Of a stretch of 64,000 bases of DNA, positions 1 through 64,000 are shown piece after piece. The notes beneath the pieces were generated by a model. That model saw only the letters and a program-made list of their open reading frames with translations. It was not told where the DNA came from and ran no database searches. Source of the stretch: an uncultured Actinomycetes bacterium (GTDB lineage: Bacteria > Actinomycetota > Thermoleophilia > Gaiellales > Gaiellaceae). The DNA is taken from NCBI GenBank assembly GCA_963746445.1, contig CAVVAW010000008.1, forward strand, positions 102,565-166,564. Reading direction: 5' to 3'. The position numbers and the translations under genes are program-made. The stretch's first letter is position 1, and the number at the start of each line of letters is the position of its first letter.

Positions 1-918
1 CCGACCCGCGGCGCGATCGAGCACGTCGACGGCCTCGCGCTCGACGACGTCCCACGGGGCCGCCAGCGACGCCGGGTCGAGGTTTCCCTGCACGCCGCGG
101 TCCCCGACGACGGCCCAGCCGTCGTCCAGCGGAAGCCGCCAGTCGAGGCCGACCACGTCGCCCCCCGCCGCGGCGAGCTCGGTCAGCAGGTGCGTCGCGC
201 CTGTGCCGAAGTGGATCGTCGGGACGTCGACGGCGGCGAGGATCCGCGCGCTCCAGGGAGCGACGCGCTGGCGGTAGAGCTGCGGCGAGAGCGTGCCGAC
301 CCAGGAGTCGAAGAGCTGGATGACGTCGGCGCCGGCCCGCACCTTGGCGGCGACGTACGCGGCGAACGTCTCGGACAGCTTCGCGAGCAGGGCGTCCCAG
401 GTCTCGGGCTCGGAGAGCATCAGCGCCTTCGTCCGCGGCAGCTCTCGGCTCGGGCGGCCCTCGACGAGGTATCCGGCGACGGTGAACGGTCCGCCGCAGA
501 AGCCGATCACAGCCCGCTCGGGCTCGAGCTCGGAGCGGACGAGTCGGACGGCGTCGAGCACCGGGCCGAACGCCTCCACGGGGTCGGGGACGCGGAGCCG
601 CGCCACGTCCGCGGCGCTCCGGATCGGCCGCTCGACGACCGGCCCGACGCCCTCGACGAGCTCGACGTCGATTCCCATCCCGAGGACGGGCGTCATGATG
701 TCCGCGAAGAGCACCGCCGCGTCGACGCCGTGGCGTCGCACGGGCTGCAGTGTCACCTCGGCGCAGAGCTCCGGTGTCCCCGCGACCTCGAAGAAGGAGT
801 GGCGCTCGCGAATCGCGCGGTACTCCGGCAACGAGCGGCCCGCCTGGCGCATGAACCAGACCGGTGTGCGCTCGACCTGCTCGCGGCGCGCTGCGCGGAC
901 GAGGAGCGGGGTGGTCAT
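1..918 (-). CDS. hemE: uroporphyrinogen decarboxylase (C-terminal end runs off the window)
   Basis: Absent from the ORF track because it is open at position 1. My minus-strand translation from ATG (complement of 916-918) reads MTTPLLVRAARREQVERTPVWFMRQAGRSLPEYRAIRE...GFCGGPFTVAGYLVEG...VIQLFDSWVG. This contains the HemE PVWxMRQAGR motif and later family blocks, with no stop down to position 1. Confidence 0.9.
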   Translation of the reverse strand, partial: MTTPLLVRAARREQVERTPVWFMRQAGRSLPEYRAIRERHSFFEVAGTPELCAEVTLQPVRRHGVDAAVLFADIMTPVLGMGIDVELVEGVGPVVERPIRSAADVARLRVPDPVEAFGPVLDAVRLVRSELEPERAVIGFCGGPFTVAGYLVEGRPSRELPRTKALMLSEPETWDALLAKLSETFAAYVAAKVRAGADVIQLFDSWVGTLSPQLYRQRVAPWSARILAAVDVPTIHFGTGATHLLTELAAAGGDVVGLDWRLPLDDGWAVVGDRGVQGNLDPASLAAPWDVVEREAVDVLDRAAGR

Positions 919-1774
919 GACAGAGAGGGTAGCCCTCGATCGTGGGAGCGGCCGCGTAGACTCGAGCGCCGTGGAGCCGCTCGTTCCGCTCTGGCGATCC
1001 TCGACGGTCGCGCCGCAGCGGGCGGGCGCTCGGACGACGGCGAGGCTCGTGCTGGAGAACGGAGGGGCGGCGACGTGGCGCTCGCGTGGCACCGACGGGC
1101 TGCAGCTCTCGTACCACTGGCTCGACACGCACGGCAACGCGATCGTCTGGGACGGCACGCGCACGGCGTTCCCGCAGCCGGTGGCGCCGGGGGAGACGGT
1201 CGCGGTCGAGGTGCCGCTGGACGCGCCGCGCCCGCCGGGCCGGTACGTCCTTCGCTTCGACCTCGTCGAGGAGCACCGCTTCTGGCTCTCCGAGCTCGGG
1301 GTCGGGACGCACGATCTCGAGGTCGACGTCGCGCCGCTGATCGCGGAGCGGCGGCTGGCAGTGGTCGTCCACGGCAGCCCGGACGCTCGCACCGACGCCG
1401 CGCTCGCCGCACAGGAGGAGCCGGTCGTCACCGACGCCCCCGCGGCGACCGCTCACCTAGTCCCGGGCGCGGAGCCCGCTGCGGACTGGTCGCGGCTCGT
1501 GCTCGACGCCCACGCCGAGGGCTGGCCTGTCGTCGGCCCGGCGCTCCTTCCGGTGGGTGGGCCGCTCGAGCGCCGCCGCGCGGCACGCGCGCTCGGAGCC
1601 TGGGCTCCCGGCGGACGCAACCCGCGTCTCGACGTCCCGCTGCTGCTTCCCTCTCTCGTCGGCGGCCTCGAGCCGTCCGAGCATCGAGGGCTGCCGGCCT
1701 ACGCGGGCGAGGGTCTCTTCGAGGGACGGGCGGTCGTCAGGCTTCCGACGCGATCCGGTCGTCCACAGACCTGA
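917..1774 (+). CDS. hypothetical protein with Ig-like/NBR1-like beta domain
   Basis: Coding-looking part of ORF 293..1774 begins at MTERVALDRG. GAGGAG lies 10 nt upstream of ATG 917. The segment ARLVLENGGAATWRS...LSYHWLD...PGETVAVEVPLDAPRPPGRYVLRFDLVEEHRFW resembles Ig-like domains often attached to glycan enzymes. The start is uncertain (in-frame GTG at 971). Confidence 0.5.
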   Translation: MTERVALDRGSGRVDSSAVEPLVPLWRSSTVAPQRAGARTTARLVLENGGAATWRSRGTDGLQLSYHWLDTHGNAIVWDGTRTAFPQPVAPGETVAVEVPLDAPRPPGRYVLRFDLVEEHRFWLSELGVGTHDLEVDVAPLIAERRLAVVVHGSPDARTDAALAAQEEPVVTDAPAATAHLVPGAEPAADWSRLVLDAHAEGWPVVGPALLPVGGPLERRRAARALGAWAPGGRNPRLDVPLLLPSLVGGLEPSEHRGLPAYAGEGLFEGRAVVRLPTRSGRPQT

Positions 1775-2537
1775 ACACGAGCGCGCCGAGCGCGAGCGCC
1801 ACGATCGCGGCGACGACGAGGTAGAGCAGGTCGCCCGTGGGCGGGAGCTTGCCCTCGTAGAGCGGTGTCCGGTACGACTCGACCGCCGGCGTGAGCGGGT
1901 TTCCCCAGTGGAGCAGGTCGACGAGCCACGGGCGCGACTGGGCGCCGGGCAGATCGTCGAGCTGGTACAGGATCGGCGTCAGGAAGAACCAGGGCAGCAG
2001 CGCGGCCGTGACGACGAACTCGACGTCGCGGAAGATGGCGTTGAGCGACGCGATCGCAAGTGCCACGCCGGCCGCGAACACCACGATCAGTGCACCGACC
2101 GGGATCGCGAGCCAGGCGAGGTCGCGGCTCTCCGGCTGGAACCACAGCGCGAGGACGAGAACGATGACCGTCATCGCGACGAACGCGACCACCTCCGTCG
2201 CGACGACGGAGAGCGGCACGAGCTGGCGCGGGAAGCGCACCTTGCGGATGATCGGCGCGTTCTCGACGATGCTCCGCGCGCCGCCCTGCAGCGACGTCGA
2301 GAAGAAGACCCAGGGCGGAAGGCCGCACAGGAGGAAAAGCCAGTAGTGCTCGGTCTCGGTCGGCTGGGCCTTCCAGAGCACCGCGAACACGACGAGGTAG
2401 ACGAGCATCAGGGCCGCCGGGAGCGCGAGAGTCCAGGCGAGCCCGAGGACGGAGCCCTTGTACTTCGCGCGTAGATCGCGCCGGAACAGCGAGCCGAACA
2501 GCTCCCGGTGGCGCAGCAGATCTGCGTAGACGCTCAC
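1737..2537 (-). CDS. ABC-2 type polysaccharide/teichoic-acid export permease (Wzm/TagG-like)
   Basis: Last 266 aa of ORF 1737..3668, starting at GTG 2537: VSVYADLLRHRELFGSLFRRDLRAKYKGSVLGLAWTLALP..., six hydrophobic segments. This is the typical ABC-2 permease N-terminal signature. The upstream part of the ORF is Arg-rich junk. Confidence 0.8.
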   Translation of the reverse strand: MSVYADLLRHRELFGSLFRRDLRAKYKGSVLGLAWTLALPAALMLVYLVVFAVLWKAQPTETEHYWLFLLCGLPPWVFFSTSLQGGARSIVENAPIIRKVRFPRQLVPLSVVATEVVAFVAMTVIVLVLALWFQPESRDLAWLAIPVGALIVVFAAGVALAIASLNAIFRDVEFVVTAALLPWFFLTPILYQLDDLPGAQSRPWLVDLLHWGNPLTPAVESYRTPLYEGKLPPTGDLLYLVVAAIVALALGALVFRSVDDRIASEA

Positions 2538-2603
2538 GAGCGCGGATTGTAGGGCGGCGGCCGACCGCCTCGACCCGAAATCGTACGGAGCCGCCGCTAC
2601 CCT

Positions 2604-4421
2604 TTGCCCACCGTGGAAGCGGCCGTCACGATCGCCGCCCTGCCTGTCGCGGCGCTCGCCCTCTGGGCCCTTCTGCGCGCCCCCTCCGCCGCGTCCAGAC
2701 TCGTCGCTCAGCCCACCGGGGAGCGCTGGCACGAGCGCGCGACCCCGACGTTCGGCGGCGTCGGCATCGCCTGCGGGCTTACCGCCGGCGTCGCGCTCGC
2801 GATCGCCGTCGGGGCAGTGGATGCGTCGTGGGAGCTCGCGGGCATCCTCGCGGGCTGCGGGCTGCTCTTCGTCGCGGGGCTCGTCGACGACGTCCGTCAT
2901 CTGAGCCCCCTGGCGAAGCTCGCCGCGCAGGTCGCCGCGGCCGGCATCGCAATCGCCGCAGGCCTGCGGGTCGAGCTCGTGTCGAACGACGTGCTCGGCG
3001 TCGCGATCGCCGTCTTCTGGCTCGTGGGGATCACGAATGCCTTCAATCTGCTCGACAACATGGACGGCCTGGCGGCGACGCTGGCGACCGTCGCCTGCCT
3101 CTACTTCGCGATCGACGCGGCGACCGCGCATCCGAACGACCTCGTGCTCGTGCTCTCGCTCTCGCTTGCCTTCGCCTGCCTCGGCTTCCTCCCGTTCAAC
3201 CTGCGGCCGGGCGACCAGGCCCGCGTGTTCATGGGCGACGGTGGCAGCCAGCTGCTCGGCTTCCTGCTCGGGGCGCTCGGTCTCGCGGCCAGCTGGACGA
3301 CGGCGGGAACGACCGTCGCGACGATGCTGCTGCCGCTCCTCGTGCTCGCGATCCCGATCCTCGACACGACGCTGGTCACCGTGCGGCGGCTCGCGGAGCG
3401 GCGGCCGGTGACCCAGGGCGGCACCGACCACACGTCGCACCGCCTCGTCTACTACGGGCTCTCCGAGACGAAGGCCGTCGGGCTGCTGGCGCTGATCGCG
3501 GTCGCCCTCGGCGCGACCTCGGTCGCCTACAACGTGCTCGACCGGCCGGCGATCACCGCGCTCGGGGTGCTCGTGACGTTCGCGCTGCTCGTGCAGTTCG
3601 GCGGGTTCCTCGCCGAGCTCTCCGAGCAGGAGCGGCGCGGACGGCCCGGCGACACGCGGCTCCGCCATGCGATCGCCGTGCAGCCCCGGCGGCTCGTCGA
3701 GCTCGTCGTCGACGGCGTGTTGGTGACCGGGACGTTTCTCGCCGTGTTCCTGCTCTTCGTCGACGGTCGCGGCACGGAGCTCCAGCGAGGCACGTTCCAG
3801 GCGGTGCTGCCGATCGTGCTCGGCACGACGTACGTCGTCTACGTCCTCTTCGGTGTCTACCGGCGGGCGTGGCGGTACGCGACGACGCGCGACCTGCTCT
3901 CCGTCGCGCTCGCATCGGGCATCGCGACGCTCGTGGCATACGCGATCGTCCTCGCGACCCGCGACCTCGGCGACTTCCCGCGCGAGGTCTTCGCCGTCTA
4001 CGGCCTGGCGGCCGCGGCGCTCGTCGCGCTGTCGAGGTGGCTCGTCCGGCTCGTCCCCGAGGCGGGCGGCGGCCCGGACGACGGGCGCAGGCGGGTCCTC
4101 GTCGCCGGCGCCGGCCAGGTCGGCCGTGGCCTCGTCCGCGACCTCAGCCGGGTGGACGACGTGCGGGTCGTCGGCTTCCTGGACGACAACCCACGCCTCC
4201 GTCGCCGCCGCGTCCAGGGCGTGCCGGTGCTCGGCGCGATCGCCGACGCCGCCGGAGCGCTCGAGACGACGCGCGCAGACGAGCTCGTCGTCACGATCCC
4301 CGACGCCCCGTCCGAGCGGCTCGAGGAGCTCGAACGCGTCTGCGTTGACGTCGGGATCTCACATCGGGTCCTGCGCGACCGCCCGCTGCCTCCCACGCCG
4401 ACGCGAGCGCTCGCAGAGTGA
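2604..4421 (+). CDS. polyprenyl-phosphate HexNAc-1-phosphate transferase (WecA/MraY family, GT4 PNPT) fused to a CapD/WbaP-type N-terminal 4TM + Rossmann module
   Basis: N-terminal half has VGITNAFNLLDNMDGLA and FMGDGGSQLLGF motifs (MraY/WecA family). C-terminal half (YRRAWRYATTRDLL..., VLVAGAGQVGRGLVRDL..VVGFLDDNP...VPVLG) parallels the N-terminus of the CapD-like protein at 36980..38860. TTG start at 2604, alternative GTG at 2613. Confidence 0.8.
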   Translation: MPTVEAAVTIAALPVAALALWALLRAPSAASRLVAQPTGERWHERATPTFGGVGIACGLTAGVALAIAVGAVDASWELAGILAGCGLLFVAGLVDDVRHLSPLAKLAAQVAAAGIAIAAGLRVELVSNDVLGVAIAVFWLVGITNAFNLLDNMDGLAATLATVACLYFAIDAATAHPNDLVLVLSLSLAFACLGFLPFNLRPGDQARVFMGDGGSQLLGFLLGALGLAASWTTAGTTVATMLLPLLVLAIPILDTTLVTVRRLAERRPVTQGGTDHTSHRLVYYGLSETKAVGLLALIAVALGATSVAYNVLDRPAITALGVLVTFALLVQFGGFLAELSEQERRGRPGDTRLRHAIAVQPRRLVELVVDGVLVTGTFLAVFLLFVDGRGTELQRGTFQAVLPIVLGTTYVVYVLFGVYRRAWRYATTRDLLSVALASGIATLVAYAIVLATRDLGDFPREVFAVYGLAAAALVALSRWLVRLVPEAGGGPDDGRRRVLVAGAGQVGRGLVRDLSRVDDVRVVGFLDDNPRLRRRRVQGVPVLGAIADAAGALETTRADELVVTIPDAPSERLEELERVCVDVGISHRVLRDRPLPPTPTRALAE

Positions 4422-6589
4422 AGGCCGACATCCGCGCGCGGCTCGAGTCCGCCGCGCCACTCATCGGTGCCTACCTGCTCCTCTCGACGCTGTACGCGTG
4501 GCAGGCGTGGCGGCGCGAGACGCCGACGATCTTCTCGGACGAGCTCGAGACGACGCAGATCTCGCGCGCGATCGCGGAGACCGGTCACGCCGCGCGGCGC
4601 GGTGAGCCATACGGGTTCACGAGTCTCGTGCCGTGGCTCACCGCGCCGTTCTGGTGGCTGCACCCGGTCGCGACCGCGTACGAGGCGATCAAGAGCGTCC
4701 AGGCGTTCGTGATGGCCGCGGCAATCTTCCCGGCGTTCCTCCTCGCGAGGCGCCTGCTCTCGCCCGGTTGGGCCTACTTCGCGGCCGTCGCCGCGATCGC
4801 CGGCCCCGCGCTCTCGTATGCGCCGATCCTCGTCGAGGAGCCGTGGGCCTACCCGGTGGCGACGCTCGCGCTGTGGCTGACGGTACGGGCCGTCGACGTT
4901 CCGGGGCGCTGGCCGATCGCGCTGGCGTTCGTCTCGTGCATCCTCGCCGTCCTCGTCCGGTCGCAGCTCGTGGCCGTCTTCGGCGCGCTCGCGTTCGGGC
5001 TCCTCGCGCTCTGGTGGCGCACACCGGCGATGCGTCGCTGGCGCACGTCCTGGTCGCGCTGGGACTGGGCCGGCGCGGTCGTGCTGGGCATCGGCGCGGT
5101 GATCGCCGTCGTGGCGTTCCTCGGTCACCGGTCGGGCGAGTGGGAGAAGGTGACAACCGGCTGGAAGGGGAGGATGCTCGAGTACGGCAGCTGGGCGGGC
5201 GGAGCGTTCGCGATCGGGATCGGCGTGCTGCCGGCGATCGCGCTGCTGGCGATGCTCGCCGTGCCCCGCGCCGAGCGCGACCGGCCGGGCGTTCGCGCGT
5301 TCGTCGTCGTGGCCGGGGGCGCGGTGGTCAGCTTCGGCTGGTACGCGGCGGTCAAGGGCGCGTACCTCTCGACGACGTTCTCCAGCCTCATCGTCGAGCG
5401 GAACCTCGTGTACCTCGCGCCGCTCGCGTTCGTCGCGACCGCGTATCTCTTCGAGCGGGCGGCGGCGCCCATCTGGGCCGTGCTCGTCGCCGGTGCGGCC
5501 GTCCTCGGCCTGGTCGTCTGGGTGCCGATCGAGCGCGGCCTCGACAACTTCCCGTACTACGAGGCGCACGGCCTCGCGATCCTCGCGCTCGCGAACCGGG
5601 AGTGGGCGTGGCCCGTCGGACGGATCGAGACGGCGCTCGAGGTGCTGACCGTGGCGGCGGCGGGCCTCCTGCTCCTGGTCGGCACCCGCCTGCGCGCGTC
5701 TCTCGCCGACGCCGCGGCCCCGGTCGCGGTCGCGGTTGCGGTCGGGCTGCTCGTGTGGAACGTCACCGCCGAGATCTACGCGTCGATCGGCGAGCACGAC
5801 TTCAGCGCCCTCGTCGAGCGCAACATTCCGAAGCCGAACGACTGGGTCGACCGCGACGCCGGCTCGGGCACGGTGACGATGCTCGGCCAGCACATGAGCG
5901 ACAACCCGCTCGGCGTGCCGACGACCGAGTTCTGGAACCGGTCGATCTCGAAGGTGTGGAGCGTCGACGGCACGGGCCCCGGGCCGGGGCACACGCTGAC
6001 ACCCGACCTCCAGGACGTGGACGGGACGCTCTGGCCCAACCCTCGGACCGACTTCGTCCTCGCGAGCGGCGGGGTCGAGGTCGTCGGCGACGAGGTGGCC
6101 GCGAACGAGGGATCGACGCTCGTCCGCCTCGACGGCCGGCCGATCCGGCTGCGCGCGAACACGACGGGCATCGCAGGCGACGGCTGGATCATCGGCGACC
6201 CGAGCGACCCCAGCGTCCCGGCGCGGGCCGCGTACAACCGGTTTGACGTCTCGGGCGGCGGGACCGGGACGGCGGTGGTGACGCTCTCACGCGAGACCTT
6301 CGGGTGCGGCTCCGGCGGCGTGCGCCTGCCGGGTGACGCGGTCGTCCGGATCGGGATCCTCGGACGCGGCGAGGACAAGCAGCCCGCGATCGTGCGGCAG
6401 ACCGCTTCCGACACGCAGTACGTGCCGGCGTGCACGAGCCGGACCTTCGCGCTTCCCACGCCGTCGGTGCCCTGGCGCGTGGAGGTCGCGATCCCGACGT
6501 TCGTTCCGGCGAAGGTCGACCCGAAGGGATCCGCCGGCGAGCGGCGCGCGCTCGGCGCCCGGATCTCTTTCGACGTGGTGCCGCGCTAG
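4418..6589 (+). CDS. GT-C fold integral-membrane glycosyltransferase (ArnT/PMT-like) with about 230-aa C-terminal extracytoplasmic domain
   Basis: 723-aa ORF with GTG start in a GTGA overlap with the upstream stop. More than 10 predicted TM segments and a first-loop acidic motif IFSDELETTQISRAIAETG. Paralogous to 11523..13613. Confidence 0.7.
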   Translation: MKADIRARLESAAPLIGAYLLLSTLYAWQAWRRETPTIFSDELETTQISRAIAETGHAARRGEPYGFTSLVPWLTAPFWWLHPVATAYEAIKSVQAFVMAAAIFPAFLLARRLLSPGWAYFAAVAAIAGPALSYAPILVEEPWAYPVATLALWLTVRAVDVPGRWPIALAFVSCILAVLVRSQLVAVFGALAFGLLALWWRTPAMRRWRTSWSRWDWAGAVVLGIGAVIAVVAFLGHRSGEWEKVTTGWKGRMLEYGSWAGGAFAIGIGVLPAIALLAMLAVPRAERDRPGVRAFVVVAGGAVVSFGWYAAVKGAYLSTTFSSLIVERNLVYLAPLAFVATAYLFERAAAPIWAVLVAGAAVLGLVVWVPIERGLDNFPYYEAHGLAILALANREWAWPVGRIETALEVLTVAAAGLLLLVGTRLRASLADAAAPVAVAVAVGLLVWNVTAEIYASIGEHDFSALVERNIPKPNDWVDRDAGSGTVTMLGQHMSDNPLGVPTTEFWNRSISKVWSVDGTGPGPGHTLTPDLQDVDGTLWPNPRTDFVLASGGVEVVGDEVAANEGSTLVRLDGRPIRLRANTTGIAGDGWIIGDPSDPSVPARAAYNRFDVSGGGTGTAVVTLSRETFGCGSGGVRLPGDAVVRIGILGRGEDKQPAIVRQTASDTQYVPACTSRTFALPTPSVPWRVEVAIPTFVPAKVDPKGSAGERRALGARISFDVVPR

Positions 6590-7221
6590 CTGGTTGGCCG
6601 GCTGGCCGCGACGAGATAGGTGAAGCGCACGCGGAGAGCGAGCCGCGCCAGCGGCCCTGTGCGCTCGGCCGTCTTCGCGAGCGCGACCGCCGGCCCCGGG
6701 AGGCGCTGCGTCTGCGGGACGAAGAAGGGGCGCAGCACGACGCGGCCGAAACCTGCCTCCTCGAGCTCGGCGACGACGTCGGCGACCGGGTACTGGCGAG
6801 GGTTCAGGTCGAAGACGAGCTTCCGCTCCGTGAAGCGGGCAACGCGCGCGAAGAACGCCGCACGGTCGTTCGCGTAGTAGATCGCGCGAAAGACCGTCGT
6901 CGCCGCGACGGGTGCCTCTGGCACGAACGCGTTGAGGTCGCCGACCCCGATCGTCGCGCGGTCGCCGAGCCGCCGACGGGCCGCATCGACCATGGCCGGC
7001 TCGGAGTCGATTCCCGTGTATCGCAGTCCGCGCGCGAGCAGGTGCTCCCCGAGGCCGCCGTCCCCGCAGGCGAGGTCGAGCACCTCGTCTCCCGCCCGCA
7101 GCGGAGCACCGAGCGTCGCGATCAGCTCGGCGCGGTGGTCGAGGTAGGCCCGGGCGTCCGCGTACTCGGCGTCCGTCCAGCCCTCGGCCTTGCGCGCATA
7201 CTGCTCCCTCTTCGCCGTCAC
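6586..7221 (-). CDS. class I SAM-dependent methyltransferase
   Basis: C-terminal 211 aa of ORF 6586..7761 from GTG 7221 (GTGA overlap with the upstream stop). Motif I VLDLACGDGGLGEHL. Confidence 0.75.
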   Translation of the reverse strand: MTAKREQYARKAEGWTDAEYADARAYLDHRAELIATLGAPLRAGDEVLDLACGDGGLGEHLLARGLRYTGIDSEPAMVDAARRRLGDRATIGVGDLNAFVPEAPVAATTVFRAIYYANDRAAFFARVARFTERKLVFDLNPRQYPVADVVAELEEAGFGRVVLRPFFVPQTQRLPGPAVALAKTAERTGPLARLALRVRFTYLVAASRPTS

Positions 7222-7979
7222 AGCCGCGCCATCGTCTCGGGGTGCTTGCGGACGAAGCGGGCCATGCTCCGTGCGTGCCAGAGGGAGTTCCGTGAGAGGA
7301 ACCCCTTGTCGGTCACCTGCGCCCAGTCGTGCGTGACGCGCGCCCCGGGGACGTACCAGCGCTCCCAGCCCGCTCGCATCGCGCGGTAGCAGAGGTCGAT
7401 GTCCTCGACGTAGTGGCGGAAGCCCTCGTCGAACCCACCGATCTCGGCCAGGGTCTCGCGGCGCAGGAGAAGGAACGCCCCGAGCAGCCAGTCGGCCTCG
7501 ACGGGCTCTTCGACGTCCTCGTCGAGGTGGTAGTGCGCAGTCTGGCGCTCGAGCGGTGGGAAGAGGCGCCGGAGCGGCGTCCTGCGGACGAGCGTGCCGC
7601 TCACGGTCGGGAAGCTTCGCCGGGTCGGCTGCCAGCGCCCGTCCGGCCAGACGGTGCGTGGGCCGGCAATTCCGCAGCGGGGACGCGTCGAGGCGAAGCC
7701 GTGCAGCGCACCGACCGCGTCGGGCGCGGGGATCACGTCCGGGTTCGAGTAGACGATCCACTCACCGTCCGTCGCCGCAACGCCGAGGTTGACGTTCTCT
7801 GCGAGCCGGAGCGGACGAGCGTTCTCGAGCACCCGGACCCTCCCGGGAAGGTCCGACGGCGTCGAGCCCGGCGTGTTGGCGACCACGACGAGCTCGTCCA
7901 CCTGTGGCTCGAGCACCGGAACGAGCGTCTCGAGCTCGCGCGCGTGCCCGTGCGAGACGACGACTGCGGAGACGCTCAT
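7218..7979 (-). CDS. family 2 glycosyltransferase
   Basis: C-terminal 253 aa of ORF 7218..9089 from ATG 7979 (ATGA overlap). MSVSAVVVSHGHA..., NPDV (DxD-like), GAFLLLRRETLAEIGGFDEGFRHYVEDIDLCYR. These are typical GT2 rhamnosyltransferase-like blocks. Confidence 0.85.
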   Translation of the reverse strand: MSVSAVVVSHGHARELETLVPVLEPQVDELVVVANTPGSTPSDLPGRVRVLENARPLRLAENVNLGVAATDGEWIVYSNPDVIPAPDAVGALHGFASTRPRCGIAGPRTVWPDGRWQPTRRSFPTVSGTLVRRTPLRRLFPPLERQTAHYHLDEDVEEPVEADWLLGAFLLLRRETLAEIGGFDEGFRHYVEDIDLCYRAMRAGWERWYVPGARVTHDWAQVTDKGFLSRNSLWHARSMARFVRKHPETMARL

Positions 7980-8995
7980 CGGCCGAGCGCCTCGACGTAC
8001 GCAGTGACGGTGTCGCGCGCCGTTTCGTCCCACGTGAAGGCACGCGCGCGCTCGAGCCCGGCGGCGGCCAGGATGTCCCGCTCCTCGAGCGCGCGGCGGA
8101 TCCCTGCGGCGAGCTCTCCCTCGGGGACGACGACGGCCGCGTCGCCCGCGACTTCGACCAGCGCCGGGTCGGGCACCGTCACGACCGGCGTCCCGGATGC
8201 CATCGCCTCGACGACCGGCAGGCCGAAGCCCTCGTAGCGGGACGACTGGACGAGGCACGCGGCGCCGCGGTAGAGCTCGGCGAGCCGCTCGACCTCGACG
8301 TATCCCTCGAGGCGTGCGCCGCCCTCGCGGAGCTCGGCCGCAACGCGCTCGTCCTTCACGGGGCCGACGACGACGAGCTCGAGCCCGGCCTCTCGCGCCG
8401 CGGCAAGCGCTGCAGGCTGGTTCTTCCGCTCCTGGATCGCCCCCACGGCGAGGGCGTAGGGCCGCGCCGCCGGCGCGTCCTGCGTCGCGGGGTGGAATGC
8501 CGGGTCGACGCCGTTCGGGGTGACGACGATCCGTTCGGGCGGGATGCCGTAGTGCTCCACGAGGTCGCGTTTCGTGCGCTCGGAGACGGTCAGGACGCGT
8601 GCGGCTTCGCGCGCGGCGCGCGGCACCACGCGCTCGAAGACGAGGCGATCGCGGCGCCCCATCAGGCCGTGCTCGAAGGAGAGGTCGTGGATGGTCACGA
8701 CGACGGGGCACGGGGAGCGAAACGGCAGCGCGTACTGGGTGTGCACGAGCGCCGCGCCAAGACGCCGCAGTGTCCGCGGGAGCGTCCACGCCATGCGCAG
8801 CTCCTGCGAGCGCGCGGGGAGCAACACGGGGAGCACGCCGTCGGGGACCAGCTCCGGGTGACGCGTCACTGCCGCGATCTCGAGCCCGGCGTCGGCCGCG
8901 TGCCTGGGCAGCGTGCGGAGGAGGTTCCGGACGTACGTCTCGTCGCCCGTCCGCCTGCGGCCGAGGACGTCGGCGTCCACGACCACGAGGCTCAC
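7976..8995 (-). CDS. GT4-family (GT-B) glycosyltransferase
   Basis: 339-aa ORF with VVTIHDLSF, TVSERTKRDL and the C-terminal EGFGLPVVEAMASGTPVV motif. Confidence 0.9.
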   Translation of the reverse strand: MSLVVVDADVLGRRRTGDETYVRNLLRTLPRHAADAGLEIAAVTRHPELVPDGVLPVLLPARSQELRMAWTLPRTLRRLGAALVHTQYALPFRSPCPVVVTIHDLSFEHGLMGRRDRLVFERVVPRAAREAARVLTVSERTKRDLVEHYGIPPERIVVTPNGVDPAFHPATQDAPAARPYALAVGAIQERKNQPAALAAAREAGLELVVVGPVKDERVAAELREGGARLEGYVEVERLAELYRGAACLVQSSRYEGFGLPVVEAMASGTPVVTVPDPALVEVAGDAAVVVPEGELAAGIRRALEERDILAAAGLERARAFTWDETARDTVTAYVEALGR

Positions 8996-9960
8996 ACGAG
9001 CTCCCGCCAGAGATCCTCGACGAGGTCGGCGGAGCGGCGCCAGGTGAACATCGACGCGCGCGCGCGGCCGATCTCGACGAGCGAGTCACGCCGGCGCTCG
9101 GCCTCCTCGATGCCGGCTGCGATCGACTCCGGGTCGCGCGGGTCGACGAGCACCGCCGCGCCGCCCGCCACCTCCTCGGTCGCGCCGCCCCGGCTCGTCA
9201 CCACCGGCGTCCCGCACGCCATCGCCTCGAGCACCGGGATCCCGAACCCCTCGTACAACGAGGGATAGACGAGGCAGCGCGCGCCGCGCATCAGGGCCGC
9301 GAGCTCCTCGTCACTCGGCTCGCCGACCCAGCCCGGGGCGGCGACGTCGCCCCAGCCGGCGGCGCCGGCGACACGCAGCTCGATGCCTGCGATCCGTGCG
9401 GCCTCCACGGCCGCGGCGAGATTCTTTCGCGGCTCGAGCGTGCCGACCGCGAGCAGGTAATCGCCCTCGGCGGCCGGGCCGTCGGGCCCGAACACCGGGT
9501 CGACGCCGTTCGGGACGACGCGGATCCGCTCGACGGGGACGCGAAGGCGCGCGACGAGCTCGTCCCGCGTGAACGCCGAGACCGCGACGACCGCGTCCGC
9601 AGCGCGCACGCCGCCGCGCAGCGCGAGCGCGCCCGTCATCCGGTGCCAGCGTGGGAACGCCTCCGGGTGCCGGATCACGCCGAGGTCGTGAACGGTGACG
9701 ACGAGCGGCGCGCGCGGCGAGACAGGCGCGCGGAAGGTGGTGCAGTGGAGGACGTCGAGCTTCGCCGAGGCGTGTCCGAGCCGGAACGGGTACCAGAGTG
9801 CATCGCGCCGGACGGAGGCGATGCGTCCTTCGCCGCCTGCCTCCAGGCCGACGAGCTCGAGCCCGGGGCGGCCCGTCAGCTCCGAGAGCAGGCCGCGCAC
9901 GTGCCGCGCCGTCCCGGCGCGCGTCTGGACGAGCGGGGATGTGTCGATCCCGACCCTCAC
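8992..9960 (-). CDS. GT4-family glycosyltransferase
   Basis: From GTG 9960 (GTGA overlap with the NUDIX stop): VRVGIDTSPL..., VTVHDLGV, EPRKN, YEGFGIPVLEAMACGTPVV. Confidence 0.85.
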   Translation of the reverse strand: MRVGIDTSPLVQTRAGTARHVRGLLSELTGRPGLELVGLEAGGEGRIASVRRDALWYPFRLGHASAKLDVLHCTTFRAPVSPRAPLVVTVHDLGVIRHPEAFPRWHRMTGALALRGGVRAADAVVAVSAFTRDELVARLRVPVERIRVVPNGVDPVFGPDGPAAEGDYLLAVGTLEPRKNLAAAVEAARIAGIELRVAGAAGWGDVAAPGWVGEPSDEELAALMRGARCLVYPSLYEGFGIPVLEAMACGTPVVTSRGGATEEVAGGAAVLVDPRDPESIAAGIEEAERRRDSLVEIGRARASMFTWRRSADLVEDLWRELV

Positions 9961-10391
9961 ACGGCGGCCCTCCGCACGAGCTCCTTCGGCTCCGGGTACT
10001 CCAGGAGCGCGATCGCGGCCTCTGGATCGAGCCAGCGCGCCTCGACGTGCTCGTGGTCGAGCGTCGGCTCCCACCCCTCGGGGGCCTCGGCCACGAACGG
10101 CCAGACGACGATCCGCTCCGTCCCGGCCGGGAACCGTGCGCGCACCGGTTCGGGGTCGCCCGCGAGGTCGTAGTCGAGCGGATCGCCGAGCTGCTCCGGC
10201 ACGGCGACCAGGCCTGTCTCCTCGAGTAGCTCGCGCGCGGCGGCTGCCGCAGGCTCCTCACCCCAGTCGACGCCACCCGAGACGAGATGCCAGTACCCGA
10301 GCTTCTCCGGCGAGCGCAGGAGAACGAGGTACTCGCCGGCCGGGCGGCGGACCGCGATCGCCACCTCCACCGGACGGCGGTTGCCGCTCAC
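9957..10391 (-). CDS. NUDIX hydrolase
   Basis: 144-aa ORF with Nudix box GGVDWGEEPAAAAARELLEETGL. GTGA overlaps at both ends. Confidence 0.85.
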   Translation of the reverse strand: MSGNRRPVEVAIAVRRPAGEYLVLLRSPEKLGYWHLVSGGVDWGEEPAAAAARELLEETGLVAVPEQLGDPLDYDLAGDPEPVRARFPAGTERIVVWPFVAEAPEGWEPTLDHEHVEARWLDPEAAIALLEYPEPKELVRRAAV

Positions 10392-11458
10392 CCGCGCTCC
10401 TCGAGCGCCGCGAGCATCGCCGCGCCCGTCGACTCCCAGGAGAACCGGGCCGCATGGGCGAGGCCGATCGGGACGAGCTCCTCGCGTCGGGCGACGGCCT
10501 CCCGGATCCCCGCGGCGATCGCCTCGACGTCGAGCGGGTCGACCCGCACCGCCGCGTCACCACAGGCCTCGTCGAGCGAGGGATGCGCCGAGGCGACGAC
10601 GGGCGTGCCGCACGCCATCGCCTCGACGATCGGCATGCCGAACCCCTCGTAGAGCGCGGGATAGACGAGCACCGACGCTCCACGGTAGAGCCTCGCGATC
10701 TCGTCGTCGGGGACGTAGCCGAGGCGCCGGATGCGCGGGTCGGCGAGGTCGGGCCGCTCGCCCCACCCCTCGCCCCCCGCGAGCACGAGCCCGAGCTCTC
10801 CGTCGAGGAGCCGCCACGCCTCGATCAGGCGGGCGAGGTTCTTGCGCGGCTCGATCGTGCCGAGCCCGAGGACGGCGGGACCGCCGAGGTCGGCCGCCGG
10901 GCCTTCCGCACCGAGGCCGTCCGCGAGCCCCGGAGGCGTGTGGACGATCCGCTCCTGCTCGATGCCGAGGGTCGCCGTCAGGTCGGCCGCGGTGAAGCGG
11001 GAGTTCGCGAAGACGACGTCGCAGGTCGCCGCCGCGTTCCTGGCCTTGTGCGTATGCATCGAGACGGTGCGGGCCGTGCACCACTCCGGGTGGTGGAACG
11101 GCACGAGGTCGTGGAAGACCGTCGCGCGCACGCCGCCGCGCTGCGCCGGGTACATCCACTCGCTGAAGACGAAGGCGTCCAGGCGCCCCGCGACGAGCTC
11201 CACGGAGGGCCGCCCGAGGCGGCTCCATCCCGTGCGGAGGGCGTGCGACGCGGGCAGCGGGACCAGCCGGGGCGCGGCCGGGATGTTGTCTAGCGCAGCG
11301 CGGATCGCGACCGGCCCGCGGAGGCTCGTCGGCGCGAACGCGACGAGCTCGTGCCGGTCTCCGGCGGCCGCACACATGCCGGCAAGCGAGCCGCGGATGT
11401 AGTTCCCGATCCCGGTGCGCGGATGGGAGAGCGGCGAGACGTCGACGACGATCCTCAT
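10388..11458 (-). CDS. GT4-family glycosyltransferase
   Basis: MRIVVDVSPLSHPRTGIGNY..., FHDLVP, EPRKN, YEGFGMPIVEAMACGTPVV. Start moved to ATG 11458 because GGGAG lies 5-6 nt upstream. Confidence 0.85.
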   Translation of the reverse strand: MRIVVDVSPLSHPRTGIGNYIRGSLAGMCAAAGDRHELVAFAPTSLRGPVAIRAALDNIPAAPRLVPLPASHALRTGWSRLGRPSVELVAGRLDAFVFSEWMYPAQRGGVRATVFHDLVPFHHPEWCTARTVSMHTHKARNAAATCDVVFANSRFTAADLTATLGIEQERIVHTPPGLADGLGAEGPAADLGGPAVLGLGTIEPRKNLARLIEAWRLLDGELGLVLAGGEGWGERPDLADPRIRRLGYVPDDEIARLYRGASVLVYPALYEGFGMPIVEAMACGTPVVASAHPSLDEACGDAAVRVDPLDVEAIAAGIREAVARREELVPIGLAHAARFSWESTGAAMLAALEERG

Positions 11459-11522
11459 ACCCGCTCCCGGCGCCGGCACAGCCGGCGCCTCCGCTCTCTG
11501 GAGCCTCCGTCGAGCCTACGGC

Positions 11523-13613
11523 TCATGCCGGCTCCTCCTGCACGAAAGAGTCGAAATGCGCCCCCAGCTCGCGGTCGTCCGTGTTGCCCGGGATCACCTC
11601 GGCGGGCACGCGGGTCGGCGAGACCGTGAAGCGGACGACGCACCTGCCACCCTCCGCCTCGAGCGGCACCCGGAGCGTCGCCGTCCCCTCCGGCGCCACG
11701 GCGATGCTCGCCGCGGGCTTCCCGTGCACGAACGCGGTCACGCGCGTGAGCTGCCCGGCGAAGAGCGTCGGGTCGGAATGGAGGCCGACCAACAGCCCTC
11801 CGCCCATGCAGCGCAGCCGCTTCCACGTCACTCCCGCGCCCGACCAGGTGTCGTTCGGGTAGAGGCCGCTCACGCTCGTCAGGGACGACAGCGGCCCGCG
11901 GAGGCGCCAGAGCGTCGTCCCCAGGTCGTCGCGGGCGACCACCCGTCCGTCGGGCGTGACCGAGCCGTCGAGCAGCGCGTACGGCGCATCCACCGTCCCG
12001 CCCGTCGGCGTGCGAACGATGCCGTCGGCGTCGATCCGGACGGGCGTCTCGCCGATGCCTCCCGGCGTCGGCTGCGAGGTGTAGTAGACCCTGCCGACGC
12101 GGCGGTTGAAGAACTCGTTCTGGTTCACCGTGAACCGATCCGCGCGTCCCGTCCACAGGACCGCCACCTCGTCACGCGTCGGCACGCTGCCGTCGATCCA
12201 GTCACGCGGGACGCCTCGGATCCCCTGGAACAGCGCGCCCTCCCCGGAGCGGAGCACGCCGTGAGGGCCTGACCAGACCGGCCGCGAGAGCACGACGAAG
12301 ACGCCGAGCAGGACGATCGGTACGACGACCGCGTGCCGCACCGGGATCAGGGCGAGCAACGCCACGAGGCCGAGCGCCACCGCGAGCACCGTCGCCCAGT
12401 ACGACCCGGCGAGGAGGTGCGCGTTCGCGGTCCAGAGCGGCAGCAGGCCAAACGTGTCCGACTTCGCCGGCTCGCCGATGAAGCGGACGTAGGGGAAGAC
12501 GACGACGAGCCCGACCGCCACGAACGCGCCGACGACGAGTGGCACGCGGGGCCGCGGCGCGCCGAGCTCGACCCACGCCGCGAGCACGGCCACGAGGAGC
12601 GGCGCGAGGAAGAAGAGGTAGCGGTCCTGCACACGGTCGGAGGCGAACCGCGACGCGAACGCCCCCACGACGAGGGTGGACGTCGCGATCAGCCCGAGCG
12701 TCGCGGCCAGATGCTCCTGCACACGGGGCGGAAGCTCGCGCGCCTGCCAGAGCAGCACCACGAGCGCGACGACCGGGACGACGGCGACGTAGAGCGTCAG
12801 CTCCTCGACGTGCCAGAGCCAGAAGCGGAGCACGTTCCCGGCGTCGTAGCCGCCCTCGCCGACGACGCTGTAGGCGCCGAGGAGGTCCGAGAGCGACCGG
12901 CCCCGAGCGAGCTGCGCCACGACGACGAGCAGGCCGAGCCCGATCGTGCCACCGAGGAACGGCGCAAAGCGGCGCAGCACCCCCGGGTCTCGTCGCAACA
13001 GCGCGAGCAGGAACGGCGCGAGGACGACGGCTCCCACGAACCCGATCGCCTGCGAGCGGGTCGCGACGGCCGCGACGAGCGCGGCGGCGAGCACCGCGAT
13101 CCGGCCGCCGGAGGGACGCTCGAGCACCCGCAGGAACGTCCAGGCGAAGAACAGCGCGACCGGGTAGAAGAGCGTCTCCGTCACGAGTGTCGCCGTGTAT
13201 GCCATCGAGGGGATCGCGACGGCGATCACGGCGCAAAGGAGCGATAGGCCACGACCCGCGACCCGCCGGGTGACGAGCCAGGCGGGCACGGCCGCGAACG
13301 ACATCGCGACGGCGTTCGTCGCCTTCGCGAGCGCGTAGGCGCTCGGCAGCGCGTCGAAGAGCGCGTACGCCGGCGCGAGGAGGAGCGGATAGAGGGTGCT
13401 GTACCCGCTCGTCGGCACGCCGCGGACAGCAAAGCTGCCGGCATCGGCGACGCTCTTCGCGAGCTCGGAGTAGATGAGCTCGTCGACGAAGACGAACGGC
13501 GCCGGCATAGCGCGGACGAGCCAGACGCGCAGCGCGGCCGAGGCGACGACGATCCCGGCGAGCCATGCCCAATCGGGCACGCGGGCGACACGCGCCCGCC
13601 ACGACTCACCCAC
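11523..13613 (-). CDS. GT-C fold integral-membrane glycosyltransferase, paralog of 4418..6589
   Basis: 696-aa ORF with first-loop motif FVDELIYSELAKSVADAG, many TM segments and a C-terminal beta-rich domain. It aligns by eye with 4418..6589 over the N-terminal 150 aa. Confidence 0.7.
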   Translation of the reverse strand: MGESWRARVARVPDWAWLAGIVVASAALRVWLVRAMPAPFVFVDELIYSELAKSVADAGSFAVRGVPTSGYSTLYPLLLAPAYALFDALPSAYALAKATNAVAMSFAAVPAWLVTRRVAGRGLSLLCAVIAVAIPSMAYTATLVTETLFYPVALFFAWTFLRVLERPSGGRIAVLAAALVAAVATRSQAIGFVGAVVLAPFLLALLRRDPGVLRRFAPFLGGTIGLGLLVVVAQLARGRSLSDLLGAYSVVGEGGYDAGNVLRFWLWHVEELTLYVAVVPVVALVVLLWQARELPPRVQEHLAATLGLIATSTLVVGAFASRFASDRVQDRYLFFLAPLLVAVLAAWVELGAPRPRVPLVVGAFVAVGLVVVFPYVRFIGEPAKSDTFGLLPLWTANAHLLAGSYWATVLAVALGLVALLALIPVRHAVVVPIVLLGVFVVLSRPVWSGPHGVLRSGEGALFQGIRGVPRDWIDGSVPTRDEVAVLWTGRADRFTVNQNEFFNRRVGRVYYTSQPTPGGIGETPVRIDADGIVRTPTGGTVDAPYALLDGSVTPDGRVVARDDLGTTLWRLRGPLSSLTSVSGLYPNDTWSGAGVTWKRLRCMGGGLLVGLHSDPTLFAGQLTRVTAFVHGKPAASIAVAPEGTATLRVPLEAEGGRCVVRFTVSPTRVPAEVIPGNTDDRELGAHFDSFVQEEPA

Positions 13614-14844
13614 CGAGGTCGACCTCGGCGAGCCGTCTCGCGATCTCGGAGGCCTCGGGCGAGCCGGGCGCGATGCCGACCTCGCCCGCCGCCTCGCTCA
13701 CGTCGCGAACGACGTCGTCCGCGACGGCCCCGCCACCCGCGATCCGCTCGAACGCCGACGCCTGTAGGTCGGCAACCCGACGGAGATCGTGCTCCGTCGT
13801 GGCGAGCGCGCGAGCGGCGGCACCCATCGAGGCGCGCGCGTCGGGCCGCTCGGCGAGAAGCCGCAGTGCCGCCGCGAGGTCGGAGACCTCGTCGTCGCCG
13901 ACGGCAACCCGGAGCGCGACGCCGTCGGGAAGCTCCGCGAACCAGCCCACGTCGGAGACGACCAGCGGCTTGCCGAGGGTCAGCGCCCTGATCGCGGTGC
14001 CGGAGGTCTCGCCCATCGTCGGCGAGCGGAGGCTCACGTGGACGTGGCACGCGGCCATCAGCTCCCAGAGCCGGCGCTCGTCGACGTAGCCCTCGCGCAC
14101 GATCCCGTCGCCGCCGAGCCCGAGTCGCTGCAGGCGGCGCTCGAGGTCGAAGCCGGGCGACGTCGCGCCGACGAGCAGGAGCCGCGCGCCGGGATGCTCC
14201 GCACGGACACGCGCGAAGGCTTCGAGCAGTTGCGGCACGCGCTTCGACTGGTTGACGTTCCCGAACGCGCCGATCAGCGGGTCACCCGCGATCGCGGCCG
14301 GCTCGACACCCGGGTCGGGCCACGCGGGATGCGGCACGTGGGCGATCGGCCCGTCGAAGCGGGCCGCCCGCGCGCGGTCAGCAACGTAGCGCGAGTGCAC
14401 GACGAGGCCCGTCGCGAGCGAGAGCACCTCGCCGGCGAGCGGGAACTCCTCCGGCCGCGCCTCCCAGAGGGGAGGCAGCCGCTTGTCGAGGACGCCGTGC
14501 GCCAGCAGCCGGCCGACCACGCCGTGCTCGCGCTCCATCGCGTCGAGGTAGCCGTGGCCGTCCCGCCGACCGATGGTGACGCCGGCGACGAGGTGATGCA
14601 GGACGAAGTCGTGCAGGACGACTGCGCCGGGCTGTCGCCGCATGGCGTCCAGGATCCAGCCGTGGCCGTCGGGGTTGTTGCCGATGTGGTAAACGGCGAG
14701 ATCGGTACCGCGCGGCGGGCGCTTCGTCCCTCGCTTCACCACGTGCACGTCGAGACGCTCGCGGAGCGCCGGCAGGAGGAGCGCGGAGTAGTCGGCGATG
14801 CCGGACGACTCGGGCGGCATCGGCGAGAAGTACGCCACCCTCAC
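13606..14844 (-). CDS. GT4-family glycosyltransferase with C-terminal extension
   Basis: From GTG 14844 (GTGA overlap): VRVAYFSPMPPESSGIADYS..., VLHDFVLHH, and a C-terminal GETSGTAIRALTLGKPLVV variant of the GT-B motif. Confidence 0.8.
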   Translation of the reverse strand: MRVAYFSPMPPESSGIADYSALLLPALRERLDVHVVKRGTKRPPRGTDLAVYHIGNNPDGHGWILDAMRRQPGAVVLHDFVLHHLVAGVTIGRRDGHGYLDAMEREHGVVGRLLAHGVLDKRLPPLWEARPEEFPLAGEVLSLATGLVVHSRYVADRARAARFDGPIAHVPHPAWPDPGVEPAAIAGDPLIGAFGNVNQSKRVPQLLEAFARVRAEHPGARLLLVGATSPGFDLERRLQRLGLGGDGIVREGYVDERRLWELMAACHVHVSLRSPTMGETSGTAIRALTLGKPLVVSDVGWFAELPDGVALRVAVGDDEVSDLAAALRLLAERPDARASMGAAARALATTEHDLRRVADLQASAFERIAGGGAVADDVVRDVSEAAGEVGIAPGSPEASEIARRLAEVDLGG

Positions 14845-15866
14845 GAGAAGAGCCTCTCGATCGCGCGGTCCCATGTCACCTCGTCGGCGAGCGCCTTCCC
14901 GGCCATCCCGAACGCGGCGGCCTCTTCCTCGTGCTCGCGCAGCCAGGTCGCCGCGCCGCCGATCTCGGCGGCGTCCGGCCGGACGACGAGCCCCGTCTCG
15001 CGGTCCGAGACGACGTCGAGCGGGCCTCCCGCGTCTGTCGTCGTGATCACCGGCTTGCCCGAGAGGAAGGCCTCGAAAGGCCCCATCCCGAAGTCCTCGT
15101 CGACGGGCGCGTAGTAGACGGACGAGCAGGTCGCGTAGAGCTGCGCGAGCTGCTCGGCGTCGACGCGCCCCTCGAAGCGCACGCGGCCGTCGAGCCGGCG
15201 GGCGCGGGCGATCTCCTCGAGCCGCTCGCGATCCGGGCCGTCGGAGGCGATCACGACCTCGAGCGCGGGTTCGCGCGCAGCCGCCTCGAGCAGGAGGTCG
15301 ATCCGCTTCGCGCGGTCGAGCCGGCTCGCGGAGAGGACGAAGCCCTGCGAGGGGGACGACCGGTACGGGAGCGCCTGCGGCGGGTGCGGCAGGACCTCGG
15401 CTACGAGGCCCGTCGACCGCTCGAGGCGCCCCGCGACGTTCGCCGACGTCGCGAACAGACGTGTCGCCTCGCCGAGCGCGCGCCGGTCGAGCTCCTGCAC
15501 CTGCCGGCGGAGCGCACGCTCCTCGGGAGACCCGCCGAACTGCCCGAGCTCGGTGCCGTCCAGCTCGTACGCCTGCCGGAACTGATGCACGAGCCACACG
15601 CGCTTCTCACGGTGCCGGACGACGTAGGACGGGAACTTCGTCGCCACCACGACGTCGATCGGGCGGCCGTCGGACTCTTCGAGGTCGAGCATGCGCCAGA
15701 GGAACGCCTGGGTGAGCACGCGGGCGCCGGGGTACCACTTGAACGGGACCGAGACGAGATCCGCCTCGTGCCCGCGCGCGCGCAGCTCCGCGACGAGCTC
15801 GTCCGTGAAGATCTCGGCGCCCCCACGCGCGAACGGCACCTGCGGCCGGAGGACGGCGATCCGCAT
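14841..15866 (-). CDS. GT4-family glycosyltransferase
   Basis: From ATG 15866: MRIAVLRPQVPFARGGAEIF..., and DEDFGMGPFEAFLSGKPVITT (E-x7-E region). Confidence 0.85.
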   Translation of the reverse strand: MRIAVLRPQVPFARGGAEIFTDELVAELRARGHEADLVSVPFKWYPGARVLTQAFLWRMLDLEESDGRPIDVVVATKFPSYVVRHREKRVWLVHQFRQAYELDGTELGQFGGSPEERALRRQVQELDRRALGEATRLFATSANVAGRLERSTGLVAEVLPHPPQALPYRSSPSQGFVLSASRLDRAKRIDLLLEAAAREPALEVVIASDGPDRERLEEIARARRLDGRVRFEGRVDAEQLAQLYATCSSVYYAPVDEDFGMGPFEAFLSGKPVITTTDAGGPLDVVSDRETGLVVRPDAAEIGGAATWLREHEEEAAAFGMAGKALADEVTWDRAIERLFS

Positions 15867-15873
15867 CCGGCGC

Positions 15874-16269
15874 CTAGCGCGGATCCGCGGCGCGATGCCG
15901 CGCGAGCTCCGCCTCGAGTGTCGCGACGCGCTGCTCGAGGTCGTCGACCAGACGCAGCGCGGCGGCATTGAAGGAGCGCTGGTCGTATGCGAGCGGCTCG
16001 ACGTACCAGCGCATCAGCTTGCGAAGGACGGCCTTGACCGGGGTCCCGAGGCCGCCCCGGAACCCGGGGCGCAGGCGAAGTGGCCGGTCGGCCGACACGG
16101 GCCAGAGACGCTCCGCCTCGGCGCGCGCGGCGCGGCGGTCATCCGGCTCTCCCGCCGCGCCTGGATCGGCTCCGGAGCGCCGGATCTCCTCCTTGAGCGC
16201 TGCGAAGAGCGCATCGACGTCGACCTCCTCGGTCGACGGAAAGCCGTTGTCCGTCGCCTCGTCCGGCAC
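15874..16269 (-). CDS. hypothetical protein, C-terminal coiled coil
   Basis: Only the C-terminal part of ORF 15874..16458 has coding character (LRKLMRWYVEPLAYDQRSFNAAALRLVDDLEQRVATLEAELA). The start is uncertain: GTG 16269 was chosen without a convincing RBS. Confidence 0.4.
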   Translation of the reverse strand: MPDEATDNGFPSTEEVDVDALFAALKEEIRRSGADPGAAGEPDDRRAARAEAERLWPVSADRPLRLRPGFRGGLGTPVKAVLRKLMRWYVEPLAYDQRSFNAAALRLVDDLEQRVATLEAELARHRAADPR

Positions 16270-16534
16270 CGGCGAAGTGTAGCCCTGGCCCCGGCCCGCC
16301 TGGCCCTGGCGGGTCGGCGCCGAGCCGCGTCGGGGAGAGTCCGGCACACCTGTCGGTTCGCGACATGTCGGCGGGTGCCAACCTCTCGGGCCGCCGGCCT
16401 CCTCCCCACGCTTCGAGCGTAACGCGGAAGTCGACACGTGTCTGTCACGGAGCTGCATCGAGACGGTGCCGACTGCTCCACAGCCGCGGGAACGGTTCGC
16501 CGTCGGGCAGGGACCGCGGCTCTAGGATCGGCGG

Positions 16535-17604
16535 ATGCTCGTCGGCCTCCCGCTCCTCACGCTCGTGCCCGGGATCTCGGGCGGGAGCGAGACATACGCG
16601 CGCGAGCTCTGCCGCGCGCTCGCGCGGGTCGGGGAGCACGAGTACGAGGCGCTCGTCCCGACACTCGCGCCCGACGCCGGGGGCGGCCTGCCGTCCGTCG
16701 TCGCAGCCGGATACCCGGCCTCGACGTCGACGCCTAGGGCGGCTCCGTGCGATGGGAGAGCGCGCGACTCCTGCCCGGTGCACTCCGGCGACAGCTCGAG
16801 CGCGCCGACGTCGTCCACTACCCGCTCACCGTGCCGGTCCCGCCCGCGGGGAAGCCCACCGTCCTGAGCCTCCTCGACGTCCAGCACCTCGACCTGCCGG
16901 AGCTCTTCCCGCGTGGCGAACGGCTGTTCCGTCGGCTCGCATACGACCGCGCCGCACGCGGTGCCGGTTCCGTCGTGGTGATCAGTGAGTGGGTCAAGGA
17001 CCGCGTGGTGGCGCGGCTCGGCCTCGATCCCGAGCGCGTTCACGCGATCCACCTCGGGGTCGACCACGAGCGCTTCTCGCCTGACGCGAGCGTCGCGCGC
17101 GAGCCCTTCCTCCTCTACCCCGCGCGGCCCTGGCCGCACAAGAACCACGCGCGGCTCTACGACGCGTTCGCGCGCGTGCGCGCCGAGCGGCCCGAGCTGC
17201 GCCTCGTACTCACGGGCGTCGGGCACGCCCCGGCGAGTCTTCCCGAGGGAGTCGAGACGTGCGGCGGCGTTTCGACGGACGAGCTCGTCTCGCTCTATCG
17301 CCGCGCCTCCGCGCTCGTCTTCCCGAGCCTCTACGAGGGCTTTGGGCTGCCTCCCGTCGAGGCGATGGCCTGCGGCTGCCCGGTCGCCGCGTCCGACGCC
17401 GGGTCGCTGCCGGAGGTGGTCGGCGACGCGGCGGTCATCTTCGATCCGCGCGAGCCGGCGTCGATCGCCGCCGGTATCTCGGAGACGCTCGACCGCGCGG
17501 ACGAGCTGCGCGGACGCGGGCTCGCCCGGGCGGCCGGTTTCACCTGGGACGCCACCGCGCGCGCCCACGACCGCGTCTACGAGGCGGCGTTCTCCGCGTC
17601 CTGA
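16535..17604 (+). pseudogene. GT4-family glycosyltransferase with interrupted reading frame (frameshift near 16738-16750)
   Basis: The N-terminal GT-B segment (MLVGLPLLTLVPGISGGSETYARELCRALARVG...) is in the frame of ORF 16535..16867. The rest (...ADVVHYPLT...LLDVQHL...YEGFGLPPVEAMACGCPVA) is in the frame of ORF 16747..17604. The combined length of about 356 aa is normal for GT4. Confidence 0.7.
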
Positions 17605-18560
17605 AGCCGCGCGCGGTCGGCCTCGACCATCATCCGCATGAGCTCGTCGAGGCGCACCTCCGGCGCCCATCCGAGCACCCGTCGTGCCTTCGACGCGTCG
17701 CCGACGAGGTCGTGGAGCTCGGCCGAGCCGCGATACAGCGCCGGGTCGCTCCGCACGTGGTCGCGCCAGTCGAGGGAGACGGCGTCGAACGCGCACGCGA
17801 CGAGCTCCTCGACCGAATGCGACTCGCCCGTTGCGACGATGTAGTCGCCTGGCTCGTCGTGCTGGAGCATCAGCCACATGGCCCGGACGTAGTCGCCGGC
17901 ATACCCCCAGTCGCGGCGCGCGGAGAGATCACCGAGCACGAGCTCGCGCTCGAGCCCGAGCGAGATCGCAGCCGCCGCGCGCGCCACCTTGCGGGGCAGG
18001 AAGTCGACCGGGCGTAGGGGCGACTCGTGGTTGTAGAGGATCCCGCAGCAGGCGAACATCCCGTAGCGACGGCGGTAGCTGGACGTGATGAAGTGGGCGT
18101 ACGTCTTCGCGACGCCGTACGGCGTCAGCGGGCTCGGCGCCGTCTCCTCCGTCTGGGGCGTCTCGCGCGGCTCTCCGAAGATCTCGCTCGACGAGGCCTG
18201 GTAGAAGCGGATCGACAGATCGACCTCGCGGATCGCCTCCAGCATCGACGTCGCGCCGACGGCTGCGAACTCGGCCGTCAGGATCGGCTCGTCCCAGGAG
18301 CGCGGGACGAACGACGGCGCCGCGAGGTTGTAGACCTCCGCCGGCCTGGTTGCGCGAAGCGCTGCAACGAGCGAATCGCGATCGAGAAGATCAGCCTCGA
18401 CGAGCTCGATCGCCGCGCGGAGCTCGCCCAGGCTCTCCGCGTAGGCGGCCGGCTCGCGCCGCACGATTCCCGCCACCTCGTAGCCTTGGTCGAGGAGGAG
18501 GCGGGCGAGGAGCGCTCCGTCCTGGCCGCCGACGCCGGTGATCAGGGCGCGCCCGGCCAC
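17577..18560 (-). CDS. gmd: GDP-mannose 4,6-dehydratase
   Basis: From GTG 18560: ALITGVGGQDGALLARLLLDQGYEV, FYQASSSEIFG, SPYGVAKTYAHFIT, ILYNHESPLR, RDWGYAGDYVRAMWLMLQ. Classic Gmd blocks. Confidence 0.92.
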   Translation of the reverse strand: MAGRALITGVGGQDGALLARLLLDQGYEVAGIVRREPAAYAESLGELRAAIELVEADLLDRDSLVAALRATRPAEVYNLAAPSFVPRSWDEPILTAEFAAVGATSMLEAIREVDLSIRFYQASSSEIFGEPRETPQTEETAPSPLTPYGVAKTYAHFITSSYRRRYGMFACCGILYNHESPLRPVDFLPRKVARAAAAISLGLERELVLGDLSARRDWGYAGDYVRAMWLMLQHDEPGDYIVATGESHSVEELVACAFDAVSLDWRDHVRSDPALYRGSAELHDLVGDASKARRVLGWAPEVRLDELMRMMVEADRARLQDAENAAS

Positions 18561-18570
18561 GGCGGTGAGT

Positions 18571-19350
18571 CTACGGTCCGGGCGGGCGGACGACTCCGCA
18601 GAAGACCGCCTCGACGCCGTCGAAGAAGGTCTCCGGGGCGAACCCCGCCTCACGGACGATCTCCTCGACGTCAGCGCCGAAGTCCGTGTGCGCGAGCATG
18701 TCCGCCTGCCGCGTCACGAGGGCGTACGGGCCGCCGCCCCGGCCGTGGTGCTGTGCCGCAAGACCCTTCCGCGAGCGCGTCCGCTCACGACGCGGGTCGT
18801 GCGGGACGGTGAACACGTGCCGACCGCCCGCCCGCAGCACGCGCCGGGTCTCGCGCAGCGCGAGACGGGGGTCGGGCACGTGCTCGAGCGTGTCGGAGGT
18901 GAGAACGAGGTCGAAGCTCGCGTCCGGGTACGACAAGTTCATCAGGTCTTCCTCCGGATACTCCGAGTACGAGAGCCTTGGATGGTCGGCCAGAAAGGGG
19001 TGCATGCGGCCGATGCTGTTGATCTCGGCGATCGCGAGCCGGCGGAAGGGCTCCTCCCGCATCAGCTCGATGACCGATCGGGAGTTCTCCCCGTACAGCG
19101 AGACCAGCACTTCGGCGATGCCCCGCACCCGCCGGTTGGCTCCGCATTCCGCGCAGAGTTGGCTCTCGCGATCGACGAACTCCCGGGGCCACTCGCGGGC
19201 CAAGTCGGCGGGCAGGATCCACGAGTTGCGAACGAATCGCGTCTCGGCGCCACACACGGCGCACGATCCTCGGGTGTCCCCGCGCCGATCTCCGGGACGC
19301 CGCAGATGGAGCAGGAGCCAGAGCCCGGGATCGCGGCGGATCAGTCTCAT
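18571..19350 (-). CDS. class I SAM methyltransferase with N-terminal CxxC...CxxC zinc ribbon
   Basis: 259-aa ORF with CAVCGAE...CAECGAN, then FDLVLTSDTLEHVPDP...LRAGGRHVFTVP. Confidence 0.8.
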   Translation of the reverse strand: MRLIRRDPGLWLLLHLRRPGDRRGDTRGSCAVCGAETRFVRNSWILPADLAREWPREFVDRESQLCAECGANRRVRGIAEVLVSLYGENSRSVIELMREEPFRRLAIAEINSIGRMHPFLADHPRLSYSEYPEEDLMNLSYPDASFDLVLTSDTLEHVPDPRLALRETRRVLRAGGRHVFTVPHDPRRERTRSRKGLAAQHHGRGGGPYALVTRQADMLAHTDFGADVEEIVREAGFAPETFFDGVEAVFCGVVRPPGP

Positions 19351-20135
19351 CGTCGCGCGAGGATGAGACGGACGACATCGCCGTCGTCCCCGCGGCGTTC
19401 GCGGGCGAGGAGGCCGTAGAACGGCCCGAGCGGCACGAGGAGCGGGAATGTCCTCACGTACGCCGTGTTGAGATTCGGGGAGAGCCTCACCACGTCACGC
19501 TCGACGAGCTCGACGGAGTCGATCGCCCCGACGAGACGGTCGAGCGCCTCGTCGTCGTACCAGCGCTGGAAGAACACCCGTCCTTCCTCGTCGCGCTCTC
19601 CCTCGTCCACGTAGGCGGACGTCGACCGGTACTCGGCCCACGCGACCGGCGCATGCGGCAGCGTCAGCGCGAGCCGCCCCCCGGGCCGCACGCAACGAGC
19701 CAGCTCGCGAAGCGCCTCCTCGTCGCCGCGCTCGCCGCCGACGTGCTCGAGCACCGAGATGCTCGTCGCGTGGTCGAAGCTCTCGTCGGCGAACGGCAGC
19801 GCGCGACCGTCGCCGACCCGAAGCTCGAAATTGGGCTCGTCGCGGGCGATGCCCTGCCACTTCTCGATCTCCTCCGAGAGCTGGTCGACGGACGTCACCC
19901 GGATGCCACGCCGGGCGAGCGCGACGCAGAACAGCTTCGGGCTCGCGAGGTCCAGGACGCGTTCCCCCCGGGCGGCGCCCAGACGACGAAGGGCCCAGGG
20001 AATCTCGAGATACCGGCTCGGATCCATCGGAACGGCGAGCCGGACGATCGCCTCGCGCAGGTGCCTGCGGCGGGCGAGCTGACGCAGACCTAGCTCGAGG
20101 CTCGCGCGATATGGCTCTCCCCATCCCCGCATCAC
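19347..20135 (-). CDS. class I SAM methyltransferase
   Basis: 262-aa ORF with VLDLASPK, FDHATSISVLEHVGG, VRPGGRLALTLP. ATGA overlap with the downstream gene. Confidence 0.8.
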   Translation of the reverse strand: MMRGWGEPYRASLELGLRQLARRRHLREAIVRLAVPMDPSRYLEIPWALRRLGAARGERVLDLASPKLFCVALARRGIRVTSVDQLSEEIEKWQGIARDEPNFELRVGDGRALPFADESFDHATSISVLEHVGGERGDEEALRELARCVRPGGRLALTLPHAPVAWAEYRSTSAYVDEGERDEEGRVFFQRWYDDEALDRLVGAIDSVELVERDVVRLSPNLNTAYVRTFPLLVPLGPFYGLLARERRGDDGDVVRLILARR

Positions 20136-20141
20136 GGGATC

Positions 20142-21038
20142 CTACGCCGCATGCCGCGGCCCTAGCCGGCCCGCTCGGAGGTCGCGCCAGCCGTCGTACA
20201 CGGCACGCACGCCGGCTCTCCGGCGGCCCGACCGCAACGCCTGCGCGAGATGGGCCGCGACGGCTTCCCCGCGACGGAGCCGGGTTCGCAGCGGGCCGAG
20301 CGGCGCCCAGCGCTCGGCGACCACGAGCCCGTTTCGGAGGCCGTAGTAGAGCGTGTCCGGCGAGGACGCGCCCCCGGACGCGGCGGAAACGGCATGCCGG
20401 ACGACGCTCGCCGGGACGACCAGAACTCGTCGCCCGGCACGAGCGGATCGCAGCGACCAGTCCGTGTCCTCGGCGTACGCGAACAGCGACTCGTCGAAGT
20501 CGCCGAGCTCCGCAAATGCAGCCGCGGGCACCAGCATCGCCCCACCGCACGCGCGATCGGTGACGAACGGAGGTGTCGTCGCGGCGATTCGCGGCCGACC
20601 GTAGCCGTGATTGGACCCGTGATGGCCCCGTCCCGGCCGGAAGGACGCCCCCGCATACCAGACCGTGGCCGGATCGTCGCGGAAGACGATCTGCGAGCAG
20701 GCGGCCGACGCATCGCTGCGCGACTCGAGCGCATCGACCAGCGGCTCGACGAACCCCGGCTCCACGACCGTGTCGTTGTTCAGGAGCATGACCGGCCCGG
20801 CGCCGCGCGAAAGGGCCTCGGCGATGCCGACGTTCATACCGCCGGCGAACCCGAGATTGGCGTCGAGCGGGATGAGCACGAGATCAGGATGGGCAGCCGC
20901 CACGGCATCGGCGCTCCCGTCGCTCGAGCCGTTGTCGACGACGATGACCTCGAGACGCGGGTACGTCGCGGCAGCGAGCGAGCGAAGGCACGCGAGCGTG
21001 TCCTCGCGGCCGTTCCACGAGAGCACCACCACCGTCAC
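20142..21038 (-). CDS. family 2 glycosyltransferase
   Basis: Last 298 aa of the chimeric 1129-aa ORF, from GTG 21038: VTVVVLSWNGREDTLACLRSL...VIVVDNGSSDGS...NLGFAGGMN...LLNNDT...AYAEDTDWSLR. Confidence 0.85.
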   Translation of the reverse strand: MTVVVLSWNGREDTLACLRSLAAATYPRLEVIVVDNGSSDGSADAVAAAHPDLVLIPLDANLGFAGGMNVGIAEALSRGAGPVMLLNNDTVVEPGFVEPLVDALESRSDASAACSQIVFRDDPATVWYAGASFRPGRGHHGSNHGYGRPRIAATTPPFVTDRACGGAMLVPAAAFAELGDFDESLFAYAEDTDWSLRSARAGRRVLVVPASVVRHAVSAASGGASSPDTLYYGLRNGLVVAERWAPLGPLRTRLRRGEAVAAHLAQALRSGRRRAGVRAVYDGWRDLRAGRLGPRHAA

Positions 21039-21046
21039 GGGCGGCG

Positions 21047-22541
21047 TCAGGCGAGCTCCCGCAGGTAGTGCCAAGCCGAGCGCAGGCCGACCGGGCGGAC
21101 GAGCGCGAGCACCGCCGTGGACAGCACCAGCCCCACTACCACCGCTCCGGCCGGGCCGAGGAGCGCGCCCGCGGGCACGAAGCCCGCGATCGCGCAGCCC
21201 GCCACGATCGCGATCGCCAGCGCGAGCCGGCGGATCGTCGAGCGGGCCGCGTGGAGGAACGTGAGCATCCAGCCGAAGGCGACCGCCGTCGAGACGGCGA
21301 GCGCGACCGCGAGCCCGTCGAGCCCGGCGAGCGCTTGGCCGGCGAACGCGAACGGCACGTGGATCGCGAGCACGGCGGCGCCGACGAGGGGAAGTTTCGC
21401 GCCGCGCCCTGCGACGAACACGAGCGGGAACGTGACCGACAGCGCGACCGAGGCGACCATATACGGCGCCATCGCCACGACGAGCCGCGCGATCTGGGCA
21501 CCGACGTCGTCGCCGTAGGCACTGCCGAGGACGTGCGCTGCGATCTCGCCGCCGGCGACGGCGAAGATCCCCGCCGTTGCGGCGACGACGAGCAGCGCCG
21601 GCCACGACGACGCCTCGACGTGCCATCGCGACACGCCGTGGCTCGAGACCGAGTCGCGTGAGCGGCACCGCGGTGACGAGGCCCACGGAGGAGGCGCTGA
21701 TCCCCACGACCGCGGCCGCGATCAGGTAGGCGTAGCCGAAGCTCGTCACCGAGCCGACGCCCTCCCGCGCGGCGATCGGGAGGCAGACGAGATAGATCGC
21801 CTGGAGGGCGAACGGCAGTGCCGCGCCGGAGCCGAGCTCCACGAGCCGTCGTCCCGACCCGCGCACGTCCGCGCGGGCGGCGCCGGCAGGCATGCGCTCC
21901 CGACGCGCCCGCCTCCAGAGCCAGAGCGCCATGAGGGCGGTCGCGAGCACGGCGTTCAGCGCCATTCCCCACGCGACCGCCTCGGTGCGGCTCTCGTCGA
22001 TGCGCGCGAGGAGGAGAAGCAGGCCCGTCACGCTGCCGACGATGAACGCGAGTGCGGGCAGGACGTAGTCGTCGAGCGCCGCGAGCGTGCTCGCCAGCAG
22101 GCCTGCGGTGAACTGGCCGAGCCCCGCGACGACCATCCACGGGAGCGCCGCTGCGGCCGCGTCGACGGCCGCGTCGGGCCCGAATCCCGTCAGGAGCTCG
22201 GCGATCGGACGCGCCGCGACCACGGTCAGGAGAAGGAGCGGCACCGCCACGATGCCGACGGCGAGCGCGTACGACGCCGTCTCGGAGGAGAGCCGCCCGG
22301 CCTCCCGCGCCCGCGCGAGCGACGGCAGGACGGTCACGCGGACGGCCGTCGCAGCGAGTGCGAGGACGATGAATACGCCGTACGCCGCAAAGAAGCCGTC
22401 CGTCTCCGCCGTCCGTCCGAGCTTCCGTGCGATGACGACGCCGACGACCGCGGCGAGCCCCGTCTGCACGGCGATCCCGACCGCCGTGACGGCGCCCGTG
22501 ACCAGCGACCCGAGCCCGGTTCGATTCGCATCCTTCGGCAC
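21047..22541 (-). pseudogene. MurJ/Wzx-type polysaccharide flippase, reading frame interrupted near 21625-21650
   Basis: The N-terminal ~300 aa (from GTG 22541: VPKDANRTGLGSLVTGAVTAVGIAVQ...LVTAVPLTRLGLEP) are in the frame of ORF 20142..23531. The C-terminal 195 aa (SRWHVEASSWPALLVVAATAG...) are in ORF 21047..21634. Together this gives about 497 aa and about 14 TM segments. After the junction the first frame turns into Arg-rich junk. Confidence 0.65.
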
Positions 22542-22619
22542 GGCGCCAAGCCTACGGCCCGCGCCATACGGCCCCTCGCCCGCGGAACCGGCGCGGCGAT
22601 GTTCGTCTAGCTTTCGGCC

Positions 22620-23540
22620 GTGCGGGTTCTCGTCACCGGCGGTGCTGGGTTCCTCGGCTCGCGTCTGGCGGAGCGCCTCGAGGGCGAGGGCCACGATGTC
22701 GCGGTCTCGCGCCGTCGCGACCGCGACCTGACGTCGATGGCGGACACGGCGCGGCTCTTCGACGAGACGCAGCCGGAGCTCGTCTTCCACCTCGCGGCCG
22801 AGGTCGGCGGGATCGGAGCGAATCGCGCGAACCCCGGCCGCTACTGGTACGCGAACCTGATGATGGGTGCGCACGTGCTCGAGCAGGCGCGGATCCATGC
22901 GACGCGGAAGCTCGTGATCGCGGGGACGATCTGCTCGTACCCGAAGTTCGCGCCCGTGCCGTTCCTCGAGGAGGACCTCTGGAACGGCTACCCGGAGGAG
23001 ACGAATGCGCCCTACGGCGTCGCGAAGAAGGCCGTCCTCGTCGGCGCGCAGGCCTACCGCGAGCAGTACGGGACGAACGCGATCTTCCTGCTGCCCGTCA
23101 ACCTCTACGGCCCGGGCGACAACTTCGATCTCGAAACCTCGCACGTGATTCCCGCGCTGATCCGCAGGATGGTCGAGGCCGAGGAGCGCGGCGAGCAGGA
23201 GGTCGTCCTCTGGGGGGACGGCACGCCGACCCGCGAGTTCCTGTACGTGGACGACTGCGTGGAGGGTCTCGCGCTCGCCGCGGAGCGCTACGACGGCGCC
23301 GACCCCGTCAACCTCGGCACCGGCGAGGAGATCGCGATCGGCGACCTCGCGCGGCTCGTGCGTGACGCGACCGGGTTCACCGGGACGATCCGCTGGGACA
23401 CGTCGAAGCCGAACGGGCAACCGCGCCGCAGGCTCGACACGACGCGCGCCGAGGAGCTCTTCGGGTTCACGGCCGCCGTGCCGCTGGAGGAGGGTCTCGC
23501 CCGCACGGTCGCGTGGTACCGGGAGACCCACGAGACGTGA
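22620..23540 (+). CDS. fcl: GDP-L-fucose synthase (GDP-4-keto-6-deoxymannose 3,5-epimerase/4-reductase)
   Basis: 306-aa ORF: [56 protein letters not shown] start, divergent from the flippase. Confidence 0.92.
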
Positions 23541-25252
23541 GCGCGACGGCGGCCGAGGCCCGCCCGAATCCGGTGTTCACGTGGCTCGGCCGGGCGGCGG
23601 ATGCCGTCGCCCGGCACGTCGTAGTTGCCGTGGTCGCGATCGTCGCCTTCCAGGTCCTGGCCACGGTCGCGCTCTTCTTCTCCGTCAACCGCAACGACTG
23701 GCTGACCTACCAGGGGGGCGACCAGATCTGGCTCGTCACCTCGGGGTGGCTCCTCGGGAAGGGGATGATGGGCTACGCCCTCACCGGCCACGGCTGGCCG
23801 ATGCTCCTCGCGCCGCTCACGTGGATCACGGGATCGAGCTCGGTGCAGCTCCTGCCGCTGACGACCGTGCTGCAGGTCGGCGTGCTCGCCCCGATCGCGA
23901 CGCTCGCGGTCTACGACATCGGCGCCCGCCTCGCGGGCCGTCTCGCCGGGGTGTGGTGCGCCGCGGCGTTCGCGGTGGCGCCGTTCGTCGCGATTCCCTA
24001 CTTCGTGCAGCGCTACCACGACTCCTGGGTCGACCAGTTTCTCCCGCAGGCGCTCGGGCTGACGCAACAGGCCGACTTCCCCTCTGTCGTCGCCGTGCTC
24101 GTCTCTGTCGCGTTCACCATTCGCGCGCTGCGCGCCTTCGCGTACCGCGAGGCGGTCCTCGCGGGGACGTTCGCGGGCGTCGCGCTCGCCTTCAAGCCGG
24201 CGAACGCGCTGTTCATCGGAGGGCCGCTCGTTGCGCTCGCCCTCGCCCGCCGCTGGACGCACCTGCCGCTCTTCCTCGTGTCGCTGGCTCCGGCGCTGCT
24301 CGCGCTCACGATCTGGAAGGCCCGCGGCCTCGGCGAGGTGCCGCTCTTCGCCCAGGGGGAGGCGACCCGGCTGGCGGCGGGGCTCAACGACCCGGTCATG
24401 GTGTCCGCCACGAGCTGGCTCGACCGGACGGTGCACCTCGACCTCGACACGTGGCGCGAGAACATGTCGAACATCCGCGAGTTCACGTGGAGCGCGCGCG
24501 TGCTCCAGTTCCTGCCGCTGGCGGGAGCGATCGCCGTCGCCCGCCGGTCCGTCCCCGCGGCAGGGCTGTTCCTGACCTGGCTGCTCGGGTACGTCGTCGT
24601 GAAGGGCGCCGCCGACGTCGCGACCGTCGAGTCGGGGAGCTTCTGGCGGCTGATCATGCCCGCGCTCCCCGCGTTCGTCCTGCTCGCCGCGTCGGTCCCG
24701 CTGCTCGTCCCGACCTTCGTCGACCGGATGGGCCCGCGGCTCGCGCCGGATCCTGGTCGCCGGCCCCGGCTCTACCCGACGGCGGCCGTCGTCGGGCTGC
24801 TCGCCGTCGTCCCGATCGTCGTGCTCCTGCTGGCGTCGCAGTTCCACGTCCAGCACGGCCCGGGGGCCAGCTACGTCGTCCCGGAACTGGTCGTCGACAA
24901 CATCGGTGTCCCGATGGACTCCGACGTCGTCTCCCTCAGGGTTCGCCGCGTCGGCGACGCCAACGTGCTCCACTGGACCGACTCGACCACGCGCGCGCGC
25001 GCCTTCTACCGCGTCTACCGTGCCTCGCCCTCGAGCGGCTTCTCCGACATGGTCTGCGAGAACCGCGGGGTCGACCGCTGCGACTTCCGCGGCGAGACGC
25101 TGGTCACCACGCGCGACCACTCGTACGTCGATCGCGATCCGCCCGCCGACGCGGTCTACCGGATCGGCGTCGCGGCGAACTGGCTCGACGACGACACGCG
25201 CGGTGACGTCTTTGCGATCAGCCCGCCCGTGGCTCCACCGGCGTCGGGCTGA
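23537..25252 (+). CDS. large polytopic membrane protein (putative GT-C-type transferase or polymerase) with C-terminal FN3-like domain
   Basis: ORF 23513..25252 trimmed to GTG 23537 (GTGA overlap with the fcl stop). More than 10 hydrophobic segments. The C-terminal soluble part reads [32 protein letters not shown]...[10 protein letters not shown]. Family assignment is weak. Confidence 0.55.
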
Positions 25253-25619
25253 TCTCGGGCGTCGCCGCTCCCTCCAGCGCGTCGATCCTCGTCCGGAGCA
25301 GGGCGACCTCTTGCGCGAGCAGCACGTTGTCGTCCGTCAGCTTCGACAGGACGGTCGAGTAGTGGAGGAGGACGGCGATCACGAACATGATCGCAGCGGC
25401 GAACAGGATCGCCGGCGGGTACCCCGACACGCCGAGCCAGCCGGCGATCGTGTTGAGGCCCCCGCGCCAGGCCGAGAGGACGAGGAGCACGAGCCCTGTC
25501 ACGAGCCAGAGCAGGGCGTAGCGCTCCTTGAGGCGCCGTCCGCGGATCAGCTCGAGGACGATCAGGATGAGGATCACGGAGCCGACCGCGGCGGCGATCG
25601 AGATCCGTACGGGCGTCAC
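25218..25619 (-). CDS. DUF2304-family small membrane protein
   Basis: From GTG 25619 (GTGA overlap): 133 aa, LELIRGRRLKERYALLWL..., three TM segments and a C-terminal coiled segment. The usual partner GT2 is immediately upstream. Confidence 0.7.
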   Translation of the reverse strand: MTPVRISIAAAVGSVILILIVLELIRGRRLKERYALLWLVTGLVLLVLSAWRGGLNTIAGWLGVSGYPPAILFAAAIMFVIAVLLHYSTVLSKLTDDNVLLAQEVALLRTRIDALEGAATPEISPTPVEPRAG

Positions 25620-26347
25620 GGCTGCGCCCCCTCCGAGGGAACGGCGTACCGCCTGCCCATCGCGACGAAGAGCGCGAGCGTCACCTTGAACGCGTAGTAG
25701 ACCGAGCGCAGGAAGGTGATCGACGACGAGCCGTGCTCGCGCTCGCGCATGGTGACCGGCACCTCGACGAGCCGGAGCCGGTGCTTGAGGACGAGGACGG
25801 TCGCCTCGACCTCCGGGTAGTCGCTCGGGTAGTCGCGTGCGAAGAGCTCGATCCCCTTCCCGTTCATCGCCTGGAAGCCCGACGTCGTATCGGTCACCCG
25901 CTGGCCCGAGAGGAGCGAGACCAGGCGGGCGAACCACGTGATCCCGAGCCGCCGGTGGAGCGGCGGCCGGTACCCGTCCTCGCCCTCGCGGAACCGCGAG
26001 CCGGTGACGACGTCGGCCTCACCGGACTCGAGCGGCGCGAGCAGCTTCGGGAGCTCGGCGGCGTCGTGCTGACCGTCCCCGTCGAGTCGCACGGCGACGT
26101 CGTACTCACGCTCGAGCGCCCAGCGGAAGCCCGTCTGGACGGCTGCGCCGATGCCGAGGTTGAACGGCAGCCGCACGACGGTCGCGCCGGCGCGCGCCGC
26201 GGCGTCCGCCGTCCCGTCCGACGAGCCATCGTCGACGACCACCACGTCGATCGCCGGGTCGAACTCGACGATCTCCCGGACAACGGCGCCGATGGCCGCT
26301 TCCTCGTCGAACGCGGGGACGACGGCAACGGTCCGCTTTCCGGTCAT
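25616..26347 (-). CDS. GT2 polyprenol-phosphate glycosyltransferase (DPM1/GtrB-like)
   Basis: 243-aa ORF: VAVVPAFDEE, VVVVDDGSSDGT, RLDGDGQHD, TSGFQAMN. Confidence 0.85.
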   Translation of the reverse strand: MTGKRTVAVVPAFDEEAAIGAVVREIVEFDPAIDVVVVDDGSSDGTADAAARAGATVVRLPFNLGIGAAVQTGFRWALEREYDVAVRLDGDGQHDAAELPKLLAPLESGEADVVTGSRFREGEDGYRPPLHRRLGITWFARLVSLLSGQRVTDTTSGFQAMNGKGIELFARDYPSDYPEVEATVLVLKHRLRLVEVPVTMREREHGSSSITFLRSVYYAFKVTLALFVAMGRRYAVPSEGAQP

Positions 26348-27555
26348 ACAGGCACCGCTGCCTCGAGCCCGAGCAGCCGCAGCACCTGGCGCGCGCGATG
26401 GGCGTACGTGTGCTCGTCGAGGACGCGCTCGCGGGCTCGCGCGCCCATCGCTTCCGCCTCGGCGGGATCGTCGAGGAGCGCCCGGTACGCGTCGAGCGCG
26501 CCGTCCGCGTCGTCCACGACCAGGAGCTCGCTGCCCGGCTCGAACCAGCGCTCGAGCCCCGCGTGCGGATTCGAGACGATCGCCGCCCCCGCGGAGGCGA
26601 GCTCGAACGGCCGGCAGGTCGACGAGCCGTCGACGGTCGCGTGCGCTCGGCGGGTCACGTTGAGGTTCACGCGGGCCGCCGAGATCGCCCGCGCGAAGGC
26701 GTTGAACGGCACGTCTCCGATCTCTCGCGCGCGCCCCACGTCGCCCCGGAAGTCGCGTCCGCCGAGCGCGAAGTCGATGCGGGGGTCGCGTCTGCTCGGC
26801 TCACCGACCAGCGCCGCCATCCACTCGCGCCGGAACTTGTCGCCGTAGCCGTAGAAGAAGACGTCGGAGTCCTTCTCGACGGGGAGTGGGCGGAAGAACT
26901 CGGGGTCCGCCGCCCAGAGCACGGCCTCCGCCCGCCGGGCGCCGAGCTCGTGCAGGCGGTCGAGCCCGCCCTCCGAGTTCGAGAGCACCAGGTCGTATTC
27001 CGAAGGATCGGCGCCGTGGTAGTAGTTGAACCCCGTGTCCATGCCGCCGTACTCGGGCAGGCTCATGGGCACGTCGCCGTCGTAGAACACGACCGGGACA
27101 CCGTGGCGCTCGCGGAGGTACTCGGGGATGCCGCGGAAGTGCGCCATGGGCACGGTGAAGACGAGCACCGCGTCGGGGCGCTCGCGCTCGACGAGCCGGT
27201 CGAGGTGGCGGCGCCAGCGCGGGGTGACGACCTTCCAGATCGTCTCGCGCGTCAGCTTGTCGAACGCGCTGTCCTCGGGGCTCTCCTCGATGCGGCGCAG
27301 GTAACGGTCGCCCTTGAGCCGGGCGAGCCCGCCGCGGAGCGCCGCGTAGCTCTCGCCCTCGCGGTACGTGGGATTCGACGCCGTGCGCCACCACGGCGAC
27401 TCGACGGGACGGCCGCGGTACGGCGTCACGACGAGGTCGGCACCCGCCTCGTACAGCCCCTTCCAGAGCTGCCACCACGCGGGCGTGCATCCGTAGCGGA
27501 AGTCGAGGTCGACCGCGGAGGCGACGGCGAGAATGCGGGGAGCACGCACCGGCAC
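26344..27555 (-). CDS. CgeB-like / DUF3880-type glycosyltransferase (Glyco_trans_1_2-like C-terminus)
   Basis: From GTG 27555. The C-terminal VNLNVTRRAHATVDGSSTCRPFELASAGAAIVSN...HTYAHRARQVL matches the CgeB family pattern. The start is moderately uncertain. Confidence 0.7.
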   Translation of the reverse strand: MPVRAPRILAVASAVDLDFRYGCTPAWWQLWKGLYEAGADLVVTPYRGRPVESPWWRTASNPTYREGESYAALRGGLARLKGDRYLRRIEESPEDSAFDKLTRETIWKVVTPRWRRHLDRLVERERPDAVLVFTVPMAHFRGIPEYLRERHGVPVVFYDGDVPMSLPEYGGMDTGFNYYHGADPSEYDLVLSNSEGGLDRLHELGARRAEAVLWAADPEFFRPLPVEKDSDVFFYGYGDKFRREWMAALVGEPSRRDPRIDFALGGRDFRGDVGRAREIGDVPFNAFARAISAARVNLNVTRRAHATVDGSSTCRPFELASAGAAIVSNPHAGLERWFEPGSELLVVDDADGALDAYRALLDDPAEAEAMGARARERVLDEHTYAHRARQVLRLLGLEAAVPV

Positions 27556-27714
27556 GTCCGGAGTGTAGGCGCGGCACCCGGCGGCGCAGCCCTGAGCGGG
27601 CCCACGCGGTGTGGAGAAATCGGCGCTCTTTCGCGACAAACGCCATCTGGTGCTGCGGTCGGCGATTCGCCATCGTGGCAACAGTCATCGTCTTCGACCC
27701 GAAAGGGGTGTGTC

Positions 27715-27870
27715 ATGTTCGACGAGCTCACGGAGGAGCTGCTCGACCTCTCCGCCAGCGTCCGCGGGTACGGCGCGGCGACCTATGCGGTCGTCGACGA
27801 CCAGCCCGGCTGCTGCGGCGGCTGCGGCACGGTCGTCCTCTGCTGCACGTGCACCAAGCTCTGCTGGTGA
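27715..27870 (+). CDS. TOMM/LAP precursor peptide (51 aa, Cys/Thr-rich core)
   Basis: Last 51 codons of shadow ORF 26398..27870: MFDELTEELLDLSASVRGYGAATYAVVDDQPGCCGGCGTVVLCCTCTKLCW. AAAGGGG lies 7 nt upstream of ATG 27715. It sits directly upstream of the C/D/B maturation genes. Confidence 0.8.
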   Translation: MFDELTEELLDLSASVRGYGAATYAVVDDQPGCCGGCGTVVLCCTCTKLCW

Positions 27871-27888
27871 CGGGGGACGAGGCCCGGT

Positions 27889-36232: not shown

Positions 36233-36983
36233 CGAACCCTGGCCCGCCTGCGAAGAGGCAGTGGTCGACGTTCGTCACGCGCCCGTCGCCGTAGACGAGC
36301 GGCTCGGTCACGCTCCTCGGGTCGACTCCGACCAGCGACGCTATGGGCGTGTGCCCGTGCACGATGCGCGTGCCGCCGTAGGCGTCGAGCAGCGCCTGGA
36401 CGGCCGCCGGGTCGTCGAGTCGCATCCGGTCGGAGACGATGCCGAGGAGGTCGTCCATCTCGTTCACCGACCCCGCCGCGAGAACGGCGCGCGTGGCACG
36501 CGCGACCGCGTCGACCGAGCGTCCGAGCGCGAGATACGCCGACGTGTCCGCGTGGATCAGCAGGGTCTCGCCCTCGAGCGCGAGCGGCGGCAGGGCCGCG
36601 ATCCAGGAGACGTGCTCGGGCGTGAGCCCCCGCACGTCCGACTCGACTCCGCCGTTCCGCCGCCACAGGCCGTGAAACGACTCGCCGGGGATGCTCGTCT
36701 CCTCGCCGCCGAAGCGGAGGACGGAGAGCAGGAGCACCTCGTGATTCCCCAACAGGCAGCGGACGGCGCCTTCGCTCTGCTGCTCGAGCCGGCGGACGAG
36801 GTCGATCGCGCCGATGCCGTCGGGACCCCGGTCAGTCAGATCCCCGACGAGCCAGACGCGGGCATCTCCCCCCGCCCATCGCTCCTCCGCATCGACCAGT
36901 CCCGCGTCGGAGAGCAGCGTTGCGAGCGCGTCGCGACAGCCGTGGACGTCGCCCACGACGAAGACCGGCGCGCTCGGGGCTAT
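36219..36983 (-). CDS. metallophosphoesterase (ApaH/PrpE-like Ser/Thr phosphatase family)
   Basis: VFVVGDVHGC, GDLTDRGPDG, LLGNHE, HGHTP. No canonical start gives a normal N-terminus, so the end is set at ATA 36983 overlapping the upstream TAG. The nearest canonical start is GTG 36956 (MGDVHGC...). Confidence 0.7.
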   Translation of the reverse strand: MAPSAPVFVVGDVHGCRDALATLLSDAGLVDAEERWAGGDARVWLVGDLTDRGPDGIGAIDLVRRLEQQSEGAVRCLLGNHEVLLLSVLRFGGEETSIPGESFHGLWRRNGGVESDVRGLTPEHVSWIAALPPLALEGETLLIHADTSAYLALGRSVDAVARATRAVLAAGSVNEMDDLLGIVSDRMRLDDPAAVQALLDAYGGTRIVHGHTPIASLVGVDPRSVTEPLVYGDGRVTNVDHCLFAGGPGFVTRL

Positions 36984-38860
36984 GGCACGTGCCCCGACTC
37001 GGGGGCAACCGCCCCCTCGCGCCGCGGCTCGCCCACGAGACGCCGCAGCTCGCCGACGAGCTCGAGCGTCTCGCCGTCCTCGACGAGCCGCTCGAGGTCC
37101 GCGAGCTCGGCCTCGAGCCACTCCGAGTCGACAGGCGGGCGGGTGATCAGGTCGATCTTGGGATGCCGGCTCGGCGTCACGGCCTCGCCGTCCCCGACGA
37201 GCTCCTCGTGGAGCTTCTCGCCGGGCGCCGGCCCGACGTACTCGATGACGATCTCCCGTCCCGGCTCCTTGCCCGACAGGCGGATCATCTTCTCCGCGAG
37301 GTCGACGATGCGAACCGGCTCGCCCATGTCGAGGACGTACACCTGCCCGCGGCCGCCGATCGCGCCGGCCTGGACGATCAACTGCACCGCCTCGGGGATC
37401 GTCATGAAGAACCGCGTCATCTCGGGGTGCGTCACCGTCACAGGCCCCCCGCGGGCGATCTGCCGGCGGAAGATCGGCACGACCGAGCCGGACGAGCCGA
37501 GGACGTTTCCGAAGCGAACCGCCACGAACCGCGTCGTCACGTCGGCGCGATGGCCCCACGTCTCGACGATCCACTCGGCGAGCGCCTTCGACTGGCCCAT
37601 GACGGTCTTCGGGTTGGCGGCCTTGTCCGTCGAGACGAGCACGAATCGCTTCGCGCCGTACTCGACCGCGACGTCCGCGACGACGCGGGTACCGAGCGTG
37701 TTGTTGCGCACGGCCTCGAGCGGGTTCGCCTCCATCATCGCAACGTGCTTGTACGCGGCGGCGTGGAAGACGACGCCCGGCCGGTACTTGTCGAAGACCT
37801 GCCGCAGCTTCACCGGATCGCGGACGTCACCGACGACGGCGGCGGCCGCGAGGAATCCCCGCTCGCGTACGAGCTCGCGCTCGATCTCGAAGAGCGCGGG
37901 CTCTGCGTGGTCGAGCAGGACGAGCTTCGCAGGCCCGATGCGGGCGATCTGCCGACAGAGCTCCGAGCCGATCGAGCCGCCGGCGCCCGTCACGAGCACG
38001 ACCTCGCCCTTCAGGTACTCGGCGATGGACGCGAAGTCGACCTCGACCGGCTCGCGGCCGAGAACGTCCTCGACCTCGACGGGCCGCAGCTGGCGCGCGA
38101 GGTCCGCGTCGCCCGACACGAGGTCGGAGAGCGTCGGCAGGGTCTTGACCGGGACCTCGAGGGCCCGCGCCGTCTCGACGATCCGCGCGCGAAGCTCGCC
38201 GGAGGCGCTCGGGATCGCGATCAGCACCTCGTCCGGCCTGCGGTCGCGGATGACGTGCGCCAGGTCCGCGGTCGTGCCGAGCACGCGCACGCCGTGGAGC
38301 CGCAGGTTGCGCTTGCGCGAGTCGTCGTCGAGCAGCCCGATGGGCGTGTAGCCGAGCGCCGGCGACCGCTGCATCTCCTTCACGACGAGCTGTCCGGCGT
38401 CGCCGGCGCCGACGATGATGGCCTCCTTGCCGCGGGTCACGATCCGGCCGGGCAGAGGCCGCTCCACGATCGTCCGCACGAGCAGGCGGGAGCCCGCGAC
38501 GAAAGCCATGCAGAGGAGCAGGTCGATGAACCAGACGCCGCGCGGCACGTTCACGCGGTGCACCTCGAAGAGCGTGAAGACGAGGAAGACCGCAACGGAC
38601 GCGAGGACGACCCCGCGGAACGCCCCCCACATGTCGCGCGTCGAGACGTAGCGCCACCAGCGGTTGTAGAAGCCGCACAGGGCGAAGACCGGCAGCTTGA
38701 TCACGACGACGAGCGCGACGATCGACCAGTCGAGATAGCGGTCGTAGTAGACCGGGCGGTGCTCGAAGCGGAGGCTCCAGGCGAGCCACCAGGCGGCCGC
38801 GACGAGGACCGCGTCGACACCTACCTGCCAGATCGAGTGGCGACTCACCGGGCTACGCAC
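36980..38860 (-). CDS. polysaccharide biosynthesis protein CapD/PglF/WbpM-like (membrane-anchored NDP-sugar 4,6-dehydratase)
   Basis: 626-aa ORF: four N-terminal TM segments, IIVGAGDAGQ, VLVTGAGGSIGSEL, FHAAAYKHV, STDKAANP, MTRFFMTIPEA. Confidence 0.9.
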   Translation of the reverse strand: MRSPVSRHSIWQVGVDAVLVAAAWWLAWSLRFEHRPVYYDRYLDWSIVALVVVIKLPVFALCGFYNRWWRYVSTRDMWGAFRGVVLASVAVFLVFTLFEVHRVNVPRGVWFIDLLLCMAFVAGSRLLVRTIVERPLPGRIVTRGKEAIIVGAGDAGQLVVKEMQRSPALGYTPIGLLDDDSRKRNLRLHGVRVLGTTADLAHVIRDRRPDEVLIAIPSASGELRARIVETARALEVPVKTLPTLSDLVSGDADLARQLRPVEVEDVLGREPVEVDFASIAEYLKGEVVLVTGAGGSIGSELCRQIARIGPAKLVLLDHAEPALFEIERELVRERGFLAAAAVVGDVRDPVKLRQVFDKYRPGVVFHAAAYKHVAMMEANPLEAVRNNTLGTRVVADVAVEYGAKRFVLVSTDKAANPKTVMGQSKALAEWIVETWGHRADVTTRFVAVRFGNVLGSSGSVVPIFRRQIARGGPVTVTHPEMTRFFMTIPEAVQLIVQAGAIGGRGQVYVLDMGEPVRIVDLAEKMIRLSGKEPGREIVIEYVGPAPGEKLHEELVGDGEAVTPSRHPKIDLITRPPVDSEWLEAELADLERLVEDGETLELVGELRRLVGEPRREGAVAPESGHVP

Positions 38861-38876
38861 GACCGCGGCTCCTTAG

Positions 38877-39953
38877 CTAAACGACGACACCGACGGCGGA
38901 CTTCACCGTCGCGACGACCCGTTCCTGCTGCTCGACGCCGATCCCGCCCCACATCGGCAGGGCGAGGTTCTCGGCCGCGGCCCGCTCCGTCTCCGGGAGC
39001 GACCCGGGCTCGTAGCCGAGATAGGCCATCGCCGGCTGGAGGTGGAGCGGCGTCACGTAGTACGAGGCGGACGCGATTCCGGCCTCGTCGAGCGCTGCGG
39101 CGATGCGCTCACGCTCGTTCGTCCGCACGACGTACATGTGGTACACGTGCCCGGCCTCGTCGAGCGGCAGCTCGACGGACTCTCCGAGCCCCAGCTCCGC
39201 GTAGCGCCCCGCCGCCTCACGGCGCGACCGGTTCCAACCTGCGAGATGCGGAAGGAAGACGCGCAGGGCGGCAGCCTGGATCGCGTCGAGCCGCGAGTTC
39301 GCCCCGATGAGCTCGAACGTCCGCTTGTCGCGCGAGCCGTGGAACCGGAGCTTGCGCACGGTGTCCGCGACCGCCGTATCGGTGCACGCGACGAGCCCCC
39401 CGTCGCCGAGCGCGAAGAGGTTCTTGGTCGGGAAGAAGCTGAACGTGGAGCAGATGCCCGTCGTGGCGATCCCCGGCGCGCCGAACGCCTGCGCGGCATC
39501 CTCGAGCAGAGGAACCCCGAGCGTCGCCAGCTCGGCGAGCGGCGCCGGACGGCCGAAGAGGTGCACCGGGACGATCGCCTTCGTGTGCTCGCCGACGAGC
39601 GGAGCGACGGCGGCCACATCGAGGTTGAGCGTGACCGGGTCGATGTCCGCGAACACCGGCGTCGCGCCGACGCGCGCGATTGCCTCGGCGGTCGCATAGA
39701 ACGTGAACGCGGGGCAGATCACCTCGTCGCCACGGCCGACTCCCATCGCCTCCAGCGCGAGGACGAGCGCGTCCGTGCCGTTCGCGACGCCGATCGCGTG
39801 CGGCACGCCGAGATAGGCGGCCGCCTCGCGCTCGAACGCCTCGACCTCGGGGCCGAAGATGAAGCGGCCCGACTCCAGCACCTCGGCGAAGCGCTCCTGC
39901 AACTCGGGGATGAACGGCGCGTACTGCGCCTTGACGTCGACCAGCGGGATCAC
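38877..39953 (-). CDS. DegT/DnrJ/EryC1/StrS-family PLP aminotransferase (sugar aminotransferase)
   Basis: 358-aa ORF: GPEVEAFEREAAAYLG, NGTDALVLAL, FSFFPTKNL (Lys for PLP), NSRLDAIQAA. Confidence 0.9.
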   Translation of the reverse strand: MIPLVDVKAQYAPFIPELQERFAEVLESGRFIFGPEVEAFEREAAAYLGVPHAIGVANGTDALVLALEAMGVGRGDEVICPAFTFYATAEAIARVGATPVFADIDPVTLNLDVAAVAPLVGEHTKAIVPVHLFGRPAPLAELATLGVPLLEDAAQAFGAPGIATTGICSTFSFFPTKNLFALGDGGLVACTDTAVADTVRKLRFHGSRDKRTFELIGANSRLDAIQAAALRVFLPHLAGWNRSRREAAGRYAELGLGESVELPLDEAGHVYHMYVVRTNERERIAAALDEAGIASASYYVTPLHLQPAMAYLGYEPGSLPETERAAAENLALPMWGGIGVEQQERVVATVKSAVGVVV

Positions 39954-39981
39954 GACGAGGGGAGTCTACTTGCGGGGCTGG

Positions 39982-40668
39982 CTACACCGGCTCGTCGGCG
40001 GCCGACCGGCGACGGCGCCTCAGCAAGGTGCGCGCCAGCAGCGCGGCGCCTACGACGACTGCGAGCGCGACGACGTAGTCGACGAAGCGGAACGCGTGGT
40101 GGAACGACTCCCAGCTCGCCCCGGCCGCCCAGCCCGCTCCCGCGAAGGCGAAGCACCAGATCGCCGAGCCGAGGAGCGTCAGCCAGACGTAGGGCCAGAA
40201 CCGCGCGCGGAAGACACCCGCCGGAATCGAGATGAACGAGCGCATCACCGGCGTGATCCGACCGAGGAACACTGCCCATTCCTCCCAGCGGTCGAACCAG
40301 TGCTCTGCGCGGTCGAGGTTCTCGCCGCTCAGATGCAGCCACCGGCCGTGGCGCTCGAGCCACGGACGCCCGAGGTAGTCGCCCAGCGCCCAGCCACCGA
40401 TCGACCCGATCAGGTACCCGACGGTCCCGGCGATCGCGACGGCGAGGTAGGCCGGCAGGCCGCTGTCGAAGTGGTAGCCGAAGAGCGTGATCGCCTGACC
40501 GGCGAACGCACCCGATGCGACCGCACCCCCGTAGACCATCACGACCTCGCTCGCGGCCGGAAAGACCGCGTCGATCAGCATCAGGAGAAAGACGGCGTAG
40601 AGGCCGTAGCTCCCGATCGCGTCGGTGACCCACGTCGTGATGTCGCTGACGATCCCGGCGACGAGCAT
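39982..40668 (-). CDS. DedA-family membrane protein
   Basis: 228-aa ORF: FPAASEVVMVYGG..., FLGRITPVMRSFISIPAG. Confidence 0.85.
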   Translation of the reverse strand: MLVAGIVSDITTWVTDAIGSYGLYAVFLLMLIDAVFPAASEVVMVYGGAVASGAFAGQAITLFGYHFDSGLPAYLAVAIAGTVGYLIGSIGGWALGDYLGRPWLERHGRWLHLSGENLDRAEHWFDRWEEWAVFLGRITPVMRSFISIPAGVFRARFWPYVWLTLLGSAIWCFAFAGAGWAAGASWESFHHAFRFVDYVVALAVVVGAALLARTLLRRRRRSAADEPV

Positions 40669-40689
40669 CGCGGGATGCTAGCCGCCCTT

Positions 40690-40712
40690 GGTGTCCGACT
40701 TTGAGGGACGCC
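40690..40712. repeat. degenerate copy of the GGTGTCCGACT..AGTCGGACACC palindromic element
   Basis: GGTGTCCGACTTTGAGGGACGCC in the 55-bp spacer upstream of dedA. The left arm is identical to the elements at 46424 and 46728. The right arm matches 7/10. Confidence 0.6.
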
Positions 40713-40723
40713 AGAGGTCCGCG

Positions 40724-42475
40724 CTATCCGGCAGCCTTGCGGAGCGTGATCGGCCCGTTCAGCTCGGACCGGCCGAGGCTCGACGTGGCGACCACCCGCA
40801 CGGTGAGCTTGCCGGGGACGACCTTCCCGTTCTTCGCGAGCCCATTCCAGGCAACCGTCTGGTCGCCCGCGTCACGCGAGGCGGGAACGGCGAGCCCGCT
40901 CCGCACCACCCGGCCCGTTGCGTCGACCACGGTGACCGACACACGCGCGGCGCGCGCGAGCTCGAACGTGATCGGGATGTCGCGGCCGGAGGGCGGCACC
41001 GCGCGCAGCTTCGGCACGCGGAGAAACCCGAGCGTGTCGTCGACGACGAAGCTACGGGTCATCGAGGAGCTCTGTCCGATGTCGTCCACGGCCTTCACCT
41101 CGAACGCCCACGCGCCCGCGGCCACGACTGCGCCGACCGCTGCTGTCCCCGCCTCCGGCGCGGCCGGGAATGGCACGGGGTACGTACCGGGTGCCTGCTG
41201 CGCCGTCGTCGAGACCGGCGTCGACCCGTCGGGTGCGCGCAGCGTCACCGTCACCGACGAGGGCCGCACGACCCTGTAGGCGAGGTTCGGAGCGTCGTCG
41301 ACTCCGTCGCCGTTCGGCGAGACGCGCGCAGGGGGCTCGGGGGCGAAAACCCCCCGGTAGAGAAAGGCGAGCCCGGTCGAGATACGCCGCTCGACTCCGT
41401 CCGAGGGCCGGTTCAGGAGTTGGCCGTCGAACGCCATGGTCGTCGAGCCGCCGCTGTCGAGCGCCATCCCGGTGACCGCGCCGAGCCGGACGAGGGCCTG
41501 GGCGAGCTCCCAGTTCGTGAGCCCGACGCTGTAGCCGGGCTGCCGCCCGTCGACCGCGACGAGAAGGATCCGGCCGTCGCGGAGCTGGCCGACCGCGCTG
41601 CGGGGCGCTCGCGGGCCGAGCTGCTTGGTCGTGAACACCTCGCCTGCGCGAAAGATCGGTGCCGCGTTCCGGACGATCTGCGGGCCGCCGCCGATCGCCC
41701 CGACCATGTCGGGCCACGACGGCACGAGCCCGAGGTTCACCGTGATCGTCCCGCCGGCGACCCCTTCCGAACGGAGCGCCTGCGCCGCGGTGCCGCGCGC
41801 CACGACCACGGCGCCGCCCGCAGGAATTGCGACCGCGCCGCCGTCCGTCCTCGCCTCGACGACGGGCGCGACGAGATCGACCTCGGGGGTCGCGGCCGGG
41901 AAGGGGAACAGGATCACGGCTGCGCTCCCCGGGAGCGCGGGGGTGCTCGCCCCGTACGCATCCGTGTACAGCGCCGCGCCGTTGGCGGCGGGCATCGCGT
42001 TGAGCGCACCGAGCGGACGCGGCCCTACCGTGGCGCGCCACGTGCCCTTGAAGCCCACCCGCCGAATGTCGAGCACCCCGTCGCTCCGTATCCCGGCGCT
42101 CGCCCGCCCCGCGTTCGGCGGCGCGACGAGCTGCGCGTCCCGCATCAGGACACCAGACGGCTTGCCCGTCGCGAGCGTGAAGTAGTCGCCGTTGACGCCG
42201 GCCGCCGTGGCTGTCCGCCGCAGCCGCACTTCCATTGTCGTCAGCTTCTCGCGACCGACGACCGTGTCGTTCGAGAGCACGGGCTCGAGAGTCGTCAGGC
42301 CGCCGGGCCGTGGCCCGCGCAGCACGTTGATCGCCACCGGTCCGTGCGTCGTGAACTGGATGCCCGACTCGTACGTGACACCCGGCCAGAGCTCACGCGG
42401 CGCGGCGACGGCTGCCGGCACCAGGAGCGCGGCGGCGAGCGACGAGACGGCGGCGAGTGAGACGAGACGGCGCAT
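40724..42475 (-). CDS. secreted phosphodiester glycosidase (NAGPA/DUF2233 domain) with C-terminal Ig-like domains
   Basis: From ATG 42475: signal peptide MRRLVSLAAVSSLAAALLVPAAVAAP. Also AVDGRQPGYSVGLTNWELAQALVRLGAVTGMALDSGGSTTM and a FlgD-Ig-like C-terminus. Confidence 0.75.
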   Translation of the reverse strand: MRRLVSLAAVSSLAAALLVPAAVAAPRELWPGVTYESGIQFTTHGPVAINVLRGPRPGGLTTLEPVLSNDTVVGREKLTTMEVRLRRTATAAGVNGDYFTLATGKPSGVLMRDAQLVAPPNAGRASAGIRSDGVLDIRRVGFKGTWRATVGPRPLGALNAMPAANGAALYTDAYGASTPALPGSAAVILFPFPAATPEVDLVAPVVEARTDGGAVAIPAGGAVVVARGTAAQALRSEGVAGGTITVNLGLVPSWPDMVGAIGGGPQIVRNAAPIFRAGEVFTTKQLGPRAPRSAVGQLRDGRILLVAVDGRQPGYSVGLTNWELAQALVRLGAVTGMALDSGGSTTMAFDGQLLNRPSDGVERRISTGLAFLYRGVFAPEPPARVSPNGDGVDDAPNLAYRVVRPSSVTVTLRAPDGSTPVSTTAQQAPGTYPVPFPAAPEAGTAAVGAVVAAGAWAFEVKAVDDIGQSSSMTRSFVVDDTLGFLRVPKLRAVPPSGRDIPITFELARAARVSVTVVDATGRVVRSGLAVPASRDAGDQTVAWNGLAKNGKVVPGKLTVRVVATSSLGRSELNGPITLRKAAG

Positions 42476-42587
42476 CGACCCGGCCCGAGGGTAGTGCACC
42501 GACGTGCGGCCGCCCGCGATCCTCACGGATTTCGTACAGAGAGATTCGTGCCCTGCGGACGCGCAGACGGTCTGAGACACTCCACGC

Positions 42588-43241
42588 ATGCCGATCCGGG
42601 TCGCCGCCCTCTGCGGGCTCGCAGCACCCGTCGCCTTCGTCCTCGGGATCTTTCTCGGCGATCTCGTCCAGCCCGACCCGTTCGACCCCGCACACAACGA
42701 CATCAGCCACCTCGGCGCGCAGACGGCATCGAGCCCGTGGCTCTACAACCAGATCGGTGCGAACCTCACCGGGCTTCTCGTCGTCTGCCTCGGCCTCGGC
42801 CTCGGGAGCGCGCTCGGACCGGGGTGGTCGGCCCGCCTCGGGAGCGCCGGTCTCATGGTCGTCGGCGTCGGCATGGTGCTGGACGGATTCCTCCGACTCG
42901 ACTGCCGGGGCGGGATCGACGTGCCCTGCGAGAACGTCTCGTGGCACGCCACAGCCCACAAGGTCGAGTCGGGCATCACGGGCGCTGCACTGCTGCTCAC
43001 CCCGGTCGTGCTCGCCTTCGCGTTCCGGGCGCGCCCGGGCTGGCGCTCGGCGTGGATACCGACGCTGCTCGCGATTCCGGCCGTCATCGCCGCCGGCGCC
43101 GTCTTCGGGACGATCGGTCAGGGCGCGGCCTCGCGCGCAGGAAGCGTCGCGTGGTTCGTCTGGATCGGCTTCGTTGCCCACCACCTTTGGCGCGCAACGA
43201 CACCCACCGGCGCGCCCGCGGCCGATACCGTGCAGGCGTGA
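42588..43241 (+). CDS. DUF998-like membrane protein
   Basis: 217-aa ORF, six hydrophobic segments, HNDISHLGAQ motif. Its stop overlaps the next gene's GTG. Confidence 0.6.
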   Translation: MPIRVAALCGLAAPVAFVLGIFLGDLVQPDPFDPAHNDISHLGAQTASSPWLYNQIGANLTGLLVVCLGLGLGSALGPGWSARLGSAGLMVVGVGMVLDGFLRLDCRGGIDVPCENVSWHATAHKVESGITGAALLLTPVVLAFAFRARPGWRSAWIPTLLAIPAVIAAGAVFGTIGQGAASRAGSVAWFVWIGFVAHHLWRATTPTGAPAADTVQA

Positions 43242-44587
43242 CTGCAGTCGCTCCCGACACGCGTCGCGCGCTCGTCGAGTCGCTCGTGGAGCGCTACCCG
43301 GACGTGCCGCCCGAGGCGGTGCTGAAGGAGGACCTCCTGCGCACCGGGATCGCGTTCGACGACGCCGCGTTGTCGGACAACCTGGACGGCGAGGTGAAGC
43401 CGAAGTCGTACTTCATCTTCTCGTTCGACCAGAAGCCGCTCACCGAGCTCGGCGAGGCCGCGCTGAGACGCCCGCCCGAGGAAGTTGCGCTCACCGGCGG
43501 CCCGTTCGGGCTGCGGCGGACGATCGTGTCGGTGCGGGTCAACCCGGGGTCGCCCTACCGCGTCGGCCGCGGAGACGACGGCGCGCTCGCCCTGTCCCTC
43601 GAGGGCCGCGGTATCGCGGACGTCGGCCTGCCGCCGATGCCCGAGTACTACCGCCACACGCTCGCCGGCGGCAAGACGGTGATGGAGACCGCGCCGACGA
43701 TCCAGTGGGGCTACCTGATCTACCTGACCGTGCTGCGCCTCTGCCAGTACTTCGGCGCGCACGAGGAGTGCGGCTTCTGCGACATCAACCACAACTGGCG
43801 CCAGCACAAGAAGGCGGGCCGGCCCTACACCGGTGTCAAGCCGGTGGAGGACGTGCTCGAGGCGCTCGCCCTGATCGACCGCTACGACACGGAGCGGACG
43901 AGCAAGGCGTACACGCTCACCGGCGGCTCTGTGACGAGCACGGTCGACGGACTCGCCGAGGCGGACTTCTACGGCCGTTACGCGCAGGCGATCGAGGAGC
44001 GGTTCCCCGGCCGCTGGATCGGCAAGGTCGTCGCGCAGGCGCTCCCGAAGGCTGACGTCCAGCGGTTCAAGGACTACGGCATCGCGATCTATCACCCGAA
44101 CTACGAGGTCTGGGACAAGCGGCTGTTCACGCTGATCTCGCCCGGCAAGGAGCGGTACGTCGGCCGCGAGGAGTGGCACCGGCGGATCCTGGACGCCGCC
44201 GAGGTGTTCGGCCCGCGCCACGTGATCCCGAACTTCGTCGCGGGAGTCGAGATGGCGAAGCCGCACGGCTTCGGGACGATCGACGAGGCGATCGCCTCCA
44301 CCACCGAGGGACTCGACTGGTTCATGAGCCGGGGCATCACCCCACGCTTCACGACGTGGTGCCCCGAGCCGACGACGCCGCTCGGCCAGGCCAACCCCGA
44401 CGGGGCGCCGCTCGAGTACCACATCCGCCTGCTGCACGCCTACCGCGATGCGCTCGGCCGCCACGGCCTCCGGCCTCCGCCGGGCTACGGCGTCGCGGGC
44501 GCAGGCAACGCCGTCTTCTCCGTCAGCTCCTTCATGGACACGCTCGACCCCGACGAGGTCACGGTCGAGGAGGCCGTGCCGGCGTGA
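43238..44587 (+). CDS. radical-SAM-like Fe-S enzyme with non-canonical Cys spacing (CX8CX2C)
   Basis: From GTG 43238 (GTGA overlap): LRLCQYFGAHEECGFCDINHN, then AYTLTGGSV and alternating beta/alpha pattern consistent with a partial TIM barrel. The family was not recognised with confidence. Confidence 0.55.
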   Translation: MTAVAPDTRRALVESLVERYPDVPPEAVLKEDLLRTGIAFDDAALSDNLDGEVKPKSYFIFSFDQKPLTELGEAALRRPPEEVALTGGPFGLRRTIVSVRVNPGSPYRVGRGDDGALALSLEGRGIADVGLPPMPEYYRHTLAGGKTVMETAPTIQWGYLIYLTVLRLCQYFGAHEECGFCDINHNWRQHKKAGRPYTGVKPVEDVLEALALIDRYDTERTSKAYTLTGGSVTSTVDGLAEADFYGRYAQAIEERFPGRWIGKVVAQALPKADVQRFKDYGIAIYHPNYEVWDKRLFTLISPGKERYVGREEWHRRILDAAEVFGPRHVIPNFVAGVEMAKPHGFGTIDEAIASTTEGLDWFMSRGITPRFTTWCPEPTTPLGQANPDGAPLEYHIRLLHAYRDALGRHGLRPPPGYGVAGAGNAVFSVSSFMDTLDPDEVTVEEAVPA

Positions 44588-45636
44588 CGCGCATCACCGC
44601 CGAGCGGGCGGCGCAGCTCTGGCACGACGCGTCGGACGACGAGCTGAAGGAGCTCGCGCAGCAGACGCGCGCGCGCTGGCACGAGCCCGACAAGGCGACG
44701 TACATGATCATGCGCATCGTCAATTACACGAACGTCTGCGTTGCCCAGTGCGACTACTGCGCCTTCTACGTCCTTCCGAACCAGGACGGTGGCTACGTCC
44801 TCGACCGCGACGAGGTCTTCGCCAAGATCGACGAGCTGCTCGAGGTCGGAGGCGACCTCGTCGGCTTCAACGGCGGCTTCAACCCGAAGCTGCCGCTCGA
44901 CTACTACTGCGACCTCTTCGCCTCCGTCCGCGAGCGCTACGGCGAGCGCGTCGAGTTCTACGCGCTGACCGTCGCGGAGTTCGTCTTCCTCGCCGACCGC
45001 GCGAAGCTCTCGTTCGCAGAGGCCGCGGCAAGGCTCCGCGACGCGGGCGTCCACTGGATCACCGGTGGCGGCAGCGAGATCCTCACCGAGGACTTCCGCA
45101 AGCGCCACGCGAAGTGGAAGTACACCGTCGTCGACTACTTCGACGCCCAGCGCGCGATCGTCGAGAGCGGCATGCGCACGACGGCGACGATGGTGATCGG
45201 CTTCGACGAGACGCTCGAGGAGCGGATCGAGCACCTCCAGCGCACCCGGGACTTTCAGGACGCGTGCGTGCGCGACGGCTACGACGGGCTCTTCTCGTTC
45301 CTCTGCTGGACATACAAGCCCTACGGCACCGCGTTCGGCGGGCGCGAGATCTCCGCGCGCGAGTACTGGCGCCACATGGCCCTCTCGCGGATCTTCCTCG
45401 ACAACGTCCGCCACTTCCGTACCTCGGTGCTGACCCAGAACGAGGACGCGTTCCGCGCGCTCGAGTACGGCGCCGACGACTTCGACCTGCCGATCGAGGA
45501 CGAGGTCACCCAGAAGGCGGGCGCCACCGTCGACCTCGACCTCGAGAGCCTGCTCGCGATCCCCCGCCGTCTCGGCTACCGGGTCGAGTACCGCCACGCA
45601 GCGCGCCCGCCGGCGCTCGCGGGCTCCCAGCCCTAG
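44584..45636 (+). CDS. radical SAM enzyme of the MqnC/MqnE (CofH-like) family, futalosine menaquinone pathway
   Basis: From GTG 44584 (GTGA overlap): IVNYTNVCVAQCDYCAFY (CX3CX2C), GGGSEIL, TTATMVIGFDET, SRIFLDNV. I cannot discriminate MqnC from MqnE by eye. Confidence 0.8.
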   Translation: MTRITAERAAQLWHDASDDELKELAQQTRARWHEPDKATYMIMRIVNYTNVCVAQCDYCAFYVLPNQDGGYVLDRDEVFAKIDELLEVGGDLVGFNGGFNPKLPLDYYCDLFASVRERYGERVEFYALTVAEFVFLADRAKLSFAEAAARLRDAGVHWITGGGSEILTEDFRKRHAKWKYTVVDYFDAQRAIVESGMRTTATMVIGFDETLEERIEHLQRTRDFQDACVRDGYDGLFSFLCWTYKPYGTAFGGREISAREYWRHMALSRIFLDNVRHFRTSVLTQNEDAFRALEYGADDFDLPIEDEVTQKAGATVDLDLESLLAIPRRLGYRVEYRHAARPPALAGSQP

Positions 45637-46409
45637 CCGGAGACGCGCGCCGGCTCGCCGGGGATGAAGCGGAGCTCGGGAACCTGGGCGAGCTCGCCGA
45701 CGTCGCGGGCCATCTCGAGGAAGGTGTAGAAGCCGGCGCGCTCGCGCGGGCCGAAGCTGTAGCGGAGCTTCTCGAAGTAGCGCGCGAGGAAGCCGGGCGG
45801 GTAGCCGTAGCGCTCGCTCGCCTCGTACGCGAGGCGCTCGGGCTCCGAGCGCGCCAGACGAACCGACGCGACGAGCGCGTCCTGGAGGTCGCCCAGCCCG
45901 TCGACGAGCGGCTCCGGCGCGGCCCACACCGCGAACACCATGGGCAGCCCGGTGCGCTCGAGCCACAGACGGCCGAGGTCGTGGTGCGGCGTCGGGTCCT
46001 CGAAGGCGCTCTTCAGCGCGGCGTCGCCGATCAGAAGCTTTGCGTCCGCTTCGTCGGCCGCCTCGAGCGGCAGGAGCTCGGCCTGCGGGATCAGGACCTT
46101 CGTCAGCACGACCGACGTCGCGCTCTCCGGCGTGACTGCGACCGTGCGGATCCGGCCGAGCGAGATGCGCGTGACGAGCTGGATCGAGTCGACCGCCCCC
46201 TCGGACGACACGCAGAGCCGCGGGAGCAGCCGCAGCCGCGGCGCGTTCCGCGCGTACTCGATCGACGAGATGGGCGCGACGTCGATCTCCCCGTCGAGGA
46301 GCATGCGGTTGAGCGTGGTCGGGACGCCGGTGACCTCCTGGACCTCGTGCCTCAGCCGGTGGAAGACCGGCGCCATGTTGACGTACGAGATCCGTCCGAG
46401 CCTGATCAC
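45633..46409 (-). CDS. mqnA: chorismate dehydratase (futalosine pathway step 1)
   Basis: From GTG 46409 with GGGAGGAG 6 nt upstream: VIRLGRISYVNMAPVFHRL..., LLDGEIDVAPISSIEY, LLIGDAAL, MVFAVWA. MqnA/VitK2_biosynth pattern. Confidence 0.85.
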   Translation of the reverse strand: MIRLGRISYVNMAPVFHRLRHEVQEVTGVPTTLNRMLLDGEIDVAPISSIEYARNAPRLRLLPRLCVSSEGAVDSIQLVTRISLGRIRTVAVTPESATSVVLTKVLIPQAELLPLEAADEADAKLLIGDAALKSAFEDPTPHHDLGRLWLERTGLPMVFAVWAAPEPLVDGLGDLQDALVASVRLARSEPERLAYEASERYGYPPGFLARYFEKLRYSFGPRERAGFYTFLEMARDVGELAQVPELRFIPGEPARVSG

Positions 46410-46696
46410 GCGCAGCTCCTCCCGGTGTCCGACTTCAGTCGGACACCTCCGTCGCTCGTGGGGCGTGCGGCGACGAGGGCCGCCATGGCCGCCGGGACGA
46501 AGAAGAGGCCGATCGAGGCGCTGGCGATCGCCGTCCAGATCGCGATGCTCGCCGCCGCGCCGACGCGGACCGAGTACACCGTGCCAAAGACGAGCGCGAC
46601 TGCGCCGGCCTCCGCGAGGATCGCCAGGCCGAAGGCAAGGAGGGACGCGAGCGGCGGCGGTCGCCGGCCATCGCCGAGGCTTGCCGCCCCCGTCAC
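46406..46696 (-). CDS. hypothetical small membrane protein (2 TM)
   Basis: ORF 46406..46750 has GC3-rich codons and two hydrophobic helices (LASLLAFGLAILAEAGAVALVF, IAIWTAIASASIGLFFVPAAMAALV). Its stop overlaps the mqnA GTG (GTGA). Start is either GTG 46696 or GTG 46750. Confidence 0.45.
   Translation of the reverse strand: MTGAASLGDGRRPPPLASLLAFGLAILAEAGAVALVFGTVYSVRVGAAASIAIWTAIASASIGLFFVPAAMAALVAARPTSDGGVRLKSDTGRSCA
46424..46447. repeat. 24-bp palindromic element GGTGTCCGACTTCAGTCGGACACC
   Basis: 10-bp perfect arms around TTCA. It ends immediately 5' of the mqnA Shine-Dalgarno on the mRNA strand. Confidence 0.9.
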
Positions 46697-46727
46697 GTTG
46701 CCCCCCGCAGTGGGCGCGCAGGCGGCA

Positions 46728-46751
46728 GGTATCCGACTGAAGTCGGACACC
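46728..46751. repeat. second copy (inverted, 23/24 identical) of the 24-bp palindromic element
   Basis: GGTATCCGACTGAAGTCGGACACC, followed by a further CCGGACACC half-site at 46756-46764. Confidence 0.9.
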
Positions 46752-46795
46752 TAGCCGGACACCCGAAGACGGGGCTGTCATACGGTCGTGTCATC

Positions 46796-47698
46796 TCAGC
46801 GGTTTCGCTCGACGACGGCGTCGGCGAGCGCTTCGAGCTCCTCCCGGCGCACGGAGCCGTCCAGGCTCGCGCGCGCCCGTGCAGCGTAATCCAGCGCGAC
46901 TTCGAGCGAGCGCTCGAGCGCACCGGTGGCCGCGACCCGGACGAGCGTGCCCTCGAGCGGGCCGCCGGCGAGCGCTGCGCGCACGACCTCGTCCTCCCGC
47001 GCGGCGAGGAGCAACGGCAGGGTCGGCGTCCCGTCGCGGAGGTCGGTGCCGGGGATCTTCCCCGTCTCGACGGTCTCGCCCGAGCAGTCGAGCACGTCGT
47101 CGACGATCTGGAACGCGATCCCGACCAGCCGGCCGAACTCGCCGCTCCCTCCGCCGAGGACACACGCCGCGGCGAAGAGCGAACCGGTCTTCAGAGCACA
47201 CCGCTCGAGGTACGCATCGACCGTCGTGGACGGGTCGTGGCGCTGGAGGCGCTGCATCGCCTCGCCGCGGGCGAGGGCAAGCGACGCATCGGCGAGCGCC
47301 CCGACTTGCTCGTGCGACCCTCTCGCGGCGAGCGACGCGAACGCGGCCGCGAACAGGTGGTCGCCCGCGGCCTTCGCGGCGTCGGAGCCGTGCTGCGTCC
47401 AGGCAGCGGCGCGGCCGCGCCGGACGTGCGCGCCGTCGACGATGTCGTCGTGGATGAGCGTTGCCATGTGGACGAGCTCGACCGCGACGCCCTCGACGAC
47501 GGGTGGCTCCGCACGAACGGGCGACGAGAGGAAGGTGAGCGTCGGCCGCAACCGCTTCCCGCCGGCCGCGAGCGCGTCCGCGCCAACGGCGGCGACCGTG
47601 CCCGGATGCGCAGCGACCACCGACTCGAGGCGATCCTCGACCGCGCCGAGGTAGTCGCGCAGCCCCTCGACCGACGCGATGGTCTCGAGGGCGCTAAT
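46796..47698 (-). CDS. polyprenyl diphosphate synthase (trans-IPPS, menaquinone side chain)
   Basis: GGKRLRP, LIHDDIVD (first DDxxD), GIAFQIVDDVLD (second). There is no canonical in-frame start near the expected N-terminus, so the end is set at ATT 47698 overlapping the menG TAG. Confidence 0.8.
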   Translation of the reverse strand: MSALETIASVEGLRDYLGAVEDRLESVVAAHPGTVAAVGADALAAGGKRLRPTLTFLSSPVRAEPPVVEGVAVELVHMATLIHDDIVDGAHVRRGRAAAWTQHGSDAAKAAGDHLFAAAFASLAARGSHEQVGALADASLALARGEAMQRLQRHDPSTTVDAYLERCALKTGSLFAAACVLGGGSGEFGRLVGIAFQIVDDVLDCSGETVETGKIPGTDLRDGTPTLPLLLAAREDEVVRAALAGGPLEGTLVRVAATGALERSLEVALDYAARARASLDGSVRREELEALADAVVERNR

Positions 47699-48392
47699 CG
47701 CCGCTCTCCACGGTCGCGACGGCGGTGTGCAGCGCCACGATCGTCCCGCCCATGAGACGGAACCGAACGTGCCCGAACCCGTGGCGCTCGAGCAGCGCGG
47801 CGAGCTCCTCGGCGCCCGGGAAGCGGCGCACGCTGGCCGGGAGGTAGGTGTAGGCGCGCCCGCCCGGCAGCACCTTCCCGAGCAGCGGCACGATCCGGTC
47901 GAACCAGAGGGAGAAGAACGGCCGCAGGAGCCCGCGCGGGTGCGTGATCTCGAGAATCGCAAGCCGGCCACCCGGCCGGAGCACCCGCCGCAGCTCCGCA
48001 ACGCCTCGCTCGAGATCGACGACATTGCGGACGCCGAACCCGACGGTCGCTGCGTCGAACGACGCGTCCTCGAACGGCAGCGCGAGCATGTCGCCCTCGA
48101 CCCACTCGATCGACGCCGACTTGCGGCGCGCGCGCTCGAGCATGGCGGGAGAGAAGTCGAGCCCGGTCACGTGCCCACCTTCGCGCTCCGCGGCGATCGC
48201 GAGGTCACCCGTGCCGCAGCACGCGTCGAGCACGCGGTCTCCCGGTTGCACGACCGCCTCGACCGCGAGACGCCGCCACGACCGGTCGAGCCCAACGGTC
48301 ATGACACGGTTCATCACGTCGTACACCGGCGCGATGCGGTCGAACAGCCGCCGTACCTCGTTCGGCGCCAGTGAGCCCGACTCGTACGTCAC
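47694..48392 (-). CDS. menG: demethylmenaquinone methyltransferase (UbiE/MenG)
   Basis: 232-aa ORF: FDRIAPVYDVMNRVMTVGLDRSWRR, VLDACCGTGDL, GFGVRNV, LRPGGRLAILE. Confidence 0.9.
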   Translation of the reverse strand: MTYESGSLAPNEVRRLFDRIAPVYDVMNRVMTVGLDRSWRRLAVEAVVQPGDRVLDACCGTGDLAIAAEREGGHVTGLDFSPAMLERARRKSASIEWVEGDMLALPFEDASFDAATVGFGVRNVVDLERGVAELRRVLRPGGRLAILEITHPRGLLRPFFSLWFDRIVPLLGKVLPGGRAYTYLPASVRRFPGAEELAALLERHGFGHVRFRLMGGTIVALHTAVATVESGD

Positions 48393-48426
48393 GCGGAGAG
48401 GGTAACCGCCCGGCCTGGAGCGGCCT

Positions 48427-49248
48427 CTACCCGCCGCCGCGGCTCGCGTCCAGGAACGTCGCGAGCTTCGTGAGGTTCTCGTCGCCGAGGTAGCCGTACG
48501 AGATCATCACGTTGTTGCCGTACTGCGCCGGGTTCGACACGTAGGACTTGAAGAAGTCCACGCCGCGGCCCGACGCTCCGATGTCGCTCAGGTTCGGCGC
48601 GCCGAGGTTCGAGTTGCCCTCGCCGAGGTACGTGTGGCAGTTGAGGCAGCCGGACTCGGCGAAGAGCTTTGCGCCCGCGACGGCGGTCGGGTTGTCGGCG
48701 AAGCCCTGCTGCTGCGCCCACTCCTCCGGCTTGCCGGCGGCGATCAGCTCGGAGCCGAGCGCCTCTTTCGCGGTGGCGCCTTTCCACGTGAGCGTCGCCA
48801 TGGAGATGACCACGAGGACGGCGGCGATCATCGCCACCGGGCGCCGGCCGGGACGCCGCTCGGGACGCCGATCGTAGAACGGCAGCGCGATCAGCAGGAC
48901 CAGCAGGATCGTCGGGATGCCCACCGTGCCGAGCAGGACCGACTCGGGCCACTTGAAGATCCGCAGGAGGTAGAAGAGGAAGTAGAAGAACCAGTCCGGC
49001 CGCGGGACGAAGCTGATCGTCCCCGGGTCGGCCTCGGTCGCGTACCACGGCCCGAGCCACCCCGCCTCGACGCCGTCCGCGGTGAAGTACCAGATGCACG
49101 CGAGCACGATGATCACCGCGACGACGACGAGCGACATGATCGCGTCGTGGAGGACGGCGTACGGCCAGAAGCTCTTGCCCTCGCGCTCGACGTCCTCCTT
49201 GTAGCGCTTGTGCCCGGCGCGGTTGCGCTCGGAGAGCGGGACGCCCAT
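48427..49248 (-). CDS. qcrC: menaquinol-cytochrome c reductase subunit IV-like domain fused to monoheme cytochrome c
   Basis: 273-aa ORF: PRPDWFFYFLFYLLR (cytochrome b C-terminal/PetD-like), three TM segments, then CLNCH heme-c site. Confidence 0.85.
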   Translation of the reverse strand: MGVPLSERNRAGHKRYKEDVEREGKSFWPYAVLHDAIMSLVVVAVIIVLACIWYFTADGVEAGWLGPWYATEADPGTISFVPRPDWFFYFLFYLLRIFKWPESVLLGTVGIPTILLVLLIALPFYDRRPERRPGRRPVAMIAAVLVVISMATLTWKGATAKEALGSELIAAGKPEEWAQQQGFADNPTAVAGAKLFAESGCLNCHTYLGEGNSNLGAPNLSDIGASGRGVDFFKSYVSNPAQYGNNVMISYGYLGDENLTKLATFLDASRGGG

Positions 49249-50030
49249 CAGGCCGAGTCCCCCTCGGTCGCCGGCTCGCGGATGAGGCCCTCACGCGCGC
49301 CCGCTTCCGGCCCGCGCTCACGGCCGGCAGCCGTCTTCGACCACGGCGGCGACGTGACGCCGAGGCGCACGACGAGGTACAGGTGCAGGCCGATCAGCGC
49401 CATGATCGCGCCAGGAAGCACGAGCATGTGCAGCGCGTAGAACTTCGGCAGCGTGTCCGGGCCGATCATGAGGCCGCCCTGGAGGAACTGCGCGAGGAAG
49501 GGGCCGACGAACGGGCCCGTCGCGTTGATGTTGATGCCGACGACGGTCGCCCAGTACGCCGTGTTGTCCCACGGCAGGAGGTACCCCGTGAAGCCCTCGG
49601 CCATGCCGCTCACGAGGATCAGCGCGCCAAGGATCCAGTTGAGCTCACGCGGATACTTGTAGGCGCCGAACAGGAAGACGCGTGCCATGTGGAGGAACAT
49701 CAGGATGATGAAGACGCTCGCGCCCCACTTGTGCATGCCGCGCACGAGCCAGCCGAGCGTCAGCTCCTCCGTGATGTTCTGGATCGAGGAGTACGCGTTG
49801 CTCGGGTCGGGCTTGTAGTACATCGCGAGGAAGACACCGGTCGTCGCCTGGACGATGAACGCCGTCAACGAGGCTGCGCCGAGCGTCTGCGCCCAGCTGA
49901 TGTCGTGCGGCACCTTCCGGAAGAGGAACCACTTCGTGTACCCGACGAGGCCCGAGCGTTCCTCGGTCCAGTCGAGCGGGATGAGCGCCGCGTCGGCGAG
50001 GGAGTGCTTGCGCGAGGTCTTCGTCGCCAT
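49248..50030 (-). CDS. qcrB: cytochrome b6-type (N-terminal half of cytochrome b)
   Basis: From ATG 50030: GMHKWGASVFIILMFLHMARVF and FYALHMLVLPGAIMALIGLHLYLV (two His pairs for hemes b). The stop and the qcrC start share one base (TGATG). Confidence 0.9.
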   Translation of the reverse strand: MATKTSRKHSLADAALIPLDWTEERSGLVGYTKWFLFRKVPHDISWAQTLGAASLTAFIVQATTGVFLAMYYKPDPSNAYSSIQNITEELTLGWLVRGMHKWGASVFIILMFLHMARVFLFGAYKYPRELNWILGALILVSGMAEGFTGYLLPWDNTAYWATVVGININATGPFVGPFLAQFLQGGLMIGPDTLPKFYALHMLVLPGAIMALIGLHLYLVVRLGVTSPPWSKTAAGRERGPEAGAREGLIREPATEGDSA

Positions 50031-50037
50031 TATCGGA

Positions 50038-50946
50038 TCAGCTCGTCGATCCCGGAGTCGGAATGGGGTAGAGCCACCGCTCGATGCCGTCAACGTGCAC
50101 GCCCGGATACGCCTTGTAGTACTTCATGATCTTCGCGCTCGCGCCCACGCCCTGAACGGTTCCCACGCTGAACAGGCGGCCGAGGACGAGGTTTCCGTCC
50201 TTGATCGAGAACTCGTAGCGGTCGAGCGAGCGGACGGGAGGCCCGGCCATCCGGTTGCCCTCCGAGTCGTAGAGGCCGCCGTGGCAGGGGCAGCCGAAGC
50301 TCGCCGCGAGCACCGGCCGGAGCTCGACGCCGTTGACGTCCTTCTTCGCCTCCTCGTCGATCGGCCCGTTCGGCTGGACGGGGCAGCCGAGGTGTGCGCA
50401 GCGGCTGAAGATCGTGGTGAAGCTCGGCACGCCGTCGTCGGTGCGGCCGTTGTTGCGGATGAACGCGGTGCGCCGCGAGACCTCGCCCTGCTCCGGGCTC
50501 TCCAGGTACGTGGCGATCACGTACTGGCCCTCGGGAAAGTTCGAGATCGGGCCGAGGTCGACGTCGAACGTGTCGACGCCCTCGCCCATGAACGACGGCA
50601 GCACGCCGAAGCCGAGGGCGGGCAGCGTCACGCCCGCGCCGATCAGGCCGCTGACGCCGATGGTCGCGAGCGAGAGGAACGTCGCGCGGTCGACGTTGTC
50701 GCCGAGATCCGCCTCCGTCGCGACGGGCGCGACGTCCGGCAGGCCGGCCGCGGCGGCGGTGACGGGACGGCTCACGAACAGGTCGCGCACCCAGAGGAAG
50801 CCGAAGACGAGCGCGACGACCGCGCCGACGATCAGCACGGGGATGCTGATGACCAGCCCGATGAGCACGCACGCGACGCCGATGGCGAAGCCGATCGGCC
50901 AGAGGCTCGGGCCAGGCAGGTCGTGGGTGTCGTGCTCGTCGTTCAC
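50038..50946 (-). CDS. qcrA: Rieske 2Fe-2S subunit
   Basis: From GTG 50946 with GGAGAG 9 nt upstream: CAHLGC...CPCHGG. Confidence 0.9.
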   Translation of the reverse strand: MNDEHDTHDLPGPSLWPIGFAIGVACVLIGLVISIPVLIVGAVVALVFGFLWVRDLFVSRPVTAAAAGLPDVAPVATEADLGDNVDRATFLSLATIGVSGLIGAGVTLPALGFGVLPSFMGEGVDTFDVDLGPISNFPEGQYVIATYLESPEQGEVSRRTAFIRNNGRTDDGVPSFTTIFSRCAHLGCPVQPNGPIDEEAKKDVNGVELRPVLAASFGCPCHGGLYDSEGNRMAGPPVRSLDRYEFSIKDGNLVLGRLFSVGTVQGVGASAKIMKYYKAYPGVHVDGIERWLYPIPTPGSTS

Positions 50947-50981
50947 TCGGGGATTCTCTCCGTCCCGTGCTCCGGTTCGTG

Positions 50982-51011
50982 ATTCAACCGCCCTGGCCCG
51001 CCCGGTGTCAA
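50982..51011 (-). promoter_or_regulatory. candidate sigma-70-type promoter for qcrABC
   Basis: The minus strand reads TTGACA-18 nt-TTGAAT about 35 nt upstream of the qcrA GTG. The -35 overlaps the UbiD-like stop codon. Sequence pattern only. Confidence 0.3.
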
Positions 51012-52558
51012 CGAGGAACCCGCCTCGCACGCCACCGGCCGGTAGCTGCCCGGCGCCCATTCTGCACCGCCTGACGGTCGGCGTGCTCCGGCAACCCGAG
51101 CTCCGCCCAGCGTTTGTCGACGCGCGCCTTCACGTCGTCGGTCATCTCGATCTCGGGCGGCCACTCGCGCGTGCCCTCGGCCGGCCCCTTCGCGGTCGCG
51201 TCGAAGCCGATCTTGCCGCCGAAGGACGGGAGCACGGATGCGTGGTCGAGTTGGTCGAGCGGCCCGTCGGCCAGCACCACGTCACGCCTGGGGTCGATGT
51301 TGGCGCAGACGCGGAAGAAGACCTCCTCGTAGTCGTGGACGTCGACGTCGGCGTCGACGACCACCACGGCCTTCGAGAGCGAGAGGAGGCCGAGCCCCCA
51401 GACGGCGTGCATCACCTTGCGCGCGTGGCCCGGAAAGCGCTTCCGGATCGAGACGATCACGCAGTTGTGGAACGCCCCGGCCGTCGGCAGGTCGTAGTCG
51501 ACGATCTCGGGGACGCTCATGCGGATCGCCGGCAGGAAGATCCGCTCGGTCGCCTTCGCGAGCCACTCGTCCTCCGCGGGCGGCTTCCCGACGACGATCG
51601 AGGGGTAGATCGCGTCGCGGCGCATCGTGATCGCCGAGATCCGGAAGAGTGGGAACTCCTCCGGGGGCGTGTAGTAGCCCGTGTGGTCGCCGAACGGCCC
51701 CTCCATGCCCGTGTCGCCTGCGTCGACCCAGCCCTCGAGCACGATCTCCGCGTTGGCCGGCACCTCGAGGTCGACCGTCTTGCACTTGACGAGCTGTACC
51801 GCAGACCCCTTGAGGAAGCCCGCGACCATGAGCTCGCCGACGTGCTTCGGGAGCGGCGCGCTCGCCGCGTAGGCCGTCACCGGGTCGAGCCCGAGCGCGA
51901 CCGCGACCGGGATCCTGCCGTCGGGCGCCGCGAGGAGATCGGCGCGACCGTCCTTGTGGATCTGCCAGTGCATGAACGTCGAACGGCGGTCGACCTTCTG
52001 CATCCGGTACATCCCGACGTTTCGCACACCGGTCTCGCGGTCCTGCGTGACGACCGCGGGCAGGGTGATGAACGGCGCCGGGTCGTGCGGCCAGCAGCGC
52101 ATGATCGGGAGCGCGTCGAGGTCGACGGCGTCGCCCTCGAGCACGATCTCCTGGCATGGCCCCTTGGAGACGGACTTCGGGGCGGAGTCGGCGATGGACT
52201 TCAGCGTCCCGAGCTTGCGGACCTTCTCCATGAGGCCTTGCGGGGGGCTCAGCTCGAGCACCTCGTCGAGCTTCGCGGCGACGTCGTCGAGCCGCTCGAC
52301 CCCGAAGGCGAGGCACATGCGCCGCTCCGTCCCGAACTGGTTGATCAGGAGCGGCAGCCGCGATCCCTTCACGTTCTCGAACAGGAGGGCGGGCCCGCGG
52401 GACTTGACGACGCGGTCGGTGATCTCGGTGATCTCCAGGTCGGGATCGACCTCGGCGCGGACGCGGACGAGCTCGCCCTCGCGTTCGAGCAGCGCGATCC
52501 ACTCGCGGAGGTCGGCGACCGGGCTCGGCACGCGACGGAGTGTAGGCAGGGAGCTCAT
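51008..52558 (-). CDS. UbiD-family decarboxylase (menaquinone biosynthesis decarboxylase type)
   Basis: From ATG 52558, 516 aa: LLFENVKGS, NVGMYRMQ, GPFGDHTGYY, KAVVVVDADVDVHD. Confidence 0.9.
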   Translation of the reverse strand: MSSLPTLRRVPSPVADLREWIALLEREGELVRVRAEVDPDLEITEITDRVVKSRGPALLFENVKGSRLPLLINQFGTERRMCLAFGVERLDDVAAKLDEVLELSPPQGLMEKVRKLGTLKSIADSAPKSVSKGPCQEIVLEGDAVDLDALPIMRCWPHDPAPFITLPAVVTQDRETGVRNVGMYRMQKVDRRSTFMHWQIHKDGRADLLAAPDGRIPVAVALGLDPVTAYAASAPLPKHVGELMVAGFLKGSAVQLVKCKTVDLEVPANAEIVLEGWVDAGDTGMEGPFGDHTGYYTPPEEFPLFRISAITMRRDAIYPSIVVGKPPAEDEWLAKATERIFLPAIRMSVPEIVDYDLPTAGAFHNCVIVSIRKRFPGHARKVMHAVWGLGLLSLSKAVVVVDADVDVHDYEEVFFRVCANIDPRRDVVLADGPLDQLDHASVLPSFGGKIGFDATAKGPAEGTREWPPEIEMTDDVKARVDKRWAELGLPEHADRQAVQNGRRAATGRWRARRVPR

Positions 52559-52602
52559 GCGCCGCGTCCGGCGCGGCGAAGGCCCGTCAGACTCGGGGGC
52601 GC

Positions 52603-52791
52603 TCACCAACCTCGCCACCCCGGGCCGAGATCGACGGGCAGCTCCTTCGTGTCGAGCGGCAAGCGGTACTTGTCCGGGCTCGCGTGGTCGTAGGGGATCG
52701 TCGGGAAGTTGACGACGACGACGTCGCTCGCGCCGATGTTGCGTTCCGCATGCCAGACGCCACGCGGAATCACGAGAAGAACCGACGGCAC
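52603..52791 (-). pseudogene. RmlC-like cupin, C-terminal fragment only
   Basis: VLLVIPRGVWHAERNIGASDVVVVNFPTIPYDHASPDKYRLP resembles the last strands of dTDP-4-dehydrorhamnose-epimerase-like cupins. The frame stays open upstream without a start codon, and that upstream part is not recognisable. Confidence 0.35.
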
Positions 52792-52975
52792 CGAGGAGGC
52801 GCTCGAGGAGCTGGGCGACGAACGGCTGGTCGTGCTGACCTTGCCGAAGCTTCCCGGGTACGCGCGGTGCTCGAGCGGCTCTTCGCATGCGAGCGCGAGC
52901 TCGCGGACGTCCGAGGGACGCGCTGGTGGCGCCTGCGCGTCTGGCTCGCCGCTGCACGGCGACGCGTGCGAGGTG

Positions 52976-53143
52976 CTAGAGCGGCCGGTTGAGCTTCGCC
53001 CGGCGGCGCTTGGCGCCCAGGTAGTGCGTGAGCTCGCCGATCGCGATCGTCCCGAGGAACACGAGGCCGACGGCGAGCATCATCAGCACGACGTCCTTCC
53101 CCTCCTCGGCGGCGTCGGCCAGGAACCAGAGCGCAGCGAGCAT
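52976..53143 (-). CDS. hypothetical small membrane protein (55 aa)
   Basis: MLAALWFLADAAEEGKDVVLMMLAVGLVFLGTIAIGELTHYLGAKRRRAKLNRPL: one TM segment and a basic tail. It is the end of ORF 52976..53467. Confidence 0.4.
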   Translation of the reverse strand: MLAALWFLADAAEEGKDVVLMMLAVGLVFLGTIAIGELTHYLGAKRRRAKLNRPL

Positions 53144-53153
53144 CGGCGCGATG

Positions 53154-53696
53154 CTATACGAGGCGCGCGACGTGTGCCGCGAGCGCCCGGTCGACGGCGT
53201 CGTCGCCTGCTGCCTTCCGGGCGAGACGCTCCAGGGGGGCCGGATCGCGGTCGCCGCGCAGCGTCGCCCGGGCGTCGTCGAGCCCCCCGCAGGCAAGGAG
53301 AGCGGACGTGGCCGCCCAGGCGGGGCCGTCACCGTCGACACCGTCCGCCCGCGCCTGGGCACAGAGCGAGAGCAGCTCGGCGAGGTCGCCGACGGCCGCG
53401 ATCGAGCCGGTCCCGGCAATGCGTACGAGGCCGTGTGCGAGCAGCGCGTCGCCGAGCAGGAGGGCAACGTCGCCGTCGGGCGGCGCGAAGATGCGCGCGC
53501 GGCCGTAGTGCAGCAGGTAGCCCTCGTAGATCGTCTCGACGCCGAGCGCGAACCGCGGGTCGGGAACGAGCGCGGAGAAGACCGGCTCGGCCCGGCGCTC
53601 GGGCTCCGGCAGGAGCGCGTCCGCCCAGAGCGGGCTCTCGCGCGCCGCCCCGTCCGCGATCTCGTGGAACAGCTCGTCGGCGACGGCCTGCGGCAT
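53154..53696 (-). CDS. hypothetical protein
   Basis: From ATG 53696, 180 aa: MPQAVADELFHEIADG...IYEGYLLHYGRARIF...LLGDALLAHGL. Coding-like composition, no family recognised. Confidence 0.5.
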   Translation of the reverse strand: MPQAVADELFHEIADGAARESPLWADALLPEPERRAEPVFSALVPDPRFALGVETIYEGYLLHYGRARIFAPPDGDVALLLGDALLAHGLVRIAGTGSIAAVGDLAELLSLCAQARADGVDGDGPAWAATSALLACGGLDDARATLRGDRDPAPLERLARKAAGDDAVDRALAAHVARLV

Positions 53697-53707
53697 CGGC
53701 GCGGAGC

Positions 53708-54973
53708 CTACGCGTCTGCGTGGAACGCTCGCACCGATTCGACCGTCCGGTCGACATCCTCGTCGGTGTGGGCGAGCGAGGGGAACAGGCACTCGAACTG
53801 CGACGGCGGCACGTACACACCCGACGCGAGCAGGTGCCGAAACAGCGCGCCGAACCGCTCGGTGTCGCACGCAACGGCGTCGTCGTAGTTCGCGACGGGA
53901 CCGTCGTGGCAGAAGAGCGTGAGCATGCCGCCGACCCGCTGGACCGTGCCGAACGGCTCGAGGCCCTCCTCGAGCCGAGCGCCCAGGCGCTCGAGCTCTT
54001 GGTAGACCGTCTCGTCGCGGAGTCGCCGCAGCACCGAGATGCCCGCCGCGGTCGCGAGCGGGTTCCCGGACAGGGTCCCCGCCTGGTAGACGTCTCCGCT
54101 CGGCGCGAGCCGCTCCATCAGCTCGGCCCTGCCGCCGAAGGCCGCGGCGGGGAGCCCGCCGCCGACGATCTTCCCGAGGATCGTCAGGTCGGGCGCCACC
54201 CCGTAGCGTTCCTGCGCGCCCCCACGGGCGACCCTGAAGCCCGTCATCACCTCGTCGAAGACGAGGAGCGCGCCCGTCGCGTCGGCGACCATCCGCAAGG
54301 CTTCGAGGAATCCCGGCGCGGGCGGGACGCAGCCCATGTTCCCGGCGACCGGCTCGACGAGGATGGCCGCGAGCCCCTCGCCGTAGCTCGCGCACGCCGC
54401 GGCGACGCCGTCGACGTCGTTGAACCCGCAAACGATGGTGTCCGCCGTGACGCCCGAGGGGACACCCGGCGTCGAGGGGATGCCGAGCGTCATCACGCCG
54501 GACCCTGCGCTTGCGAGGAGCGCGTCGACGTGGCCGTGGTAGCAGCCCGCGAACTTGATCACGCGGTCGCGGCGCGTCACGGCGCGGGCCAGCCGCAGCG
54601 CGCTCATCGACGCCTCCGTGCCCGAGCTGACGAGCCGCACCATCTCGACCGACGGCACGGCGTCGACGATCTCCGCGGCGAGCTCGACCTCCGCCTCGGT
54701 CGGCGCGCCGAAGGTGGTTCCACGATCGGCCGCGGCATGCACTGCTGCGAGGGTCTCCGGGTCCGCGTGCCCGAAGAGCAGCGGGCCCCACGACTGCACC
54801 CAGTCGACGTAGCGGTTGCCCTCGACGTCCTCGACCCAGCCTCCCGACCCGCGCGCGACGAACACGGGCTCGTCGACGCCGACGGCCCTCATAGCGCGCA
54901 CCGGAGAGTTGACGCCGCCGGGGATCAGGCTCGTCGCTCTGCGCCAGCGGTCGGTCAGCTGCCTCAGAGCCAC
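53708..54973 (-). CDS. hemL: glutamate-1-semialdehyde 2,1-aminomutase
   Basis: From GTG 54973 (10-nt overlap with hemB): [45 protein letters not shown]. Confidence 0.92.
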
Positions 54974-55917
54974 CCGGCGAGGTCCTTCGCCCAGTACGTG
55001 ACGATCGTGCCGGCGCCGGCGCGCTTGATCGCGGTGAGCGCCTCGAGGGCGGCCGCGCGCTCGTCCAGGTGCCCCGCTTCCGCGGCCGCGCGCACCATCG
55101 CGTACTCGCCCGAGACCTGGTAGGCCCACACCGGGCAGTCGAAGCGCTCGCGCACGGAGCGGATCACGTCGAGGTACGGCAGCGCCGGCTTGACCATCAG
55201 CACGTCCGCGCCTTCCTCCAGGTCGAGCGCGCACTCCCGCAGCGCTTCGCGGATGTTCGCGGGATCCATCTGGTAGCCGCGCCGGTCGCCGAACGACGGC
55301 GCCGACTCGGCGACCTCGCGGAACGGGCCGTAGAAGGCGGACGCGTACTTGACGGCGTAGGAGACGATCGGCGTCTCCGGAAGCACCGCCCGGATCGCTC
55401 CGACGCGCCCGTCCATCATGTCGCTCGGGCAGACCGCCTCCGCGCCCGCCTCGACATGGCTGACCGCCGTCCGCGCGAGCAGGTCGAGCGTCTCGTCGTT
55501 CGCGACCGTGTCGCCGTCGAGCACGCCGCAGTGCCCGTGGTCCGTGTACTCGCAGAGGCAGACATCGGTCAGGAGCGTCAGCCCGGGAACCTCGGCGCGC
55601 AGCGCCCGGAGCGCCCGCTGGACGATGCCGTCCTCGTTCCAGGCCTCCGAGCCTTCCCCGTCCTTCTCCTCCGGGATGCCGAAGAGGAGCACCGCGCGTA
55701 CGCCCGCGCGCGCGAGCTCCGCGCCCTCGCGCACCACCTCGTCGACCGAGCGCTGCGCGATCCCCGGCAGTCCCTCGACCGGGCGGACGACGCCTTCTCC
55801 CGGGCACGCGAAGAGCGGCATCACGACGTCGTCGAGCGAGAGCGAGGTCTCGCGGACGAGCGCGCGCAGCGCGTCGGTCCGTCGTAGGCGCCGGAGGCGG
55901 GTCACGGGGAAGCTCAC
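54964..55917 (-). CDS. hemB: porphobilinogen synthase (delta-aminolevulinate dehydratase)
   Basis: From GTG 55917: [56 protein letters not shown]. Confidence 0.92.
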
Positions 55918-55954
55918 GGAACAAGGGTATTCGCCGCGGCGCGCTGGGTGCGGA

Positions 55955-57136
55955 CTACGACCCTGTGATGCGCCGGGGTGGCTCGACGCCGACCTCGAGC
56001 TCGAGCTGCTGGTCGCCGGCGTCCTCCCAAGGCTCGAGCTCGATCCGCTCGCCGAAGAACTCCCAGATCGCGCGACCCGCGGCCATCGTCGGCAGCGCGA
56101 CGAGCACACCGGGGATCCCGTAGAGCGCACCACCGGCGAGGAGCCCGAAGATGACGAGCAGCGGATGGAGCCGGAGCGCGCTCGCCATCACGTTCGGGAC
56201 GACGACGTGCCCCTCGATCTGGTAGATGAAGACGAAGAGCAAGGCGACCCAGAGGACGCCGACCGGATCGACGACGAGCGCGTAGAGCGCAGGCGGGACG
56301 GCCGAGAGCCACGGCCCGATGTAGGGGATCACCTCGACGAACGCCGTCCAGATCCCGAACAGCAGCGCGTACCGCTCTGCGCCCTCGACGAGGCCCGTCG
56401 TGCCGAGGATCCACATCCCGACCCCGGCGCTCGTGCCGATCACCACCGACAGCACCACCTGCCCCTTCACGTATCCCCAGAGCGCGCGCTCGATCCGCTG
56501 GGTCAGCGGCAGGCCGCCCCGCGGCGGGAAGCGGCGGTCGATCACCGCCTCGAGCCGCGGCATGTCGAGCAGCATGTAGATCGCGATCACGATCACGAGG
56601 ACGACGGAGAACAGGAAGAGGATCACCGAGAGCGCTGCGCCCTGGGCGAACGAGATCGCGTCGTGGGCGTAGCCCGAGACGTCGCTCGCGCCGATCGAGT
56701 CGGTCAGGTCGTTGAGCTGCTGCTCGAGCTGGATCCGCTCGAGCCCGTGGTCGTCGAGCCACCGCTGGAGCCGGTCGACCGCGGTCTCGGCGCCCGTCTT
56801 CCCCGTGGCCGCGCTCTCCTGCGAGAAGTACGCGTCGATCCGGTCGCCGGCCGAGCGGGACTCGGAGACGACGACCGTGCCGACCGCGACGAGGAACGCG
56901 ACGAACGCCGTCGCGAAGACCACCGAGACCACCGCCACGGCGGCGCCGCGCGGGAGTCGCAGGCGGGTCAGGTCACGGACGAGCGGGTTCAGCGTGAACG
57001 CGATCACGGCGGACGTGAGGAACAGGAACAGCACGTGTCCGAGCGGCCGCGCGAGCAGAAACACGACGAGCAGAAGCACGGGCAGGACGACGAGCTGGAT
57101 CCAGCGCGGGATCCGAATCGTCGTGTCCTGGCGCAC
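55955..57136 (-). CDS. AI-2E family transporter (PerM/YhhT-like)
   Basis: From GTG 57136: eight TM segments, [30 protein letters not shown]. Confidence 0.85.
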
Positions 57137-57213
57137 GCAGCGATCGTAGCCCCGTCCGTGGCGCGGGACGCATGGCGTGAAGCCCGCTTGCGCGTGCGGT
57201 ACCGTGGGCGCCA

Positions 57214-57990
57214 ATGGCCTCGCCGCGCTCCCGGCAAGCCGCACGCCTGCGCGAACGCAGACGCCGCTCCCAACGGCGTGCCCGCCGACTCGTCCTCCTC
57301 TCCGTGCTGGCGGTGCTGGGCGTCGTCACGCTGCTCTTCACCGCCTTCGGCTCCAGCGGCTCGTCCGGCCCAGCGCCGATCGCGATCGAGACCGTCTCCC
57401 TGGCGGACGCCACGGCCGTCCGGCCGCGGCCGCAGGTGCTCGCGTCGATCGGCAACCTTCGGATACAGCTCCCCGTCGCAGCGGGCGCGCTGACCGCGAT
57501 CGGCTACCACGGGTCGAGCGACGGATCGCTCTCGCTGCAGCCGGTCGGCCGCCAGGCGAACGCAGGGCTGCTGGAGCGGCTCTGGCGGCGAATCGCCGGA
57601 AGCGGACGCGAGTCGCCCCGCTGGTATCAGCTCGAGGGCGGTCCCGCGGGAACGAACGTGCTCGACGTGGGCGCGGCGCCGGGCACGGACGTCTATGCCC
57701 CTGTGAAGGGCTCGGTCATCGCGGTCAGCGACCTCGTCGTGGGAGGGAAGCGCGTCGGCAGCCGCATCGACCTTCGGCCGTCGGAGTCGCCGTCGGTGAT
57801 GGTTTCCGTGATGAACGTCCGGCCCGACCCGTCGATCGCCGTCGGGACCCCCGTGCTCGCAGCCTCGTCGAAGCTCGGCACCGTCGTCGACGTCGCATCC
57901 GTCGAGGAGCAGGCGCTCGCCGCCCACGCACCGGACGGCGGCAACAACGTCTCCGTCAGCGTCTATCCGTCTCCAGGCTCCCTCCCCTGA
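57214..57990 (+). CDS. membrane-anchored protein with degenerate LytM/M23-like domain
   Basis: 258-aa ORF: basic N-terminus, one TM segment, GTDVYAPVKGSVIAV...VGTPVLAASSKLGTVV. I did not see the catalytic His motifs. Confidence 0.5.
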   Translation: MASPRSRQAARLRERRRRSQRRARRLVLLSVLAVLGVVTLLFTAFGSSGSSGPAPIAIETVSLADATAVRPRPQVLASIGNLRIQLPVAAGALTAIGYHGSSDGSLSLQPVGRQANAGLLERLWRRIAGSGRESPRWYQLEGGPAGTNVLDVGAAPGTDVYAPVKGSVIAVSDLVVGGKRVGSRIDLRPSESPSVMVSVMNVRPDPSIAVGTPVLAASSKLGTVVDVASVEEQALAAHAPDGGNNVSVSVYPSPGSLP

Positions 57991-58154
57991 GGGGCCTGTC
58001 CGGAGAATGGATCAGGGCGGCTTGCAGGCGTCACTCACCGCGATGCGGCGTCCTCGGTCGCGCCAATATGTCCACATATTGACGCTCCCTGCGTCCTTGC
58101 CTCACGGCGCGTGCCGCGTGCCATCCACCGTGACCACCCTCCGGACAGGCCCCT
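57990..58154. repeat. 16-bp perfect inverted repeat (AGGGGCCTGTCCGGAG / CTCCGGACAGGCCCCT) bracketing a 133-bp spacer
   Basis: The left arm 57990-58005 starts at the last base of the upstream TGA. The right arm 58139-58154 ends 1 nt before the ymdB GTG. Confidence 0.9.
58064..58081. promoter_or_regulatory. AT-rich palindrome CAATATG-TCCA-CATATTG (candidate operator)
   Basis: 7-bp perfect arms. It is the most AT-rich 18-mer I noticed in the window and lies inside the spacer enclosed by the 16-bp inverted repeat. Confidence 0.4.
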
Positions 58155-58155
58155 A

Positions 58156-58944
58156 GTGCGCCTCCTGTTCGTCGGCGACGTCGTCGGTCGCCCCGGCCGC
58201 GACGCGGTCGAGGCGCTGCTGCCCGACCTGCGCGAGCGCCTCGACATCGACGCCTGCATTGTCAACGGCGAGAACGTCGCGAACGGCGTCGGCATCACGC
58301 CGCGACTCGCCGAACGCCTCCTTGCAGCCGGCGCGGACGCGCTCACGCTCGGCAACCATGCTTGGCGCCGCGAGGAGATCGGGCCCTATCTGTCGACGTC
58401 GGCCACGATCGTGCGCCCCGCGAACTTCCAGAGCGAGTCGCCCGGCCGCGGGCTCACCGTCGTCGAGGCACGCGACGGCACCCCCGTCGCGGTCGTCAAT
58501 CTTCTCGGGACGCTCTTCCTCGATCCCGCCCACAGCATGTGGGAGGTCGTCGACGGGCTGGTCGAGGAGGCCCGCGCGAGGACGCCCGTGGTCGTCGTGG
58601 ACGTCCATGCGGAGGCGACGAGCGAGAAGGTCGCGCTCGCGGCCTGGCTCGACGGCCGGGTGACCGCGGTGCTCGGGACGCACACGCACGTCCAGACCTC
58701 CGACGCGCGCGTGCTGCCCGGCGGGACCGCGGCGCTCACCGACGTCGGGATGACGGGCCCCCACGACTCGGTGATCGGCGTTCGCACCGAGCTCGCAATC
58801 CGACGGATGCGGACCGGGATGCCCGTCCGCTTCGAGACTGCCTCCGACGGCGTGCGCCTCGAGGGCGCGCTCGTCACGTGCGATCCGGTGACGGGACGGG
58901 CGAGCGCGATCGAGCCGGTGCGGGTTCCCTGGCCGGCGACATGA
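58156..58944 (+). CDS. ymdB: YmdB-like metallophosphoesterase (TIGR00282-type)
   Basis: VRLLFVGDVVGRPGR, NGENVANGVGIT, GNHAW, VDVHAEATSEKVA, GTHTHVQTSD, TDVGMTGP. The start is placed at GTG 58156 because the 58111-58155 extension uses atypical codons and lies in the repeat arm. Confidence 0.85.
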   Translation: MRLLFVGDVVGRPGRDAVEALLPDLRERLDIDACIVNGENVANGVGITPRLAERLLAAGADALTLGNHAWRREEIGPYLSTSATIVRPANFQSESPGRGLTVVEARDGTPVAVVNLLGTLFLDPAHSMWEVVDGLVEEARARTPVVVVDVHAEATSEKVALAAWLDGRVTAVLGTHTHVQTSDARVLPGGTAALTDVGMTGPHDSVIGVRTELAIRRMRTGMPVRFETASDGVRLEGALVTCDPVTGRASAIEPVRVPWPAT

Positions 58945-60118
58945 GCACCGCGAGCAGGACGAGCAGCAGGACCCCGCGGACGAGGACGAGCCAGGACGCA
59001 AGCGGGTCGAACTCCTTGACGAGCTCCCAGTAGCGGGCCGGGAACCAGACCGCGGTGACGGCGCACGCGGCCGTCAGCAGCCAGAGCGGCGCGCGGCCTC
59101 GGGCCGCGACGACGAGCGGGACGAGGAGCACGAGCCAGACGAGAAACTGCGGCGAGAGCACCTTGCTGAGCGCGACGAACGCGACGACCGCGGCGGCCGC
59201 GTGCCGGACGAGCCGCTCGGGGCTTGCGGGGCCACGCCAGAACGAGACCCACACGAGCACGACCGCGGCGACCTGCGCAATGCCCTGGAGCACGGCGAGC
59301 GTGTCGGCGCCGGTTCCGGTGAGGTTCTGCGAGCCGCTGCTCGACGCCCACCCGAGCGACGTGCCGACGGAGTGGTGGACGGCGAGCAGCATCCCCGCGC
59401 CGAGGCTCTCGATCTGGAGTGGCCGGCCGAGCTGACGGCCGATCGAGTCGAGCACACCGTCCGGGGCCGCGACGAGGAACGGAAGGTAGGCGACGATGAC
59501 CGGTGCGACGACGAGTCCCAGCACTGACCCGAGCTCGCGGCGTCCGCCCCGGCGCCACGCGACGATCCCGACGAGCGGCACGAAAACGGCCGGGTAGAGC
59601 TTCACCGCGATTCCGATGCCGATGACGAAGGCGCCGGCGCGGAGCCTGCCCGAGACCAGCAGGAGCATCGCCCCCGCGACGATCGCCGCAGGAACGAGAT
59701 CGAAGCGCGTCAGGATCACGCCCCCGAGCAGCAGCGGGACGAGCGCGACGACGGACAGCGCGACGCGACGGTCGGCGAGTCCGGTGCCGAGCCGGCCGAG
59801 ACCGGCGGCGAGGAGGAGGACACCGACCGCGCCGGCGAGCGCCATCTCCGCGGCGAACACGACGCGGAAGGCGGTGAGGGAGTCGGTGACGAGCGCCGGG
59901 AGGACGAGCGCCGGGAGCGCTCCGGGCGGATACTCGAATGCGAAGTCGCGGTACGGGACGAGACCGTCCGCGATGCGCTCGCCGTAGGCGTGGTAGAGCG
60001 CGATGTCGGTTACCGCGCGGCCGCTCAGCTGCCAGGTGACGGTCGCCGTCACCGCCGTGAGCACGAACACCGCAGCGGCGAGGAGCGCGTCGCGTGGGCC
60101 TCGCTCGCCGTCGCTCAC
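58874..60118 (-). CDS. GT87/DUF2029-like integral-membrane glycosyltransferase
   Basis: From GTG 60118 (GTGA overlap): DIALYHAYGERIADGLVPYRDFAFEYPPGAL, then more than 9 TM segments. Confidence 0.7.
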   Translation of the reverse strand: MSDGERGPRDALLAAAVFVLTAVTATVTWQLSGRAVTDIALYHAYGERIADGLVPYRDFAFEYPPGALPALVLPALVTDSLTAFRVVFAAEMALAGAVGVLLLAAGLGRLGTGLADRRVALSVVALVPLLLGGVILTRFDLVPAAIVAGAMLLLVSGRLRAGAFVIGIGIAVKLYPAVFVPLVGIVAWRRGGRRELGSVLGLVVAPVIVAYLPFLVAAPDGVLDSIGRQLGRPLQIESLGAGMLLAVHHSVGTSLGWASSSGSQNLTGTGADTLAVLQGIAQVAAVVLVWVSFWRGPASPERLVRHAAAAVVAFVALSKVLSPQFLVWLVLLVPLVVAARGRAPLWLLTAACAVTAVWFPARYWELVKEFDPLASWLVLVRGVLLLVLLAVLMSPAREPAPARSRSPVPSPDRT

Positions 60119-61821
60119 GTCGAAGCGGCCTCGTCCGGGTGCGGCTCGCGCGGGAGGAACAGTGCGAGCAGCACGAACGGCAGCACCCAGGGGAGGTAGA
60201 GGTAGAACCAGTGGGTCAGCGAGAGCTCGAACGCGAGCAGGAGCGACGCCGTGAGCGCGGCGAGCTCGAGCGGCCCCTTCTTGCGCGGAACGACCGCTGC
60301 GACCCCGGCAAGCACGATCGTGCAAACCTGGACGACCGTCTGGGCGGACGCGAGATTCGGGATCCCGCGCGCGTGGTACTGCCCCCAGTCCCAGATCGAG
60401 AACGGCGAGTCGCGGTCGAACTGGAACGCGACGGTGCGATCCCAGAACGTGCGCAGCGCCTCACGGAGCGACGGCTCGAGAAGGAGGATCGAGAACGCGA
60501 GCGCCGTCGCGCCGACGAACGCGGCGACAAACCGCAGGCTCGGTGCGCGCCGCAGGCCGGACGGGTACGTGAGCCAGAGCGGCACGACGATCAGCGAGGC
60601 GAACTTCGTCCACGAGGCGAGCGCCGTGGTGGCGCCCCGGGCGGCGGGTGACGAGGCGAGCCAGAAGCCCCACACGAGAATCGCCGGCGCGATTGCGTCG
60701 TTCGTGTTCGACATCAGGGCGTACGTCGTGAAGGGGAACGCGGCCCAGCCGAAGGCGAGCAGCGCGGCGAGGCGCGCGCCGCCGAGGCGCGCTCCGACGA
60801 GGGCGAGACCGGCGAGGGCGAGGAGGTCGAACTCGATCGAGGTCGCGTGAGCTGCGGGAAGCTCGTCCCACCGCCCGCTCCAGCCGAAGACGAGCACGGC
60901 CGGCACGTAGGCGAGATAGGCGACGGGCCCGTAGGTGTCGCCGCGCGGATTCGAGGACTCGCAGCGGCCGTTCGCCTGGATCCGTTCGCGTATCTCACCG
61001 TCGGAGTTGGCCCGGCCGCAGGGCTTCAGGTCGTCCGTCACCGGCATCGTCCCGTACGGAACCCTGCCGTCGAGGATCCGGTCGGCGCCGATCACGCCGG
61101 CGTAGCCGACGTCGATCACGCTGCGCCCGTTGTCGACGTTCAGGCCGACGCGGAAGCCGACGAGGAACAGCGTGGCGACGGCGAGCGCCCACACGGGCCA
61201 GACGACGGCGGTCGACCCCCGCCGTGCGGTCGCCCGGAAGCCGATCCATGCGGTTCGCACAGCGAGGTAGACGAGCGGCGGAACGGCGAGCGCGGCGCTC
61301 TCGAAGACGTCGCCTCGGTTGAAGAAGGCGAGCGAGACCCCGAACGAGAGCAGGACGAGAAGATCGAGTGTCCGCATCGACAGCGGACGCCGCAGGTCGA
61401 CAAGTCCCAGGAGGAAGATCGCCGAGAGGCCGAGCCACACCGGCCACGAGGTCAGCAGCTTGCCGCCGAACGCGCCCGGCCGGCCGCGGGCCATCTTCCA
61501 GGCCACCTGCGGCCCCGTCCACGCCTCCACCACGTGGCCGTCGGCGTCCGCAACCGTCCCGGTCGCGATCTCACCGGCTTCCCCGGACCAGACGTTCACC
61601 GTCCACGTCCGCTTCTCGCGGTCGAACGTGGCGTCCGTCTGGGGCTTCGGCGGGTAACGGTCGAGCCAGCGCGCGACCTTCGGGTACGTGAGGAGCGCCG
61701 CGGTCGCCACATCCTCCGTCAGGCTCGGTGGGCCGGGCGCCAGCGGAGACGTCGCGGCCGAAGCGGACCAGGCCCCGACGAGGCAGGCGAGCACGGCGGC
61801 GAGGAGCGCGGCCCGCTTCAC
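60115..61821 (-). CDS. large membrane protein, GT87/DUF2029-like with N-terminal extracytoplasmic domain and Cys-containing loop insertion
   Basis: From GTG 61821: signal/anchor VKRAALLAAVLACLVGAWSASA. DVGYAGVIGADRILDGRVPYG...GDTYGPVAYLAY parallels the D..Y...G..PY...YPP motif of the neighbouring gene. Confidence 0.6.
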   Translation of the reverse strand: MKRAALLAAVLACLVGAWSASAATSPLAPGPPSLTEDVATAALLTYPKVARWLDRYPPKPQTDATFDREKRTWTVNVWSGEAGEIATGTVADADGHVVEAWTGPQVAWKMARGRPGAFGGKLLTSWPVWLGLSAIFLLGLVDLRRPLSMRTLDLLVLLSFGVSLAFFNRGDVFESAALAVPPLVYLAVRTAWIGFRATARRGSTAVVWPVWALAVATLFLVGFRVGLNVDNGRSVIDVGYAGVIGADRILDGRVPYGTMPVTDDLKPCGRANSDGEIRERIQANGRCESSNPRGDTYGPVAYLAYVPAVLVFGWSGRWDELPAAHATSIEFDLLALAGLALVGARLGGARLAALLAFGWAAFPFTTYALMSNTNDAIAPAILVWGFWLASSPAARGATTALASWTKFASLIVVPLWLTYPSGLRRAPSLRFVAAFVGATALAFSILLLEPSLREALRTFWDRTVAFQFDRDSPFSIWDWGQYHARGIPNLASAQTVVQVCTIVLAGVAAVVPRKKGPLELAALTASLLLAFELSLTHWFYLYLPWVLPFVLLALFLPREPHPDEAAST

Positions 61822-61831
61822 GCGGCGGCGC

Positions 61832-62287
61832 TCAGCGGCGGTGGCGGAACGACCACAGCTTGTTGCCGACGAAGTTGACCGGCGTGACGAGCATGATCGC
61901 GAGTGCCTGCGCGACGATGGCGTCGCTGAGACCGGCCTCCACGAGCACGTAGAGCACGAGGAGGTTCGCCCCGAGCGCCAGCGTGGAGACGACGAGAAAC
62001 CGCAGCCACTGGAACACGACGTGGCCGCGCTGCCCGCGGAACGTCCACCGCCGATTCCAGATGTAGTTGTTCGTGACCGCGACGAGGAACGAGCCGATCG
62101 CGGCGGGCATGTAGTGGAAGCCCGCACCCTTCAGCAGGAGCACGTAGACGACGAGGTTGACGACGTAGCCGATCGCGCCGACGACGCAGAACTTGACGAG
62201 CTGCTCCCAGTTCGCGCGGCTCCGCAGCGCGGCGTCGACACGACCGCGAGGCAGGTCGCTTGCGGTGGTGGCCGTTCCCTCGTCCAT
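61832..62287 (-). CDS. GtrA-family membrane protein
   Basis: From ATG 62287: QLVKFCVVGAIGYVVNLVVY..., NNYIWNRRWTF, NFVGNKLWSF. Confidence 0.85.
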   Translation of the reverse strand: MDEGTATTASDLPRGRVDAALRSRANWEQLVKFCVVGAIGYVVNLVVYVLLLKGAGFHYMPAAIGSFLVAVTNNYIWNRRWTFRGQRGHVVFQWLRFLVVSTLALGANLLVLYVLVEAGLSDAIVAQALAIMLVTPVNFVGNKLWSFRHRR

Positions 62288-62339
62288 CTCGCCGGCCGAG
62301 CGTAGCGGTCGTCTCGGCCCGAGGGGCCTCCGCCGGGCG

Positions 62340-64000: not shown

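Follow-up and report, generated by a model that had tools for sequence, protein, structure and literature searches.

The 51-codon open reading frame (ORF) at the head of the YcaO operon in the window, the whole 64,000-nucleotide stretch of DNA analysed here, is in all likelihood the structural (A) gene of a linear azol(in)e-containing peptide (LAP/TOMM) of a Gaiella-lineage actinobacterium. The C, D and B proteins encoded behind it pass the curated family thresholds with their signature motifs intact. The earlier note had proposed an azole peptide precursor of streptolysin S or plantazolicin type beside a YcaO gene; a LAP/TOMM precursor with leader and core is what we find, but the features that define the two named classes are absent. 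The gene cluster itself is of canonical LAP type and it is the precursor family that is newly recognised. This family is uncharacterised and restricted to Gaiellales; the kind of system to which it belongs is well known.

Translation of the window gives a plus-strand peptide identical to the one reported, with AAAGGGG just 5′ of its ATG, and the residue counts given for it agree: seven Cys and three Thr in the C-terminal 19 residues, with CCTCT as a run of five contiguous cyclisable residues. As had also been described, a list of ORFs contains the peptide only as the tail of a 490-aa ORF (26398–27870, plus strand) that runs antisense to a glycosyltransferase gene (26344–27549, minus strand). 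The gene is thus hidden from a naive longest-ORF list, but not from the JGI, ENA and NCBI pipelines, which annotate a hypothetical protein of 51 aa in its place. An index of public assemblies has the identical peptide in 557 blocks, and it is very common in soil assemblies. The co-ordinates of the precursor gene, its parts and the operon are collected in Table 1.

Table 1. Features of the precursor locus (positions in the window; + denotes the strand as read).
Feature	Position	Strand	Evidence or remark
Candidate promoter or operator, motif TGTGGA-N3-ATYGGYRC (block TGTGGA-N3-ATCGGCGC)	27610–27626	+	~100 nt 5′ of precursor start
Ribosome-binding site AAAGGGG	27702–27708	+	Spacer of 6 nt to the ATG at 27715; last G at −7
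Precursor A gene	27715–27870	+	ATG...TGA, 51 codons; translation MFDELTEELLDLSASVRGYGAATYAVVDDQPGCCGGCGTVVLCCTCTKLCW*
Leader, residues 1–25 (MFDELTEELLDLSASVRGYGAATYA)	27715–27789	+	Conserved recognition part; pN/pS 0.25
Acidic linker, residues 26–32 (VVDDQPG)	27790–27810	+	Length and sequence vary among homologues
Predicted core, residues 33–51 (CCGGCGTVVLCCTCTKLCW), and stop	27811–27870	+	Candidate azole sites: 7 Cys (33, 34, 37, 43, 44, 46, 50) and 3 Thr (39, 45, 47)
C protein, E1/ThiF-like YcaO partner with RRE-like N-terminus	27889–28830	+	TIGR03882, 52.7 bits (cutoff 36.9)
D protein, YcaO cyclodehydratase, SagD-family	28827–30167	+	TIGR03604, 282.7 bits (cutoff 219.25); Pfam YcaO, 5e-62
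B protein, SagB-type FMN-dependent azoline dehydrogenase	30164–31018	+	TIGR03605, 132.9 bits (cutoff 78.4); Nitroreductase domain
Fusion of CPBP (type II CAAX, Rce1-like) protease and ABC ATPase, 493 aa	31015–32496	+	Pfam
ABC-2 type permease	32493–33227	+	Pfam ABC2_membrane, ABC2_membrane_3; syntenic in 18/18 loci

The window DNA is 72% GC and long shadow ORFs occur everywhere in it, which is the setting for the rival explanation that the precursor ORF is no gene at all but a frame left open by chance at the end of a GC-rich antisense shadow ORF. A six-frame scan of the window returned a second stretch with seven Cys in 19 residues, at 57084 (minus strand), in a shadow frame of the gene for an AI-2E transporter (GC3 0.74 versus 0.94 in the real frame). 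Since this shadow frame is equally dense in Cys, Cys density was rejected as stand-alone proof. Codon usage is more informative. GC3 is 0.96–0.98 in the precursor ORF but 0.72 in the shadow portion of the 490-aa ORF that precedes it, where a high GC1 and a low GC3 mark an antisense frame, and the codon-position bias shifts at the start of the precursor ORF. The precursor ORF lies in the gap between divergent genes, not opposite a gene, and 18 nt upstream of a co-directional operon, directly ahead of the C-D-B genes. Some assemblies call a longer protein of 65–86 aa with an in-frame N-terminal extension. We rejected this extension: the upstream sequences resemble one another as DNA, with indels whose lengths are not divisible by three, and in the window the called extension falls in a different frame.

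Conservation was assessed in loci from species-representative genomes (n = 18), with the YcaO protein rather than the peptide as bait. All 18 loci belong to Gaiella sp. or uncultured Actinomycetes MAGs and have YcaO identities of 55–94%; the search that yielded them was pattern-based and their sampling may be biased, and all genomes involved are metagenome assemblies. The check that the earlier note had suggested, whether the small ORF is conserved beside orthologous YcaO clusters, turned out positive: the peptide HMM has exactly one match per locus, always just 5′ of the C gene, in 18/18 loci. In the 17 loci that include the start codon, an ATG or GTG is preceded by GAAAGGAG or GAAAGGGG at equal spacing; the eighteenth is truncated where the retrieved sequence stops. 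Leader columns vary at 21 of 25 third codon positions and at 9 of 25 second positions, and the corresponding pN/pS of 0.25 over the 25 leader codons compares with 0.32 over the last 10 codons. By codon bias, position, conservation and selection together, and not by Cys density alone, these sequence comparisons show the precursor ORF to be a real gene, of the translated type and under purifying selection. The chance-frame explanation, for which the abundance of shadow ORFs at this GC content and the Cys-rich stretch at 57084 can be adduced, is contradicted by the high GC3, the intergenic position, the conserved start codon and ribosome-binding site, the presence of the ORF in every locus with a pN/pS of ~0.25–0.3 and hundreds of homologues in the same operon context. 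We regard it as already refuted by the conservation tests and attach practically no probability to it.

The block A-C-D-B-(CPBP-ABC)-permease is syntenic in 18/18 loci, and so is the neighbouring LysR-Fe-ADH operon. The other flanking genes, the upstream glycosyltransferases, are syntenic in only 8/18 loci and divergently transcribed, and they were rejected as candidate tailoring enzymes. Divergence of YcaO (D) follows that of LysR (Spearman 0.86), as expected under vertical descent, and the cluster has apparently been inherited vertically at a fixed locus.

Beyond these loci, a word-indexed search returned 40 homologue clusters, an exhaustive profile search 99 representatives at 50% identity and a second profile search ~437 clusters at 90% identity. 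Leader and Cys-rich tail are retained throughout; alignments of 41 and of 213 homologues (distinct members) were used. The only organism names on any member are Gaiella sp. and Gaiellaceae bacterium. Over the 213 members the leader consensus is MFxELTxELLDLxAxx(R/K)GxxxAx(Y/F)A, with F2, L5, T6, L9, L10, D11, L12, G18 and A25 conserved at ≥ 93%. The tails, which are rich in Cys, Ser, Thr and Gly in the window peptide, have a median of six Cys and consist of 50% Cys/Ser/Thr, and a Cys-Trp terminus is found in 90 of the 213. Distant members are shorter (~43 aa), keep only x-[VI]-x-D ahead of the first Cys and have cores such as CCSCCCCACIWLCW. One of them (43 aa, core CCSCCCCACIWLCW) has the same A-C-D-B-CPBP-ABC-permease order at a different genomic site, beside rplU-rpmA-obg. 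In this distant cluster, CPBP protease and ABC ATPase are encoded by two distinct genes that overlap. Curated models (NCBIfam, Pfam) gave no match to the window peptide, even at E ≤ 10, and none to four of its relatives (E ≤ 10 or E ≤ 0.01). In the literature on RiPP, YcaO or LAP clusters of Gaiella, Gaiellales and Thermoleophilia we found no description of the precursor family; one preprint makes the generic remark that LAP-type clusters occur in Thermoleophilia MAGs.

Within the leader, columns M1, F2, E4, L5, T6, E8, L9, L10, D11, L12, G18 and A25 are invariant or nearly so among the 213 members. The N-terminus had been described as an acidic, helix-prone leader. The first 25 residues form a near-invariant leader, but the helix is weakly supported: an AlphaFold model of the peptide, computed from the alignment, is of low confidence (pLDDT 48.7) and is of use only for one short helix at residues 6–12. 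The model is compatible with a disordered precursor that folds on binding and proves nothing. The FXXXB leader motif is known from SagA and McbA. It is not strictly present here, as the residue four positions past Phe2 is Thr6. Downstream of the linker, the stretch of C/S, G, C and S/T varies in the Gaiella clade, whereas the core end (V/I)LCCTCT(T/S)LCW is near-invariant. The expectation of a conserved leader and a variable core is consequently borne out by the leader and by the first half of the core but not by its C-terminal LCCTCT(T/S)LCW, which is almost invariant in the clade, so that the pattern is not simply one of conserved leader and variable core. The leader/core boundary and the protease cut are predicted to lie in residues 26–32 or nearby. 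A cut after QPG, where the earlier note had drawn it, is within the plausible range, since the conserved part stops with Ala25 and no Cys occurs before residue 33, and is one option only.

The precursor gene is the first of an operon of conserved order, A-C-D-B-(CPBP protease + ABC ATPase)-ABC permease. From C onwards, each gene shares 4 nt with the next, an arrangement seen in translationally coupled operons. The TIGR03882 model matched by C is described as a TOMM precursor leader peptide-binding protein. A profile built from 15 C orthologues matches the N-terminal RRE and E1-like halves of LynD and TruD (E ~1e-18) as well as MccB, and its residues 18–81 match the stand-alone RRE protein PbtF (E 3.9e-5); the N-terminal region of C is predicted from these matches to be RRE-like and to bind the leader. 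A CxxC...CxxC zinc-site pattern is invariant in the C orthologues, and the long C start at 27889 is supported by residues that are invariant from position 7 onwards. D ends in PHPFP, a PxPxP motif, and its best relatives among solved structures are the YcaO halves of TruD, LynD and MusD. B, which starts with GTG, contains the RFKYG (Lys-Tyr) motif.

In the fusion protein, Pfam places the Rce1-like domain at residues 83–160 and ABC_tran at 223–360, with the motifs EEAIWR (86), FAVAH (115), HSTYN (154) and Walker A GANGAGKS (240). A regex motif survey across the loci was too loose for the short CPBP motifs, and we relied on the positions in the window protein and on the longer motifs. tblastn with the fusion protein matched both domains in 18/18 loci, near full length in most. 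From its domains the protein is predicted to be both leader peptidase and export motor, and the ABC-2 permease is predicted to function in export and possibly in self-protection. The conserved block contains no macrocyclase, LanB-type dehydratase, [4+2] cyclase or PatA/G protease, and no thiopeptide or cyanobactin accessory enzymes were found in the cluster.

The 165-bp divergent intergenic region 5′ of the precursor gene (27550–27714) contains conserved sequence blocks in an alignment of 10 species loci. TGTGGA-N3-ATYGGYRC is the first of them, followed by GACATCTGG, ATTTGC and TGGCAAC; this motif recurs at an unchanged position in 15 species loci and in 4 near-identical contigs and is a candidate promoter or operator. 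A scan of 27400–28000 for sigma-70 promoters and intrinsic terminators found nothing. An upstream RNA element was rejected, there being no Rfam match and a consensus fold of only −4 kcal/mol.

By analogy with known TOMM enzymology, we propose the following route. The RRE-like N-terminus of C would bind the acidic leader (FxELTxELLDL), and the C-D pair with ATP would turn core Cys residues into thiazolines and, probably, core Thr residues into methyloxazolines. B would oxidize these azolines to azoles, giving up to 10 rings at −20 Da each, likely laid out as a Gly-spaced N-terminal block, a hydrophobic VVL hinge and a contiguous CCTCT block. The membrane CPBP domain may then remove the leader somewhere past Ala25, after which the fused ABC ATPase and the permease would export the product. 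In the streptolysin S operon, the CaaX-type protein SagE is likewise believed to cleave off the leader ahead of export by SagGHI (Molloy 2015, PMC4513790); a review of RiPP proteases (PMC10885120) makes no mention of CAAX proteases or SagE. A linear product is expected because there are no PatA/PatG proteases and no macrocyclase. As to function, an antibacterial or membrane-active role is our default guess, by analogy.

Two narrower identities for the product were weighed against the LAP reading. A true streptolysin S-type TOMM cytolysin, that is a membrane-lytic toxin, is suggested by the gene content, as the class is described by discrete C and D proteins, B, an ABC transporter and a CaaX-like protease (Cox 2015, PMC4603692) and the window cluster has all of these. 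Two family members are moreover labelled ‘streptolysin S family bacteriocin protoxin’ by JGI, and some distant members have 7–10 contiguous C/S/T residues. However, the class is defined by an N-terminal region in which Gly is followed by at least 10 contiguous cyclisable residues (Cox 2015, PMC4603692; Molloy 2015, PMC4513790), and this poly-heterocyclisable region is absent from the window peptide, in which the longest C/S/T run is of five residues and C-terminal. Neither the window peptide nor the JGI-labelled members match an NCBIfam model (E ≤ 10), and the closest annotated D found is of plantazolicin rather than cytolysin type, in a comparison that left SagD aside. We consider a cytolysin quite improbable. 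That closest relative is a plasmid cluster of Corynebacterium tuberculostearicum (NZ_CP073097), which we take to be plantazolicin-type from its SAM methyltransferase, ABC transporter, C, D and B proteins and precursor (...FFEPTAA-RCSCSSSTCCVLCVKK). The window D is 33% identical to its D (196 bits, pairwise E 1e-62), with a shared C-terminal NHLPHPFP, and the B proteins are 34% identical. The cores of the plantazolicin class have two blocks of about five cyclisable residues with nonpolar residues between them (Cox 2015, PMC4603692). The window core is similar in outline, reading as a mixed C/S/G block, a VVL hinge and CCTCT(T), but its first block is interrupted by Gly and an extra LCW tail follows. 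Membership of the plantazolicin class, whose products are N,N-dimethyl-Arg polyazoles with a narrow antibiotic spectrum, would nevertheless require a dedicated N-methyltransferase and a core starting with Arg (Cox 2015, PMC4603692). Neither the window nor any of the 18 loci encodes a PZN-type SAM-dependent N-methyltransferase in the operon or in the conserved flanking DNA, and neither the window peptide nor its clade has an Arg at the start of the core or anywhere from Arg17 up to it. The leader also lacks the FEPxAA motif, and of C only the E1-like half aligns with the Corynebacterium protein (24% identity), not the leader-binding N-terminus, which fits an unrelated leader. Already contradicted by two defining features, the plantazolicin reading has a very small probability indeed. 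The peptide is thus LAP-like yet outside both named classes, since the defining features of Cox 2015 are absent.

The remaining alternative accepts the same biosynthesis and differs in what the product is for: a lineage-wide physiological molecule (metal-binding, signalling or envelope-associated) passed on by vertical descent in Gaiellales. It is favoured by the fixed chromosomal place beside the LysR-Fe-ADH operon in 18 species, with YcaO down to 55% identity, by the correlated divergence of D and LysR, by the almost invariant LCCTCT(T/S)LCW core end and by how common the exact peptide is in soil assemblies. Against it, the pattern-based set of 18 loci may be a biased sample of Gaiellales, a dedicated exporter and a variable N-terminal core half fit an ordinary secreted bacteriocin equally well, and the cluster has no linked genes for metal handling or signalling. 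We judge this alternative unlikely. Its fuller form, in which the cluster is a near-core, vertically inherited Gaiellales trait, LCCTCTTLCW has a physiological function (metal/redox, signalling or envelope) and the CPBP/ABC fusion represents an undescribed coupling of cleavage and export, analogous to that of the peptidase-containing ABC transporters (PCATs) though unrelated to it, is likewise one that we would not expect to hold. We therefore retain the LAP precursor as the preferred reading.

Gaiellales rank among the most abundant of the uncultured actinobacterial lineages of soil and have hardly been brought into culture, and we know of nothing that has been reported on the peptides they secrete. 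The locus is a compact six-gene operon of ~5.5 kb with a defined precursor and could be expressed directly. Hundreds of natural core variants on one leader make a ready-made library for the substrate tolerance of C-D-B and for new polyazole antibiotics. A leader-based HMM would let annotation pipelines name the ORFs of the family, and in the CPBP-ABC fusion a coupling of leader cleavage to export could be tested. The finding extends a well-known RiPP class to a new lineage and leaves the current view of RiPP biosynthesis unchanged; its points of note are the lineage, the near-invariant predicted polyazole C-terminus ending in Cys-Trp, the fixed locus, the CPBP-ABC fusion and the upstream element, none of them very surprising.

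Set beside known systems, the locus resembles the sagA–I clusters in combining a precursor with a Cys-rich core, SagB-, SagC- and SagD-like proteins, a SagE-like CaaX/CPBP protease and an ABC exporter. It differs from them in gene order (A-C-D-B in the window versus A-B-C-D), in a core of only ~19 residues without the N-terminal cyclisable region of ≥ 10 residues, in a precursor without a SagA-type family match, in the fusion of protease and ATPase and in its host, a free-living soil actinobacterium and not a pathogen. With the plantazolicin/coryneazolicin clusters it shares discrete C, D and B proteins with an ABC transporter, a small precursor (~45–50 aa) and, in rough outline, a core in which cyclisable blocks, one with a run of CTCT type, flank a few hydrophobic hinge residues. 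It departs from them in having neither a SAM N-methyltransferase nor a core-initial Arg, in a leader of the form MFxELTEELLDL... instead of ...FEPxAA, in the CPBP protease fused to the ABC ATPase and in a core that ends in a conserved Cys-Trp. The best structural relatives are the cyanobactin heterocyclases TruD, LynD and MusD, C corresponding to their N-terminal RRE and E1-like half and D to their YcaO half; this likeness supports the same leader-guided, ATP-dependent cyclodehydration chemistry, although C and D are separate proteins in the window and there is no PatA/PatG or macrocyclase. Finally, the PCATs of lantibiotic and bacteriocin systems also join a leader peptidase to an export ATPase, and it is from this domain architecture that coupling of cleavage to export is suggested here. 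Whereas PCATs have a cytosolic C39 cysteine protease on an ABC half-transporter, the window protein has an intramembrane CPBP metalloprotease domain on the ATPase subunit of an ABC-2 system.

The DNA 5' of the precursor gene carries several non-coding blocks (listed below) that are retained between species despite divergence of the proteins to ∼ 60% identity. The motif TGTGGA-N3-ATYGGYRC (27610-27626, TGTGGAGAAATCGGCGC) recurs at an unchanged position in 15 species loci and is missing 5' of the distant-type clusters L023 and L027. The blocks have no match in Rfam, do not give a stable consensus fold and contain no sigma-70 consensus. We suggest that this candidate element could act as a promoter or operator specific to the lineage.

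Features of the window in and around the peptide cluster, and the Cys-rich control
Feature	Window position	Strand	Remarks
Polysaccharide-type gene set	25616-27549 and upstream	-	divergent from the peptide operon
Motif TGTGGAGAAATCGGCGC	27610-27626		5' of the precursor gene; conserved across species
Conserved non-coding blocks	27610-27700		5' of the precursor gene; TGTGGA-N3-ATYGGYRC, GACATCTGG, ATTTGC, TGGCAAC
C gene, alternative starts	27889 or 27979		313 aa or 283 aa
CPBP protease-ABC ATPase	31015-32496	+	one protein of 493 aa
LysR-family regulator and iron-containing alcohol dehydrogenase	33234-35200	-	4-nt overlap, one operon
AI-2E family transporter gene	55955-57244	-	GC3 0.94, Pfam 1.3e-54
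Cys-rich shadow frame	57028-57084	-	GC3 0.74

For the E1-like, putatively leader-binding C protein, public gene calls give two different starts. The 15 orthologues compared share invariant residues that begin at position 7, in support of the longer form, whose start codon lies 18 nt past the precursor stop codon. Outside the window, on metagenome and MAG contigs, the leader occurs twice in some proteins called at 86-125 aa (P0255, P0256 and P0168), and the sequence LLLLQQLRL... that follows the first leader copy is the reading expected of a TGC-repeat Cys run in a frame shifted by one. Such products probably stem from tandem precursor genes that were merged through a frameshift, misassembly or gene calling, and they hint that some relatives encode two precursors.

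The window holds another stretch with 7 Cys per 19 residues, which overlaps the AI-2E family transporter gene. It was rejected as a precursor: the share of G+C at third codon positions (GC3) is lower in the Cys-rich frame than in the transporter gene, identifying the former as a shadow frame. It serves as a useful negative control.

On the 3' side, the peptide cluster is directly followed by the regulator-dehydrogenase operon, on the opposite strand, in all related loci that extend this far (17/17). The polysaccharide-type set on the other side comprises a Glyco_trans_1_2 protein, a GT2, a DUF2304 protein, an epimerase and a 571-aa protein without a domain hit on record. Its synteny with the peptide cluster extends to just 8 of the 18 loci, so this set is probably unrelated to peptide maturation.

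Within the peptide operon, a CPBP (Rce1-like) intramembrane protease and an ABC ATPase form a single polypeptide, an arrangement also found in the 18 related species loci. The fusion of a presumed leader peptidase to an export motor suggests that cleavage and export are coupled. In the distant family member L023 (10114-11414), protease and ATPase are encoded by two genes that overlap by 4 nt.
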